Shown here piece by piece: positions 1-64,000 of a stretch of DNA of 64,000 bases. The notes beneath the pieces were generated by a model. The model was not told where the DNA came from. It saw nothing but the letters and a program-made list of their open reading frames with translations, and searched no databases. Both the position numbers and the translations under genes were made by a program. This DNA is from Candidatus Cryptobacteroides sp. Its GTDB lineage: Bacteria > Bacteroidota > Bacteroidia > Bacteroidales > UBA932. Location of the stretch: assembly GCA_045615565.1 (NCBI GenBank), contig JAZLFC010000009.1, forward strand, positions 9,947-73,946, in the 5' to 3' direction. Positions within the stretch are counted from its first letter, which is position 1. Each line of letters opens with the position of its first letter.

Positions 1-722
1 ATCAACGGCCTGAGTTCAGGCGTGAGTCCACCCTTTCTGGCATCGGTATAAATGTAGGTGGAAAGTGTATCAAGCCCTATCGTCCCGCGTGTAAAGAAAG
101 TGACTGCAAAATCGTCCAGACTCATTGTAAAAGCCAGAATAAAACCGCTGATCATTCCGGGTTTCAACTGGGGAATCATAACCTTTCTGAGAGCCCGGGC
201 CGGGGTGGCCCCCAGATCAAGGGCCGCTTCGTATATGTTTGGATTAATCTGGGACAGTCTCGGAAGTACACTTAGCACAACGTAAGGTGTACAGAAAGTG
301 ACGTGAGCCAGGATAACAGTCAGATAGCCCTGGGAGAAATGCAGGAATACGAACAGCAGGAAAAGGGACACGCCTGTGATGACGTCCGGATTGATCATCG
401 GAATTCCGTTCAGGAACTGGATTGTACTCTTCAACTTTCCCTTCATATTATATATTCCTATCGCTGCTATCGTCCCCAGGGCAGTGGACACCGTGGCCGC
501 CGCAACAGCGATAAGCAGAGTATTCTTGACAGCCGCCAGCAGAGAGCCCGCTCCCTGCATGCCACCGGTAAACAGATTATCATAAAGTCTGAGGGAAAAA
601 CCGGTCCAGTTTCCAAGAACCCTTGATTCGGTAAAAGAAAATACTGCTATGAAAATCAGAGGGGTATACAGAAGTATGACAAGCAGCCAGATATAGGCTT
701 TCGCAAGTATCTTTTTCATCAT
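1..722 (-). CDS. potC: Spermidine/putrescine ABC transporter permease PotC (3' end runs off the window)
   Basis: Not in the ORF track. Manual translation from ATG at 722 gives [44 protein letters not shown]...TYIYTDARKGGLTPELRPL. It overlaps the potB stop by 4 nt and follows potA-potB. Confidence 0.9.
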   Translation of the reverse strand, partial: MMKKILAKAYIWLLVILLYTPLIFIAVFSFTESRVLGNWTGFSLRLYDNLFTGGMQGAGSLLAAVKNTLLIAVAAATVSTALGTIAAIGIYNMKGKLKSTIQFLNGIPMINPDVITGVSLFLLFVFLHFSQGYLTVILAHVTFCTPYVVLSVLPRLSQINPNIYEAALDLGATPARALRKVMIPQLKPGMISGFILAFTMSLDDFAVTFFTRGTIGLDTLSTYIYTDARKGGLTPELRPL

Positions 723-1504
723 ACCGCCGCGCCTCCTACCGCCGCTTTTCCGTCATCGCCGGAAATAATTGTTGTAAGACCTATGATCACAAGCATTATC
801 AGAGACAACGCAGCGCCATAATTCCACATTGAGGAATTGATGTTTTCCTGAATGATGGTACCGAAAAGCTTTATCTTGCCGTTGGTAAGGAATTCCGAAA
901 TTGCAAAAGTGCTCACGGTAGGCATAAACACCATAAGGATACCGCTCCTGACACCGGGCATCGAAAGCGGCACGGTCACTTTCCAGAATACCTGGAAAGG
1001 ATTTGCACCGAGATCTTCCGCGGCTTCGGCGAATGACTTGTCCATCTTGTTCAGCACATTGTAGATGGGATAAATCATAAATGGAAGATAATCGTACACC
1101 ATACCGTACAGCAATGTCCCCTTGCCTAGTCTGAAGCCGAGAACATTGAAAAGTTCCGCAGTGGCGAGCGTCCTCATCAGGGCATTGATCCACATCGGAA
1201 GAACGAACAGGATTACCGTCACCGCACTTCTGTTGTATTTTTTATTCGAGAGAATCCATGCTGCAGGATATCCTATCAGGATGCACAGGACCGTATTTTC
1301 AATCGCCACCTCAAGCGAAAGTGCGAAGGTGGCTATGGCATCTGAATCCGAGAAGAAACGCAGAACGTTTTCGAACGAGAAATTTCCGCTGCCGTCCTGA
1401 AGCGCATATACAAGGATAAGCACAAGAGGAAGTGCCACGAAAAGGATCATGAAGATCAGGTAGGGCAAGGCCCAGGTAGATCTCTTAATCATCGGCCGAA
1501 ACAA
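719..1504 (-). CDS. potB: Spermidine/putrescine ABC transporter permease PotB
   Basis: 261 aa multi-TM protein with EAA loop (EAAEDLGA) and [12 protein letters not shown]; directly downstream of potA. Confidence 0.9.
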
Positions 1505-2864
1505 AGTTTATATCCTTAGGAAGAATATTGACACCTACCAGATCCCCCTTGTCCCATATGTCCTGTGTATCGGCATAAATATATTCTCCGTTGTCGAGAA
1601 GCACCGTGATATGGTAGTGGTCGCCTTTGTAGATAATGGAATTGACCTCTCCGGCAATCATTCCGTCATCCTGATGGTCCATCAGGTCAACCTTGTCGAA
1701 TGACACTGCGACTTCCGTCTTTGAGAGGGCAGGCAGATCCGTATGTCCGCATTCGAATTCACAGGAGAGGAACTCGACGTGGTTCTCATCAATGACGGTG
1801 GCTTCGAAAGTATTGCAGATACGTTCTTTTTTCATAACCTGGATATTTTCGGGAAGAATGAAAAGACCGACCCTGCTGCCGACCTCAAACTGCTTGAAAT
1901 CCTGAGCCATCAGCTCATATCCGGTCTCGGTATTGACAAATAACTGATAATAGACGCCTTTGAAGGTACAGGATGTCACAGTCCCGAAGAACATCGACTT
2001 GCTCTGATCCCTTCTGATCTGCACGTCCTCGGGTCTGACCACAACGTCAACAGGCGCGTTCTCACCGAAGCCTTCATCCACACAGTCGAACTCATAACCG
2101 GCGAAACGCACTCTGCGGTCCCTTATCATGAGTCCGTTGAGAATATTGGACTCTCCGATAAAATCCGCAACGAACGAGTTCTTCGGCTCATTATAGATAT
2201 CAATAGGAGAACCGACCTGTTGGATGCGACCTTTGTCCATAACAACGACGGTATCACTCAGGGTGAGAGCTTCCTCCTGATCGTGAGTCACATAGATGAA
2301 GGTAATGCCGAGCTTCTTGTGCATTTCCTTGAGTTCTATCTGCATATCCTTGCGCATCTTGAAATCAAGAGCCGCCAGAGGCTCGTCAAGGAGAAGCACC
2401 TTAGGCTGGTTCACCAGGGCCCTGGCAATGGCAACTCTCTGTTGTTGCCCGCCGGAAAGAGAGTCGACATTCCTGTCCTCGTAGTCGGTCATAGAAACCA
2501 TTTTGAGTACCTTGCGAACCCTTTTGTCGATCTCGTCCGAAGGCACCTTCCGAAGCTTGAGCCCGAAAGCGATATTGTCATATACATCGAGATGCGGGAA
2601 GAGTGCATACCTCTGGAAAACCGTATTCAGAGGCCTTTTGAAAGGAGGCACGTCCTTGAGGTTCCTGCCCTCAAGCGAAATGGTCCCTTCCTCAGGAGAA
2701 AGGAAACCGGCGATAAGCCTCAGAGTAGTGGTTTTTCCGCAGCCGGAAGGTCCAAGCAACGTGACGAATTCACCCTGCCGTATCTGAAGATTTATGTCAT
2801 CCAGGACCTGTTTGCCACCAAAACTATGGCTGACGTGCTGAAGATCTATAATGACATTGTCCAT
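1485..2864 (-). CDS. potA: Polyamine ABC transporter ATP-binding protein PotA
   Basis: Walker [47 protein letters not shown] and C-terminal TOBE-like extension. Confidence 0.95.
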
Positions 2865-3793
2865 GTAACGCCCAGGTTAAATGAAGGAGTTTTCAGAATA
2901 TTGTTGTATTCGGCAAGGGCGTGAACGCGCAGCTGCTCTATCGGGAACCAGTTTGCCACAAGGCTTCCGGAGAACCTGTTCGAATCATATTCCTCAAGGA
3001 AATCAGGCAGAACATCGTTCTCGTATGACGCCCTGGCGGTAAATGACAGTTTCTCAGTCGGGCGGAATGTACAATTCAAAGTATTGGAACCGTGATACCC
3101 CTGTCGCAGTTCCGTAACGCTGTCCAGACCGAGTTCCCATTTGCCCAAAAGGAACTTGTGTCCCATTGCAAAAAGGAATTCGTCAATATAGTTCAGTGAG
3201 AAAAGGCCGTTGTACCATTCGCACCCTGTTGTCATTGCTTCAAGGGAAGCGGCGTATTTACCGCTCGCAAATGGTCTCTCTCCATAAGGAGAAGCAGTGA
3301 CCTGAGCCGACAGGGAGAAATCTTCGGACGGGGACCAGGTCAGCATACCTCCCCACTGGTAAGTGGGAAGATTGAGCCAGAAGGCACTGGCGTTTTCATA
3401 ATAGGCGTCAAAATCATATCCGTCAAATTCCCAAGTACCTATTCTTATATAGTCCTTGCCAAGAGAAAACTGGAACTGACCGAAGTCATAGGCAATCCAC
3501 GCCCAGTCAAGCCAGTTTACATTGTCACTGCGCAGAGTGTTCGAATAAAGGGACCCGGGGTCGGAGGAAAGGAGATGAAGCGAAGCTCCATACGAGAACC
3601 GCTCGGAAAAAGTGCCGTCAATAAGGAAATAAAAGGAAGAATTACCGAGATGATAGCCTTCCGGAATTGAAGAGTACTCAGCTCTTGCAACAACAGTCAA
3701 CTCGGGTTTATTACCGAGAGACTCAGCCTCTTGCGAGAACGCAAGAAAGCACGGCAGCATCAAAACTGCAAACGATAATAATGTTCTTCTCAT
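2846..3793 (-). CDS. Outer-membrane beta-barrel, OprO/OprP-like porin
   Basis: N-terminal signal peptide, alternating amphipathic aromatic strands, [12 protein letters not shown] motif and C-terminal strand FNLGVTW. First gene of the pot operon. Confidence 0.6.
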
Positions 3794-3847
3794 TAGGCCT
3801 CATAAAAAAGGTTTTGGTTAACACGGAAGGAACCGCGCATTCGACCG

Positions 3848-3855
3848 CAAATATA
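3848..3855 (-). promoter_or_regulatory. Bacteroidota -7 promoter box for the porin-potABC operon
   Basis: TATATTTG on the minus strand matches TAnnTTTG, 54 nt upstream of the ATG. Confidence 0.65.
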
Positions 3856-3903
3856 GATAATTTTGATAAAAAATCTTTATTTTAGCATCAAACATTACTC
3901 ATC

Positions 3904-9528
<5,625 letters not shown>

Positions 9529-9549
9529 ATCTGGCAGAACCTATCGGAC

Positions 9550-9596
9550 AAAAACAAAGACGGCGGAGAGTCTGATACGTCCAAGCTCTCCGTCGT
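9550..9596 (-). terminator. Probable intrinsic terminator after the histone H1-like gene
   Basis: 11-bp stem ACGACGGAGAG/CTCTCCGCCGT (one mismatch) followed by CTTTGTTTTT on the minus strand. Confidence 0.55.
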
Positions 9597-9614
9597 TCAT
9601 CAGCAAACAAGAAA

Positions 9615-9782
9615 CTACTTCTTCGATGCTGCGATTGAAGCCTTGCGATACTCTTTGCCGAGTTTCTCGAGCTCGAGAGTAGCCTTGCGCACACGTGCCT
9701 GGGCGGCTTTGTTGCCTTCCTTAACGATGTCAACCTTGATAGCGTCAACAACAGCATTGATTTTTGCGATAAGCTCTTTCAT
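9615..9782 (-). CDS. Small basic histone H1-like (Hc1-type) protein, 55 aa
   Basis: Below the ORF-track cut-off. Manual translation: MKELIAKINAVVDAIKVDIVKEGNKAAQARVRKATLELEKLGKEYRKASIAASKK, with the GNKAAxxRxRKA motif of the Bacteroidota H1-like family. Has its own TATATTTG box (9830-9837) and a terminator. Confidence 0.85.
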   Translation of the reverse strand: MKELIAKINAVVDAIKVDIVKEGNKAAQARVRKATLELEKLGKEYRKASIAASKK

Positions 9783-9829
9783 GATAAAAATTATTAATGG
9801 TTATTATTGCTTAAGTAACGTCACGTTTA

Positions 9830-9837
9830 CAAATATA
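9830..9837 (-). promoter_or_regulatory. -7 promoter box of the histone H1-like gene
   Basis: TATATTTG on the minus strand. Confidence 0.65.
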
Positions 9838-9855
9838 AACAAAAAGTTTCAATAT

Positions 9856-11328
9856 TCAGCCAAGCTTGCGGTTATAGTAACGCCTCCATTGAAGGAACAG
9901 TAAAAAAGAAACGTAAAAAGCAGCGATAGCGATGACAGGCGCCCATCGCATCGGAATGCCGAGGCAAATATTGTCTACGAAGAAATATGTCACGACCACG
10001 GAAGTCACGAAGCTGGCCGGAATGGCGGTGATGAGGAAATACCACCTTTTGTTTTTTTGAACCAGGTAGATTGACGCAAGCCATAGCGTAAATCCCGCCA
10101 GAGTCTGGTTCGCCAATCCGAAATATCTCCATATAATATTGAAACCCTGTTCGTTGGACACATTGAACCAAAGCAACAGAATAGTAAGCGCAAAAAGAGG
10201 GACAGCAAGGAAGATGCGGTTTTTCTTTGGTTTCTGGTCAACTTTGAAGAAATCGGCAACGATAAGTCTGGCGCTTCTGAATGCAGTGTCTCCACTGGTG
10301 ATAGGAGCAGCTACGACGCCTATAATCGCAAGAATTCCACCTAATATTCCGAGCCAGGAGGTGGCGACCTTGGTTACAACGGTAGGAGCGGCGGCATTGA
10401 GGTCTGATCCAACCTCTGAGGCGCCACCGTCGAAGAAGAAATAGGACGAAACCGCAGCCCAAACAAGAGCAACAAGTCCTTCCGCTATCATTGCACCATA
10501 AAATACGACACGGCCGTTCTTCTCGTTCATCAGGCATCTTGCCATAATGGGGCTCTGGGTAGCGTGAAAACCGCTTATGGCCCCGCATGCTATTGTTATG
10601 AACAGGCAAGGGAATATGCTCTGAGCCGACATTCCCGGCAAACCCGCTTCAGCACCCATATTGGAAAGCCCGTTCCAAATCTCCGGCAGTGACGGCCATT
10701 TTATGATAAGGCAGACCATAAGTGATATGGCCATAAACAGCAGGGATGCAGCAAAGAACGGATAAACTTTTCCTATGATTTTGTCGACCGGCAGAAGCGT
10801 AGCCAGGATATAGTACAGGAAAATGGCTCCCGTCCAGATCATAATGGAAGTCTTTGTACCGTTCCCTGCGATATCGCCCAGGATGATGGCGGGGCTATAC
10901 ACGAATACAGTCCCCACAAGCAGGAGGAGTACCAGCGATATTATCAGCATAGCCGTCCTTGATGATTTGCTCATATACTTGCCGACAAGGTCGGGAAGCG
11001 ACGCTCCGCCGTGACGTATGCTTATCATACCAGTGAAATAATCGTGAACAGCTCCGGCGAAAATAGAGCCGAAAACAATCCAAAGATATGATGCGGGGCC
11101 GAACTTGGCCCCCATAATTGCTCCGAATATAGGTCCTGTCCCTGCAATGTTAAGGAACTGAATCATATAGACTTTCCAACTCGGCATCGGCACAAAGTCA
11201 ACTCCGTCATCCTTGGTGAAAGCCGGCGTAATCCTGGTTGAATCAGGTTTGAACACCCTTTCAACGAATCTGCCGTAAAAAACGTAGCCGATCAGCAAAG
11301 CACATACACACAGAAGGAAAGAAAACAT
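9856..11328 (-). CDS. cstA: Carbon starvation protein A, peptide/pyruvate transporter family
   Basis: QFLNIAGTGPIFG, GAVHDYF, TIACGAISGFHATQSP and PITSGDTAFRSAR motifs; multi-TM. Confidence 0.93.
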   Translation of the reverse strand: MFSFLLCVCALLIGYVFYGRFVERVFKPDSTRITPAFTKDDGVDFVPMPSWKVYMIQFLNIAGTGPIFGAIMGAKFGPASYLWIVFGSIFAGAVHDYFTGMISIRHGGASLPDLVGKYMSKSSRTAMLIISLVLLLLVGTVFVYSPAIILGDIAGNGTKTSIMIWTGAIFLYYILATLLPVDKIIGKVYPFFAASLLFMAISLMVCLIIKWPSLPEIWNGLSNMGAEAGLPGMSAQSIFPCLFITIACGAISGFHATQSPIMARCLMNEKNGRVVFYGAMIAEGLVALVWAAVSSYFFFDGGASEVGSDLNAAAPTVVTKVATSWLGILGGILAIIGVVAAPITSGDTAFRSARLIVADFFKVDQKPKKNRIFLAVPLFALTILLLWFNVSNEQGFNIIWRYFGLANQTLAGFTLWLASIYLVQKNKRWYFLITAIPASFVTSVVVTYFFVDNICLGIPMRWAPVIAIAAFYVSFLLFLQWRRYYNRKLG

Positions 11329-11348
11329 AACAGATTATCTGGAATTTT

Positions 11349-11383
11349 CAAAACAAGAAGGCCTCGGACTATCTCCGAGGCCT
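11349..11383 (-). terminator. Intrinsic terminator after tRNA-Phe
   Basis: Perfect 10-bp stem AGGCCTCGGA/TCCGAGGCCT with a 5-nt loop, then TCTTGTTTT on the minus strand. Confidence 0.75.
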
Positions 11384-11390
11384 CCAAACG

Positions 11391-11463
11391 TGGTGCTGAC
11401 GGGAGTTGAACCAGTGACACATGGATTTTCAGTCCATTGCTCTACCACCTGAGCTACAGCACC
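11391..11463 (-). tRNA. tRNA-Phe (GAA)
   Basis: GGTGCTGTAGCTCAGGTGGTAGAGCAATGGACTGAAAATCCATGTGTCACTGGTTCAACTCCCGTCAGCACCA folds as a cloverleaf with anticodon GAA. The CCA tail is not encoded after the discriminator. Confidence 0.95.
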
Positions 11464-11481
11464 ATTATCTCAACGGGACTG

Positions 11482-11489
11482 CAAATATA
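11482..11489 (-). promoter_or_regulatory. -7 promoter box of tRNA-Phe
   Basis: TATATTTG followed by CAGTCCCG, 18 nt before the tRNA. Confidence 0.7.
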
Positions 11490-11553
11490 GATATTTTTCG
11501 AGAAGACACAAATTTTTATTGACTTAAGAAAGAAAATATTTCTAATTTCGCGT

Positions 11554-12900
11554 ATGCTTACAAAAAGCTGCATACAGGTCATTCTTCCCCTCCGTCTGGC
11601 ATGGGAGCCGTGGTATATCTGCGAAGAGGAAGTGACTGAAGGAGACAGGGTGCTCGTAAAGAATGCCGGCAAAGAATATGTCGCAGTAGTGAGCAGGGTG
11701 GGCTGCACACCGGAACTTGACATACAGAAGATCAAGCCGGTTGAAAGTGTGATAAAAGACCTCGGGAAGATTCTGCCTTCCGAATTAACTTTTTGGAGAT
11801 TCATATCAGAATATTACCTGTGCAGCGTAGGTGAGGTTTACAGATACGCGTATCCCGCAGGAGAAATCGAAGCGGAGGGAAAGAAGTCCCGAAAGAAGAT
11901 TGAAATCAGGTGTTGCGGAGCCTCACAGGGAGCACTGCAGCTGGAGAACACTGACAAACCTCTGTTGATACGGGGCGCAAACAGGAACAGATATTACGAG
12001 CAGTATATTTCCCGAACACTTTCAAACGGACGGGACGTGCTGATCCTCCGGTCCGGGAAAAGCAGAGAATCATTCGCCACGAGGCGCGAATATGCAAAAG
12101 CCGTCCGTTCCGATAAGGCTGTGGTGATTGACGGGAACAAGAGCAACATATTTCTTCCGTTTACCAAACTGGGCCTTATAATCATCGATGACGAGGGCAG
12201 CCCGTCATACAAAAACAACGGCTCCGCACCCAGGTTCAACGGCAGGGACGCAGCGATAATGCTGGCAAAGATTCACGGCGCCGACGTAATCATCGGCTCC
12301 CTGACACCATCGCTGGAGACACTGCTTAACGTCGAGTGCGGAAGATTCAGGATAAAAGAGGCGGACAAGCCGGAACTCTCTGAAATTGAAGTCATAGACA
12401 CCGATGCTGAGTTCCGCAGGAACGGTATGGTCGGAGAGCGCAGCAGAAAGCTCATCGCCGCGGAAGAGGAGATCAGTTCCAAAGGAGGCCGATACCTGGA
12501 GACAAACAGTTGGGAACTGGGCAGGATTATCAATACGCGTCTGGGGAAATATGACCTGATTGCTGTCCTTCACGCCGAGATGCTGAGTTCGGGATCCGAT
12601 TTCAGAGCTGATGAAAAATATCTGAGGACCATCGAGATATTGCGCAGCAGATGCAAGGGCCGCCTGATCATCCAGACGAAGGCATCCGAAGTATGCGGCA
12701 AATCGGTCGGAACCTTGCTTCAAGAGAGGAAGCAGTTCGGATTTCCTCCATATACGAGGCTTGTGGAAATCAGGAAAAGGAATCGGGAAGAACCGGTAAA
12801 ACGCTATTTTCTCCGGAAGGACAGTCACCTTGCCGAAAGGAAAAAAGAAATTGCAGCCTCCTGCCCGAAAGACTGCTTCATAGATGTGGATCCGCTATAA
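11554..12900 (+). CDS. priA: Primosomal protein N' (PriA), shortened and with degenerate helicase motifs
   Basis: 3'-DNA-binding domain (VILPL...FWRFISEYYLCSVGEVY), SNIFLPF..LGLIII, SYK..APRFNGRDAA, GSLTPSLET, DFRADE, LIIQT, ERKQFGFPPY and terminal IDVDP. Walker A, DExH and CxxC motifs are absent. Confidence 0.85.
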   Translation: MLTKSCIQVILPLRLAWEPWYICEEEVTEGDRVLVKNAGKEYVAVVSRVGCTPELDIQKIKPVESVIKDLGKILPSELTFWRFISEYYLCSVGEVYRYAYPAGEIEAEGKKSRKKIEIRCCGASQGALQLENTDKPLLIRGANRNRYYEQYISRTLSNGRDVLILRSGKSRESFATRREYAKAVRSDKAVVIDGNKSNIFLPFTKLGLIIIDDEGSPSYKNNGSAPRFNGRDAAIMLAKIHGADVIIGSLTPSLETLLNVECGRFRIKEADKPELSEIEVIDTDAEFRRNGMVGERSRKLIAAEEEISSKGGRYLETNSWELGRIINTRLGKYDLIAVLHAEMLSSGSDFRADEKYLRTIEILRSRCKGRLIIQTKASEVCGKSVGTLLQERKQFGFPPYTRLVEIRKRNREEPVKRYFLRKDSHLAERKKEIAASCPKDCFIDVDPL

Positions 12901-13536
12901 CGTTTCAAGGAAACGCTGCACCGTTTCCACTGATTTCCCGGTCACGCTCCCCCAGAAATCCTCATACTGAAGCACCCTGTCATGACCTCCCACGCTATCG
13001 CTTATGACCCTGAGACTCAGGAAAGGCACGCTGTCAAGATGACAAACCTGCGCGATTGAGCAGGACTCCATATCGACAGCCTTGACATCCGGGAAACGGT
13101 TTCTGATCTGCTCTATTTCCTCATCCCTGGTACAGAATATGTCTCCGCTGGCTATGAGTCCCGGCTTCGCTCCAGCTTCGCAAGCCGCTTTCAGAAGACC
13201 TGCATCAGCATCGAACCTTGGAGGAAATCCCTGTATCTGGCCGTATTCATTCCCTGCCCCGCACCATACATCGTGATATACAACCTGGCTGGAAGCCACA
13301 ACATCCATAACCTGAATAGACAAATCGGCACCTCCGGCGCATCCTGTACTTACCAGACAGTCCGGACGATGCACTGATATCATCTCCACAGCCTTTATTG
13401 CAGCGTTGACCTTGCCGATACCGCTGCGGGCGAGTACGATTTCATTTCCGTTCAACGTTCCGGAAGGCTTTCCCCCCAGGAGTCCGGAGATAATTTCGAA
13501 CTCCTTGCTCATAGCTATAATAACGCCGATTTTCAT
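12895..13536 (-). CDS. mtnN: 5'-methylthioadenosine/S-adenosylhomocysteine nucleosidase
   Basis: IGVIIAMSKE, SGIGKVNAA, STGCAGG, VDMESCSIAQVC and LRVISD motifs. Confidence 0.93.
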   Translation of the reverse strand: MKIGVIIAMSKEFEIISGLLGGKPSGTLNGNEIVLARSGIGKVNAAIKAVEMISVHRPDCLVSTGCAGGADLSIQVMDVVASSQVVYHDVWCGAGNEYGQIQGFPPRFDADAGLLKAACEAGAKPGLIASGDIFCTRDEEIEQIRNRFPDVKAVDMESCSIAQVCHLDSVPFLSLRVISDSVGGHDRVLQYEDFWGSVTGKSVETVQRFLETL

Positions 13537-13554
13537 AACTGGTGCAAATATAAG

Positions 13555-13581
13555 AAAAAAGGCCGCAACCTTGTTGCGACC
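13555..13581 (-). terminator. Intrinsic terminator after the L31 gene
   Basis: GGTCGCAAC-AAG-GTTGCGGCC followed by TTTTTT on the minus strand. Confidence 0.8.
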
Positions 13582-13607
13582 TTTCGGACCTATTGCAGGC
13601 GCCAGTC

Positions 13608-13859
13608 TTATTTCTGGCGGTTCTTGTACCTCTGATAGAACTGGTCAACACGGCCGGCAGTATCGACAATCTTTTTCTTGCCGGTGTAGAAAGGGTGAGA
13701 TGTATTGGAAATCTCGACCTTTACAAGAGGATATTCAACGCCCTCGATAGTTATTGTCTCCTTTGTGGTGGCACAACTGCGGGTGATGAACACATCTTCG
13801 TTTGACATATCCTTGAAAGCTACAAGACGGTAGGTTTCGGGATGGATTCCTTGCTTCAT
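13608..13859 (-). CDS. rpmE2: 50S ribosomal protein L31 type B (no Zn-binding CxxC)
   Basis: MKQGIHP...EISNTSHPFYTGK...DTAGRVDQF. TATCTTTG box at 13885-13892. Confidence 0.97.
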   Translation of the reverse strand: MKQGIHPETYRLVAFKDMSNEDVFITRSCATTKETITIEGVEYPLVKVEISNTSHPFYTGKKKIVDTAGRVDQFYQRYKNRQK

Positions 13860-13918
13860 GACAATTGTTTTTTAGAATCGGGCGCAAAGATAGAAAAATA
13901 TTATCATTTATCCAACGG

Positions 13919-14983
13919 CTATTTCTTTCTGTAAGGAACATCGTCATACAGCAGATAGCGCTTTGCCTTGCGTATCCACTTCTGTTCTTCGATTTTTACG
14001 TGTTCCTGCACGATGTCGTAGGTAATATTGCCCTTGAGATACTCCGAAATCACAGGGTCCGCCACCTTGGTATGCAGGCTGTCGTACATTTCGAATTCCG
14101 GATAACGCCCGGCCATACATCTGATGAGAAGGAGGGTATGGAGCAGCGAATGATATCTGACACCGGGAAGAAGGATTATCTGGTAGCCGAAGCATTCGAC
14201 GTCTTTGTAGATTCCTGCGGTTGGAGTAAAGGAACAAGGCCTCAGAAGCACTCCTTCGGGAACGGGAAGGTCGGCCGCACTGTCAGTTCTGATAAACGGG
14301 GCGCCGAAATATTCATAGGGGCGTGCAGTTCCGATGGCCGGAGTGACATTGGTATTGTTCCAAAGCGCGCCACCGCTGTACAGGTCACAGGTAAACAGGC
14401 CGGGAATGTCGGCCGCAGGGGCTATTGTCCACGGCATTATCTCTCTGGATGCCGAGTCGCACAGGGCGGAAATGACGTGCAAAGGGAACCTGGCATTAAT
14501 TTCATCATAATACAGAGAAACCGTTTCGCCAAGCGTAAGACCGTGTCTGTGAGCCACTTTTGGGGTCCAGATATCGGAATCAACGGCCGGGACGGTGCCT
14601 TCCACCACCCTGCCTGCAGGATTGATGTGGTCGACAATATAGATTGACGGGCCTTCGGCCATCCTGGCGCGGGTGCTGACCAGCCTCATCACGTCACGCG
14701 TATAATTGAAATAACGGCTGCCGACATCCTGTATTTCAACCACGACCGCATCAAGTCCCTCAATATCTTCAAGTTCGAAATCGATATGGTTCGTCTGCCC
14801 GGTAAGTTCCGAATTCCTCGGGCCGAACACTCTTGCGAGGTTTCCCCTGTCACGGAAAATCTCATACAGATATTTACCGGTTTCGGGATTCCAGCAATTC
14901 TGCGTACAGAATACGCCCACCCTGCCTTCCGTCAATCCGCGATCCAGCTGCTCCTCAATCCTTGTTGTCCTGAAACTAAACAT
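13919..14983 (-). CDS. DUF1343/NamZ (GH171) exo-beta-N-acetylmuramidase-like protein, divergent
   Basis: EIQDVGSRYFNY, VDHINPAG, RHGLTLGE and GTARPYE...GAPF motifs. No signal peptide; 8-nt overlap with glmM. Confidence 0.75.
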   Translation of the reverse strand: MFSFRTTRIEEQLDRGLTEGRVGVFCTQNCWNPETGKYLYEIFRDRGNLARVFGPRNSELTGQTNHIDFELEDIEGLDAVVVEIQDVGSRYFNYTRDVMRLVSTRARMAEGPSIYIVDHINPAGRVVEGTVPAVDSDIWTPKVAHRHGLTLGETVSLYYDEINARFPLHVISALCDSASREIMPWTIAPAADIPGLFTCDLYSGGALWNNTNVTPAIGTARPYEYFGAPFIRTDSAADLPVPEGVLLRPCSFTPTAGIYKDVECFGYQIILLPGVRYHSLLHTLLLIRCMAGRYPEFEMYDSLHTKVADPVISEYLKGNITYDIVQEHVKIEEQKWIRKAKRYLLYDDVPYRKK

Positions 14984-16376
14984 TGATGATCCTGTTTGCT
15001 ATTTTTATCACCTCATCGGCAAGTCTCTCCGCAGCCTCCTGTGTCGGAGCCTCGGAATAGATCCGGATGATAGGCTCAGTGTTGGAGCGGCGCAGATGCA
15101 CCCAGCTGCGGGTGGACTCGAAATCAATCTTGACACCGTCCACATCATTGATTTTTTCATCCCGGAAGTGACTCTTCATCTCCGAAAGGATGCGGTCGAT
15201 AAGCGACTTGTCTGAAAGTTCTATCTTGTTTTTTGCAATATGATATGACGGAAGCGTTTTCTTGTACTCGCCGGCAGTCTTCTTCAGCTGCGCCAGATGG
15301 CTCAGGAACAGTGCCACGCCGACCATGGCGTCGCGTCCGCAATGGAAAGAAGGGAATATCACACCTCCGTTCCCTTCACCGCCTATCAGGGCATTCACCT
15401 CGTGCATCTTTGTCGTGACATTGACTTCCCCGACAGCAGCGGCATAATATTTTCCTCCGTGCCTTTCAGTGACGTCACGAAGAGCTCTGGAGCTGGAAAG
15501 ATTGGACACGGTACTTCCTCCCGGGTGTCTTTCCAGCAGGTAATCCGCGACAGAGACAAGGGTATACTCCTCAACGAACGGCTCACCGTTCTCGCAGATG
15601 AAAGCAAGCCTGTCCACGTCAGGGTCGACGCTTATTCCAAGATCGGCCTTGTTTTCAACCACAGCGTTGCAGAGGACCTCCAGATTCTTCGGAAGGGGCT
15701 CGGGATTGTGGGCGAAATCGCCCGTAGGCTCACAGTTCAGCCCTATGCACCTTACGCCCAGGCGCTCCAGCAGACGGGGCATGATGATACCTCCCACGCT
15801 GTTCACCGCGTCAAGGACCACGGTAAAGCCTGCAGACCGGACGGCATCGCAGTCAACGTCTTCAAGCGCGAGCACGGAATCAATATGCTCGTCCGTGAAA
15901 TCATAGCATTCGATATGGCCCAGATGATCAACCGGAGCGAAGTCGAATTTTCCGTTGTCAGCGAGGTCCAGAATAGCCTGTCCCTGTGCGGCCGTCAGGA
16001 ATTCACCGTCCTCGTTGAGAAGTTTCAATGCATTCCAGTGCTTGGGATTATGAGACGCAGTGATGATGATTCCTCCGTCTGCTCCGGCGAATTTCACCGC
16101 GAGTTCAGTAGTAGGTGTGGATGCCAAGCCGCACTTCACCACATCAACGCCGCAGCTGATCAGGGTGCCGCAGACCAGGTGTTCAACCATCTCTCCGCTC
16201 AGGCGCGCATCACGTCCGACCACGACTTTATATTTCTGCCCGTTGGGCAGTTTCCTGTCTTTCAGGCAGGCGCAATATGCATAAGTGAACTTTACTATAT
16301 CTACGGGGGTAAGGCCCTCCCCTGAAGGGCCGCCGATAGTACCGCGAATACCGGATATTGATTTAATAAGTGACAT
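14976..16376 (-). CDS. glmM: Phosphoglucosamine mutase
   Basis: SISGIRG, ITASHNP phospho-Ser loop, DPDVDR, GEGNGG and RRSNTEP. Start moved from TTG 16385 to ATG 16376, 6 nt below a TATTTTTG box. Confidence 0.92.
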   Translation of the reverse strand: MSLIKSISGIRGTIGGPSGEGLTPVDIVKFTYAYCACLKDRKLPNGQKYKVVVGRDARLSGEMVEHLVCGTLISCGVDVVKCGLASTPTTELAVKFAGADGGIIITASHNPKHWNALKLLNEDGEFLTAAQGQAILDLADNGKFDFAPVDHLGHIECYDFTDEHIDSVLALEDVDCDAVRSAGFTVVLDAVNSVGGIIMPRLLERLGVRCIGLNCEPTGDFAHNPEPLPKNLEVLCNAVVENKADLGISVDPDVDRLAFICENGEPFVEEYTLVSVADYLLERHPGGSTVSNLSSSRALRDVTERHGGKYYAAAVGEVNVTTKMHEVNALIGGEGNGGVIFPSFHCGRDAMVGVALFLSHLAQLKKTAGEYKKTLPSYHIAKNKIELSDKSLIDRILSEMKSHFRDEKINDVDGVKIDFESTRSWVHLRRSNTEPIIRIYSEAPTQEAAERLADEVIKIANRIINV

Positions 16377-16432
16377 ATCCTGCAAAAATAGATATTTTTA
16401 TCGTAAATTCGCAGGCCGAATATTTACGGGAT

Positions 16433-16810
16433 ATGAATATTAACGGGTTGTGGACCATACTTTTGCTTATCGTTTCGAACGTTTTCATGACATTCGCCTG
16501 GTACGGTCAGTTGAAACTTGCCGAAATAGTGCCGTCATCCAGGGACTGGCCTTTGGTGCTCATCATACTGATGTCCTGGGGAATCGCACTGTTCGAGTAC
16601 AGTTTTATGGTACCGGCCAACAGGCTCGGGTCCAACGTTAACGGAGGCCCCTTCAGTCTGGTGCAGCTCAAAGTCATCCAGGAAGCCGTTTCTCTCACTG
16701 TGTTCACGGTGATATGCGCTCTGGTATTCAAGAATCAGCCGATACAGTGGAATCATTTCATATCATTCGGGCTGATAATCATGGCAGTATTCTTTGCGTT
16801 CCTGAAGTAA
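16433..16810 (+). CDS. DMT family small membrane protein (DUF486-like)
   Basis: SNVFMTFAWYGQLK, SWGIALFEY..VPANRLG and QLKVIQE motifs; four TM segments. Start taken as ATG 16433. Confidence 0.85.
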   Translation: MNINGLWTILLLIVSNVFMTFAWYGQLKLAEIVPSSRDWPLVLIILMSWGIALFEYSFMVPANRLGSNVNGGPFSLVQLKVIQEAVSLTVFTVICALVFKNQPIQWNHFISFGLIIMAVFFAFLK

Positions 16811-16837
16811 AATATTTGCAGGTTTCATTTTTATACG

Positions 16838-16845
16838 TATATTTG
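16838..16845 (+). promoter_or_regulatory. -7 promoter box of tRNA-Glu
   Basis: TATATTTG followed by CAGTCCCG, 17 nt before the tRNA. Confidence 0.7.
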
Positions 16846-16862
16846 CAGTCCCGAACAGGAAT

Positions 16863-16934
16863 GGTGGGTTCGTATAACGGTTAGTACTCAAGATTCTCAA
16901 TCTTGCAATATGGGTTCGATTCCCGTACCCACTA
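16863..16934 (+). tRNA. tRNA-Glu (CTC)
   Basis: GGTGGGT acceptor stem pairs with ACCCACT. Anticodon arm CAAGA-TTCTCAA-TCTTG; T-arm ATGGG-TTCGATT-CCCGT. Confidence 0.93.
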
Positions 16935-16945
16935 CGATTTCAGCC

Positions 16946-16998
16946 AAAAAGAGGGTGACTAAAAAGTCCATCAGGACTTAGAGGTCATCCTCTTATTT
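16946..16998 (+). terminator. Two-tier hairpin after tRNA-Glu, probably a bidirectional terminator
   Basis: Outer stem AAGAGGGTGAC/GTCATCCTCTT, inner stem AAGTCC/GGACTT. A-run before and TATTT after. Confidence 0.55.
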
Positions 16999-17035
16999 AT
17001 TGTGTGAAACGATTTTTTATTACATTTGCAGTTGT

Positions 17036-17458
17036 ATGAGAACAAGAACAAAAATATTCACATGGATCGTAGCGATACTGATTGTCGGGGCAGCCGCTGC
17101 CGTATATTTCAAGTTCTTCTTCGTGTTCGGAGAAGGAGTCAAGGCAGGAGAACTCAACCAGATAGTCTACAAAGGCTGGGTCTGGAAAACCTATGAAGGG
17201 AGACTGATTCAGACGGGGTTCAACAACGGATCACACAGCAACGGTAAGATTCAGTCCAACGAGTTCAATTTTTCAGTCGTGGACAAGGCTGTTGCCGACT
17301 CTCTGATGCAGTGCAGCGGCAAGCTCGTCAAACTGCACTATGTCGAGTACAACGGCAAGCTGCCGTGGAGAGGAATGCAGAAGCACATAGTGGACGGCAT
17401 ACTCTCCGTAGAGCAGTCAAATCAGGCAACGACGATACCGATAATTGACGGAGAATGA
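17036..17458 (+). CDS. Conserved hypothetical single-pass membrane protein
   Basis: N-terminal TM helix, then GEGVKAGEL..IVYKG..WKTYEG.L and V.LHY.E...LPWRG. TACATTTG box 7 nt before ATG 17036; ATGA-coupled to the S9 peptidase. Confidence 0.75.
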   Translation: MRTRTKIFTWIVAILIVGAAAAVYFKFFFVFGEGVKAGELNQIVYKGWVWKTYEGRLIQTGFNNGSHSNGKIQSNEFNFSVVDKAVADSLMQCSGKLVKLHYVEYNGKLPWRGMQKHIVDGILSVEQSNQATTIPIIDGE

Positions 17459-19107
17459 TGACCAGGACTTTACTGCCAGCAATGATGCTGGCTTTTTATT
17501 GCCTCGGCGCCAGGGCACAGGTCACTGTAGGCGGCAGCGTATCAAGAAATGAATTCGGAATCAACGGAGGCACGTTCATCAGTCCTTCCGGTGCTCTCAA
17601 GGCCGTGTATGTAAAGGATGAGAGCGCCGTAAGCGAGTTTCCGCTTCTGGACATTTCCACCCGTACCGGCAGTTTGAAATCCGTAACGTATCCTATGAAC
17701 GGAATGCCTTCCGAGAAGCTTCAGCTTCAGGTCAGGGACACTCTTGACAATGTCATCAGTACGATGCAGGTAAGCGACTTCACTGAAGAGAGATATCTTA
17801 CCGGAGTCAGCTGGTCACCCGATGACAGGTACATTTTCATCCAGGTTCTGGACAGGGCGCAGCACAATATGCATCTCAATATGTACAGGGCCGATGACGG
17901 TTCATACGTTCGCACACTGCTGACAGAGCATAACGACGCCTGGGTGGAACCTCTTGACCCGCTTTACAATATAAAGGGGACCTACAGGTTCATCTATAGG
18001 ATAAACAACCGCGACGGATACAGACTTCTTTATGAGCTTGACACGCTCGGCGGCATCCGGAGACTGACCCCTGCCGATGCGGATGCGGCATATAAGGGCA
18101 ACGACGGCAGGTATCTCTACTACACCTCAGCCGAGGTCTCCCCTATCGAGAACCATCTCTTCAGGCTGGATCTCAGGAAGAAAAAGTCAAAGCCCGAGAG
18201 GATGACCCCAGAACCGGGATGGCACGACATAAGGATGAAGGGTGACTGCACTTACAAGGACGTCTGGAGCAGCCTCGAAGTACCGCCTTCCGACAGGACC
18301 GAAGCTGAAAGGGACAGTCTCCTGAAGCACAGGAGAGCGTTGATAGAACTTGGTACTGTCAAGTCTGCAGACGGCGGCTTCGACAACTACTACCGGCTCG
18401 TCAAACCTCTTGATTTCGATCCTTCAAAGAAATATCCCCTGGTCGTTTACGTCTATGGCGGGCCGCATTCACAGATGGTCACGGACAGATGGCAGGGTGC
18501 AGCAAGGGACATTGATCTCCTGCTTGCAGAAAACGGATACATCGTATATGTTCAGGACAACAGAGGCACGCAGAACCGCGGCATTGAATTCGAGCAGGCC
18601 ATCAACAGACGCTGCGGACAGGTTGAGATGGAAGACCAGATGTACGGGCTTTCACAGCTTCTTAACAGAAGCCCCTGGATTGACCGTGACAGGATAGGAG
18701 TCAGCGGCTGGAGCTACGGCGGGTTTATGACCATATCGCTGATTACAAATTATCCCGACACATTCAAGGTGGCAGCCTGCGGCGGGCCCGTCATTGATTG
18801 GAAATGGTACGAGGTAATGTACGGTGAGCGCTATATGGATAACCCTGAGACCAATCCTGAAGGGTTTTATCAGACCTCTCTGATAAACCGGGCAGGGGAC
18901 CTCAAGGGACGTCTGCTGATCTGCCAGGGCATGAACGATGCCACTGTTCTCCCGATCAATTCCCTCAGTTTCGTGCAGAGATGCGTGGAGCTGGGAGTGC
19001 AGCTGGACTATTTCCCATACCCGGCATCGGAGCACAATGTGGACAGAAAATGGAGAAGACATCTTCTGGACAAGTTCGTAGATTATTTCAACACCTACCT
19101 TAAATAG
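17455..19107 (+). CDS. S9B prolyl oligopeptidase (DPP-IV/prolyl tripeptidyl peptidase-like)
   Basis: Signal peptide, YVYGGP, DNRG, GWSYGG nucleophile, D-x-x-V and terminal His (EHNV). Confidence 0.9.
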   Translation: MMTRTLLPAMMLAFYCLGARAQVTVGGSVSRNEFGINGGTFISPSGALKAVYVKDESAVSEFPLLDISTRTGSLKSVTYPMNGMPSEKLQLQVRDTLDNVISTMQVSDFTEERYLTGVSWSPDDRYIFIQVLDRAQHNMHLNMYRADDGSYVRTLLTEHNDAWVEPLDPLYNIKGTYRFIYRINNRDGYRLLYELDTLGGIRRLTPADADAAYKGNDGRYLYYTSAEVSPIENHLFRLDLRKKKSKPERMTPEPGWHDIRMKGDCTYKDVWSSLEVPPSDRTEAERDSLLKHRRALIELGTVKSADGGFDNYYRLVKPLDFDPSKKYPLVVYVYGGPHSQMVTDRWQGAARDIDLLLAENGYIVYVQDNRGTQNRGIEFEQAINRRCGQVEMEDQMYGLSQLLNRSPWIDRDRIGVSGWSYGGFMTISLITNYPDTFKVAACGGPVIDWKWYEVMYGERYMDNPETNPEGFYQTSLINRAGDLKGRLLICQGMNDATVLPINSLSFVQRCVELGVQLDYFPYPASEHNVDRKWRRHLLDKFVDYFNTYLK

Positions 19108-19127
19108 AACTCTAACCTTTCAATTAT

Positions 19128-20318
19128 ATGTACGGAAAATTCAAGGAGTATCTTCAGAGCGAGCTCAAGTCGATTGATGAAGCCGGTCTTTACAAGAGAG
19201 AAAGGATGATCTGCTCTCCACAGGGAGCAGAAATCACTCTCGCAGACGGAAGCAAGGCGCTAAATTTCTGCGCCAATAACTATCTGGGACTCGCAGATGA
19301 CAAAAGACTGATAGAAGCAGCCAAGAAGGCTATGGACGAGAGAGGCTACGGCATGTCTTCCGTCAGGTTCATATGCGGACAGCAGGACCTTCACAGACAG
19401 CTGGAAAAAGCAATAGCAGAATATTTCCACACGGATGACACCATCCTCTATGCGGCTTGTTTCGATGCAAACGGAGGAGTATTCGAGCCACTGCTCACAG
19501 AGCAGGATGCAATCATATCCGATTCGCTGAACCACGCATCCATAATAGATGGCGTAAGGCTCTGCAAAGCGGTTCGCTATCGCTACGAAAACGCAAATAT
19601 GGAAGATCTCGAGCGCTGCCTGAAGGAAGCGCAGGCGCAAAGATTCCGTATTGTCGTAACAGACGGTGTATTCTCAATGGACGGGAACGTGGCACCCGTT
19701 GACAGGATTTGTGAACTCGCAGAGAAATATGACGCCCTTGTAATGGTTGACGAGAGCCATTCCGCAGGAGTGGTAGGGCCTACGGGACGTGGCGTAGCCG
19801 AGCAGTTCAACTGTTACGGACGGATTGACATACATACCGGGACACTCGGCAAGGCATTCGGAGGTGCAGTAGGAGGATTCACTACAGGACGTCAGGAGAT
19901 AATAGATATGCTCAGACAGAGAAGCCGTCCTTATCTTTTCTCAAACTCCATTCCTCCTATGATTGCAGCTGCAGGAATTGAACTTTTCAAGATACTTTCA
20001 GAAGATTCAAGCCTGAACGCAGCGCTTAAAGAAAACGTTGAATATTTCAAGGACAGGATGATTGCGGCCGGCTTTGACATCAAGCCTACACAGTCGGCAA
20101 TATGCGCGGTTATGCTGTACGATGCGGCCTTGAGTCAGAAATTTGCCGCAGCTATGGCTGATGAAGGCATTTTCGTCACCGGATTCTACTACCCTGTAGT
20201 CCCTAAGGGACAGGCAAGGATAAGAGTGCAACTGTCCGCCGCCCACACACGCGAGCAGCTCGACAAGGCTATCGCCGCATTCATCAAAGTCGGGAAGGGA
20301 CTGTCCGTACTGAAATAG
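19128..20318 (+). CDS. kbl: 2-amino-3-ketobutyrate CoA ligase (glycine C-acetyltransferase)
   Basis: NFCANNYLGL, SVRFICG, LNHASIIDG, GTLGKAFGG (PLP Lys) and ARIRVQLSA. Confidence 0.96.
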   Translation: MYGKFKEYLQSELKSIDEAGLYKRERMICSPQGAEITLADGSKALNFCANNYLGLADDKRLIEAAKKAMDERGYGMSSVRFICGQQDLHRQLEKAIAEYFHTDDTILYAACFDANGGVFEPLLTEQDAIISDSLNHASIIDGVRLCKAVRYRYENANMEDLERCLKEAQAQRFRIVVTDGVFSMDGNVAPVDRICELAEKYDALVMVDESHSAGVVGPTGRGVAEQFNCYGRIDIHTGTLGKAFGGAVGGFTTGRQEIIDMLRQRSRPYLFSNSIPPMIAAAGIELFKILSEDSSLNAALKENVEYFKDRMIAAGFDIKPTQSAICAVMLYDAALSQKFAAAMADEGIFVTGFYYPVVPKGQARIRVQLSAAHTREQLDKAIAAFIKVGKGLSVLK

Positions 20319-21266
20319 TCAGGCCATACACTCCATCTCAATCAGCCATCCGGGACGGCAAACGGGTGCGTGAGTGATGACATAAGGTATTCCGGATCCG
20401 AAACGGGTCCGGAATATTTTTGATACCTGAGCGTAATCTTCCGGTCTTCTCAGATAGACCACCATCATTTTCATATCGCCAGTAGAGGCTCCGGCTTCCT
20501 TAAGGAGCGCCTCAACATTTTCCAACATTCTGAATGTCTGTCCTGATACATCCCCCGGGCAGACAATCTCCCCTCTGTTGTTGATGGACGCCGTCCCGGA
20601 AATCAGGATATGGCGGGAACCGCCGTATTCGACTACGACGCCACGCTCAAAAGTGACGCCATATTCGTGTGTAGGATTGAAATTTTCAGGAGCATACAGA
20701 TAATGCTGTGAGAAGTCTCCTTTCAGCGAAAGGGCATCCATCTGCACGACAGAGCCTTCATTAACCGGCCTTCCGCCTATCCCGGTACTCGCGAGGTAGT
20801 GAGTCTGCTTTGTCATTCCCCTGGATTCGAACATTTCGCGTCTGGCTACCACCACACCGGAATAGTTGGAGTCAATGTCATCCACGTAGAACCAGGTCCT
20901 TACGCAGTTCTCAGAGATGCTGAGTCCTGCGGCGGCAAGTTCCGAATCAAAATTGTCAAGTATTTCCCTTGTCTGCGACCCGGATCCGGGCAAAGCGCTT
21001 GAAAGATTGGTATGCCATACAAGTTCGACGGGGCAATCCTTGACAAGATATATCCATACGGCAACAGAATATTCACCAAGAACAGGCTGGACTACAAACG
21101 AAACATTGCGGGCACGGATGCCAATCTGCTCCTTCTGCTCCCTTGCAGAAAGGAAATATCTTCTGAACGAAACTGAATATTCAGGATAAGAGAGCACAAA
21201 CTTTGTCTCCTTCTCCAGAAGAGAAGGAATGTCATATGCACATATGATAGTGTGCACTTCCTGCAT
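20319..21266 (-). CDS. Rid (YjgF/YER057c/UK114) superfamily two-domain protein
   Basis: VRTWFYV.DID.NY, STGIGG, TFERG, ISGTASI and VCRPGWLIEME motifs. Start at ATG 21266, 1 nt after the dehydrogenase stop. Confidence 0.8.
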   Translation of the reverse strand: MQEVHTIICAYDIPSLLEKETKFVLSYPEYSVSFRRYFLSAREQKEQIGIRARNVSFVVQPVLGEYSVAVWIYLVKDCPVELVWHTNLSSALPGSGSQTREILDNFDSELAAAGLSISENCVRTWFYVDDIDSNYSGVVVARREMFESRGMTKQTHYLASTGIGGRPVNEGSVVQMDALSLKGDFSQHYLYAPENFNPTHEYGVTFERGVVVEYGGSRHILISGTASINNRGEIVCPGDVSGQTFRMLENVEALLKEAGASTGDMKMMVVYLRRPEDYAQVSKIFRTRFGSGIPYVITHAPVCRPGWLIEMECMA

Positions 21267-21267
21267 A

Positions 21268-22224
21268 TCAGTGCCGGTTTTTCTTTCTGAGATTCTCAAT
21301 CATATCGTGCACCATCTCGTTCAGGCCGAATTTCGGGGCCCAGCCCCACTCCTTGCGTGCGCAGGAATCATCCATATTGTCAGGCCAGCTGTCGGCAATG
21401 GCCTGACGGACAGGATCCACCGCGTAACGCACTTTCATGTCCGGAATTTCTTTTCTGATGGCAGCAAACAGAGTCTCGGGATCAAAACTCATTGAAGCTA
21501 TGTTGAAAGAGTTTCTGTGTGACAGATACTGAGGTCTTGCCCTCATTATGTCAACGGCAGCCTGAAGAGCATCCGGCATATACATCATATCCATATATGT
21601 GCCGGGGGCGATAGGACAGACGAATTCCTCCCCTTTTACGGCCGCGTAGAAAACTTCCACGGCATAATCCGTTGTACCTCCGCCCGGAGGCGTTGTGTAT
21701 GAGATCAACCCCGGAAAACGCACTGACCTGGTGTCCACACCATATCTGGTGAAATAGTAATCGCTCAGCAGTTCGGTGGCGACCTTTGTTACGCCGTACA
21801 TTGAAGTAGGCCTCTGGATAGTATCCTGAGGTGTATTCTTATGAGGCGTAGAAGGGCCGAATGAGCCGATTGATGACGGAGTGAATACCGCGCAATGCTT
21901 CTCCCTGGCTATTTCAAGGATATTGAGCAGGCCGTTCATCTGTATATCCCAAGCCCTGAGCGGGAGTCTTTCAGCAGTTGCAGAGAGCAGCGCTGCAAGG
22001 TTATAAATGGTATCGATATCGTATTTGTCAACTATATCGGCAATCTGCTGTGAATCGCACACGTTGGCCTGCTCTGCCGGGCCGCTTTCCAGCAGCTTTC
22101 CCTTAGGTTCCGAGCCGGATATGTATCCGGCAACAGTAACTCCGCCAGGAAGGTCCCGGCGGAGTTTCATAGTCAACTCGGACCCTATCTGGCCAGTCGA
22201 GCCTATTACAAGGATATTCTTCAT
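21268..22224 (-). CDS. SDR-type L-threonine 3-dehydrogenase (NAD-dependent epimerase/dehydratase family)
   Basis: GSTGQIG Rossmann motif, LAALLSA, PSSIGSF, YGVTK (YxxxK), PGGGTTDYAV and DSWP. kbl lies 2 kb away. Confidence 0.85.
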   Translation of the reverse strand: MKNILVIGSTGQIGSELTMKLRRDLPGGVTVAGYISGSEPKGKLLESGPAEQANVCDSQQIADIVDKYDIDTIYNLAALLSATAERLPLRAWDIQMNGLLNILEIAREKHCAVFTPSSIGSFGPSTPHKNTPQDTIQRPTSMYGVTKVATELLSDYYFTRYGVDTRSVRFPGLISYTTPPGGGTTDYAVEVFYAAVKGEEFVCPIAPGTYMDMMYMPDALQAAVDIMRARPQYLSHRNSFNIASMSFDPETLFAAIRKEIPDMKVRYAVDPVRQAIADSWPDNMDDSCARKEWGWAPKFGLNEMVHDMIENLRKKNRH

Positions 22225-23216
22225 TATTTGAGATTACGGAACTTCTCCGCAGAAATCTTTTTTGGCTTTATGGTAATGGCCTCACGTATCTTGGCAAGCA
22301 CTTTCTGATCCTCTACCTGCTCTTCGATGCGGGCTATCTGCTTGCGGTCGGAAATAACGTTGTTGGCAGCCTCCTTGATCATCTCTGCAGGCACGTTTCC
22401 GATACCGTACATTGCATACTGATATGCCACAAATGCTTCCGCAGCTTCCTGAATATCCTTGTCAGTAACCTTCTCGCCGAACTTCTCCATAAGATAACCG
22501 CGAACAAGCTGCCAGCGGAAATCGGCTTTGAACCCTTCGAAATCCTTTTCGATTTCTTCCTTTGTGACCTTTCCTTCATTTGCGGCAAGCAGCCACCTCT
22601 TGAGGAATTCCTCAGGAAGCTCGATTGCAGCCTTCTCAACGAAATAATCACGTATATCCTTGGTAAGTCTCCACTCTGACTCCTGCTTATACTGAGACTC
22701 GAGTCTCTGCGTCACTTCCTTGTCGATATCCTCAGCGGATTTCTCTTCCTTCTTCTCCTCATAGTACTTGGTGAGATTCTCCGTCATAGTCTTCTTCTCT
22801 TTTTCTGTGACAGTGATATCATAGGAAATGACAGTATCGGTATTCTCCACTTCAAGCTTCACCTCCGGAGACAGGGCGATATCAAAAACAAACCGGAACG
22901 GTTCTCCGTCCTTCCAGCTGACCTCCGGCTGTAACTCACTCGCAAGAGGCTCACCGAGAATATGGAGACTGTTATTCTTTATATACTCGTCAAGTCCGTT
23001 GGAAATCACCTCATTGACAGCTTCCACGAGCACCTGGTCACCATAGACGCGTCTGATCATAGACTCAGGGACGTTACCTTTACGAAATCCCTTGAAATCC
23101 GCTGTCCTGCGGAGCTGTGCGATTTTTTTCTTTTCAAAATCAGCATAGTCTTCCCTGACTATGTCAATTGTAAGCTCAAGATTAAGAGCATCGATTTTCT
23201 TGTCTGTAAGTTTCAT
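22224..23216 (-). CDS. tig: Trigger factor (330 aa; PPIase domain apparently missing)
   Basis: Ribosome-binding signature GFRKGNVP at residues 43-50 and C-domain LPEEFLKRWL. No FKBP-like segment between them. Confidence 0.88.
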   Translation of the reverse strand: MKLTDKKIDALNLELTIDIVREDYADFEKKKIAQLRRTADFKGFRKGNVPESMIRRVYGDQVLVEAVNEVISNGLDEYIKNNSLHILGEPLASELQPEVSWKDGEPFRFVFDIALSPEVKLEVENTDTVISYDITVTEKEKKTMTENLTKYYEEKKEEKSAEDIDKEVTQRLESQYKQESEWRLTKDIRDYFVEKAAIELPEEFLKRWLLAANEGKVTKEEIEKDFEGFKADFRWQLVRGYLMEKFGEKVTDKDIQEAAEAFVAYQYAMYGIGNVPAEMIKEAANNVISDRKQIARIEEQVEDQKVLAKIREAITIKPKKISAEKFRNLK

Positions 23217-23225
23217 ATCTGAATA

Positions 23226-27222
<3,997 letters not shown>

Positions 27223-27232
27223 CTAAATCTTA

Positions 27233-27240
27233 CAAATTTA
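27233..27240 (-). promoter_or_regulatory. -7 promoter box of the gyrB operon
   Basis: TAAATTTG on the minus strand, 25 nt above the ATG. Confidence 0.6.
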
Positions 27241-27249
27241 CTAATTCTT

Positions 27250-28866
27250 TTACAAATTCACGGTAATTCCAACTGTAAAATTAATCCCTTTTTCCACATA
27301 CCCCGGCACTCTCTGGACAGACATATTCAGCAGATTGTCTCCCTTGATCCAGAACGAGAATGACTTTGTAAACTTATACTCCGCACAAGCCCCCAGGTCG
27401 ACATAGCCCCTAATCTTTCCCCTTGCCGTTGAGGCTTCGCACGAAACGCCCGCGTATATGCGTTTCATGTAATTGTATACGACCGAGATATCTCCGCTGA
27501 ACGATGGCAGGTCAAAGCAGTCGACAGGGTCCGAGAGCGACGTTTTCCTGAAGTTCACGCCTCCGGTGATATCCAGAGACTCTGATTTCCAGCTGAAATC
27601 CGCATCAGCATACAAAAGGGAGAAGTCCTTGAAAGCGACGCCTGAGGAAAAAACAGGTTCAAGCAGGACGGAAGAAAGCGGTGCATTTTCATAAAGGGCA
27701 TAACCGGCTTTGAGAGCATACTGGAAAAAGCCGCCTATGTGCCCTCTGGCACCCAGATATATGTCAAACTTGTCCACGGTAACGGCGCTGACGTCTTCAG
27801 TGTAAGAAATGTTGAATCTGTGATACGTTTCCTTGAACTCTCCGTATGAATTCATATGCTGTCCGCCGGTTATTCCGGCAAAAAAGTCCAGGCCTCCGTC
27901 CAGAAGGGAATAATCGATCTCTGCATCCGGGAAGATTCTGAAGGATCTCACGCTTCCGGCCACTGACATCTTCACTCCGGCTCTGACACGGAACTTGTTG
28001 AATGTCAAATCTCCGTGCGGGAATATCTGAAGGAAGGTGCTGCGTCCTGCAGAGATGCCGGTATACGAATCATGACGGCCGTCAACATCTATCAATATCC
28101 TGTACTTCCCTTTTATGACCGGTCCGAAAGTGGCATCAAGTCCATAAGAATGCTGGGAAGTGGCTAATGGCTCGAAATAGTGCTCAAGCATATCCAGGCC
28201 GTATCCGGCAGTAATGCCTACGTCATACAGGAAATAGGATTTTCCCTTGCCGGTGGAGCTGACATTCATTCTGACTCCTCCGGAATGATACTGCGTAGAA
28301 AGCCGTGAATCAGAGTTATAAAGTCCACGGTAGTCCACACCCCATTTGAAGTTCAACGCATCGGTGCGGAGCGAACCCTCGACGCCGAATTTTTCCGAAA
28401 AGTCATATCCGGCATACAAAGAGCCTTCAATGGGTCGCATATCATTCTTGCTCACCTGCCAGTAATCACCGTAATACCCCTGAAAGTCCTGATAAACGCT
28501 CATAGCGAAATTCTTACGCGGAGCAGTTGCGAATACAGCCTGGAGCACCGGATAAACGGTATATCCGGCTCCGGCTTTCAGGAAGAATCCGTTTCCGTCA
28601 TATTCCCGGGGTTCAGGCACCACCCTCACGACATAAGGCGTAAACTCGTAAGCCCCCATATATGGCGATTCGAACACTGAATAATCGAAGTTATAATCGA
28701 ACTTATATACTGAATCAGGGACGGAGACCGGGATATCCTGTTTTACAGCTTCAACCGCTGACGCACGGTAATCATTGGTCACCTGCACCCGGGCATCGAT
28801 ATTCTGCGCGATTGCGCACACGCCGGCCGCAAGCACGGCCGCTAACAAGCAGAGCATTCGTTTCAT
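27250..28866 (-). CDS. Outer-membrane beta-barrel protein (TonB-dependent-receptor-like), partner of the TPR gene
   Basis: Signal peptide, V.V.NDY N-terminal motif, many amphipathic strands, and C-terminal DNLLN...GINF.VGITVNL. Confidence 0.65.
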   Translation of the reverse strand: MKRMLCLLAAVLAAGVCAIAQNIDARVQVTNDYRASAVEAVKQDIPVSVPDSVYKFDYNFDYSVFESPYMGAYEFTPYVVRVVPEPREYDGNGFFLKAGAGYTVYPVLQAVFATAPRKNFAMSVYQDFQGYYGDYWQVSKNDMRPIEGSLYAGYDFSEKFGVEGSLRTDALNFKWGVDYRGLYNSDSRLSTQYHSGGVRMNVSSTGKGKSYFLYDVGITAGYGLDMLEHYFEPLATSQHSYGLDATFGPVIKGKYRILIDVDGRHDSYTGISAGRSTFLQIFPHGDLTFNKFRVRAGVKMSVAGSVRSFRIFPDAEIDYSLLDGGLDFFAGITGGQHMNSYGEFKETYHRFNISYTEDVSAVTVDKFDIYLGARGHIGGFFQYALKAGYALYENAPLSSVLLEPVFSSGVAFKDFSLLYADADFSWKSESLDITGGVNFRKTSLSDPVDCFDLPSFSGDISVVYNYMKRIYAGVSCEASTARGKIRGYVDLGACAEYKFTKSFSFWIKGDNLLNMSVQRVPGYVEKGINFTVGITVNL

Positions 28867-31775
28867 AACTTCTCGATTCTTGATTTTACTGATTCGTGAA
28901 TACCGTCATCGGCCGGTTCATACCCATCCAGGATACTTTGATAGGTAGCCTTCGCCTGCTCTTTTTGTCCTTTCTCGGCAAAGGTGTCTCCAAGTACTAC
29001 GAATGCACGGGCAAGCCAGTATGACTGGTCGCCGGAATTCTCGGCGAAGCGGTAGACTTCAGATTCGACGCCGTCGAAGTCCCCTCTGTCAAACATATCC
29101 TGAATGAACAGGTAACTTGCTTCGGCTCCTTCTGCGGTAGCAGACTGGGATTTGATATCATTGAAGACAAGATATGCCTCCGAACGCCTTGAGGTTGCCA
29201 TAAGAGATTTTGCTTTCACATATTTCGCTTCTCTGATTATATCATCTGCAAACATGCCTCCGGCAACGGCAGTGGCTGATTCTATAGCGGAATCATACTC
29301 CTTGGCTCTATAGGCGGAACGCATCATACCCAGCAGAGCCGCATCCCTGTTTACGTCGAATCTGGTCTTTTCAGACAGAAGCCTGTATCCTGAATAGGAA
29401 TCCCGGTAATGCTCGAGCGAATAGGACAGCTCCGCAAAGGCAAGCATGGCCGCCTCCATAAAAGAGTCTTCAGACGCAAGGGAGATAACTTCCGAATAGG
29501 CGTCACAGGCTTTTTCCTTCTCGTCTGCAGCCCGATATGATTCGGCAAGGTAGAAATATGCCTGAGCCCTCCTGGTGCCGTCGGGATATTCACTCAGATA
29601 TTTATCCAAAGACTGGATGGCCTGGGGGTAGTTGGACGCAAGAAACAGCTGTTCGGCTGTATTGAAATACATATTCTCCTTTTCACTCTCACTCTTGTCG
29701 GCCGCCAGAGTGTTGCTTTCGACATATTCAAGATATTTATCCGGTTTCCCAAGTTTCTGATAGATGGATTCGATGGCCATCAACGCCTCGTCGGAGTACT
29801 CGGTACCCTTCATCATAGGGACCACCTGCATATATTGCTCCAGAGCTGTTTCGTACTGCGAGCTGTTCCTGTAGACCATCCCGAGCCCGATGAGCGCTTT
29901 CGCAACATAGGTACTGTCCCTGCAGGTGTCTTTGAGCTTCGTGAACGCGGAAATGGCATCGGAAGATTTCTTGACATCCATATATGCCCGCCCCAGTTCG
30001 TAGAGAGCTTCCCCATACATCGGAGTTGCAGGATCGGCTTCCAGTACCTTGGAAAGCGCCGTCACCTTGCCGGCTTTGGAACCGCTGAGCCCGTAGGCAA
30101 GTCCCTGTTTGTAGTATGGATAGATGGAATTCGGGTCAGGGTCCGCATCTATCGCCCTCTGGAACGATTCGACCGAAGCCTTGTAATTCCCTGAAGAGAA
30201 GTCACAGTCCGCTCTCCTCACCAGAGCGTCATTGCGGAATGTCTGATTGCCTGAATCCAGATATTTGTCGAACCATTTTGCCGCGGAGGAGAAATCATTC
30301 TGCCTGTACAGACTATATGCCAGATTGTATGGGAGCATACGTCCCTCCTGCTGACTGTCAAGGGCAAGCAGATTGTAGAGATCCGTGTATATCTTTTCGG
30401 CTTCGCTGAAATTGCCGGTCTTATAATAGCACTCTGCAAGCCAGTAGCGGGACAGCTGGTTGAAACGGTCATTCTTCGACTGATAGAAGGATGCTGCGCG
30501 AAGGCAAGGAACGGCATCCCTGTACGCACCGCTCCGCATCAGCTGGATACCGCGCAGGAAATTTGCCTTCATGTAATTTCCACGCATCTCCGCATCGAGC
30601 ACGTCAATGTTGTCATAAGCCTCGACCGCGGAGGCATAGTCACGCTTTGAAAGGGCGGCCAGGGCGATATAGCCGTATATCAGTTCGCCTCTGCGGGATG
30701 TGGAATATTTTCTGATATAGGATTCGAAACCGGATGCATCCTGATTCAGGTCAAATGCCAACTTTGCATAATTCAAAAAGGCATCTTCCTGTATTTCAAG
30801 GTTATAGCCATATTCGGACGCATCCTTGAATGCATCGAGTGCGGCCACTTTGTTCTTGAGTTGAAGATAAGAGTTGGCCATCTGATAATTGGCCAGCTGG
30901 CCTATGGAGTCCGTCCTGTCTTCCATTCTCGTGAAGTTTTCGACGGCAAGAGCGAAATCATTTACGGCATAGAGCACATTGCCCGCAAAGAAATAATCCG
31001 AACGGGTCATATCCTCACGATAAGTCAGTTCATAGTAGGAGTGCGCCTTTTCCGCATCCCCCTTTACGAGATAAGACTCCGAAATCATCCTGGCCACGTG
31101 CGACTTCCTTTCTCCGGGCACTTTCTCATAAAGTTTCTCACCGGATCGGATTACGTAATCATAATCCTTCAGCATGAAATGACTCTCGATGAGATAATAA
31201 TTCGAAAGCTCCTCGAAGCGCGGGTCGGTCGCAGACATCTCAAGCCATTTTATCGCCGATTCGAAATCATTTTCCGAATAGTCCATGAAGCCCATCGCGT
31301 AACGGGCCGGAGCGCTGAGTTCCGTGAAACCCAAGCCTTCAAGCCTCAGGAAATACTCCCTGGCCTCATCATAACGGCCCAGGGCATAATGACAATATCC
31401 GTTCTTGAATACATAAGGAACTTTCTGGTCTGAATACAGGAACGCCTCCCTGACGCGACCGAACCTTTCAAGCGACTCTCCGTAAACCTGGGAATCAAAC
31501 AGATTGGACGCATATTCGAAATTGATCCTGTCCGTCAACGAAGACCTGCGGTATTTCTTCTCATAAGAAGCAAGGAGATTTTCCGAATCGGCAGAATCCA
31601 TCTTCAGGGCGCACAGCAGCTGATAGCCGTCAGTCAGGGCATTGTCAGGAAGGCTGGCGAATATCTCATCCGCACGTTCATACATACCGGCATTATACAG
31701 TTCCAGAGCCTGCCTGTATTGAGACGGCAGCCCAAGTGAAACGGAAAGAATAAAAACAGCTATTCTGACTCCCAT
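28863..31775 (-). CDS. Large tetratricopeptide-repeat envelope protein
   Basis: 970 aa of tandem helical repeats (YxxAxxYY...A...F) with a hydrophobic N-terminus; ATGA-coupled to the barrel gene. Confidence 0.88.
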   Translation of the reverse strand: MGVRIAVFILSVSLGLPSQYRQALELYNAGMYERADEIFASLPDNALTDGYQLLCALKMDSADSENLLASYEKKYRRSSLTDRINFEYASNLFDSQVYGESLERFGRVREAFLYSDQKVPYVFKNGYCHYALGRYDEAREYFLRLEGLGFTELSAPARYAMGFMDYSENDFESAIKWLEMSATDPRFEELSNYYLIESHFMLKDYDYVIRSGEKLYEKVPGERKSHVARMISESYLVKGDAEKAHSYYELTYREDMTRSDYFFAGNVLYAVNDFALAVENFTRMEDRTDSIGQLANYQMANSYLQLKNKVAALDAFKDASEYGYNLEIQEDAFLNYAKLAFDLNQDASGFESYIRKYSTSRRGELIYGYIALAALSKRDYASAVEAYDNIDVLDAEMRGNYMKANFLRGIQLMRSGAYRDAVPCLRAASFYQSKNDRFNQLSRYWLAECYYKTGNFSEAEKIYTDLYNLLALDSQQEGRMLPYNLAYSLYRQNDFSSAAKWFDKYLDSGNQTFRNDALVRRADCDFSSGNYKASVESFQRAIDADPDPNSIYPYYKQGLAYGLSGSKAGKVTALSKVLEADPATPMYGEALYELGRAYMDVKKSSDAISAFTKLKDTCRDSTYVAKALIGLGMVYRNSSQYETALEQYMQVVPMMKGTEYSDEALMAIESIYQKLGKPDKYLEYVESNTLAADKSESEKENMYFNTAEQLFLASNYPQAIQSLDKYLSEYPDGTRRAQAYFYLAESYRAADEKEKACDAYSEVISLASEDSFMEAAMLAFAELSYSLEHYRDSYSGYRLLSEKTRFDVNRDAALLGMMRSAYRAKEYDSAIESATAVAGGMFADDIIREAKYVKAKSLMATSRRSEAYLVFNDIKSQSATAEGAEASYLFIQDMFDRGDFDGVESEVYRFAENSGDQSYWLARAFVVLGDTFAEKGQKEQAKATYQSILDGYEPADDGIHESVKSRIEKL

Positions 31776-31798
31776 AGTTCAATGTGTTAGCAATCTTA

Positions 31799-31828
31799 CA
31801 AATTTACTCAAAATTCTCTCTATATTTG
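31799..31828. promoter_or_regulatory. Back-to-back -7 boxes for TPR (minus, 31799-31806) and ftsE (plus, 31821-31828)
   Basis: TAAATTTG (minus) and TATATTTG (plus). Confidence 0.6.
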
Positions 31829-31858
31829 CAGTACGGAAGGACAAAAAATCAACAATTT

Positions 31859-32557
31859 ATGAGCCAGATCATTTCTTTCAAAAACGCGGATATCGTAAAT
31901 GGGGAAAACGTTGTCATTTATGACCTGAATATGGAAATCAACAGCGGTGACGTGGCTTATATCGTCGGCAAGGTCGGCACCGGAAAGACATCCATAATCC
32001 GTACCATAATAGCAGAAAACCGCCTCAACAAGGGCGAAGGCACAGTATGCGGATACGACCTCCGCACTATCACCGAAAAAGAAATTCCCTTCCTGAGAAG
32101 GAAATTGGGCATAGTGTTTCAGGATTTCCAACTGCTTATGGACAGAAACGTATCGGACAATCTGGAATTCGTACTGAGGGCAACCGGATGGAAAGAAGGT
32201 TTCAACAAAAAGATTGTCGAGGTACTGGACGCAGTGGGAATAGGTCACAAGCTCCATAAAATGCCTCACCAGCTGTCAGGCGGAGAGCAGCAGAGAGTAG
32301 CAATAGCACGTGCATTGCTGAATAACCCCGAAGCGATAATCGCCGACGAGCCTACAGGAAATCTGGATGTGGAAACAGCGGAGGGGATACTTCAGCTGCT
32401 TTCAAAAATCAACAAGGAAAACGGCACTGCCATCGTTATGGTCACGCACAACCGCTCCATAGTCGAAGAATATCCGGGCAGGGTTTTCCTATGCCGCGAA
32501 GAAGCGTGCACGGAGCTCCACGACGACAAAGTGATAGACCTCTCCATCACCGTCTGA
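31859..32557 (+). CDS. ftsE: Cell-division ATP-binding protein FtsE-like
   Basis: [31 protein letters not shown] and ADEPTGNLD. Start at ATG 31859; no ftsX adjacent. Confidence 0.8.
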
Positions 32558-33176
32558 CAACAGTGCAGAACCGGGTCAGAGGACAGACATCACAATGCGG
32601 TTTCTGCGCAGTGCAGGTGTACCTTCCGAACAGCATCAGCCAATGATGGCATATCGGGCGCAGACGCTCGGGGACATACTTTTCCAAATCCTTTTCGACA
32701 GCCTCGGGATTCTTTCCCGACGAAAGGCCAAGACGGTGCGCGACACGGAACACGTGTGTATCCACGGCAATCACGGGAACGTTGTAGATTATCGAGGCGA
32801 CAACGTTTGCCGTCTTTCTGCCCACTCCCGGCAGACTCATAAGGGAGTCCACGTCAGAAGGCACTTCCCCGCCGAACCTCTCAGTCAGAGCCCCGGCCAT
32901 TGAGACAAGATGCTCGGCTTTGCTGTTAGGATATGAAATCGAACGGATGAGAGTATGCACCTGTCCTGCAGAAGCACGCGAAAGTGCTTCAGGTGTCGGA
33001 TATGCAGCGAACAGTGCCGGCGTCACAAGATTCACTCTTCTGTCAGTGCACTGAGCGGAAAGCAGCACTGCCACCAGCAGCTGGAACGCATCCGCGAAAT
33101 TCAATTCGCTCTCAGCCACCGGAACGTCAGTCTCAAAATAAGCGAGAACTCCGGAATATCTTTCCTTAACAGTCAA
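32547..33176 (-). CDS. nth: Endonuclease III
   Basis: LSAQCTD, HhH motif LPGVGRKTANV, VDTHV and 4Fe-4S motif C-x6-C-x2-C-x5-C. Confidence 0.95.
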   Translation of the reverse strand: MTVKERYSGVLAYFETDVPVAESELNFADAFQLLVAVLLSAQCTDRRVNLVTPALFAAYPTPEALSRASAGQVHTLIRSISYPNSKAEHLVSMAGALTERFGGEVPSDVDSLMSLPGVGRKTANVVASIIYNVPVIAVDTHVFRVAHRLGLSSGKNPEAVEKDLEKYVPERLRPICHHWLMLFGRYTCTAQKPHCDVCPLTRFCTVVRR

Positions 33177-34838
33177 CTATTTGACAAATTGTTCCTTCAG
33201 ACGACCTATCTTCTCGTCAGCGTCAGGTCCTTTTGCACCGAAATAGAACTTTATCTTCGGTTCCGTGCCCGAAGGTCTTACAGATACCACGTCCCCTTCC
33301 TCATCAAAGAACTGAAGCACATTTGAAGACGGCTGCCCGGTCTTTTCCGGTTCAAGATAGTCGATAACCTTCACTACAGGAGAGCCGCAAAGTTTCTCAG
33401 GAGGAGTCCGGCGCATGTCAGACATTATTTTCTGTATCTCCGCCGCACCGCTCACGCCCTTTCTTACAAGAGAGGTGAGTCCTTCCTTGCGATAGCCGTA
33501 CTGCGAATAGATCTTCTGCATCAGCTGATACAGGGTCATTCCGTTGTCGGCAGCCCAGGCGGCACACTCTGCGAGTATCATGCAGCTTACCTGCGCATCC
33601 TTGTCACGGACGAACTGGCCCACGTTGAAGCCATAGCTCTCCTCACCTCCGCAGATGAATTCACCGTCGTTCTCGTGTCTCTTGACAACCTCGGCAATAT
33701 ACTTGAAACCGGTAAGAACGTTATATACCGGCACATTGAAGCTCTTGCAGATATCGGCAATGAGTTCCGTAGTCACGATAGTCTTGACAACGTACTTTCC
33801 ATCTCCAAGCTTGCCCAACTCCTTCCATCTGGCAAGGATGTAATATGTCATCATCGATGCCGTCTGATTGCCGTTGAACAGCACCATCTTTCCGTCATTG
33901 TCCCTGACGGCGATACCCATTCTGTCTGCATCAGGATCGGTTCCGATAACAATGTCGGCACCTGTCTCGTCAGCCTTGCGCAGGGCAAGTTCAAGGGCGG
34001 CGGGTTCTTCAGGGTTCGGAGATACCACGGTAGGGAAATCGCCGTCGTTCACGTCCTGCTCGGGAACGTGGATAATGTTTCTGAAGCCTATCCCGGCCAG
34101 GATTTCAGGCACAAGCCTGACACCGCAGCCGTGAAGCGGGGTATAGACGATTTTCAAGTCTCCGTGACGCCTGCATGCTTCCGGGCTGAGAGACAGTGAA
34201 ATAAGATCCTTGAGATAGGATTCGTCCACTTCCCTGCCCATAATTTCGATTCTGCCGGCATTTTCACCCGGAATGAACCTGACCTCTGACGGGTCCTTTA
34301 TCTCAGCCACTTCGGCAACAATATCCTTGTCAACGGGAGAAGTGACCTGCCCGCCGTCGGACCAGGAAACCTTATATCCGTTGTACTCCTTCGGATTGTG
34401 CGAAGCGGTTATCATAATGCCCGCCACCGCACCTTTCAGCCGGATGGAATAGCTCATCTCCGGCGTCGGACGTATGTCGTCGAAAATATATACGTCAATG
34501 CCGTTTGCCGACATCACGTCAGCCGCTATTTTCGCAAAATCACGGCTGTTGTTCCTGCTGTCGAAGGAGATGCACACGCTCGGTTTCTGAACGTCCGCGT
34601 GCTTGCGTATATAATTCGCAAGTCCCTGCGTGGCCATTCCGACAGTGTATTTGTTCATTCTGTTCGTCCCCACTCCCATCACGCCCCTGAGTCCTCCCGT
34701 ACCGAATTCGAGCGTCCTGTAGAACGCATCCTCGAGTGCTGCGGCGTCATTTTCCATCATACGGCGGACCTCGCATCTGGTTTCTTCATCGAATCCCTCT
34801 CCAAGCCAGCTTGCGGCATTAATTTCGTATTCTTTCAT
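33177..34838 (-). CDS. pgm: Phosphoglucomutase/phosphomannomutase
   Basis: FGTGGLRG, ITASHNP, DPDADR, GGEESYG and RPSGTEPKIK motifs. Confidence 0.9.
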   Translation of the reverse strand: MKEYEINAASWLGEGFDEETRCEVRRMMENDAAALEDAFYRTLEFGTGGLRGVMGVGTNRMNKYTVGMATQGLANYIRKHADVQKPSVCISFDSRNNSRDFAKIAADVMSANGIDVYIFDDIRPTPEMSYSIRLKGAVAGIMITASHNPKEYNGYKVSWSDGGQVTSPVDKDIVAEVAEIKDPSEVRFIPGENAGRIEIMGREVDESYLKDLISLSLSPEACRRHGDLKIVYTPLHGCGVRLVPEILAGIGFRNIIHVPEQDVNDGDFPTVVSPNPEEPAALELALRKADETGADIVIGTDPDADRMGIAVRDNDGKMVLFNGNQTASMMTYYILARWKELGKLGDGKYVVKTIVTTELIADICKSFNVPVYNVLTGFKYIAEVVKRHENDGEFICGGEESYGFNVGQFVRDKDAQVSCMILAECAAWAADNGMTLYQLMQKIYSQYGYRKEGLTSLVRKGVSGAAEIQKIMSDMRRTPPEKLCGSPVVKVIDYLEPEKTGQPSSNVLQFFDEEGDVVSVRPSGTEPKIKFYFGAKGPDADEKIGRLKEQFVK

Positions 34839-34843
34839 ATCAA

Positions 34844-35740
34844 TTAGAATTTATAATTCAAGCCTATGCTTGCAGTACCGTTCAGAGGATTGTCACTGAA
34901 AAGGTATGCAAGGTTCAACTGGATTCCGGCCACCTTCACGCCCAGTCCGGCCGAAGCAAAACTTTCCAGAGGCGTTCCTTTGCCCATATTGTATCCGACT
35001 CCGGCGGTGACGATATCCTTGAATGTATATGACACAGCGGCTGCCAGTCTGATTCCTCCGAAGAAATAATAATCCCCCTCAGCCTCGGCCGTGATGCCTT
35101 TATGCTTGAACGAAGCGCAGATGAGAGCGGATGACGGGAGATCATATTTTCCGGACAGCTTGGGGCCGATATTCGCGACACCGGCAACAACGCCGAACGG
35201 TCCGAAGCTGGCGGCGGCGGTCACGTCGGAGGCGAATGCATCATAATCCTGCCCAAGATAAAAGTTGCTTCTCAGGTACTTGGCTTTCGCGGATACTTCA
35301 ACGTTCGGAAGTACGAGGAAGTCCACTCCCAGACCGAGACTCAAATTGGAAGGCCTGTACCGGCCGTTCCGCAGGAAATCACCATTCTCATCAGTCGGCA
35401 CGGTGCTTTTCATCCTGTCGATGTGCATATCCACGGACGCACCGATGAAATTCCTTGATTTGTAACGTATTATGACATTTACCGGGGATGTCGCCACGGA
35501 GGCGGTCCTCTCCCACATTGAATAAGAAACGTTCAGCTCCACCCTCCCGGTATCCCGGAGGAAAAAGTCAGCGCCTTCAAACGCCTCGATTCCTGCCATA
35601 CCGGTGGCTGCGGCGGTACGCGGCTGGCAGACAAACTGCATGGCCGTATTGCCGACGCCCTGAGGAACCACCTTCTCCTGTGCAGGGACAAAGGACGAAA
35701 GCGTCACGAACAATGACAATACTGTGATGAGCCTTTTCAT
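34844..35740 (-). CDS. PorV/PorQ-family outer-membrane barrel (T9SS accessory)
   Basis: Signal peptide, F...P..AA.GMAG N-terminal motif, about 14 amphipathic strands and terminal Phe. ATGA-coupled to a CTD-bearing protease. Confidence 0.65.
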   Translation of the reverse strand: MKRLITVLSLFVTLSSFVPAQEKVVPQGVGNTAMQFVCQPRTAAATGMAGIEAFEGADFFLRDTGRVELNVSYSMWERTASVATSPVNVIIRYKSRNFIGASVDMHIDRMKSTVPTDENGDFLRNGRYRPSNLSLGLGVDFLVLPNVEVSAKAKYLRSNFYLGQDYDAFASDVTAAASFGPFGVVAGVANIGPKLSGKYDLPSSALICASFKHKGITAEAEGDYYFFGGIRLAAAVSYTFKDIVTAGVGYNMGKGTPLESFASAGLGVKVAGIQLNLAYLFSDNPLNGTASIGLNYKF

Positions 35741-37386
35741 TTCTTGACAAAACTGTTTTTATATTCCACCCCGTCAATGTGCACAACCAGATTGTAAACT
35801 CCCGGAATACAAGCTGAGACATCCAGCCTTGCAGGGGAAGACTTCGAAGCATTGACAGAGGTTGAAAAGACAAGAGAGCCCGCTGCAGTATAAATTTCAA
35901 TGTCCATCCTGCAATCCTTCTTCGGCTGGAGGAAAAGGATATCGGAAACAGGATTCGGATATATCCTGAGGTCGTATTCCAATCCGGATGCAAGAGAGCC
36001 GTAGGCACTGACAAGAGGTCCTATCTTCTGGTCAGGGGTAACCGATACAGCATCAGCTCCCTTTAGCAGCAGGCTCTTAAGCGAATCCACAGTGAAACCC
36101 TCGCCTCCGTACTGCGAAACGATAAGCGCCGCAACGCCGCTTACGTTCGGAGCAGCCATCGAAGATCCGTCCGAATATGCGTAGCAATGACCTTTATCCG
36201 CGTCATAATACGTGCTGAGGATGCCGTATTTATCCCCGCCTTCCATTTCTCCTCCCGGAGCGCAAATATCCACCCAACTTCCGGAATTACTGTACTTTGC
36301 CTTGACATTGTCCTTGTTCACGGAACCCACCGCGAACACAGGGTCATATTCTCCCGGCCAGCCGTGCGACCAGCCGTCATTTCCGGCGGCAAAGACTACC
36401 AGCCCTCCCTTCATCGGGCTGTCAGGCAACTGGTTGCCTTCATTGTCGCAACCCGCATATCTTATGAAATAATCGATGGCGGCCTTGTCGGCCTCTGTAA
36501 CCCATCCGCGTGCAGCATCGTCCTCGGAATCGTATTCATAGGACCAGCTGTTGTTTGCTATGACCGCGCCGTTGTCAGCAGCCCACTGGATTGCCGCAGC
36601 AGTATTGCCGGATGCGCCGGTGGTATCATCATCGGGAAGGAACACCTGACAGGACATCAGCCTGACACCTCCCTCACCGTCATCACCCCCGGCGATACCG
36701 CAGACACCCTCGGCGTTATTGTTGACAGCGCCTATGATGCCCGCCACGTGGGTACCGTGTCCGACAGGAGTAATCGTGTCAGGGGACATACCCTCTATGA
36801 AGCACCTGCTGCCTTTCTCTCCGGGGGCAAGCACGGCTTTTGACAAATCCGGATGCAGCAGGTCGATGCCACCGTCAATCACGGCGACAGTCACTTTACT
36901 GTCTCCGGCGTTAAACTCTTCCCAAGCCCGTCGCACGCTGCCGCCCTCAGCCAGATACCACTGGTCCGCCAGCATAGGATCGTTGAATGCGCCTGCATCC
37001 ATTTTCCGGGCTACAGGTTTTTCCCAATATTCAACTATAGAAGGAGGCAATCCGGCTCTTGTCAACGCAAAATCGGGAGCTTTCCCGTCAAACCTGAGAT
37101 TATACCACTTGTGCAGTCCGGAAGCCCTCTGGCGTGATTCAAACCTTCCGCCAACCACGAACACCGGGGTTGCTTCGACGACTCCGACTCGGACGAGTTC
37201 ATCCGGAAGGCCGGACGGCACCGACAGAGCCGCATCATCGGAAAGCCTCACTGTCAGGATATCCGTATTGAGTACCGGAAGCACGCTGTCACCCCTGAAA
37301 GCCGTTGTCTGGGGAGCATCCTTGGAACAGCTGCAAAGTGCGACCGCCATCAGAAGTAATATTCTGCCGTATGGTTTCTTCAACAT
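35737..37386 (-). CDS. Subtilisin-like S8 protease with lipoprotein signal and T9SS type-A CTD
   Basis: LCSC lipobox, GLHKWY prodomain, catalytic VIDGG / HGTHVAG / GSSMAAP, and CTD IYPNP...GVYNL...KNSFVKK. Start at ATG 37386, 6 nt below TAACTTTG. Confidence 0.9.
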   Translation of the reverse strand: MLKKPYGRILLLMAVALCSCSKDAPQTTAFRGDSVLPVLNTDILTVRLSDDAALSVPSGLPDELVRVGVVEATPVFVVGGRFESRQRASGLHKWYNLRFDGKAPDFALTRAGLPPSIVEYWEKPVARKMDAGAFNDPMLADQWYLAEGGSVRRAWEEFNAGDSKVTVAVIDGGIDLLHPDLSKAVLAPGEKGSRCFIEGMSPDTITPVGHGTHVAGIIGAVNNNAEGVCGIAGGDDGEGGVRLMSCQVFLPDDDTTGASGNTAAAIQWAADNGAVIANNSWSYEYDSEDDAARGWVTEADKAAIDYFIRYAGCDNEGNQLPDSPMKGGLVVFAAGNDGWSHGWPGEYDPVFAVGSVNKDNVKAKYSNSGSWVDICAPGGEMEGGDKYGILSTYYDADKGHCYAYSDGSSMAAPNVSGVAALIVSQYGGEGFTVDSLKSLLLKGADAVSVTPDQKIGPLVSAYGSLASGLEYDLRIYPNPVSDILFLQPKKDCRMDIEIYTAAGSLVFSTSVNASKSSPARLDVSACIPGVYNLVVHIDGVEYKNSFVKK

Positions 37387-37433
37387 ATCATCCAAAGTTA
37401 AGAAATATTAAGATAAAGACCTATTTTTGCAGT

Positions 37434-38546
37434 GTGAAAAAGAGCTTCGCACAGATACTCGGCACAATCGAGAATGACCGGAACAGAAAAATAAAGGCCA
37501 AGCTTCCCTCCTGGGCTGAAACCGAAGGGTTGGAATATCCATCATCCCTGAGTCTGGAGCAATGCAGTTCCGAGGCCACCGCCTTGTACAAAGCCGGAAT
37601 CATCAGGGGCAAAAGCGGCTCCGGAGTATCCCTGTTTGACCTGACCGGAGGGCTGGGAGTCGACAGCCTTGCCTTTTCCGAAGTATGCGACAGAGTGACA
37701 TACAATGAAATCAACCCTGTCCTGGCCGCTGCAGCGGAGAAGAATTTTGCAACAATGGGAGCCCGCAACATCCGGGTCAGGAACACGGACTCCTCGGACC
37801 TGCTTGAGCAGGAATGGCATAGCGACTGGATATATATCGACCCGGCCAGGAGAGACGCTGCCGGCAAAAAAGTATTCCTGCTCGAAGACTGCAGTCCGAA
37901 CGTACTGGAGCTGATGCCTGAACTCTGGAATCACACGGACAGAATCATGCTCAAGCTGTCCCCAATGGCAGACATCACGATGATAGCCGGACGCCTGGGA
38001 GGGTGTCTGGACGAAGTCCACGTCGTAGGCAGCGGCGGTGAATGCAAGGAGCTGCTCTGCCTCCTGTCAAGAACGGCCCGGACTGCATTCAGCACGACTG
38101 TCGCAGAGCTGAGCGGTGGAGTCGCAGCAATAGAGACTTTCACTGAAAAGGAGACGATAGGGCTGTCCGGAATTCCTGCCTCTGGAGACACCGTCTTCGA
38201 ACCATCCGCAGCACTTATGAAATCCGGATACGCGGATACATATTGCAAATCCCTCTCTTTCGGAAAGCTTGACGGTTTCACCCATCTTTACTCAAAGACA
38301 GGATCTGCCGGGAAATGCGGATTCGGCAAGGCGTTCAGCGTGGTCGAGACAGTGGATTTCAACGGAGCGAACATCAGGAGCACCGGCAGAAAATATCCGG
38401 AGGCGGATGTCAGCGCCAAGAATATTCCTGTCGGTTCTGAAGAACTCAGAAAGAGACTGGGGACGCGTTCCGGCAACGGTCTTCACATTTTCGGAGCAAG
38501 CGTATGCGGCGAAAAGAAACTGATAGTCTGCAGGAGAATTACCTGA
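37434..38546 (+). CDS. Class I SAM-dependent methyltransferase with THUMP-like C-terminal domain
   Basis: LSLEQCSSE, DLTGGLGVD, YIDPARR, DCSPN, MLKLSPMAD and EPSAALMK motifs. Start probably GTG 37434, 4 nt below TATTTTTG. Confidence 0.8.
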   Translation: MKKSFAQILGTIENDRNRKIKAKLPSWAETEGLEYPSSLSLEQCSSEATALYKAGIIRGKSGSGVSLFDLTGGLGVDSLAFSEVCDRVTYNEINPVLAAAAEKNFATMGARNIRVRNTDSSDLLEQEWHSDWIYIDPARRDAAGKKVFLLEDCSPNVLELMPELWNHTDRIMLKLSPMADITMIAGRLGGCLDEVHVVGSGGECKELLCLLSRTARTAFSTTVAELSGGVAAIETFTEKETIGLSGIPASGDTVFEPSAALMKSGYADTYCKSLSFGKLDGFTHLYSKTGSAGKCGFGKAFSVVETVDFNGANIRSTGRKYPEADVSAKNIPVGSEELRKRLGTRSGNGLHIFGASVCGEKKLIVCRRIT

Positions 38547-38547
38547 G

Positions 38548-40335
38548 CTAATCCCTGATGTCAAGAAGATAGCGTGACCAGAACAGATGGTCGGAAGCAC
38601 GGTCGTGCTCGTGCTGGGCGCCTCTGTATCCGTGCATCCCGTCCGGGTAGAGCATAAGGTCAAACTGAATGCCCTCATTCTGCAACGCGTCCATCAGCAG
38701 CAGAGTATTCTGATAGTGCACGTTGTCGTCTCCTGTACCGTGCGTGAGTTTCAGACGGCCCGGCCTTCTTCCCTTGACATAGTTGAGCACACCTGCCTCT
38801 GCATAGCCTTCAGGATTGGCCTGGGGCGTGTCCATAAAGCGTTCGGTATAATGGCTGTCATAAAGTGTCCAGTCATATACGCCGCCTCCCGCGACACCGC
38901 AGCAGAAATATTCCGGATACCTGAGGACAAGCATGGAAGTGGTGGTTCCTCCAAAGGAAAAGCCCTCCACACCTATTCTGTCAGCCTTTACGTACGGCTG
39001 CGCCTGCATATATTCGGCCCAGGCGATATAGTCCCCGAGTTCCGGCACCGTCATCCTGCGGAATGCCTCGTCCATACCCCTGCGTCCGTTTTCACCTGAA
39101 GAACGGGGATCGACCACCATATAGATTATGCCGTTATGGAAGCACCAGTCATCCGAAGCATCGCGGTCTTTCCAGCGGTCACGCACATATGGAGTCCCGG
39201 GTCCGCCGTACAGTTGCATCAGCACAGGGTATTTCTTCCCTGGATCAAAACCCTCAGGATACGAAATCAGGCCGTAGAGTTCATATCCGTCATTCTCGAT
39301 TTTCAGAATCTCGGGACGCGGTCTTAACGGCACGTCACCGTTGGCGACGGACACAAGCTCCTCCTCATATCCGTAAAGGTTCCCCCTGATTATGCGGGGG
39401 TTCTGAGAAGCGGTCGAGAGCCTGGCGGTGAAATGTTTTCCGTCCGGATCAAGTTTGATCTGGTCAGCGTAGAAATCAGTATCGGTAAGACAGCTTATCC
39501 TTCCTTTGCGGTCCGCCCGGTAAACCGCCGGATGAAGTTTGGAGTCGCGCTTGGCGCTGAACCACACGTCGCCTTTCTTCTCGTCCACCTTCAAGAGTGA
39601 GACAGCCCAGTTGGGGCCGTCCGTCAGTCTCTTGAATGTCTTTCCGTCATACGACAGGAAATAAATCTGCTCCCATCCGGTTTCAAAACTGCGCGCCATA
39701 TACAGTCCCTTTTCCGTAAAAATCACTTCCTCTATCCAATTCAGCCAGGTCGGATACTCTTCGTGGTAAACCGCGCGCTTTTTGCCGGTACCGGAATCCA
39801 CCGCATAGAGATCGAGGGTATTCTGGCGTCTCGGCTCCCTTGCTATATAGAAATAACGGCTGCCGCTGTCCCAGAAAGGTATTCCGAAATACTGATCTTC
39901 ATTTTCATCGAAATCAGCCCACACAATGCTGTTGCTTTCGACGTCGGCCATTCCTATGCGGACTGACGGATTGTTCTGACCGGCCTTGGGATACCTGGTC
40001 TGCCGCAATCCCCCATTCTGTCCGAAAGGAGAGAATATCGGGAACACCGGCACGTCTGTTTCATCGAATCTGTAGAAACCTATCTTGCGCGAATCGGGAC
40101 TCCACCAGAAAGCCCGGTAATTTGATGCACGGCCCAGAATCTCCTCATAGTAAACCCAAGAAGCATAACCGTTGAGCACCGTCCCGGAACCGTCCGTAGT
40201 GATTCTTGTCTGAGTGCCGTCAGCAACCTTCTGCACCCAGAGGTCATTGTCCCTTGTAAATGCAATCATCGTGGAATCCGGTGAATAGGTCGGATTTACC
40301 ATTGAAAGCGTTACCGCCAGAATAAAGCCAATCAT
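38548..40335 (-). CDS. S9B dipeptidyl peptidase IV family
   Basis: VYYEEI, FWWSPDS, YPKAG, YGGPG, GFSFGG nucleophile, DDNVH and HG. Short N-terminus. Confidence 0.9.
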   Translation of the reverse strand: MIGFILAVTLSMVNPTYSPDSTMIAFTRDNDLWVQKVADGTQTRITTDGSGTVLNGYASWVYYEEILGRASNYRAFWWSPDSRKIGFYRFDETDVPVFPIFSPFGQNGGLRQTRYPKAGQNNPSVRIGMADVESNSIVWADFDENEDQYFGIPFWDSGSRYFYIAREPRRQNTLDLYAVDSGTGKKRAVYHEEYPTWLNWIEEVIFTEKGLYMARSFETGWEQIYFLSYDGKTFKRLTDGPNWAVSLLKVDEKKGDVWFSAKRDSKLHPAVYRADRKGRISCLTDTDFYADQIKLDPDGKHFTARLSTASQNPRIIRGNLYGYEEELVSVANGDVPLRPRPEILKIENDGYELYGLISYPEGFDPGKKYPVLMQLYGGPGTPYVRDRWKDRDASDDWCFHNGIIYMVVDPRSSGENGRRGMDEAFRRMTVPELGDYIAWAEYMQAQPYVKADRIGVEGFSFGGTTTSMLVLRYPEYFCCGVAGGGVYDWTLYDSHYTERFMDTPQANPEGYAEAGVLNYVKGRRPGRLKLTHGTGDDNVHYQNTLLLMDALQNEGIQFDLMLYPDGMHGYRGAQHEHDRASDHLFWSRYLLDIRD

Positions 40336-41753
40336 TTGAAAAACCTGTCGTTAAAATTAACCAGATATACTTTTTCGACCGCCCTTGTTACAGCCGTATA
40401 CAACCATTTCAAATCATCTTCTGTCTGTTCATCCTGCCAGAAAGGACAATCTATGAACACGCAGCGCCACTGTCCGCCCTGGGATTTATGGCAGGTGACG
40501 GCATCCGCATATTTCAACTGCAGGGCATTGTAGTACTTGTCCTCACGCACGGCGTCATATCTCTTTTTCTTACCGGAAATATCCGAATAATCCTCAGAAA
40601 CGCCCTGATACAGCGCATTCTGCTGCTCATAAGTCAATGAAGCCGATTCAGACTCGAGTGTATCCAGACATACTTTCGCAGTGATTTCCTGATTGTCATA
40701 ATCGGGGAATGACAGCACCGCCTCAGCGAAATGCAGACCGTACCTTTCCTCGTACTTCCCTATCCTGACAAGCGTGGCTATATCACCGTTTGCGATATAC
40801 TCCATTCCCTTCACATCTTCGATAAACTGATAGCAATTCTTCACTATCATAAGTTTGTCTCCGCGTACCAGCTTTTCCTCCTTGAACTGAATCATAGAGC
40901 GGATACCGAGATTGTACCTGATGGCCCTCCTGTTTGAACGGCAGAGCACAATGGTATCATCTTCGCCGTATTTTTCATAAGCGTCAGACAGCTTTTCAAT
41001 CAGTTCCACTCCGCCTATCCTTTCAATGTCCGTAAACCCTTTCACTTCCAGGCTGACGCGACAGCCGGAATGGCGGGTAATTTCTTCGCGCAGGAGTGTC
41101 GCGTTATGAAGTATTCCCGATTCGGATGCCTGACGGACAACAGTAGTAAGTTCGGAATACCTTACTCCTCCCACACTGTCCATGAAGTCTTTCGACAGCG
41201 CCGGGCTTTCATCAAGTCCGACGGGTGGAAGCTGTGCGGCATCACCGATCATTATCAGCCGGCAGTCGACCCCGTTCCTTACAAAGCTGACCAGATCATC
41301 AAGAAGGTTTCCGGTGCCGAACAATGAAGATGACTGCTGCCGGTCCGTTTCAGTGCCTATCAGAGACACCTCATCCACCACGAAAAGGGTGCTTTTTGAT
41401 TTATTGGGAATCAACGAGAACTGCCCGAATCCGTCAGACCCCACCGATTTCTGCTTATAGATATGCTTGTGAATAGTATATGCAGGTTTATTCGCAATAC
41501 TGCTCAGAACCTTCGCAGACCTTCCGGTGGGAGCAAGAAGGACTGAATGTACTTTCATCCTCTTCATTGACTCTATGACCGCCGCTATGGCAGTGGTCTT
41601 CCCGGTACCCGCATAGCCGTTGACCACCAGGATATCGGAATCATCGGATGTAATGAAAGACGCTATGTCACGGAACAATGCATCCTGACACGCAGTAGGC
41701 TCATACCCGAAAGATTTCAGGAAATCCGCATATAGGAACTCTGTCCTGCCCAT
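40332..41753 (-). CDS. RecD-like superfamily 1 helicase/ATPase
   Basis: GYAGTGKT, LAPTGRSA, VDEVS, GDAAQLPPV, VVRQ and CHKSQGGQW...WLYTAVTRA. Confidence 0.88.
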   Translation of the reverse strand: MGRTEFLYADFLKSFGYEPTACQDALFRDIASFITSDDSDILVVNGYAGTGKTTAIAAVIESMKRMKVHSVLLAPTGRSAKVLSSIANKPAYTIHKHIYKQKSVGSDGFGQFSLIPNKSKSTLFVVDEVSLIGTETDRQQSSSLFGTGNLLDDLVSFVRNGVDCRLIMIGDAAQLPPVGLDESPALSKDFMDSVGGVRYSELTTVVRQASESGILHNATLLREEITRHSGCRVSLEVKGFTDIERIGGVELIEKLSDAYEKYGEDDTIVLCRSNRRAIRYNLGIRSMIQFKEEKLVRGDKLMIVKNCYQFIEDVKGMEYIANGDIATLVRIGKYEERYGLHFAEAVLSFPDYDNQEITAKVCLDTLESESASLTYEQQNALYQGVSEDYSDISGKKKRYDAVREDKYYNALQLKYADAVTCHKSQGGQWRCVFIDCPFWQDEQTEDDLKWLYTAVTRAVEKVYLVNFNDRFFK

Positions 41754-43204
41754 CAGCGCCTCCTGGTATCAAAGATCATTGCCGCTACCGCGAGCACAGG
41801 ATAGATTTCTACGCGGCCGAGGAACATATCGAAGGTATATAGCAGTTTCGTCACTGCCGGAATGGCGTTGTAGCTGCCCAAATAGCCCATATCGCCGATG
41901 GCGGGGCCAACGTTTCCGAGTGACACGACCGACCCTACAAGAGAGTCGATGCCACCGATTCCCGTGGACATCGCCACAAGAACCGAAAATGCGAGCAGAA
42001 GATTATATATGGAAAGGTAAAGAATATGCGGAGCCACTTCCTCGTCCCTCAGTAAACGGGAGCCGAGACGCACTTCGTTTACGGACGAAGGATGGAGGAT
42101 GCGTCCGATCTGACGTCCCATTGACTTGAAAAGTATCAGCAGGCGGTCAGCCTTGACGCCGCCGGTGGTGGAGCCTGCACATCCGCACATCACGGCCGTG
42201 AACATTAGGAACGCGCTCGGAAGCAAAGGCCACGAAGCATTGTCGGTTATTGCAAAACCGGTTGTGGAAGCAGCGCTGACAGTCTGGAAGGCCCCTTTCC
42301 ACAATGCCGCTCCAAAGTTTTCTTCAACTCCTTTGGCCTTAAGTGAAAGTCCGACACAGAAAGTGACGACTGCCAATACGGAGATGTAGAACTTAAGGAC
42401 CGGATTGTTGAGAGGTTTGAGGGACTTGTTCACTACGGAAAGGTACAGCAATCCGAAATGCAGTGAGGACGCCAGCATAAAGACCAAGGTGATCGCCTCA
42501 ATGGCAGGAGAATTAAAAGACGCTATCGAAAAATTCTTCGTACTGAAGCCTCCGGAAGCGGACACGCTGAACGCATGGCATATCGCATCGAACGGGCTCA
42601 TTCCGGCCAGAAGGTAAGACAGGAACGACAGGGCCGCCAGCGCCAGATAGACGTATGCGAAGATATATACAGTCTTGCTGGTTCTGGTAGAATACCCGAC
42701 CTTGGACAGCGAAGAAAGTTCCATATTCGTAAGCCTCAAGCGCATAGGGCTGGAATCAGGTATCACGAGCAACAGGAAAACCACGACTCCCAAGCCTCCG
42801 ATGAAATGCGTGGAACTTCTCCAGAACAGAAGGCTGCGCGGCAACGATTCTACGTCATTCAGTATGGTGGCTCCGGTTGTCGTGTATCCCGACACACTTT
42901 CAAACCAGGCATTCGCCAATGTGAACGGACCGCCCCAGAGTGCATATGGAAGCATTCCGAACACGAATGACAGCAGCCACGACAGGACAATGATCAGATA
43001 ACCGTCCTTCAGCGATATCCGGGAAGTCTTCCTCACAAAAATGAAAGGGAAGATTCCCACTATGAAGGTTATAAGGAAACTGATGAGCATCGGTTCGTAT
43101 GCACTGTCCCGGTCCATGACGGAAATCACAACCGATATCAGCATAAACAGAGCGCTCACGAGCAACGCATAGCCGATATTTCTGCTTATCGCCTTAAAGT
43201 TCAT
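41753..43204 (-). CDS. trkH: Trk potassium uptake membrane subunit
   Basis: Four pore loops (SGYTTTG, SGGFS, STTGF, GNVGPA), GSTTGGVK and FLGRVEI. Confidence 0.93.
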   Translation of the reverse strand: MNFKAISRNIGYALLVSALFMLISVVISVMDRDSAYEPMLISFLITFIVGIFPFIFVRKTSRISLKDGYLIIVLSWLLSFVFGMLPYALWGGPFTLANAWFESVSGYTTTGATILNDVESLPRSLLFWRSSTHFIGGLGVVVFLLLVIPDSSPMRLRLTNMELSSLSKVGYSTRTSKTVYIFAYVYLALAALSFLSYLLAGMSPFDAICHAFSVSASGGFSTKNFSIASFNSPAIEAITLVFMLASSLHFGLLYLSVVNKSLKPLNNPVLKFYISVLAVVTFCVGLSLKAKGVEENFGAALWKGAFQTVSAASTTGFAITDNASWPLLPSAFLMFTAVMCGCAGSTTGGVKADRLLILFKSMGRQIGRILHPSSVNEVRLGSRLLRDEEVAPHILYLSIYNLLLAFSVLVAMSTGIGGIDSLVGSVVSLGNVGPAIGDMGYLGSYNAIPAVTKLLYTFDMFLGRVEIYPVLAVAAMIFDTRRR

Positions 43205-44027
43205 TGTTCCTGTTCTTCAGCATAATGATCCTCCGCCTCTGTATCTGGTTCTCGTTGACAAGCTCCGATATGGATTCGTTCAGCGCGGAGAGCTGATCGT
43301 CCCCGTCAAAGGAGCAAGTGTATTTTTTATTGTACTGGCGGTAACTGCCCAGTGCGTCAAGCATCCTGTAAATGGGATTGACATAATAGCTGAGCAAGAA
43401 TACCAGCAGCATGATAACCAGCAGGAGACACACTCCCACCGCCACGATACCCGGCATAATGCTTCTGTAAAAGCCTTTGTCAAAATCTTCGGAATTTCCC
43501 TCGAGGTCCGAATAAATGGCATTCACCAACAGGCTGATGGACCCGTTGAGCTCGTCGAATGCCGGCTCGAGCCTCTGGAAATACCAGGTTCTGGAATCTA
43601 TGAAATCAGACAGCAGTACGTCTTCAAGTTCTCTGGACGTTTCTATGAACCGCTCGTAATAGATAGCCACCGAATCGGCATACGGACCGATGACATTGGA
43701 TGCCATGGAAGATTTCAGCGTACCTATGTGAGAGTAGAAATATTCTTCGTCATTGTCAGGCAGAGAAAGCGAAGTGTCGTCGCCTATTACGGCAAGAATC
43801 GCCAGATTATAGCTGCCGCTTGACTTTGAAAGTTCATACGCAACGCTGATGCTGTTGATATCATCCGCGATGAGGTCGGACACATACGAACTCATACTTC
43901 TGTATTCAAGAACGGATATACTGCTGGAAATAAGCAGCATTACCGCGATTGCACTCAAGCTGAGGGTGATTTTCGCCCTCATCGACAATCCTTTTCCGCC
44001 TGTCTTGCGTGAATACGGCTTATTCAT
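43194..44027 (-). CDS. Membrane sensor module: TM, four-helix-bundle, TM, HAMP; no output domain
   Basis: Two TM helices flank a helical periplasmic region. HAMP-like NPIYRM...DDQLSALN, then a short coiled coil and stop; 11-nt overlap with trkH. Confidence 0.7.
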   Translation of the reverse strand: MNKPYSRKTGGKGLSMRAKITLSLSAIAVMLLISSSISVLEYRSMSSYVSDLIADDINSISVAYELSKSSGSYNLAILAVIGDDTSLSLPDNDEEYFYSHIGTLKSSMASNVIGPYADSVAIYYERFIETSRELEDVLLSDFIDSRTWYFQRLEPAFDELNGSISLLVNAIYSDLEGNSEDFDKGFYRSIMPGIVAVGVCLLLVIMLLVFLLSYYVNPIYRMLDALGSYRQYNKKYTCSFDGDDQLSALNESISELVNENQIQRRRIIMLKNRNNEL

Positions 44028-44077
44028 TTATTTATTTATATATATTTATGTATTTAAAATTTTTCAATAATAATGTA

Positions 44078-44105
44078 CAAATATAAGTATTTATTGATAT
44101 TTTTG
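44078..44105. promoter_or_regulatory. Divergent -7 boxes for the sensor-trkH operon (minus, 44078-44085) and the ROK regulator (plus, 44098-44105)
   Basis: TATATTTG (minus) and TATTTTTG (plus) in a very AT-rich spacer. Confidence 0.6.
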
Positions 44106-44109
44106 TGAT

Positions 44110-45309
44110 ATGACAACATTCTTGAACGATACCGGCAGCAAAAACGCAGCAATAAAGCGGGACATTTTGCGATACTGCATACAAAAAGACAGTTTCAGCA
44201 TCTCTGATCTAAGCAAAGAGCTGAACATCAGCGTGCCGACCATTACAAAACTCGTCGGCGAGCTGAAGGATGACGGCTTTGTCAAAGATGAAGGAAAGCT
44301 CGGCACATCCGGAGGCCGCAGGCCAAGCATATACGGTCTGGATCCTGATGCAGGATATTTTCTCGGTATCGACGTTGCAAGACACCATTTCCACATTGCC
44401 GTAACCAATTTCAAGGGAGAGCTCATCCACTTCATACAGGACATTGAATTTGTCCTTCAGGCCAATCAGGAATCATTCCAGTCAATGGGGAGACTTATCA
44501 AGGACGAAGTCACCAGCATCGGTGTGCCTTGGATCAAGGTTCTGGGCTGCGGCATCAGTCTTTCCGGAAGGGTGAATCCGGAAAAGGGTTACAGCCTTAC
44601 GTATTTTGTCAGTGACGACATCCCTCTTACAGAGCAGTTCCAAAAAGAGCTCCATATCCCTGTCACAATAGAAAATGATTCAAGAGCAATGACTTATGGT
44701 GAATATATGTCTCTCGGCAGAGAAGTTGACAAGAATATGATATTCATCAATCTGGGATGGGGTCTCGGAATGGGGATGATTCTGGACGGCGAGCTGTATT
44801 ACGGCAAATCGGGCTTCTCAGGTGAAATCGGGCACTTCCCCCTGCTGAGCAATGACATCATATGCAGATGCGGAAAGGTGGGATGTCTCGAGACTGGAGC
44901 TTCCGGTTCGGCCCTGCACCGTATGATTGTGGACAAGCTCAAGCAGGGACGCAAATCGTCCTTGTCAAAATCCTTTGAAAAGAAGGGAGAGATTGAGTTG
45001 GAAGAGATCCTTCAGGCCATCAGGGAAGAGGATGTGCTCGCCATTGAAGGAATCGGAGAAATCGGGGAAACGCTCGGCCGGGGAATTGCCGGCATCATCA
45101 ACATATTCAATCCGGGTCTGGTAGTCGTTGGAGGAAGACTGATTGTCGGCAAAGATTATCTGATGCTTCCTATCCGCACCGCCGTGAACAAGCTTTCACT
45201 GTCCCGCGTAAGTTCCGATACAAAAATAAAGCTTTCCACGCTGGACAGAAAGGCCGCCGGAATCGGCAACTGTCTTCTGTCGCGCAGCAAGCTTCTCGGC
45301 CTGATGTAA
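44110..45309 (+). CDS. ROK-family transcriptional regulator (NagC/XylR-like)
   Basis: N-terminal HTH, GGRRP, IENDSRA, GLGMG, GEIGH and Zn motif CRCGKVGCLE. Confidence 0.92.
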   Translation: MTTFLNDTGSKNAAIKRDILRYCIQKDSFSISDLSKELNISVPTITKLVGELKDDGFVKDEGKLGTSGGRRPSIYGLDPDAGYFLGIDVARHHFHIAVTNFKGELIHFIQDIEFVLQANQESFQSMGRLIKDEVTSIGVPWIKVLGCGISLSGRVNPEKGYSLTYFVSDDIPLTEQFQKELHIPVTIENDSRAMTYGEYMSLGREVDKNMIFINLGWGLGMGMILDGELYYGKSGFSGEIGHFPLLSNDIICRCGKVGCLETGASGSALHRMIVDKLKQGRKSSLSKSFEKKGEIELEEILQAIREEDVLAIEGIGEIGETLGRGIAGIINIFNPGLVVVGGRLIVGKDYLMLPIRTAVNKLSLSRVSSDTKIKLSTLDRKAAGIGNCLLSRSKLLGLM

Positions 45310-45341
45310 CGGTTACAAGCCTTACTCAGGCTTGTAACCGT
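45309..45341. repeat. Perfect 14-bp inverted repeat at the ROK/glnS convergent junction
   Basis: ACGGTTACAAGCCT-TACTC-AGGCTTGTAACCGT. The right arm and loop are the last glnS codons. Confidence 0.8.
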
Positions 45342-46980
45342 CTTTCAGGGATACAGTCTTATTGAATACAGGATGTTCAGCCGTACTGTCAGCATCCTTG
45401 ATGTAATATCCCACACGCTCGAACTGGACAGCTATACCGGAGGCGTCGTCGAGCAAAGCCGGCTCGGCATAACCCTTGGCAACAACCAGGGAATCAGGAT
45501 TGAGATAGTCCTTATAATCCTTGTCCTCAGGCACCTGTGACATATCGGCAAGAGTGAAGAGCCTGTCATACTGACGGAGTTCAATCTCCTTCATATACTG
45601 CGTGCTCACCCAATGGATAGTCCCTTTGACAGAGCGCCACTCTCCGCTTCCCGGCTTCGTTGAAGGGTCATATGTACATTTAATCTCTACGACCTTACCG
45701 TCCGGATCCTTAACGAGTTCGTTGCACTTAATGATATATGTGTACTTGAGGCGCACCTCTCCGTCAGGTTTAAGGCGGAAGAACTTATGAGGGGCATCCT
45801 CCATAAAGTCGGCGCGGTCTATAAGCAGTTCTCCGGTGAAAGGCACCTTGCGGGCAGCCCCTTCAGGTTCTGCAGGATTCAGAGGACAGTCATACCATTC
45901 GACCTGTCCCTCCGGCCAGTTCGTAATCGTCAGCTTGACAGGATCGTCACTGACAACCATATATCTGTTGGAGCGGGCATTCAGATCCTGACGCACGCAC
46001 CACTCAAGCAGCTGGATATCCATAAGCTGGTCGCGTTTTGTGACACCTATCCTATCGCAGAACATCTTCAGGGCATCCGGGGTGTACCCACGGCGGCGCA
46101 CGCCGCAGAGCGTTGGCATGCGAGGGTCATCCCAACCGGAAACGAATCCTTTCCGGACAAGCTCGAGGAGCTTGCGCTTGGACATCAGCGTGTATGTGAG
46201 GTTAAGGCGCGCGAATTCATACTGGTGGGACGGGAAGATTCCCAGAGTCTCGATAAACCAGTCGTACAACGGACGGTGGACGTCAAACTCGAGAGTGCAG
46301 ATGGAATGTGTGATATTCTCGATGGAATCGCACTGTCCGTGTGTGTAGTCGTACATCGGATAGATGCACCACTTGTCCCCGGTACGGTGGTGGGAAGCGT
46401 GTTTGATGCGGTAAAGGATAGGATCGCGGAACATCATGTTCGGATGCGCCATATCTATCTTCGCCCTGAGGACCTTCTCCCCATCGGCATATTTGCCGTC
46501 CCGCATTCTGCGGAAGAGCCTGAGGTTTTCATCAACGCTACGGTTGCGGTAAGGGCTCTCTTTTCCGGGCTTGTCAACGGTTCCTCTTCCTTCAGAGATC
46601 TCTTCCTGAGTCTGGTCGTCAACATACGCGATGCCGCGCCGTATCATATCCTCAGCCCACTGATACAGCTGATCGAAATAGTCTGAGGCATAGCATTCCT
46701 TCTCCCACTGGAAGCCGAGCCACTTGATATCCTCCTTTATGGCATCGACATATTCCGTATCTTCTTTTGTAGGATTTGTATCGTCATAACGGAGATTTGT
46801 CTTTCCGCCATATTTCTGAGCGAGGCCGAAATTGATGCACAAGCTCTTCGCATGTCCCAGATGCAGATATCCGTTAGGCTCCGGAGGGAATCTGGTAAGG
46901 ATGGACTTGTACTTGCCTGATTTGAGGTCATCCTCAATTATCTCTTCCAGAAAATTCAGTTTTTTAGCTTCTTCTTCCAT
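45322..46980 (-). CDS. glnS: Glutaminyl-tRNA synthetase
   Basis: RFPPEPNGYLHLGH (HIGH), WCIYPMYD, MSKRK and QFERVGY. Start moved to ATG 46980; TATATTTG at 47017-47024. Confidence 0.95.
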   Translation of the reverse strand: MEEEAKKLNFLEEIIEDDLKSGKYKSILTRFPPEPNGYLHLGHAKSLCINFGLAQKYGGKTNLRYDDTNPTKEDTEYVDAIKEDIKWLGFQWEKECYASDYFDQLYQWAEDMIRRGIAYVDDQTQEEISEGRGTVDKPGKESPYRNRSVDENLRLFRRMRDGKYADGEKVLRAKIDMAHPNMMFRDPILYRIKHASHHRTGDKWCIYPMYDYTHGQCDSIENITHSICTLEFDVHRPLYDWFIETLGIFPSHQYEFARLNLTYTLMSKRKLLELVRKGFVSGWDDPRMPTLCGVRRRGYTPDALKMFCDRIGVTKRDQLMDIQLLEWCVRQDLNARSNRYMVVSDDPVKLTITNWPEGQVEWYDCPLNPAEPEGAARKVPFTGELLIDRADFMEDAPHKFFRLKPDGEVRLKYTYIIKCNELVKDPDGKVVEIKCTYDPSTKPGSGEWRSVKGTIHWVSTQYMKEIELRQYDRLFTLADMSQVPEDKDYKDYLNPDSLVVAKGYAEPALLDDASGIAVQFERVGYYIKDADSTAEHPVFNKTVSLKDGYKPE

Positions 46981-47044
46981 GGTAACAACGGTTGTCAAAT
47001 ACTCTAACTACTATCGCAAATATAGTAAAAATTCTTTTCGGAGA

Positions 47045-47980
47045 TTACTGCTTTTTCAATTCATGCATAACCTTCGGAGCGAAATTCACCAGACCGACAC
47101 CGGTGAAAACCAGGACGGTAGCCAGAATTTTCAGCCCATTGAGCGTATCGAGTCCCATAATCAGGGCAATAACCATAGCAATAACAGGCTGGACATAAGT
47201 GTACATACAGACGACAACCGGTCTCAGATGTTTCTGTCCGATGGGAATGAGAAAATATGCTATGAACGTAGCTGCTACCACCACGAAAATCACCTGCCAC
47301 ATAACATCCACCGGAACGGCCGATAAATCGGATGCGCTGAATGCGCTGAATGAAAAAGGCAATGCCATCAATGAAGAGAACAAGAACATCCATTTCATGA
47401 ATGTCACTACTGAATATTTCTGAATCAGAGGCTTGAAGATTCCGACGTATGAGGCAAAACTCAAGGTGTTCACCACCATACCCAGAATACCCCAGATTGA
47501 TGTGGAATCAGCTCCGGAACGGATTGAAGCACAATTGAAAATAAGGATAAATACGCCGACAAGGCTCAATGATATGCCTGTTATTCCGCTCCAGGTTATG
47601 CGTTCCTTGATGACGACAGCCGAGATTATCAATGCCATAATCGGGCTTAATGTGCACATTATGGACGTGTCAATGGCCGTGCATTTTGTAATTGCGAAGA
47701 GAAATGACGACTGAGTCAAAAAAAGCCCGAGGAAAGAAGCAACGGCAACTTTCCAAAGGTCTTTCTTGTCCATCCTATCCTTTGCCCCCGCAAAAAGCGA
47801 CCATATCCAGAACAGGACAGTTGCACCGAATAACCTGAAACACAACAAAGCCATCGGCGTGATATTCCCGTCATTGGCTATGTTTTTGCAACTGATGATA
47901 TTGAAGCCGAATATGGCATATGCGGTGAAACACGCCAGATTCCCGACGATAGCGTTATTCCGCCTTCTTGAATGTGGCAT
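47045..47980 (-). CDS. EamA/DMT family transporter
   Basis: Two EamA repeats, about 10 TM helices, and Y.YVQP.IA motif. Confidence 0.88.
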   Translation of the reverse strand: MPHSRRRNNAIVGNLACFTAYAIFGFNIISCKNIANDGNITPMALLCFRLFGATVLFWIWSLFAGAKDRMDKKDLWKVAVASFLGLFLTQSSFLFAITKCTAIDTSIMCTLSPIMALIISAVVIKERITWSGITGISLSLVGVFILIFNCASIRSGADSTSIWGILGMVVNTLSFASYVGIFKPLIQKYSVVTFMKWMFLFSSLMALPFSFSAFSASDLSAVPVDVMWQVIFVVVAATFIAYFLIPIGQKHLRPVVVCMYTYVQPVIAMVIALIMGLDTLNGLKILATVLVFTGVGLVNFAPKVMHELKKQ

Positions 47981-48059
47981 ATTCCGATTTCCTCAACTTT
48001 GCAAAATCTTCAAGTGTGCGGCGCAAATGTTTTTCACTTGTTCCGAACCTCTCAAGCTG

Positions 48060-48365
48060 TTATTTTACCGGAGCGTCTTCCAGCACTGTAGCTGAATAGC
48101 CAAGTTTGCGGATTGCGTTGGCAAGCTTGAGGGTATCGGTCTTTTCGGGACTGTAAACGATAGTCACAGTCTTGTCGGAAAGCTCAGCCTTGAGGTCCTT
48201 GACGCCCTTCTCGAAGGAAACGTTCTCAGTCACTTTCTTGACGCAGTTATTGCAGTCGATAGTAGTTTCATACTTAACTTTACGAAGAGGCTCCTTCGGC
48301 TTTGCTCCGGCGAACATTACACAGGACAAAGCTAGCAGACAGACGAGAATGGAAATTCTTTTCAT
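48060..48365 (-). CDS. Exported heavy-metal-associated (HMA) domain protein
   Basis: Signal peptide and IDCNNC (CxxC) metal-binding motif. Start at ATG 48365. Confidence 0.88.
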   Translation of the reverse strand: MKRISILVCLLALSCVMFAGAKPKEPLRKVKYETTIDCNNCVKKVTENVSFEKGVKDLKAELSDKTVTIVYSPEKTDTLKLANAIRKLGYSATVLEDAPVK

Positions 48366-48376
48366 ATTGCAGTAAT

Positions 48377-50458
48377 TTATTCGGTTTTCCAGATAGTAAG
48401 CCTTATGCCGGCGTAAATCTTTATCCCCATAATCGGCCCCCATACACAGCTGGCATCGAAATTACGGGAGAAAGGATTGTCTGCCGAGATGATAGGATTC
48501 GGCTGGGTGTAGTTCGTCAGGTTCTCGCCTCCGGCATAGATATCGAATCCCTTGAACCGCTTCGTCACCTGTGCATAGAGCAGAGGATATACAGGGGTAT
48601 AGCCGTCGCCGTACATCCCGTCCATCCCTTTCATAAAGTCCCATACCTTGCACGGACCGTTCACGGATGCAGTGAAATCAAATATCCATTTATTGAGCCT
48701 TGTCGCATACTGAAGGTTGAGAACACCCTTGTACCGGCTCGTCATCGGCTTGATGTCGGACGATTGGTTCTTCAGCTGCTGGTGAGCATCCGTCACCCTG
48801 GCGGTCAATGTGGCGGTGAAGCCGCGGAACAGCTCGGACGAGAAGTCAAGCTGGAAATTATTGGTATAGGATTTCCGACCCTTTTCCAACATATAGAAAT
48901 CAATGGACTTGTCGGAATAGTCCACGAGCACCTGGTCGGTGAAATTGGTACCGAACCAGTCCAGGCTTACATAGGTCTTCAGGTCCTCATCGAACGGAAG
49001 ATACCACGTGGCGTTTGCGCCATAAGTCCAGGACTGCTCGAGCGGGTGGGACATAAGGTCTCCGTTAAGCGCCTTGCCGGATGACAGTACGCCCATATTG
49101 TCGATGAGCGGGGTGCTGAAGCGGATTCCTCTTCCGCCGTTTGCACGGAACACCCAGTTCTCATTCGGAGCGTATTTCAGTGTAAGCCTCGGTGTAAAAC
49201 GGAAACCGGCATTGTTGTAATAATCCCCTCTCAGCCCCACGATTGCAGAGAAACGGTCCTCGTCACGGAAGGTGTATTCACCGAATACTCCGGTATTGCT
49301 CAGCACGGTCCTTGACGCATCCGACCAACAGAAAGATTCATTGTATACATCCAGCATCTCACTGAGCCCCAGTGTGAAATGATGACTGTCATTGTCCTGA
49401 TTCTGATAGAGAAGATTCAGAAATGCACTATGCTGGCCCGCATCGTAATAAGAATATGCACGGGATACATCCATAAGCAGCTTGTTTCCGTATCCTGAGT
49501 CCATTCTCTGGAAAGTATAGTCGGCGACAAGCGCGAAATTGCTGGTATTCTCTTCATTAAGAGGCACACCGACCTTTACATACGAACCCAGCGACCGGTT
49601 CAGGATATCAGCTTTCCATCGTCCGTTCCCCTTTTCCTCCATCTGGCCTCCGTTCCTGCGGTCCTGGATGGCCCGCACGCCGAAGCGAACCTGCACTCCG
49701 TCCTGTCCGAAATAGAGCCATCTGTTGGAGAAACTGAACTGTAGTTGCTTAGGATCATCCATAAAGCCGTCCCCATTCATATCCATCGACTTGAAGTTTC
49801 CGTCCACGTGAGCCAGGAATATGGTGCTCCAGGTCGACAGTTCGTCAAACTGGATTGCCGACAGCAGGTTCAGGTCGCACTTGGTATCGTTCATCACGGA
49901 CGCCTGTACATACAGAGGAGTCTCATCAGTAGGCTTGCGGTGCTCCATATTTATCTGACCTGTCATGGACTCCACACCATTGATGACAGATGTGACGCCC
50001 TTGGCAATCTGTATGCTCTCAAGCCACTGTCCGGGCACGTAATTCAGACCGAACGGGGCACTCAGTCCGCGCATGACCGGTCTGTTCTCGTCAAGCATCT
50101 GGGTATATATTCCACTTTGGCCGAGAAGCCTTATCTGCCTGGCTCCGGTGACTGCATCAGAATAGCCCACAGTCACGCTGGCCGAATTCTCGAAACTCTC
50201 TGCCAGGTTACAGCAGGCCATCTTGCAAAGGCCGGCGGCCGTAACGACCTCGGTTCTGAGATCCTTGCCCTTGGAAAGATAGTTTCCGCTCTGCCTTGCC
50301 ACGAAGACAGAAGCCTCCAGCGTATCTTTTCTTTCACCGTATATGCCGGCTGTATCTATCTGTGCCGATGCGTCAGGGCATAGAGATGCACAGAAAGCCG
50401 CGGTAACCATAAAAAGAAACGTATGTTTTATGTATTTTATCACGTCAGTATTTTTCAT
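48377..50458 (-). CDS. TonB-dependent receptor, probable metal uptake
   Basis: Plug with Cys-rich CKMACCNLAESFE motif, IQIAKG, and barrel ending YAGIRLTI. Start taken as ATG 50458. Confidence 0.88.
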   Translation of the reverse strand: MKNTDVIKYIKHTFLFMVTAAFCASLCPDASAQIDTAGIYGERKDTLEASVFVARQSGNYLSKGKDLRTEVVTAAGLCKMACCNLAESFENSASVTVGYSDAVTGARQIRLLGQSGIYTQMLDENRPVMRGLSAPFGLNYVPGQWLESIQIAKGVTSVINGVESMTGQINMEHRKPTDETPLYVQASVMNDTKCDLNLLSAIQFDELSTWSTIFLAHVDGNFKSMDMNGDGFMDDPKQLQFSFSNRWLYFGQDGVQVRFGVRAIQDRRNGGQMEEKGNGRWKADILNRSLGSYVKVGVPLNEENTSNFALVADYTFQRMDSGYGNKLLMDVSRAYSYYDAGQHSAFLNLLYQNQDNDSHHFTLGLSEMLDVYNESFCWSDASRTVLSNTGVFGEYTFRDEDRFSAIVGLRGDYYNNAGFRFTPRLTLKYAPNENWVFRANGGRGIRFSTPLIDNMGVLSSGKALNGDLMSHPLEQSWTYGANATWYLPFDEDLKTYVSLDWFGTNFTDQVLVDYSDKSIDFYMLEKGRKSYTNNFQLDFSSELFRGFTATLTARVTDAHQQLKNQSSDIKPMTSRYKGVLNLQYATRLNKWIFDFTASVNGPCKVWDFMKGMDGMYGDGYTPVYPLLYAQVTKRFKGFDIYAGGENLTNYTQPNPIISADNPFSRNFDASCVWGPIMGIKIYAGIRLTIWKTE

Positions 50459-50520
50459 TTTAAATAAACAATATAAAAGTACGTACATAATTTGTATTTT
50501 TGTGAAAGAAATACCAACAA

Positions 50521-51411
50521 ATGATGATAAAATCAATGACCGGCTACGGCAAGTCCGAAGCAATGCTCGAAAACGGGAAACTCACAATAGAATTCAGGTC
50601 CGTAAACGGAAAGAATGCGGACATCAGCATAAAAAGTTCACTCCTTCCGAAAGACAGGGAACTTGACATAAGGCGCAGAATCGCCGAGAGACTTCAGAGA
50701 GGGACGATAGATATGTTCCTGAGCTGGGAACCCAACACCGCTGAAAGCGCCAGGAAAATCAATGTCGGACTCGCCCGTGAATACTATTCCCGGATTTCGG
50801 AGTTGAGCGCATCCATCGGAGCGGGAGAGCTCAACCTGCATGAGCCTAATTACCTTCTCGAGACGCTGCTCAGGATGCCTGACGTGATTGATTCCACAAG
50901 AAAGGATATCATCACCGATGAAAATTGGCCGTTGGTCGAGAAGGCTATCGGGGAAGCTCTGGACAAGATTGACACATACAGGTCAGACGAGGGGGTTTCT
51001 CTGTACAAGGACGTCACAGCAAGAGTGCAGACCATACTTGGTCTATATGATGAAATAGAACAGTACGAACCCGAACGCATCTCGGCGGCGAGGGAAAGGA
51101 TACTGAAGGCTGCGGAAGACTTGAAGGTCAAGATGGACGAACAGAGATTCGAGCAGGAGATGATTTTCTATCTTGAGAAACTGGACATAAATGAAGAGAA
51201 AGTCCGCCTCCGCCAGCACTGCAAATATTTCATGGACACTATCGACAGCGAGCCATATCCGGGGAAGAAACTGGGTTTCATCATACAGGAAATGGGACGG
51301 GAGATCAACACCACCGGTTCAAAAGCGAACCACGCCTCCATCCAGAAGTGCGTGGTCCGTATGAAAGACGAGCTCGAGAAGATACGCGAGCAGTCTATGA
51401 ATATTCTGTAG
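50521..51411 (+). CDS. yicC: YicC/YloC-family endoribonuclease
   Basis: SMTGYG, SVNGK, EKLDINEEKVRL and GKKLGFIIQEMGREINTTGSK. TATTTTTG at 50495-50502. Confidence 0.93.
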   Translation: MMIKSMTGYGKSEAMLENGKLTIEFRSVNGKNADISIKSSLLPKDRELDIRRRIAERLQRGTIDMFLSWEPNTAESARKINVGLAREYYSRISELSASIGAGELNLHEPNYLLETLLRMPDVIDSTRKDIITDENWPLVEKAIGEALDKIDTYRSDEGVSLYKDVTARVQTILGLYDEIEQYEPERISAARERILKAAEDLKVKMDEQRFEQEMIFYLEKLDINEEKVRLRQHCKYFMDTIDSEPYPGKKLGFIIQEMGREINTTGSKANHASIQKCVVRMKDELEKIREQSMNIL

Positions 51412-52203
51412 CTACTTTATCTCCAGCATACCGGCCTGGATTCCCCAGCACCAGTCCTGAACGATCGGGATTCTGCGTCCTGCGGCATTTTTGACATATA
51501 CTATTCCGTCAAGCTTGGTATGTGAGTGTCCGCCGACCACAATGTCTATGCATTCGGTCTGAGGTACCAGTTCCACATCGCACACTCCCCTGCCTTCCGA
51601 GTCGAAACCCAGATGGGAAAGAGCAATCACGATATCACATTTCTCAACATGCTTGAGATATGAAGCCCACTTGTTCGCAGACTCCACGGTATCGAATTTC
51701 GGAAGCCGGTCCGCTATTTCCCGGGAGACAGACCTTGTAATATCCGTCAACAGTCCGATAATGCCGATTTTCTTCCCTCCCCTGTGGATGACAGCGTAGG
51801 GTTTTACGTATTTTCCGGCTTCGAATGAGCTGAAATCATAGTTTGCACATACGACGGGGCATTTCAGATTGTCCATCCGTCTGGCGAGCTCTTCAAGTCC
51901 GTTGTCAAATTCGTGATTTCCCAAAGCGACGCAGTCGTAACCCATAGCGTTCACCAGGTCTATTTCAATGTCCCCGTTGAACATGGTGAAATATGAAGAC
52001 CCCTGTCCCATATCTCCGGCATGCAGCAGAAGCACGTTGGCGTCCCCGTTGGCAGTCCTCACGCTGTCGATGAAAGCGGCACGCTCCAACACACCGGCAG
52101 TGCCGTCATAAAGAGGATCGAGATGGCTGTGAGTATCGTTGAAATGCAGCAGAATAAGGCTGCTGAGAATCATAATAAGAGTCTTGACCATGGTATCAAT
52201 CAT
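51412..52203 (-). CDS. 5'-nucleotidase metallophosphoesterase subunit (split enzyme)
   Basis: HFNDTHS, AGD..QG, LGNHEFD, LSHLG and GGHSH motifs. Confidence 0.9.
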   Translation of the reverse strand: MIDTMVKTLIMILSSLILLHFNDTHSHLDPLYDGTAGVLERAAFIDSVRTANGDANVLLLHAGDMGQGSSYFTMFNGDIEIDLVNAMGYDCVALGNHEFDNGLEELARRMDNLKCPVVCANYDFSSFEAGKYVKPYAVIHRGGKKIGIIGLLTDITRSVSREIADRLPKFDTVESANKWASYLKHVEKCDIVIALSHLGFDSEGRGVCDVELVPQTECIDIVVGGHSHTKLDGIVYVKNAAGRRIPIVQDWCWGIQAGMLEIK

Positions 52204-53017
52204 TAATAATCTGCATCCTGCCGTCAGTCTGATATGAAATGGACTTCCCCTGTGCCGTCAAGTTCCTTATGTAAGGAAGGACTGCATCCACGACAAGTTT
52301 CTCAGTGATAATGAGTTCCCGTGCATTTCGGGCAGCCTGCACATCATCTCCCCCGTTCAGGAGAAAGTCACAGGTTGCAAGCCCGTAAACCGTATCGTCA
52401 TCCAGGGGTTCGCCGTTTACCAGAATGCTTGTCACCCTGTGGTTTTCCACTCTTATCGCGACGCCCCCGAAGACCTGCATACTCGTGGCAGCCATCTTTT
52501 CAATCATATATCTGACGTCTGAGCCTTTCAGGGCCACATAGCAAAGCTTGTTTTTGAAAGGAAGCATGGACAATATGTCATCCGCAATGACATTTCCCTT
52601 GTGTATATCGACTCTGATACCTCCGAAGTTGATAAGTCCGATATCAACCTTCCTTCCGGCAGCCTCCTGAGTCGCAGTCATCACGCAGTCAACTATCATA
52701 TTGCTCAGGGCCGATTCCGGATAATCCTTTATCATATCCTTGTCGGCATATCCGAGATATTCCTTGACAGGCGCCATTGCCGGCTGGGCGTCAAGCATAA
52801 TCCTTGCCACATCTGCCACCATGCCGTCATACGTTTTCCCGTTCGGGGCCGTATATACGCCGTTGTCAATATAACCGAGAGCTTCGCTTACATTATCGGT
52901 TGAAGGGATGGCCGCACCGACGCGGCTGCCGTCCATAGGCACCTGTGTCCACTTGTATGGTGCGCAGGACACGAGGCACAGGACAGCAAAAGGCAATATT
53001 ACTTTTGCTTTAACCAT
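52196..53017 (-). CDS. 5'-nucleotidase C-terminal-domain lipoprotein (split enzyme)
   Basis: LVSC lipobox, ESALSN, NFGGIR, PFKN and TCDFL..GGD. Start at ATG 53017. Confidence 0.88.
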   Translation of the reverse strand: MVKAKVILPFAVLCLVSCAPYKWTQVPMDGSRVGAAIPSTDNVSEALGYIDNGVYTAPNGKTYDGMVADVARIMLDAQPAMAPVKEYLGYADKDMIKDYPESALSNMIVDCVMTATQEAAGRKVDIGLINFGGIRVDIHKGNVIADDILSMLPFKNKLCYVALKGSDVRYMIEKMAATSMQVFGGVAIRVENHRVTSILVNGEPLDDDTVYGLATCDFLLNGGDDVQAARNARELIITEKLVVDAVLPYIRNLTAQGKSISYQTDGRMQIIND

Positions 53018-54348
53018 TTCCAAAGATCCTTCCAGGTAGATTTCTTGCCGAACATCAGGATGCCGACCTTGTAAATCTTGGCTGACAGCCAAGCCATCAG
53101 GCCCGTGGTCACAATCAGCAGAGCCACGGATACAAGGATTTCCCAAGTCTCGACACCGAAAGGCACACGCGCCAGCATCACGATAGGCGATGTGAACGGA
53201 ATCATCGAGCCCCAGAATGCAATTGCGCTGTCCGGTGCCCTGAACGCATAGATTGCAATGAAATACGCAAGCATCAGCGGAATGGTAAGAGGCAACTGGA
53301 GCTGTTGCGTGTCACCTTCATTCTCTACGGCAGAGCCAATCGCCGCAAACATCGAAGCATACAGCAGATATCCGAGAATGAAGAAGACGAAGAATACCAC
53401 GAGAATCCTTGTGAAATCCAAGCCCCGGATAGTACTGAGAACGGTTGACAGCTCTGACTGGTCGGCAATCTGCGCTATTGTCTCTCCATCCACGTTGACA
53501 CCGGCAGTCTGGGCAACTTCCTGTGGATCCAGACCGCCGAGGATATCCTGTCCGAGCACTGTGCCCGCAGCGCCCACAATGGCAACCGTAAGGATTATCC
53601 AGAGGAGGAACTGGGTCAGAGCCACAGCTGCGACTCCGATGATCTTTCCGAACATGAGTTCGGTTGCCTTGACTGAGCTAACGAGCACCTCGACCACCCT
53701 GCTGGCTTTTTCCTCGATAACAGCTGACATCACCATACTTCCGAATACGGTCACGAAGATGAAAATGAACATTCCGAGGATCATCGATAGGATTGAATTA
53801 ACACCGGCCTCGGATATCTTCTCTTCGCCCGAATCATCCATAGTATAAGAACGCAGACGGATATTGGCCTTGACTTCTTTCATTATATCTTCAAGTCCTT
53901 CAATATTATAGGAAGCTATCCTGTAATTCTCAACGGCCTTGTTGATCCTGTTGTTTATATTTTCGCTCATCTCAAGTCCCAGAGGCTTGCGGGAGGTTAT
54001 GTCGGCATTCACTGAGCGGCTGGTCGAGTCCAATGCGGAAATCGAGAGAACCGCATCCAAACCCAGGTCCTCCATCCTGTTCTTCAGCGAATCGGCATCC
54101 TGAGCGTCAGTCATATCCACATATTTGATGGTCTCAGTATCTTCGAGATACTCTCCCACGATACCGGAACGATCGACATAAGCCACAGTCTTGGATTTCT
54201 CCTTGCTGTTCATCATCATCACTATTGGGACGACGCACAGTGCGGCCATAAGGACAGGGACGACAAAGGTCGTCACCAGAAAGCTCTTTTTCTTGACACG
54301 GTTGAGATACTCCCGGCCGATAATGATTTTTATAGTATGCAGATTCAT
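52999..54348 (-). CDS. ABC-2 type permease (NatB/YhaP-like)
   Basis: REYLNRVKKKSF, IEEKASRVVEVL.SS, GKIIG and PFTSPI.MLAR motifs. Confidence 0.9.
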   Translation of the reverse strand: MNLHTIKIIIGREYLNRVKKKSFLVTTFVVPVLMAALCVVPIVMMMNSKEKSKTVAYVDRSGIVGEYLEDTETIKYVDMTDAQDADSLKNRMEDLGLDAVLSISALDSTSRSVNADITSRKPLGLEMSENINNRINKAVENYRIASYNIEGLEDIMKEVKANIRLRSYTMDDSGEEKISEAGVNSILSMILGMFIFIFVTVFGSMVMSAVIEEKASRVVEVLVSSVKATELMFGKIIGVAAVALTQFLLWIILTVAIVGAAGTVLGQDILGGLDPQEVAQTAGVNVDGETIAQIADQSELSTVLSTIRGLDFTRILVVFFVFFILGYLLYASMFAAIGSAVENEGDTQQLQLPLTIPLMLAYFIAIYAFRAPDSAIAFWGSMIPFTSPIVMLARVPFGVETWEILVSVALLIVTTGLMAWLSAKIYKVGILMFGKKSTWKDLWKWLKQK

Positions 54349-54352
54349 TTTT

Positions 54353-55207
54353 CTACTCTCCTTCTGTTACCAGTTTGATGAAAATGTCATTCATTCTAGG
54401 CATCAACTCCTTGTATGAGTTGATCTGAACACCTTTTTCCAGATATGTGCGCAGCGTCGACGCTCCGTCCGTCTCCCTTGGAAGAACCTCGGAGTGGCGC
54501 CCCTGCGCATCGGTATAGACAAGCTCGACATTGTTGTTGCCATACTTGCGGCGGATTTCATCCACGCCGCCGGTGATTACGAGACGGCTCTTGTCGATAA
54601 GGGCTATGTTGTCGCACAGCTCTTCGACCGATTCCATATTATGGGTCGAGAGGATGATGGTTGCGCCTTCTTCCTTAAGACGCAGGATCTCCTTGCGTAT
54701 CATTTCCGCGTTAACGGGGTCAAAGCCGGAGAAAGGCTCATCCAATATCATCAGGGATGGTCTGTGAACGACTGTCGTGATGAACTGAAGCTTCTGCGCC
54801 ATTCCCTTTGAAAGTTCTTCCACTTTCTTGTCCCACCAAGACTGTATCTCGAAACGGACGAACCATTTCTTGAGTTCGGCCTTCGCCTCGGCGGAGGACA
54901 TGCCTTTCAGCTGCGCCAAATACATGGCCTGGTCGCCGACTTTCATTTTGCGGTAGAGTCCTCTTTCCTCAGGCATATATCCGATTTTTTCAACGTCACG
55001 CTGGTTGATGGGCCTGCCGTTGAAAAGAATCTCTCCCGAGTTGGGGATGGTAATTCTGTTGATGATTCTGATAAGAGTGGTCTTGCCGGCTCCGTTCGGG
55101 CCGAGCAGACCGAAAATCCTGCTTTCGGGAATATCAAGACTGATGTGGTCCAGAGCCACTTTAGATCCGAAACTCTTGCAGATTTCCTTACATTCGATTA
55201 TTGCCAT
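54353..55207 (-). CDS. ABC transporter ATP-binding protein (NatA/YhaQ-like)
   Basis: GPNGAGKT, GYMPEERGLY, LSKGMAQK and DEPFSGFDP. TATATTTG at 55241-55248. Confidence 0.92.
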   Translation of the reverse strand: MAIIECKEICKSFGSKVALDHISLDIPESRIFGLLGPNGAGKTTLIRIINRITIPNSGEILFNGRPINQRDVEKIGYMPEERGLYRKMKVGDQAMYLAQLKGMSSAEAKAELKKWFVRFEIQSWWDKKVEELSKGMAQKLQFITTVVHRPSLMILDEPFSGFDPVNAEMIRKEILRLKEEGATIILSTHNMESVEELCDNIALIDKSRLVITGGVDEIRRKYGNNNVELVYTDAQGRHSEVLPRETDGASTLRTYLEKGVQINSYKELMPRMNDIFIKLVTEGE

Positions 55208-55280
55208 ATTTCTTCACACTTGGGAAATGTCCCAATCATACAAATATAGCAATATATTTCAACTTGATTATCTTTGCACC

Positions 55281-55517
55281 ATGCAAACCGACGTACTTTT
55301 GACCGGAACGATGGGAAACATCCAGGATGTGGTAAGGCACAGCCTCGAAAGCCACGGCCTGAGTGTGGAGCACGTAAATGTCGACCAGAATGTTTTCAGG
55401 GACGAATTCGGCTACCACAGATTCACAGGCGGTCTGGAAACATCGATAGCGGCCGGCTTTGATATTCCGTATCTGCTGTGGAAACTGAATATTCAGAAAA
55501 GAAATGAACAAGACTAA
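55281..55517 (+). pseudogene. 78-aa ORF resembling an internally deleted ATP-grasp gene (pseudogene or mini-protein)
   Basis: N-terminal DVLLTG...VVRHSL..HGL.V is joined directly to RFTGGL...AAGFDIPYLLW. TATCTTTG box 4 nt upstream; overlaps the ybaK start. Confidence 0.5.
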
Positions 55518-55968
55518 CGTGGCAAGGCTGCTTGACGCAGCCGGAATCGAATACGAGCTGATAGAGTATCCATATACGGAAGACGATCTCTCGGCTCAAC
55601 ATGTCGCCGCGGAACTCGGCGAGGACATAGACACGGTATTCAAGACACTGGTGCTCCGTGGAGACCGCAACGGATGCTTCGTATGCGTCATCCCCGGGGA
55701 TTTCGAAGTGGACCTGAAGGTCGCTGCAAGGATTTCGGGAAACAAATCGGCAGAGATGCTGCACATGAAAGAACTGCTGCCCGTTACGGGATACATAAGG
55801 GGAGGATGCTCCCCTATCGGTATGAAAAAGCCGTTCCCGACTTTCATTCACGAGTCGGCTCTACTGCATGAGCATATCTATGTCAGCGCGGGTATCAGGG
55901 GGAAGCAGGTAAAAATTGCCCCTCAGGACCTGATCTCCTACATCCATGCCGGAATCTATCCTATATAA
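55504..55968 (+). CDS. ybaK: Cys-tRNA(Pro) deacylase
   Basis: KTNVARLLD, VFKTLV, TGYIRGGCSPIGMKK and YVSAG.RG motifs. Confidence 0.95.
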   Translation: MNKTNVARLLDAAGIEYELIEYPYTEDDLSAQHVAAELGEDIDTVFKTLVLRGDRNGCFVCVIPGDFEVDLKVAARISGNKSAEMLHMKELLPVTGYIRGGCSPIGMKKPFPTFIHESALLHEHIYVSAGIRGKQVKIAPQDLISYIHAGIYPI

Positions 55969-56129
55969 TCCACTTTCATCATAGGAGAAATGGTACTCAA
56001 CAAGTCTATTGCCGACGATGTCCTGTATATATTCAGCACGGACGCGGTCTGGCGGTTCAGCAAGGACTGCCAGCATTTTGAAAAGAGATAAACAGACATT
56101 ATATTTGTATAAGACAAAACATACATAAA

Positions 56130-57287
56130 ATGAAAAAAATAACATTGATCATGGCAGTTGCATTATGCTTCGGAGCATTCACTGCCAATTCACAGGTAAA
56201 GGAAGACTTCGTTCCTTCGACAACAGTTCAGTCCGGCAAGAAATACCCTGCGGTAAATTCCGAAAGATGCGTAAGGGTACAGGTCACCGCAACTGACGCC
56301 CAATCCGTCAAATTGGATATCGGAAGCGTGAAATATGATCTCACCAAGGGAGACAACGGAATATGGACAGGAGAATCCGCACCTCAGGACGAAGGATTCC
56401 ACTATTATCACATCATCGTTGACGGAGCCACAATCCCTGACCCGACCGCCCTTTATTACTATGGTTCCGGACATTGGACAAGCGGTGTGGAAGTACCGGC
56501 ATACGACGATGACTTCTATGCTGTCAAGAACGTACCGCAAGGGCAGGTCCGCGAAATGTTCTATTGGTCGGAATCCTGCAAATCAATGCTCCGCTGCTTC
56601 GTATACACACCTGAAGAGTACGAATACAATTACAGCAAGCGCTACCCTGTCCTCTACATCCAGCACGGCGGCGGAGAAAACGAATACGGATGGGCATCAC
56701 AGGGAAAGGTCGCACAGATTATGGACAACCTTATCGCCGAAGGGAAAGCCCTTCCTTTCATAGTCGTAATGGCGTGCAGTGACGTTCCTGCCCCGCAGGC
56801 TGAAAGACCGTCAGGCCGTCCGGCAGGCGGATTCTCAATGGCAAACTTCGGAGCCGCGTATGACAAGGTGCTCGTAGACGAACTCATCCCTACCATTGAC
56901 AAGACCTTCAGGACCATCAAGGACAGCGAACACCGCGCTATGGCAGGTCTCTCAATGGGAGGAATGATTACAAAGATGGTCACACTCAAGCATCCTGACG
57001 TATTCTCCAACATAGGAATCTTCAGCGGCGGCACCATCACAGTGGCTGATGCGGACAGAACTCCGGGATTCCGCGAGACAAACAAAGTCGTATTCGTAGG
57101 ATTCGGAAGCAAGGAACTCGAGCACAGGGTTCCGGGATTCGGGGACGGTACAGACCCTAAGGAGGAAACTGAGGATGTAAAGGCATCAGGAGTGAACGCT
57201 CATTTCTACGTATCACCGGGCACCGCTCACGAATGGCTCACCTGGCGCCGCTGCCTCTACCAGTTCGCGCAGCTTCTTTTCAAATAG
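56130..57287 (+). CDS. Secreted esterase (alpha/beta hydrolase with CBM48-like N-domain; CE1-like)
   Basis: Signal peptide, GFHYY..VDG..DP, YPVLY..HGGG, AGLSMGG nucleophile and HEW..WRR. TATATTTG at 56100-56107. Confidence 0.9.
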   Translation: MKKITLIMAVALCFGAFTANSQVKEDFVPSTTVQSGKKYPAVNSERCVRVQVTATDAQSVKLDIGSVKYDLTKGDNGIWTGESAPQDEGFHYYHIIVDGATIPDPTALYYYGSGHWTSGVEVPAYDDDFYAVKNVPQGQVREMFYWSESCKSMLRCFVYTPEEYEYNYSKRYPVLYIQHGGGENEYGWASQGKVAQIMDNLIAEGKALPFIVVMACSDVPAPQAERPSGRPAGGFSMANFGAAYDKVLVDELIPTIDKTFRTIKDSEHRAMAGLSMGGMITKMVTLKHPDVFSNIGIFSGGTITVADADRTPGFRETNKVVFVGFGSKELEHRVPGFGDGTDPKEETEDVKASGVNAHFYVSPGTAHEWLTWRRCLYQFAQLLFK

Positions 57288-57328
57288 ACCTATCCCATTG
57301 ATTCTACGAGAACAAGTGACGAAATAAT

Positions 57329-58627
57329 ATGACGGACGGCAGCAGCGGGAAAATGAGCTTGGCTTCCTGCGTCGCCCTGATTGTCGGGGCGTGCGTGGGA
57401 AGCGCTATCTTTTCCATCTCCGGGCTTACCGTGTGGCAGGCAGGTCCGTCAGCTATCCTCAGCTGGATACTGGCTGCCGTCATATATTTCGCATACGGGT
57501 TGATAGTCACCGAACTGGCCGGGCGCTATCCCCGTTCAGGAGGCGTATTCATCTTCCCTCAGAGAGCCATAGGCGGAAGGAAAGGCTCGGTTTGGGGCTT
57601 TATCAGCGCCTGGGGATACATAGTGTCAAACATAGTCGCCATAGCCTTCTCGGCAATTTATTTCAGCATTTTTCTAAAAGCCGGCTTCCCAGGGCTTGAG
57701 TCAGAAACAATCCTGTCCATAGCGGCCTGCCTGCTGGCATTCTTCATCCTGATACCGGGAGGAAGGCAATCCCAGACTATACAGAATGCACTTGTAGTAA
57801 TCCTGCTTGCCACCATAGCCATCTACTGCCTGACAGCTGTATGGGGAGGCTGCATCGAGGCTGACAATTTCAAGGGATTCTTTATCAGGGGCAACGGCGG
57901 ACGGATAGGATTCCTCAGCGCCATCCCTCTGGCAATAGTGGCATACGGAGGTTCAATAGTCATCGCATTCATTGCGGGGGATGTCAGCAAACCTAAAAGG
58001 AATATTCCTCTCGCCCTTATCCTGGGCATCGGTACAGTGACACTGATATACACGGCCGTCATAGTGACCATAGTCGGGACTCTGCCTATGGAAAGCCTGG
58101 AAGAATCGGACGAACTGAAGCTCACTCCCCTTCTGGCTTCAATCAGCGCCGGAAGCCTGAGCGGTTTTCCTTTCCTTACCAAGCTGGTATCAGTCAGCGG
58201 GGCCATAGCGCTGCTCACTACAATGATAGCCCTTCTCAGAGTGAATGCAAGAGCCATACAGGCTGTCGCCGGAGAAAATATGCTTCCTTCTTTCCTTATG
58301 CACGGCAATTCGAAAGGAACACCCACTTCTGCCTTATGCCTTATGTCAGTGATTTGCATTGCGCTTTGTTTCGCCGGAAAATGGGCAATGGAACTTATTT
58401 CACTCGGCGCAGTGCTCAACATATTCACAATGGCCGTGACCTGCATCGCCCATATGAAGTCGCGAGGAAAAATCAGTCCGCTCCCGATAGCGGTGATTGC
58501 CGTTTTTCTTGTCTGCTATATCCCGGAATTCGCCAAGGCGGAACTGTGGATATACACCGCTGCCGTATATGCAGCGGGGGCGGCGATATATGCAATCAGC
58601 AAGAGAAAATGTCAGAGGGCGCTCTGA
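57329..58627 (+). CDS. APC-family amino acid permease
   Basis: GACVGSAIF TM1 motif, P.SGG, AYGG TM6 motif and PKRNIP; about 12 TM. Confidence 0.88.
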   Translation: MTDGSSGKMSLASCVALIVGACVGSAIFSISGLTVWQAGPSAILSWILAAVIYFAYGLIVTELAGRYPRSGGVFIFPQRAIGGRKGSVWGFISAWGYIVSNIVAIAFSAIYFSIFLKAGFPGLESETILSIAACLLAFFILIPGGRQSQTIQNALVVILLATIAIYCLTAVWGGCIEADNFKGFFIRGNGGRIGFLSAIPLAIVAYGGSIVIAFIAGDVSKPKRNIPLALILGIGTVTLIYTAVIVTIVGTLPMESLEESDELKLTPLLASISAGSLSGFPFLTKLVSVSGAIALLTTMIALLRVNARAIQAVAGENMLPSFLMHGNSKGTPTSALCLMSVICIALCFAGKWAMELISLGAVLNIFTMAVTCIAHMKSRGKISPLPIAVIAVFLVCYIPEFAKAELWIYTAAVYAAGAAIYAISKRKCQRAL

Positions 58628-60471
58628 AGGAACGCCACAAAGCCAGGAACACTCAGGTCGTATCCCCGCACCGGAGCAAGAAGATTCCCTTCCGCATCCA
58701 GCAGGGCATAGTTCGGCTGGGCATTGACACCGAAACGCTCCCTTACGATATAAGAATTGACCCTGCCCACATCCTTCAGCACTTTTCCGGAGCCGGTGCG
58801 CAGCCACTTGGACTCCGGCAATGCAGTCTTGTCATCCGTATACAGCACGGCTATCACGAAACGGTCCCTGAGCAGAGAAAGCACTTCAGGATCGCTCCAG
58901 ACCCTTGCTTCCATCTCCCTGCAGTTGACACATCCGTGTCCGCTGATATCCACGAACACAGGCTTTCCCTCTTCTCCGGCACGCAGAAGGGCATCATCAA
59001 TATTGTCATAGCCCGAAAGCCCGTGAGGAAGACTCACCAGTGAACTTTCCGACGGAATCCCTGCAGAAGCAGCCCCGTCGTATCTGCCGACGACAAAATC
59101 CTGGGTTTCCAAAGGCGGGAGATAACCTGACAGCGCCTTCAGCGGAGCGCCCCACATTCCGGGAATCATATAAACCACAAAAGCAAAGTCCGCGATTGCC
59201 AGGGCAAGCCTCTTCACAGAAATGTATTCAAGAGTGTCGTCATTCCTGAATCGGAGTTTCCCCAACAGATAGAAACCGAGCAGGGCAAAGCACACTATCC
59301 ATATGGCCAGATACACTTCCCTGTCCAGGATATGCCAGTGGTAAGTCTGGTCTGCCATACTGAGGAACTTGAATCCAAGTGCAACCTCTATGAAACCCAG
59401 GACGACCTTTACGGAATTGAGCCAGCCTCCGCTTTTGGGAAGTTTCTTGAGAAGTGAAGGGAACAGAGCAAAAAAAGTGAACGGCAGGGCGAACGCCACG
59501 CTGAACGCAAGCATAGTGACCATCGGGGCCCAGAATTCCCCTTGGGTGGACTTGATCAGAACAGTACCTACGATAGGTCCGGTGCAGGAAAATGACACCA
59601 GCACTAGTGTCAGGGCAAGGAAGAACACACCCGCAAGCCCCTTTCTGCCACTGCGGCTGTCAGCGCCGTTGGTCCAACGAGACGGAAGTACGATTTCGAA
59701 AGCTCCGAAAAACGATGCGGCAAAAACCATAAACACTGCAAAGAATATTATGTTCGGAAGCCAGTGGGTAGAGAGCCAGTTGAATATGTCGGCAGTGACG
59801 CTTTCTCCGCCCAGGATTCTGGTGGCGCCGATGATTATGCATATGGGCACAGTATACAGCAGCACTATGAAAAGTCCGTACATAAATGCTTTGAAACGTC
59901 CCTCCGAACGTCTGTCGGAACCCTTCAGGAAAAATGAAACAGTCATAGGCACCATAGGGAAGACGCAAGGGGTCAGCAGCATCGCTATCCCCCACAGTAT
60001 GGCCTCGAGTATCAGAGCCCACAGCGAGCCTGCCCCTGCGTTGCTGCCGGATGAAGGAAGCGGGACATTGAATTCCCATTCTTCAGGACTCCTGCATTCA
60101 TCGCCGATGCAGGACTGCCACACGATGCAGCCTTTCACTGATTCTGCTCCGTCCGACGGGCTCAAGTCCTGCCGGATGACATATCTGCCGCCGGCAACGG
60201 TTTCCCCTTTATATTCAACTGGAGAGAACTCCTCGTAAGGAGTTCCGAGAGGCCGGACTCCGCAGTCGGGATCAAGTTCGATGCAGTTTATCGAAGAACC
60301 GTAGCATATGGGGTGGGTATAGAATCCCTCCGACAGATCTCCTGTCAGGACGAGCGTGAAACAGTTGTCTTCACTTTGTTCCAGATACGCATTCCATTTC
60401 GCGCTGGGACCGGTTCCGGGGAACTGTGCGAAAGCAAGTGAGAGCACAGCAGTCAATATCTTTGCTAGCAT
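58612..60471 (-). CDS. dsbD: Protein-disulfide reductase DsbD family
   Basis: N-domain C-x4-C, TM cysteines LTPCVFP and SFSCTGP, PKSGGWL, thioredoxin CVNC and QP.Y. Confidence 0.9.
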   Translation of the reverse strand: MLAKILTAVLSLAFAQFPGTGPSAKWNAYLEQSEDNCFTLVLTGDLSEGFYTHPICYGSSINCIELDPDCGVRPLGTPYEEFSPVEYKGETVAGGRYVIRQDLSPSDGAESVKGCIVWQSCIGDECRSPEEWEFNVPLPSSGSNAGAGSLWALILEAILWGIAMLLTPCVFPMVPMTVSFFLKGSDRRSEGRFKAFMYGLFIVLLYTVPICIIIGATRILGGESVTADIFNWLSTHWLPNIIFFAVFMVFAASFFGAFEIVLPSRWTNGADSRSGRKGLAGVFFLALTLVLVSFSCTGPIVGTVLIKSTQGEFWAPMVTMLAFSVAFALPFTFFALFPSLLKKLPKSGGWLNSVKVVLGFIEVALGFKFLSMADQTYHWHILDREVYLAIWIVCFALLGFYLLGKLRFRNDDTLEYISVKRLALAIADFAFVVYMIPGMWGAPLKALSGYLPPLETQDFVVGRYDGAASAGIPSESSLVSLPHGLSGYDNIDDALLRAGEEGKPVFVDISGHGCVNCREMEARVWSDPEVLSLLRDRFVIAVLYTDDKTALPESKWLRTGSGKVLKDVGRVNSYIVRERFGVNAQPNYALLDAEGNLLAPVRGYDLSVPGFVAFLQSAL

Positions 60472-60493
60472 ACGTACAATCTTATTACTATGA

Positions 60494-60519
60494 CAAAGTT
60501 ACTATTTTTTGTACATTTG
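60494..60519. promoter_or_regulatory. Back-to-back -7 boxes for dsbD (minus, 60494-60501) and holA (plus, 60512-60519)
   Basis: TAACTTTG (minus) and TACATTTG (plus). Confidence 0.6.
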
Positions 60520-60541
60520 CACGCAAAAACATTCATATCCG

Positions 60542-61582
60542 ATGGCCAGGGAAAAGATTAATCTTGACAATATCTGCGGTGAACTGATTTCTGATGTTCG
60601 CAAAGGCGTGTTCAAGCCCATTTATCTGCTTATGGGTGACGAGCCCTATTACCCGGAAATGGTATGCAAGGCCATCATCGAGAACTGCATTGACGAGGAC
60701 TCGAAAGACTTCAACGAGACCATCTGTTTCGGTGCAGACGTGAATGCAGAGCAGATTGTCACCGCCGCCAGACGCTATCCGATGATGTCCGGCAGGCAGC
60801 TTATTGTCGTCAAGGAGGCCCAGATGATGAAGAGTCTGGAAGATCTCAGTTACTACTGCAGTGACCCCCTGGACACCACGGTGCTTGTAATATTGCTTCA
60901 CGGCGCCAGCGTGGACAAAAGGAAGGTCTTATACAAGTCGGCACTGAAATACGGAGCAGTCATCGACTCCCCCGCAGTAAGGGATTACGAAATAACGAAT
61001 TGGATTATTAATTTCTACAGTTCAAAAGGCCTGTCCATTGACCCTGGAGCCGCCGCACTGCTGGGAGAGCATGCAGGTACGGACCTTTCCACTATCGCGG
61101 TGGAGACAGACAAACTGCTTGGAAACATTCCGGAGGGCACAAAGTATGTTTCAATTGAGGACATTGAGAAGAATGTCGGCATTTCAAGGCAGTACAGCAT
61201 ATTCGAGCTCAACAGGGAAATATCAATGAAGAACGCGGACAAAGCCCTGAAGATTGCCCGTCGCATAGGCACTTCAGCCAAATTCATGATGCCGGCAGCC
61301 GTCAGCGCCCTTTACACCCAATTCTACAGGATACTGAAATATGACGCTCTGATGGAAAGCAAGCGTTTCCCCACTCAGGAGGACAAATCCAGGGTACTTG
61401 GAGTAAACCCTTTCTTTTTCAGGGAATATGACCTCGCAACACGCAACTATCCTACAAAAAGCGCAATGGCAGCCGTAGCTCTGCTGAAAGAATACGACTA
61501 TCTTGCAAAAGGAGGAGATGGCAGCGCCACTCCTCCCGAAGACTTGCTTGTCGAACTGACAGCAAAAATTCTTAACCTGTAA
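60542..61582 (+). CDS. holA: DNA polymerase III delta subunit
   Basis: KPIYLLMGDEPYY, ARRYPMM..RQLIVVKEAQ and IGIS..Y.IFEL. Start at ATG 60542. Confidence 0.92.
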   Translation: MAREKINLDNICGELISDVRKGVFKPIYLLMGDEPYYPEMVCKAIIENCIDEDSKDFNETICFGADVNAEQIVTAARRYPMMSGRQLIVVKEAQMMKSLEDLSYYCSDPLDTTVLVILLHGASVDKRKVLYKSALKYGAVIDSPAVRDYEITNWIINFYSSKGLSIDPGAAALLGEHAGTDLSTIAVETDKLLGNIPEGTKYVSIEDIEKNVGISRQYSIFELNREISMKNADKALKIARRIGTSAKFMMPAAVSALYTQFYRILKYDALMESKRFPTQEDKSRVLGVNPFFFREYDLATRNYPTKSAMAAVALLKEYDYLAKGGDGSATPPEDLLVELTAKILNL

Positions 61583-61585
61583 GGT

Positions 61586-61876
61586 CTAAGCCTCGTATTT
61601 CTTCTCCTTTTCGCGGGTCAGTTTCTCCTTCATCGCATCGACGCACACTGTTATGGCGTCCTCGAATGTTTTGGCAGTGCGCTCGATCAGGAACTCATTG
61701 CCCGGTACTGGAATTTTGATTTTTGCTCCTTTCGCATCTTTCTCGAGGGTAAGCGTCACTTCTGCATCTGTCTCGACTCCTGCCAGGAATTTTTCGAGGC
61801 GTGAAACTTTCTTTTCTACGAATTCGATAAGCTTCTTATCGGCATCGAATTTCAAGGATTTAATCTTGATTTCCAT
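61586..61876 (-). CDS. hpf: Ribosome hibernation promoting factor (HPF/RaiA)
   Basis: MEIKIKSLKFDA..KL..FVEKKV.RLEKF...FEDAI. Follows xerC as in other Bacteroidota. Confidence 0.88.
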   Translation of the reverse strand: MEIKIKSLKFDADKKLIEFVEKKVSRLEKFLAGVETDAEVTLTLEKDAKGAKIKIPVPGNEFLIERTAKTFEDAITVCVDAMKEKLTREKEKKYEA

Positions 61877-62783
61877 TTTTACCTCCGTTTTTTGCCCTTG
61901 GATGGGCGTTAATATAAACTGACTTCAGCCGTTCTATGGAATTGTGCGTATACACCTGTGTAGCGGCGAGGGAAGAGTGCCCCAGCAGCTCCTTTATGGA
62001 ATTGAGGTCCGAGCCGTCGGAAAGAAGCTCCGTAGCCAAAGTGTGCCTGAGCACGTGCGGGGACTTTTTTCCACTCACTCCTTCGACAGAACCCATTTCG
62101 TGCTTGACTATCCTGTCCACAAGGACCGGATAAAGCCGGTTTCCGTTCCTGGTCTGAAGAAGCGGCGCATCACGGGATGAATCGCACTCTTTCAAAGAAT
62201 CAAGCGTTTGTAAATATAATGAAATTTCATCACAAAGAACAGGAATGAGGGGAATTTCTCTCATCTTGTCTCCCTTTCCCATGACACGCATCACACGGCG
62301 GGAAAGGTCAACCGAGCCACGGTTAAGGCCTATCAGCTCGCTTCGGCGTATTCCGGTCCCGTACAGCAGGGAGATGACCGTCCTGTATAGTTTCGCATCA
62401 TACGACCCGAATTCAGGCACCCCTTTGGTCTGTTCGAAATATACTTTCATTGATCCCTCCCTGAAGAATTCGGGAAGACGTTTCTTGTCCTTGGGACTTT
62501 TGACGAGGCGTGCCGGGTTAGAGCTGAGCACGCCGCGTTTGATAAGAAATCTGCAATAACCTCCTATCACGCTCAGATGCATCCTGACCGTACGCGCGGA
62601 GAGTCCTTTCTCATCCAGAAGGAACACTTCGTAATTTCTGATGGAGTCAAGGTCAGGCACGGAACTTTCACCGGGAAGAAATGCGGAGAAGCCTTTCAGG
62701 ACGTCGCTGTAGATTGCAACCGTCCTCTGTGAATACCTCCGAACGGAACGGACGTACCCTATATATTCATCAGTGAGAAGCAT
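61860..62783 (-). CDS. xerC: Tyrosine recombinase XerC
   Basis: Complete catalytic set: GIRRSEL (R), KGDK (K), HVLRH (HxxR), LGH (H) and TQVYTH (Y). Chromosomal xerC-hpf context. Confidence 0.85.
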   Translation of the reverse strand: MLLTDEYIGYVRSVRRYSQRTVAIYSDVLKGFSAFLPGESSVPDLDSIRNYEVFLLDEKGLSARTVRMHLSVIGGYCRFLIKRGVLSSNPARLVKSPKDKKRLPEFFREGSMKVYFEQTKGVPEFGSYDAKLYRTVISLLYGTGIRRSELIGLNRGSVDLSRRVMRVMGKGDKMREIPLIPVLCDEISLYLQTLDSLKECDSSRDAPLLQTRNGNRLYPVLVDRIVKHEMGSVEGVSGKKSPHVLRHTLATELLSDGSDLNSIKELLGHSSLAATQVYTHNSIERLKSVYINAHPRAKNGGKNGNQD

Positions 62784-64000
62784 TCAGTCCCATTTCTAAG
62801 GCCTTACGGCGCATCAGCGCGTCGGCTTCCTCAAAATTGTTGCCGATCACTCCGTCGAGGATAGACTCCTTGACATATTCCTTGAGAATGCCTATTTCAT
62901 GGCAAGGAGGGATGCCGAACAGCTCCATTATATATTCTCCGGAGATAGGATTCTTGAAATTCCTGATCTGATCTTTCGCCTCCACTTCCACAAGCTTGCG
63001 CTTGACCAGTTCGAAATTCGACTTGATTCTGGCCACCTTGACCGGATTCTTGGACGTTATGTCCGCATTGCAGAGCAGCATCAGGTCATCGATATCGTCG
63101 CCCGCGTCGAAAAGAAGCCTTCTGACAGCAGAATCAGTAACTCCGTCATCCACGAGAGCGATGGGTCTCAGGTGCAGCCAGACCAGTTTTTTTACATACT
63201 TGCCGGCATCGACAGGCAGTTTCAGGGAATTGAAGATACCGGTCACCATTCTGGAGCCGATGATCTCATGCCCGTGGAATGACCAGCCGACGGAGGCATC
63301 ATATTTCTTTGATGCAGGCTTGCCTATATCGTGCAGCAGGGCAGCCCATCTCAGATAGAGGAAGTCACCTTCGGTCTTTGCCTCGCTCACATTGTCAAGC
63401 ACCGCGAGAGTGTGCTCGAAATTGTCCTTGTGTCCGCGGCCTTCAACTGTTTCCACACCCTTGAGAGCGGAAAGCCAAGGCATAAGTATGGAAAGGATAC
63501 CACATTCGTCCATAAGCCTGAAAGCCATCGACGGTCTCGGTGTGGAAAGCATCTTGTTGACCTCTTCCGTCACCCTCTCCATGGAAAGTATCTTGATCCT
63601 CCCGGCCATCCTGCGCATGGAATCCACAGATTCCGGCACAATCCTGAAAGTAAGTTCCGGCGTGGAAAGTTTTGTCGCGAACCTTATGGCCCTCAACATG
63701 CGCAGAGGGTCGTCCGAATATGTCGTATCAGGATCAAGAGGGGTTCTGATAATCCCTTCCGTAAGATCCCTGATGCCACCGAACGGATCGACAAGTTCAC
63801 CGAAGGAGTCCTCCTGGAGAGAGAATGCCATGGCGTTGATGGTAAAATCGCGTCTGAGCTGATCGTCTTCAAGAGTTCCGTCTTCAACTATCGGCTTTCT
63901 GGACTCCCGTCTGTATGATTCCTTGCGGGCGCCGACAAATTCCACTTCGTCACCCTTATAATGCAGCATCGCGGTGCCGAAATTCTTGAAATAGGATACG
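62770..64000 (-). CDS. cca: CCA tRNA nucleotidyltransferase with HD domain (5' end off the window)
   Basis: The frame stays open to the edge (VSYFKNFGTAMLHY...). ARKESY, DQLRRDFTINAMA, DDPLRMLRAIRF and LLHDIGK motifs. Confidence 0.9.
   Translation of the reverse strand, partial: VSYFKNFGTAMLHYKGDEVEFVGARKESYRRESRKPIVEDGTLEDDQLRRDFTINAMAFSLQEDSFGELVDPFGGIRDLTEGIIRTPLDPDTTYSDDPLRMLRAIRFATKLSTPELTFRIVPESVDSMRRMAGRIKILSMERVTEEVNKMLSTPRPSMAFRLMDECGILSILMPWLSALKGVETVEGRGHKDNFEHTLAVLDNVSEAKTEGDFLYLRWAALLHDIGKPASKKYDASVGWSFHGHEIIGSRMVTGIFNSLKLPVDAGKYVKKLVWLHLRPIALVDDGVTDSAVRRLLFDAGDDIDDLMLLCNADITSKNPVKVARIKSNFELVKRKLVEVEAKDQIRNFKNPISGEYIMELFGIPPCHEIGILKEYVKESILDGVIGNNFEEADALMRRKALEMGLNASH

Follow-up and report, generated by a model that had tools for sequence, protein, structure and literature searches.

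A 448-residue PriA without ATP motor and zinc module as the sole PriA homologue of a gut Bacteroidales bacterium: probably a scaffold for replication restart

To our knowledge PriA is the only restart protein that is conserved across bacterial phyla. The gene described here lies in a window of 64,000 nucleotides (the whole stretch of DNA that was analysed) from a small-genome rumen/gut Bacteroidales bacterium and raises the question how replication restart is organized when the PriA of an organism contains neither a motor nor a zinc module. A preliminary description had read the encoded protein, here denominated mini-PriA, as a natural scaffold-only PriA under selection and had treated it as a single oddity. 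The former reading is supported by the analysis given below. The latter had to be abandoned: mini-PriA is a near-minimal member of a large, monophyletic and vertically inherited clade with graded deletions.

The reading frame is uninterrupted from its ATG (ORF listing), and all motifs quoted in the preliminary description are confirmed, at the stated residues where it gives them (residues 136-148, 211-215, 349-354, 372-375, 391-400 and 444-447). It has a tRNA-Phe gene on one side and a convergent mtnN-like gene on the other. Alignment to the PriA domain models gives a divided picture. PriA_3primeBD (PF17764), i.e. the 3' DNA-binding domain (3'BD), is the only domain found in the Pfam scan (residues 9-101, 51.7 bits vs. 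a cut-off of 22.7, 8e-14), whereas matches to the equivalogs of PriA in NCBIfam lie between 1e-36 and 1e-28 yet remain far under the cut-offs (TIGR00595 with 98.6 bits for a cut-off of 230.35, NF004066 with 125.9 bits for a cut-off of 813). The homology to PriA is highly significant and far above chance. A family profile aligns to positions 21-438 and 547-664 of the Klebsiella pneumoniae PriA chain and so passes over the Cys-rich region (CRR) as well as the first half of lobe 2 of the helicase; a large gap is additionally present at the winged-helix (WH) position. An AlphaFold2 model of the 448-residue protein reached a pLDDT of 92 and a pTM of 0.90, and the top nine Foldseek matches of this model are all PriA structures (TMq 0.70-0.78), with WH-deleted Escherichia coli PriA (6dcr) as the best one (0.78) and 4nl4 at 0.74. 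By overall fold and phylogenetic descent mini-PriA is a PriA.

With canonical PriA (PDB 4NL4, 6DGD and 8FAK; TIGR00595) it has in common the ancestry, the fold (TM 0.74-0.78), the 3'BD, the aromatic-rich loop, the core of lobe 1, the DFRADE and ER..PPY signatures and the DVDP C-terminus. In contrast with canonical PriA it contains no P-loop (Walker A), no motif Ia, no DExH histidine, no motifs IV-VI, no zinc-binding CRR and no WH-position insert; its C-terminal domain is reduced to half and it falls under every equivalog cut-off. The positions of the particular features are collected in Table 1.

Table 1. Features of the mini-priA gene, with nucleotide positions in the window and residue numbers of the encoded protein
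Feature	Position	Strand	Residues	Remark
mini-priA gene	11554..12900	+		448 codons plus stop, ATG start; sole PriA homologue of the genome
3' DNA-binding domain	11566..11883	+	~5-110	Pfam PF17764
Short linker	11884..11958	+	111-135	replaces an insert of ~90 residues at the canonical winged-helix position
Helicase lobe 1 remnant	11959..12369	+	136-272	alignment, profile, model, segment lengths
Degenerate P-loop PLLIRGANRNRYY	11959..11997	+	136-148	genus alignment
Motif II remnant IDDEG	12184..12198	+	211-215	
Aromatic-rich loop region SYKNNGSAPRFNGRD	12205..12249	+	218-232	conserved as in canonical PriA
Motif III-like GSLTPS	12295..12312	+	248-253	
Helicase lobe 2 remnant	12370..12747	+	273-398	alignment, profile, segment lengths
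DFRADE	12598-12615	+	349-354	PriA-specific, kept
Shortened C-terminal domain	12748..12897	+	399-448	strand-strand-helix-strand (model)

The 3'BD has the same length as in canonical relatives (segment length 95 vs. a canonical median of 98.5). The only stretch of low confidence in the model, residues 125-131, lies within the linker that follows it. In the remnant of lobe 1 the helix-strand unit of motifs Ia-Ib is gone, making it 22 residues shorter than the canonical lobe. Its P-loop is three residues shorter than GVTGSGKTEIY and has no GK[TS], the position being occupied by G-ANRNRYY, and a motif scan detected no GxGK[ST] anywhere in the 448 residues. Two GKS tripeptides occur elsewhere in the protein; neither is conserved among orthologues, and a cryptic relocated P-loop was rejected. 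In IDDEG the acidic residues are kept and the DExH histidine is lost; this position is a glutamine in 32 of 48 members of the clade. The aromatic-rich loop region, with a role taken from PMC5175346 and PMC10175261, retains SYK (218-220) and PRFNGRD (226-232); within it K220 and R231 do not vary at all and R227 and D232 hardly do.

From lobe 2 both the zinc module and motifs IV-V are deleted, so that 66 residues are left between anchors where the canonical median is 177. Motif VI (GRxGR) is deleted too, the region being shortened to LRSRC-KGR, while IIQT and ERKQFGFPPY are kept. The C-terminal domain preserves K430 and the terminal DVDP. No CxxC occurs in the sequence, and the Pfam model of the CRR (PF18319; four CxxC, two zinc ions) has no match in the genome. 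In the genus alignment the canonical GSGKT, DEEH, 4xCxxC and GRxGR are all replaced or deleted; together with the segment lengths it confirms the clean in-frame loss of modules at several sites that had been proposed, and together with the family profile it bears out a PriA derivative devoid of canonical ATPase and helicase motifs. From these motif losses mini-PriA is predicted to be unable to work as a canonical ATPase or helicase.

Searches with TIGR00595 and PF17764 in the 98%-complete genome recovered only mini-priA, so the single copy supposed earlier is upheld. There is one 3'BD, the remaining SF2 matches are Mfd, UvrB and RecG, and no other PriA or known restart protein was found in this genome. 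It encodes DnaB, DciA and an SSB ending with SDDLPF; RecG, UvrD-type and RecQ-like helicases are present besides a RecD2-like SF1B helicase.

These losses are shared by 48 related proteins, which form a single clade nested among the canonical PriAs of the genus. In the Mfd and RecG trees, too, the genomes with degenerate PriA fall in one rooted clade (SH-aLRT 95 and 97, respectively). The degenerate-PriA clade is monophyletic and vertically inherited. It accounts for ~35-40% of the sampled species of a single genus (probably Ca. Cryptobacteroides), and canonical PriA is kept by the other species of this genus. Among 151 genomes of this genus the 3'BD was found in 131 and the CRR (PF18319) in 76; for the 76 genomes of high quality the corresponding numbers are 74 and 45. 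Gene order (cstA/tRNA-Phe, priA, mtnN, L31, namZ) is constant within the 448-residue group and partially kept at other degenerate loci; canonical priA neighbourhoods vary among themselves, and synteny has no bearing on orthology here.

Canonical, intermediate and minimal forms of PriA coexist in one genus, and this makes the order of losses readable. Mini-priA goes back to a canonical priA of the genus itself. In an ancestor of one species clade the first loss removed the Cys-rich zinc module and, with it, the first half of lobe 2 (motifs IV-V). Decay of the P-loop and of motif VI came next and took place separately from one sublineage to another, and stepwise trimming of the WH-position insert, the motif Ia-Ib unit and half of the C-terminal domain followed. 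The end point is a compact, confidently folded core of 448 residues that is still under purifying selection and that, from the alignments, represents the near-minimal end of a graded deletion series of CRR-less, ATPase-dead PriAs. Apparent intermediates with CRR and without Walker A were discarded because their P-loop reads GVTSSGKT and is valid.

Since the sole PriA has been deprived of motor and zinc module and is nevertheless kept by selection, PriA is probably required for restart in this lineage only as a scaffold that recognises forks. We consider it likely, with reasonable if not high confidence, that mini-PriA, the one PriA of the organism, is a form reduced to an ATP-independent scaffold for fork recognition (pseudohelicase). 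The parts that were kept appear to be those touching the fork without ATP in E. coli PriA: the 3'BD would sit on the leading arm and the nascent 3' end, and lobe 1 with its aromatic-rich loop would act as wedge at the junction (domain roles according to PMC10175261). With such ATP-independent contacts retained, the ability of mini-PriA to bind abandoned forks and D-loops on SSB-coated DNA has most likely been preserved. There the protein may nucleate the reloading of DnaB with DciA on a lagging-strand template that is already single-stranded. This loading step is an extrapolation, as no mechanism for the cooperation of PriA with DciA and DnaB is described for any organism (PMC9825169). Mini-PriA would be unable to unwind a duplex lagging arm or to enclose ssDNA in a CRR-framed pore. 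These functions would have to be dispensable or provided by pre-existing enzymes such as RecG or RecQ-, UvrD- or RecD2-like helicases. In E. coli the CRR helps to form the ssDNA pore and is required for normal complex formation; its loss might abolish more than unwinding. The rewired restart pathway of the preliminary description stays an inference.

A natural ATPase-dead PriA is already known experimentally. The PriA of Deinococcus radiodurans binds forks but has neither ATPase nor helicase activity, and the pseudohelicase of Deinococcus-Thermus described by Lopper, Boone and Morrow in 2015 (PMC4504706) is the closest precedent. In both cases the catalytic Walker A and B residues are lost from the organism's PriA, and the hosts resemble each other in using DciA and not DnaC or DnaI; DciA was found in the control genomes of D. 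radiodurans and Thermus thermophilus. Deinococcus PriA, however, is of full length (about 700-840 vs. 448 residues) and keeps both RecA-like lobes and the Cys-rich zinc region, whereas in mini-PriA the CRR, motifs Ia, IV, V and VI, half of lobe 2, the WH-position insert and half of the C-terminal domain are physically deleted. Moreover, as the degenerate clade arises inside the canonical PriAs of Bacteroidales its origin is independent of the Deinococcus-Thermus proteins. That origin is also so recent that sister species with canonical PriA still exist, as do intermediates.

Laboratory constructs of E. coli PriA offer a further comparison. The variant priA300 (K230R) supports restart without ATPase or helicase activity of PriA (PMC5778457), and WH-deleted PriA (PDB 6DCR) is the best single structural match to our model. 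Each of these constructs has one defect and keeps the CRR, in contrast with mini-PriA which combines all defects. Both act via PriB and DnaT, and the canonical CRR supplies the wedge, the ssDNA pore and the dock for PriB. We know of no PriB or DnaT in Bacteroidales.

Missing catalytic motifs and entire missing modules could be signs of a decaying relic or a functionless pseudogene, and in a draft of 47 contigs a short gene could be a product of faulty assembly or binning, the canonical priA being concealed in sequence that was left unassembled. Both explanations are contradicted by comparison with relatives. Four independent assemblies from other samples contain the same 448-residue gene in the same neighbourhood, and in at least 25 genus genomes of high quality the 3'BD, present once per genome, belongs to a short-frame gene, with no CRR at all; with the completeness of the genome this makes an artefact extremely improbable. 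Five orthologues of 61-85% identity show no indel, frameshift or stop, and 206 of 448 residues are invariant. The dN/dS ratio lies near 0.09-0.13, with values of 0.092 (at dS 0.91) for the nearest orthologue, 0.09-0.17 for the other pairs and 0.03-0.2 throughout the regions of the protein. Along with the confidently folded model and the persistence of the reduced form through a radiation of at least 48 lineages, these values render a relic very improbable. Mini-priA is maintained by purifying selection and is neither pseudogene nor artefact, and the earlier argument for selection rather than decay thus holds.

Selection could also act on a changed task. A neofunctionalised derivative might still bind branched DNA but serve fork protection, recombination control or regulation, with restart being independent of PriA. 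The losses are indeed far more radical than in the Deinococcus pseudohelicase, position 83 (F83), variable among canonical relatives, is fixed for an aromatic residue in 44 of 48 members of the clade, and the PriA core columns, taken relative to Mfd, evolve ~30% faster than those of canonical sisters (ratio 2.0 vs. 1.55), which is compatible with partial relaxation as well as with a changed function. We nevertheless regard such a change as unlikely, because the PriA-specific signatures outside the ATPase (3'BD, aromatic-rich loop, DFRADE, ER..PPY, DVDP) are all invariant, the genome offers no other known restart protein and PriA-independent restart has been reported only in suppressor mutants (PMC5778457). 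An obligate division of labour, with fork recognition by mini-PriA and the motor supplied by a dedicated partner helicase, is quite improbable. The candidate named in the preliminary description, the RecD2-like gene at 40332-41753, is intact and located in the same window, and other helicases are available as mentioned above. But this gene is ubiquitous in the order (40 of 41 relatives, irrespective of the PriA type), and nothing ties it to the change of PriA, so it was dismissed as specific partner. Nor is a helicase gene linked to mini-priA at the locus. A compensating gain was rejected for the SF2 families, which the cross-genome comparison covered: the five core SF2 helicases of the sister genomes are also those of the genomes with degenerate PriA, and the latter have no extra member.

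Under the preferred scaffold reading, a somewhat wider proposal appears to us slightly better than evenly balanced, namely that a clade of gut/rumen Bacteroidales runs restart on a PriA of 448-660 residues without motor, without zinc module and at the extreme without WH-position domain. The parts still present (3'BD, lobe 1 with aromatic-rich loop, half of lobe 2 and a mini-C-terminal domain) would then be the minimal unit for the universal job of PriA, the marking of abandoned forks for DnaB/DciA reloading, and the CRR would be relevant only to unwinding and PriB docking. If this is true, the graded natural deletion series and the canonical congeners would already dissect PriA domain by domain for bacteria of the DciA type. 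The lineage addresses the question how PriA acts outside the PriB/DnaT/DnaC system of E. coli, especially with the widespread loader DciA. To the one PriA pseudohelicase studied by experiment it adds an independent case, from a group abundant in animal guts. As motor, zinc wedge/pore module and more were discarded with the remainder under purifying selection, the latter marks the parts that carry indispensable function. The node of CRR loss is open to comparative genomics on accompanying changes, and mini-PriA itself is a small, well-folding protein suited to biochemistry and structure work.

Finally, W81, Y87, Y88, K220, R231, R351, E354 and R392 are invariant across the degenerate PriAs. The 3'BD of mini-PriA contains the W81/F83/Y87/Y88 helix, whose counterpart in K. 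pneumoniae PriA holds the SSB-Ct pocket residues W82/Y86 (reference pocket residues according to PMC5531588). The equivalent of W82 in mini-PriA is ambiguous by alignment. Counterparts of the pocket residues Y86, K370 and R697 of canonical PriA (E. coli, K. pneumoniae) are putatively shared: Y87, K/R264 and K430 are the probable pocket residues for the SSB tail, position 264 being basic (K/R) in 46 of 48 clade members and K430 being present in 47 of 48.

The 448-aa product of this open reading frame (mini-PriA) is PriA by descent and fold but fails the catalytic and zinc features of the family and its equivalog cut-offs. All motifs quoted in the preliminary description were found at the residues given for them. 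Neither CxxC nor GxGK[ST] is present anywhere in the 448 residues. The only Pfam match is the PriA 3' DNA-binding domain (3'BD; residues 9-101, 51.7 bits, cut-off 22.7), and the NCBIfam PriA equivalogs hit the protein significantly (1e-36 to 1e-28) yet far below their cut-offs. Against the PDB the single sequence aligns in the block of motif II and aromatic-rich loop (ARL) to Klebsiella pneumoniae and Escherichia coli PriA. The family profile aligns to chain positions 21-438 and 547-664 of the K. pneumoniae protein, with a large gap at the winged-helix (WH) position, and skips the Cys-rich zinc region (CRR) together with the N-terminal half of helicase lobe 2. The proposed HMM comparison thus identifies a PriA derivative.

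Coordinates of mini-priA, its sequence motifs and other features discussed in the text
Feature	Position	Strand	Remark
tRNA-Phe (GAA) gene	11390-11463	-	between cstA and mini-priA
Bacteroidetes-type promoter motif	11482-11512	-	TTTG-N-TAnnTTTG, just upstream of tRNA-Phe
mini-priA ORF	11554..12900	+	intact, ATG start, 448 codons
degenerate P-loop	residues 136-148		PLLIRGANRNRYY
motif II position	residues 211-215		IDDEG
SYK	residues 218-220		
PRFNGRD	residues 226-232		
DFRADE	residues 349-354		
IIQT	residues 372-375		
ERKQFGFPPY	residues 391-400		
DVDP	residues 444-447		
3' overlap, mini-priA (+) and mtnN-like gene (-)	12895-12900		convergent, 6 bases
RecD2-like SF1B helicase	40332-41753	-	143 bits, cut-off 500
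RecG (L004/L154)	G000:C21:23843-26050		window's own genome
second SSB-family ORF (L123)	G000:C3:69124-69423		136 aa, window's own genome

The reduction of this protein is modular, as seen in a genus alignment of 19 PriAs and in anchor-to-anchor residue counts of 114 PriAs. Canonical congeners, i.e. those with P-loop and Cys pairs, read GVTGSGKTEIY, DEEH, four CxxC and QFRGRxGRRG where mini-PriA has G-ANRNRYY, DDEG, no Cys pair and LRSRC-KGR. Two GKS tripeptides elsewhere were considered as a relocated P-loop and rejected because both vary among orthologues. The claim of a helicase-dead, zinc-finger-less PriA therefore holds for the motif and CRR losses, and judged by its sequence mini-PriA should neither bind nor hydrolyse ATP as SF2 enzymes do. 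E. coli PriA possesses a β-hairpin wedge and a pore-forming CRR (PMC10175261), whereas mini-PriA lacks both. In four canonical proteins (L018, L020, L023, L026) the insert at the WH position contains much charged helical sequence with a heptad-like pattern (e.g., EEREEKTRAKIAEKISRLKERIERKAAS) and may fold into a helical hairpin instead of a winged helix.

Lengths (residues) of PriA modules in canonical congeners (medians), in the degenerate clade (without P-loop and Cys pairs) and in mini-PriA
Module	Canonical	Degenerate clade	Mini-PriA
3'BD	98.5	95	95
3'BD-to-lobe 1 insert (WH position in E. coli)	91	32-122	34
P-loop segment	26	23 in 43/48	23
motif Ia-Ib unit	55	55 in many, 33-35 in subclade of mini-PriA	33
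motif II/ARL/motif III block	40	39-40, indels essentially absent	40
lobe 2 N-half + CRR	177	~85	66
motif VI segment	29	23-24 in most	24
C-terminal domain (CTD)	93	45-100	45

Mini-PriA is neither an artefact nor a second copy nor a pseudogene. Orthologues of exactly 448 aa occur in four independent assemblies of other samples (two from Logan, two from ENA; 85, 70, 63 and 61% identity) in a common neighbourhood of cstA, priA, a convergent mtnN-like nucleosidase, L31, namZ and a phosphoglucosamine-mutase-like gene. The genome of the window (1.43 Mb in 47 contigs, estimated 98% complete) contains a single PriA 3'BD, so that the search for a second full-length priA ended negatively in this assembly; the remaining weak matches to PriA models correspond to Mfd, UvrB and RecG, all of them intact. 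In pairwise comparison the closest orthologue gives a dN/dS of 0.092 (dS 0.91, unsaturated) and the remaining pairs give 0.09-0.17, with 0.03-0.12 in adjoining genes; by region it is 0.03-0.2 throughout, including the dead P-loop segment. The five 448-aa proteins differ by no indel and share 206 invariant residues. Values of ~0.1 and indel-free orthologues bear out the earlier argument for selection instead of decay. AlphaFold2, run with a 69-sequence alignment, gave a confident model (mean pLDDT 92, pTM 0.90, disorder at residues 125-131 only). The nine best Foldseek matches in the PDB are all PriA (query TM-score 0.70-0.78), headed by 6dcr, an engineered winged-helix deletion of the E. coli enzyme. 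A sole, selected PriA without motor and zinc sites is thus real and well supported.

Rather than being a lone oddity, as the preliminary description had it, mini-PriA represents one end of a clade of 48 proteins. Neither GxGK[TS] nor CxxC occurs in 119 of the 120 best database homologues (414-730 aa), and PriA loci of named genomes split cleanly into those with a P-loop and three to four Cys pairs versus those with neither; an apparent class with CRR but without Walker A was an artefact of the regular expression. A maximum-likelihood tree calculated for 114 PriAs recovers all 48 degenerate proteins as a single clade (SH-aLRT 88), which requires one state change and lies within the canonical PriAs of this group. 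Here, mini-PriA belongs to a subclade of five 448-aa members (support 100) beside forms of 443-470 aa. Since in independent marker trees of Mfd (1063 columns) and RecG (697 columns) the genomes with degenerate PriA also fall together in one rooted clade (SH-aLRT 95 and 97, respectively), the reduction arose once and was passed on vertically.

When 151 genomes were drawn evenly from the genus, 131 of them contained the 3'BD, once each apart from one contig-split gene, and just 76 contained the CRR. For the 76 high-quality genomes these counts are 74 and 45. Because 25 of the 29 high-quality genomes with 3'BD but without CRR have frames of ≤660 aa, a reduced PriA is the sole one in roughly 35-40% of the sampled species. 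Genome size (~2.0 Mb with reduced versus ~2.5 Mb with canonical PriA, a hand tally of rounded values) shows a mere trend because kin are not independent. The relatives are uncultured rumen and gut Bacteroidales, and several canonical members are labelled Candidatus Cryptobacteroides, the genus name that we infer for the group of mini-PriA. Six PriAs (L050, L052, L072, L083, L104, L111) nest in this group despite implausible organism labels of their MAGs (Treponemataceae, Anaerovoracaceae, Acetatifactor, Acutalibacteraceae, Rokubacteria), which suggests mislabelled or contaminated bins. A small, otherwise canonical clade (L019 of genome G020, L067, L105, L108) has three CxxC pairs only; in L019 the fourth site is CIRPGC and DEEQ replaces DEEH. 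Erosion may have begun here in a second lineage.

All 48 degenerate PriAs have in common a deletion of ~92 residues comprising the CRR and the N-terminal half of lobe 2. Early branches still exhibit recognisable P-loop fossils: GVSGSGKK (L080), G-DMAGRR (L015, with the K-to-R state as in Deinococcus), GGIGAER (L058) and GISAQKK (L055); the motif VI region of L015 is of full length without GRxGR. On the simplest reading this deletion would have inactivated the motor, decay of P-loop and motif VI would have followed separately by sublineage, and the trimming of other modules would have come last. Divergence of PriA core columns relative to Mfd is 2.0-fold in the degenerate clade versus 1.55-fold in canonical congeners, a modest relaxation without release of constraint.

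The RecD-like gene had been put forward as partner helicase. Relatives throughout the order possess it whatever their PriA type (40 of 41; 32-75% identity), and being conserved order-wide it is not specifically linked to the reduction of PriA. In 14 genomes a Helicase_C census of SF2 proteins revealed the same five core members (RecQ-like, UvrB, DEAD-box, Mfd, RecG), PriA in addition in canonical genomes, and no extra SF2 helicase in those with degenerate PriA. UvrD-type helicases are also present in the genome of the window. A helicase that clears a duplex lagging arm, if required, would be a pre-existing one. RecG of this genome carries an extra segment of ~40 aa compared with most congeners (residues about 410-451); the matches of these congeners are interrupted between residues 410 and 451, and only genome G016 matches across. 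The RecG frame of another genome (L144/L164, G005:C125) contains one in-frame TGA, for which sequencing error, pseudogenisation and recoding are possible causes.

PriA-specific signatures outside the ATPase are as strongly conserved in the degenerate clade as in canonical relatives. These include PLxLxWEPWY and GxRVxV of the 3'BD, W81, Y87 and Y88, the ARL (with invariant K220 and R231 and nearly invariant R227 and D232), GSxxPSLE, ERxxFxxPPYTR, DFRADE (R351 and E354 invariant), K430 and the terminal DVDP. The structure of E. coli PriA on a fork shows the task of each domain (PMC10175261): leading arm and nascent 3' end are bound by 3'BD and CTD, junction and parental duplex by the 3'BD and by lobe 1 with its ARL; the WH contacts the distal duplex, and wedge for unwinding, ssDNA pore and PriB dock are all provided by the CRR. 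The SSB-tail pocket of the K. pneumoniae enzyme consists of W82, Y86, K370, R697 and Q701 (PMC5531588); its probable equivalents by alignment are Y87, K/R264 and K430, which degenerate and canonical PriAs alike conserve. The position of W82 is likely taken by F83; this residue is fixed in 44 of the 48 degenerate PriAs and variable in canonical ones. The genome encodes DnaB, DciA and a main SSB (162 aa, contig C22, tail SDDLPF); a second, shorter SSB-family ORF is without an acidic DDLPF-type tail.

We consider it rather probable that mini-PriA acts as an ATP-independent adaptor. In this plausible model, drawn from E. coli and Deinococcus work, it would bind DNA at abandoned forks and D-loops and, together with SSB, nucleate the reloading of DnaB/DciA where the lagging-strand template is single-stranded already. 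The principle of motor-independent PriA function is already known: in E. coli priA300 the motor is dispensable in the PriA-PriB pathway (PMC5778457), and natural loss of the ATPase is known from Deinococcus-Thermus, with D. radiodurans PriA lacking ATPase and helicase activity (PMC4504706). Mini-PriA resembles this pseudohelicase in being motor-less, but its origin is independent and it is far more reduced, since Deinococcus-Thermus PriAs are of full length and keep the CRR (PMC4504706). The literature searched contained no account of a truncated PriA without CRR from Bacteroidota. What makes the case useful is how far the reduction has gone, how often it occurs in an abundant genus of gut and rumen, and that canonical and intermediate relatives survive, so that nature itself has dissected the function of PriA for DciA-type bacteria.

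As for the surroundings of the locus, the 3' overlap of mini-priA with the mtnN-like gene is arranged identically in four of four orthologous loci. A tRNA-Phe gene lies on its other side, preceded by one of six Bacteroidetes-type promoter motifs in the window (0.87 expected by chance).
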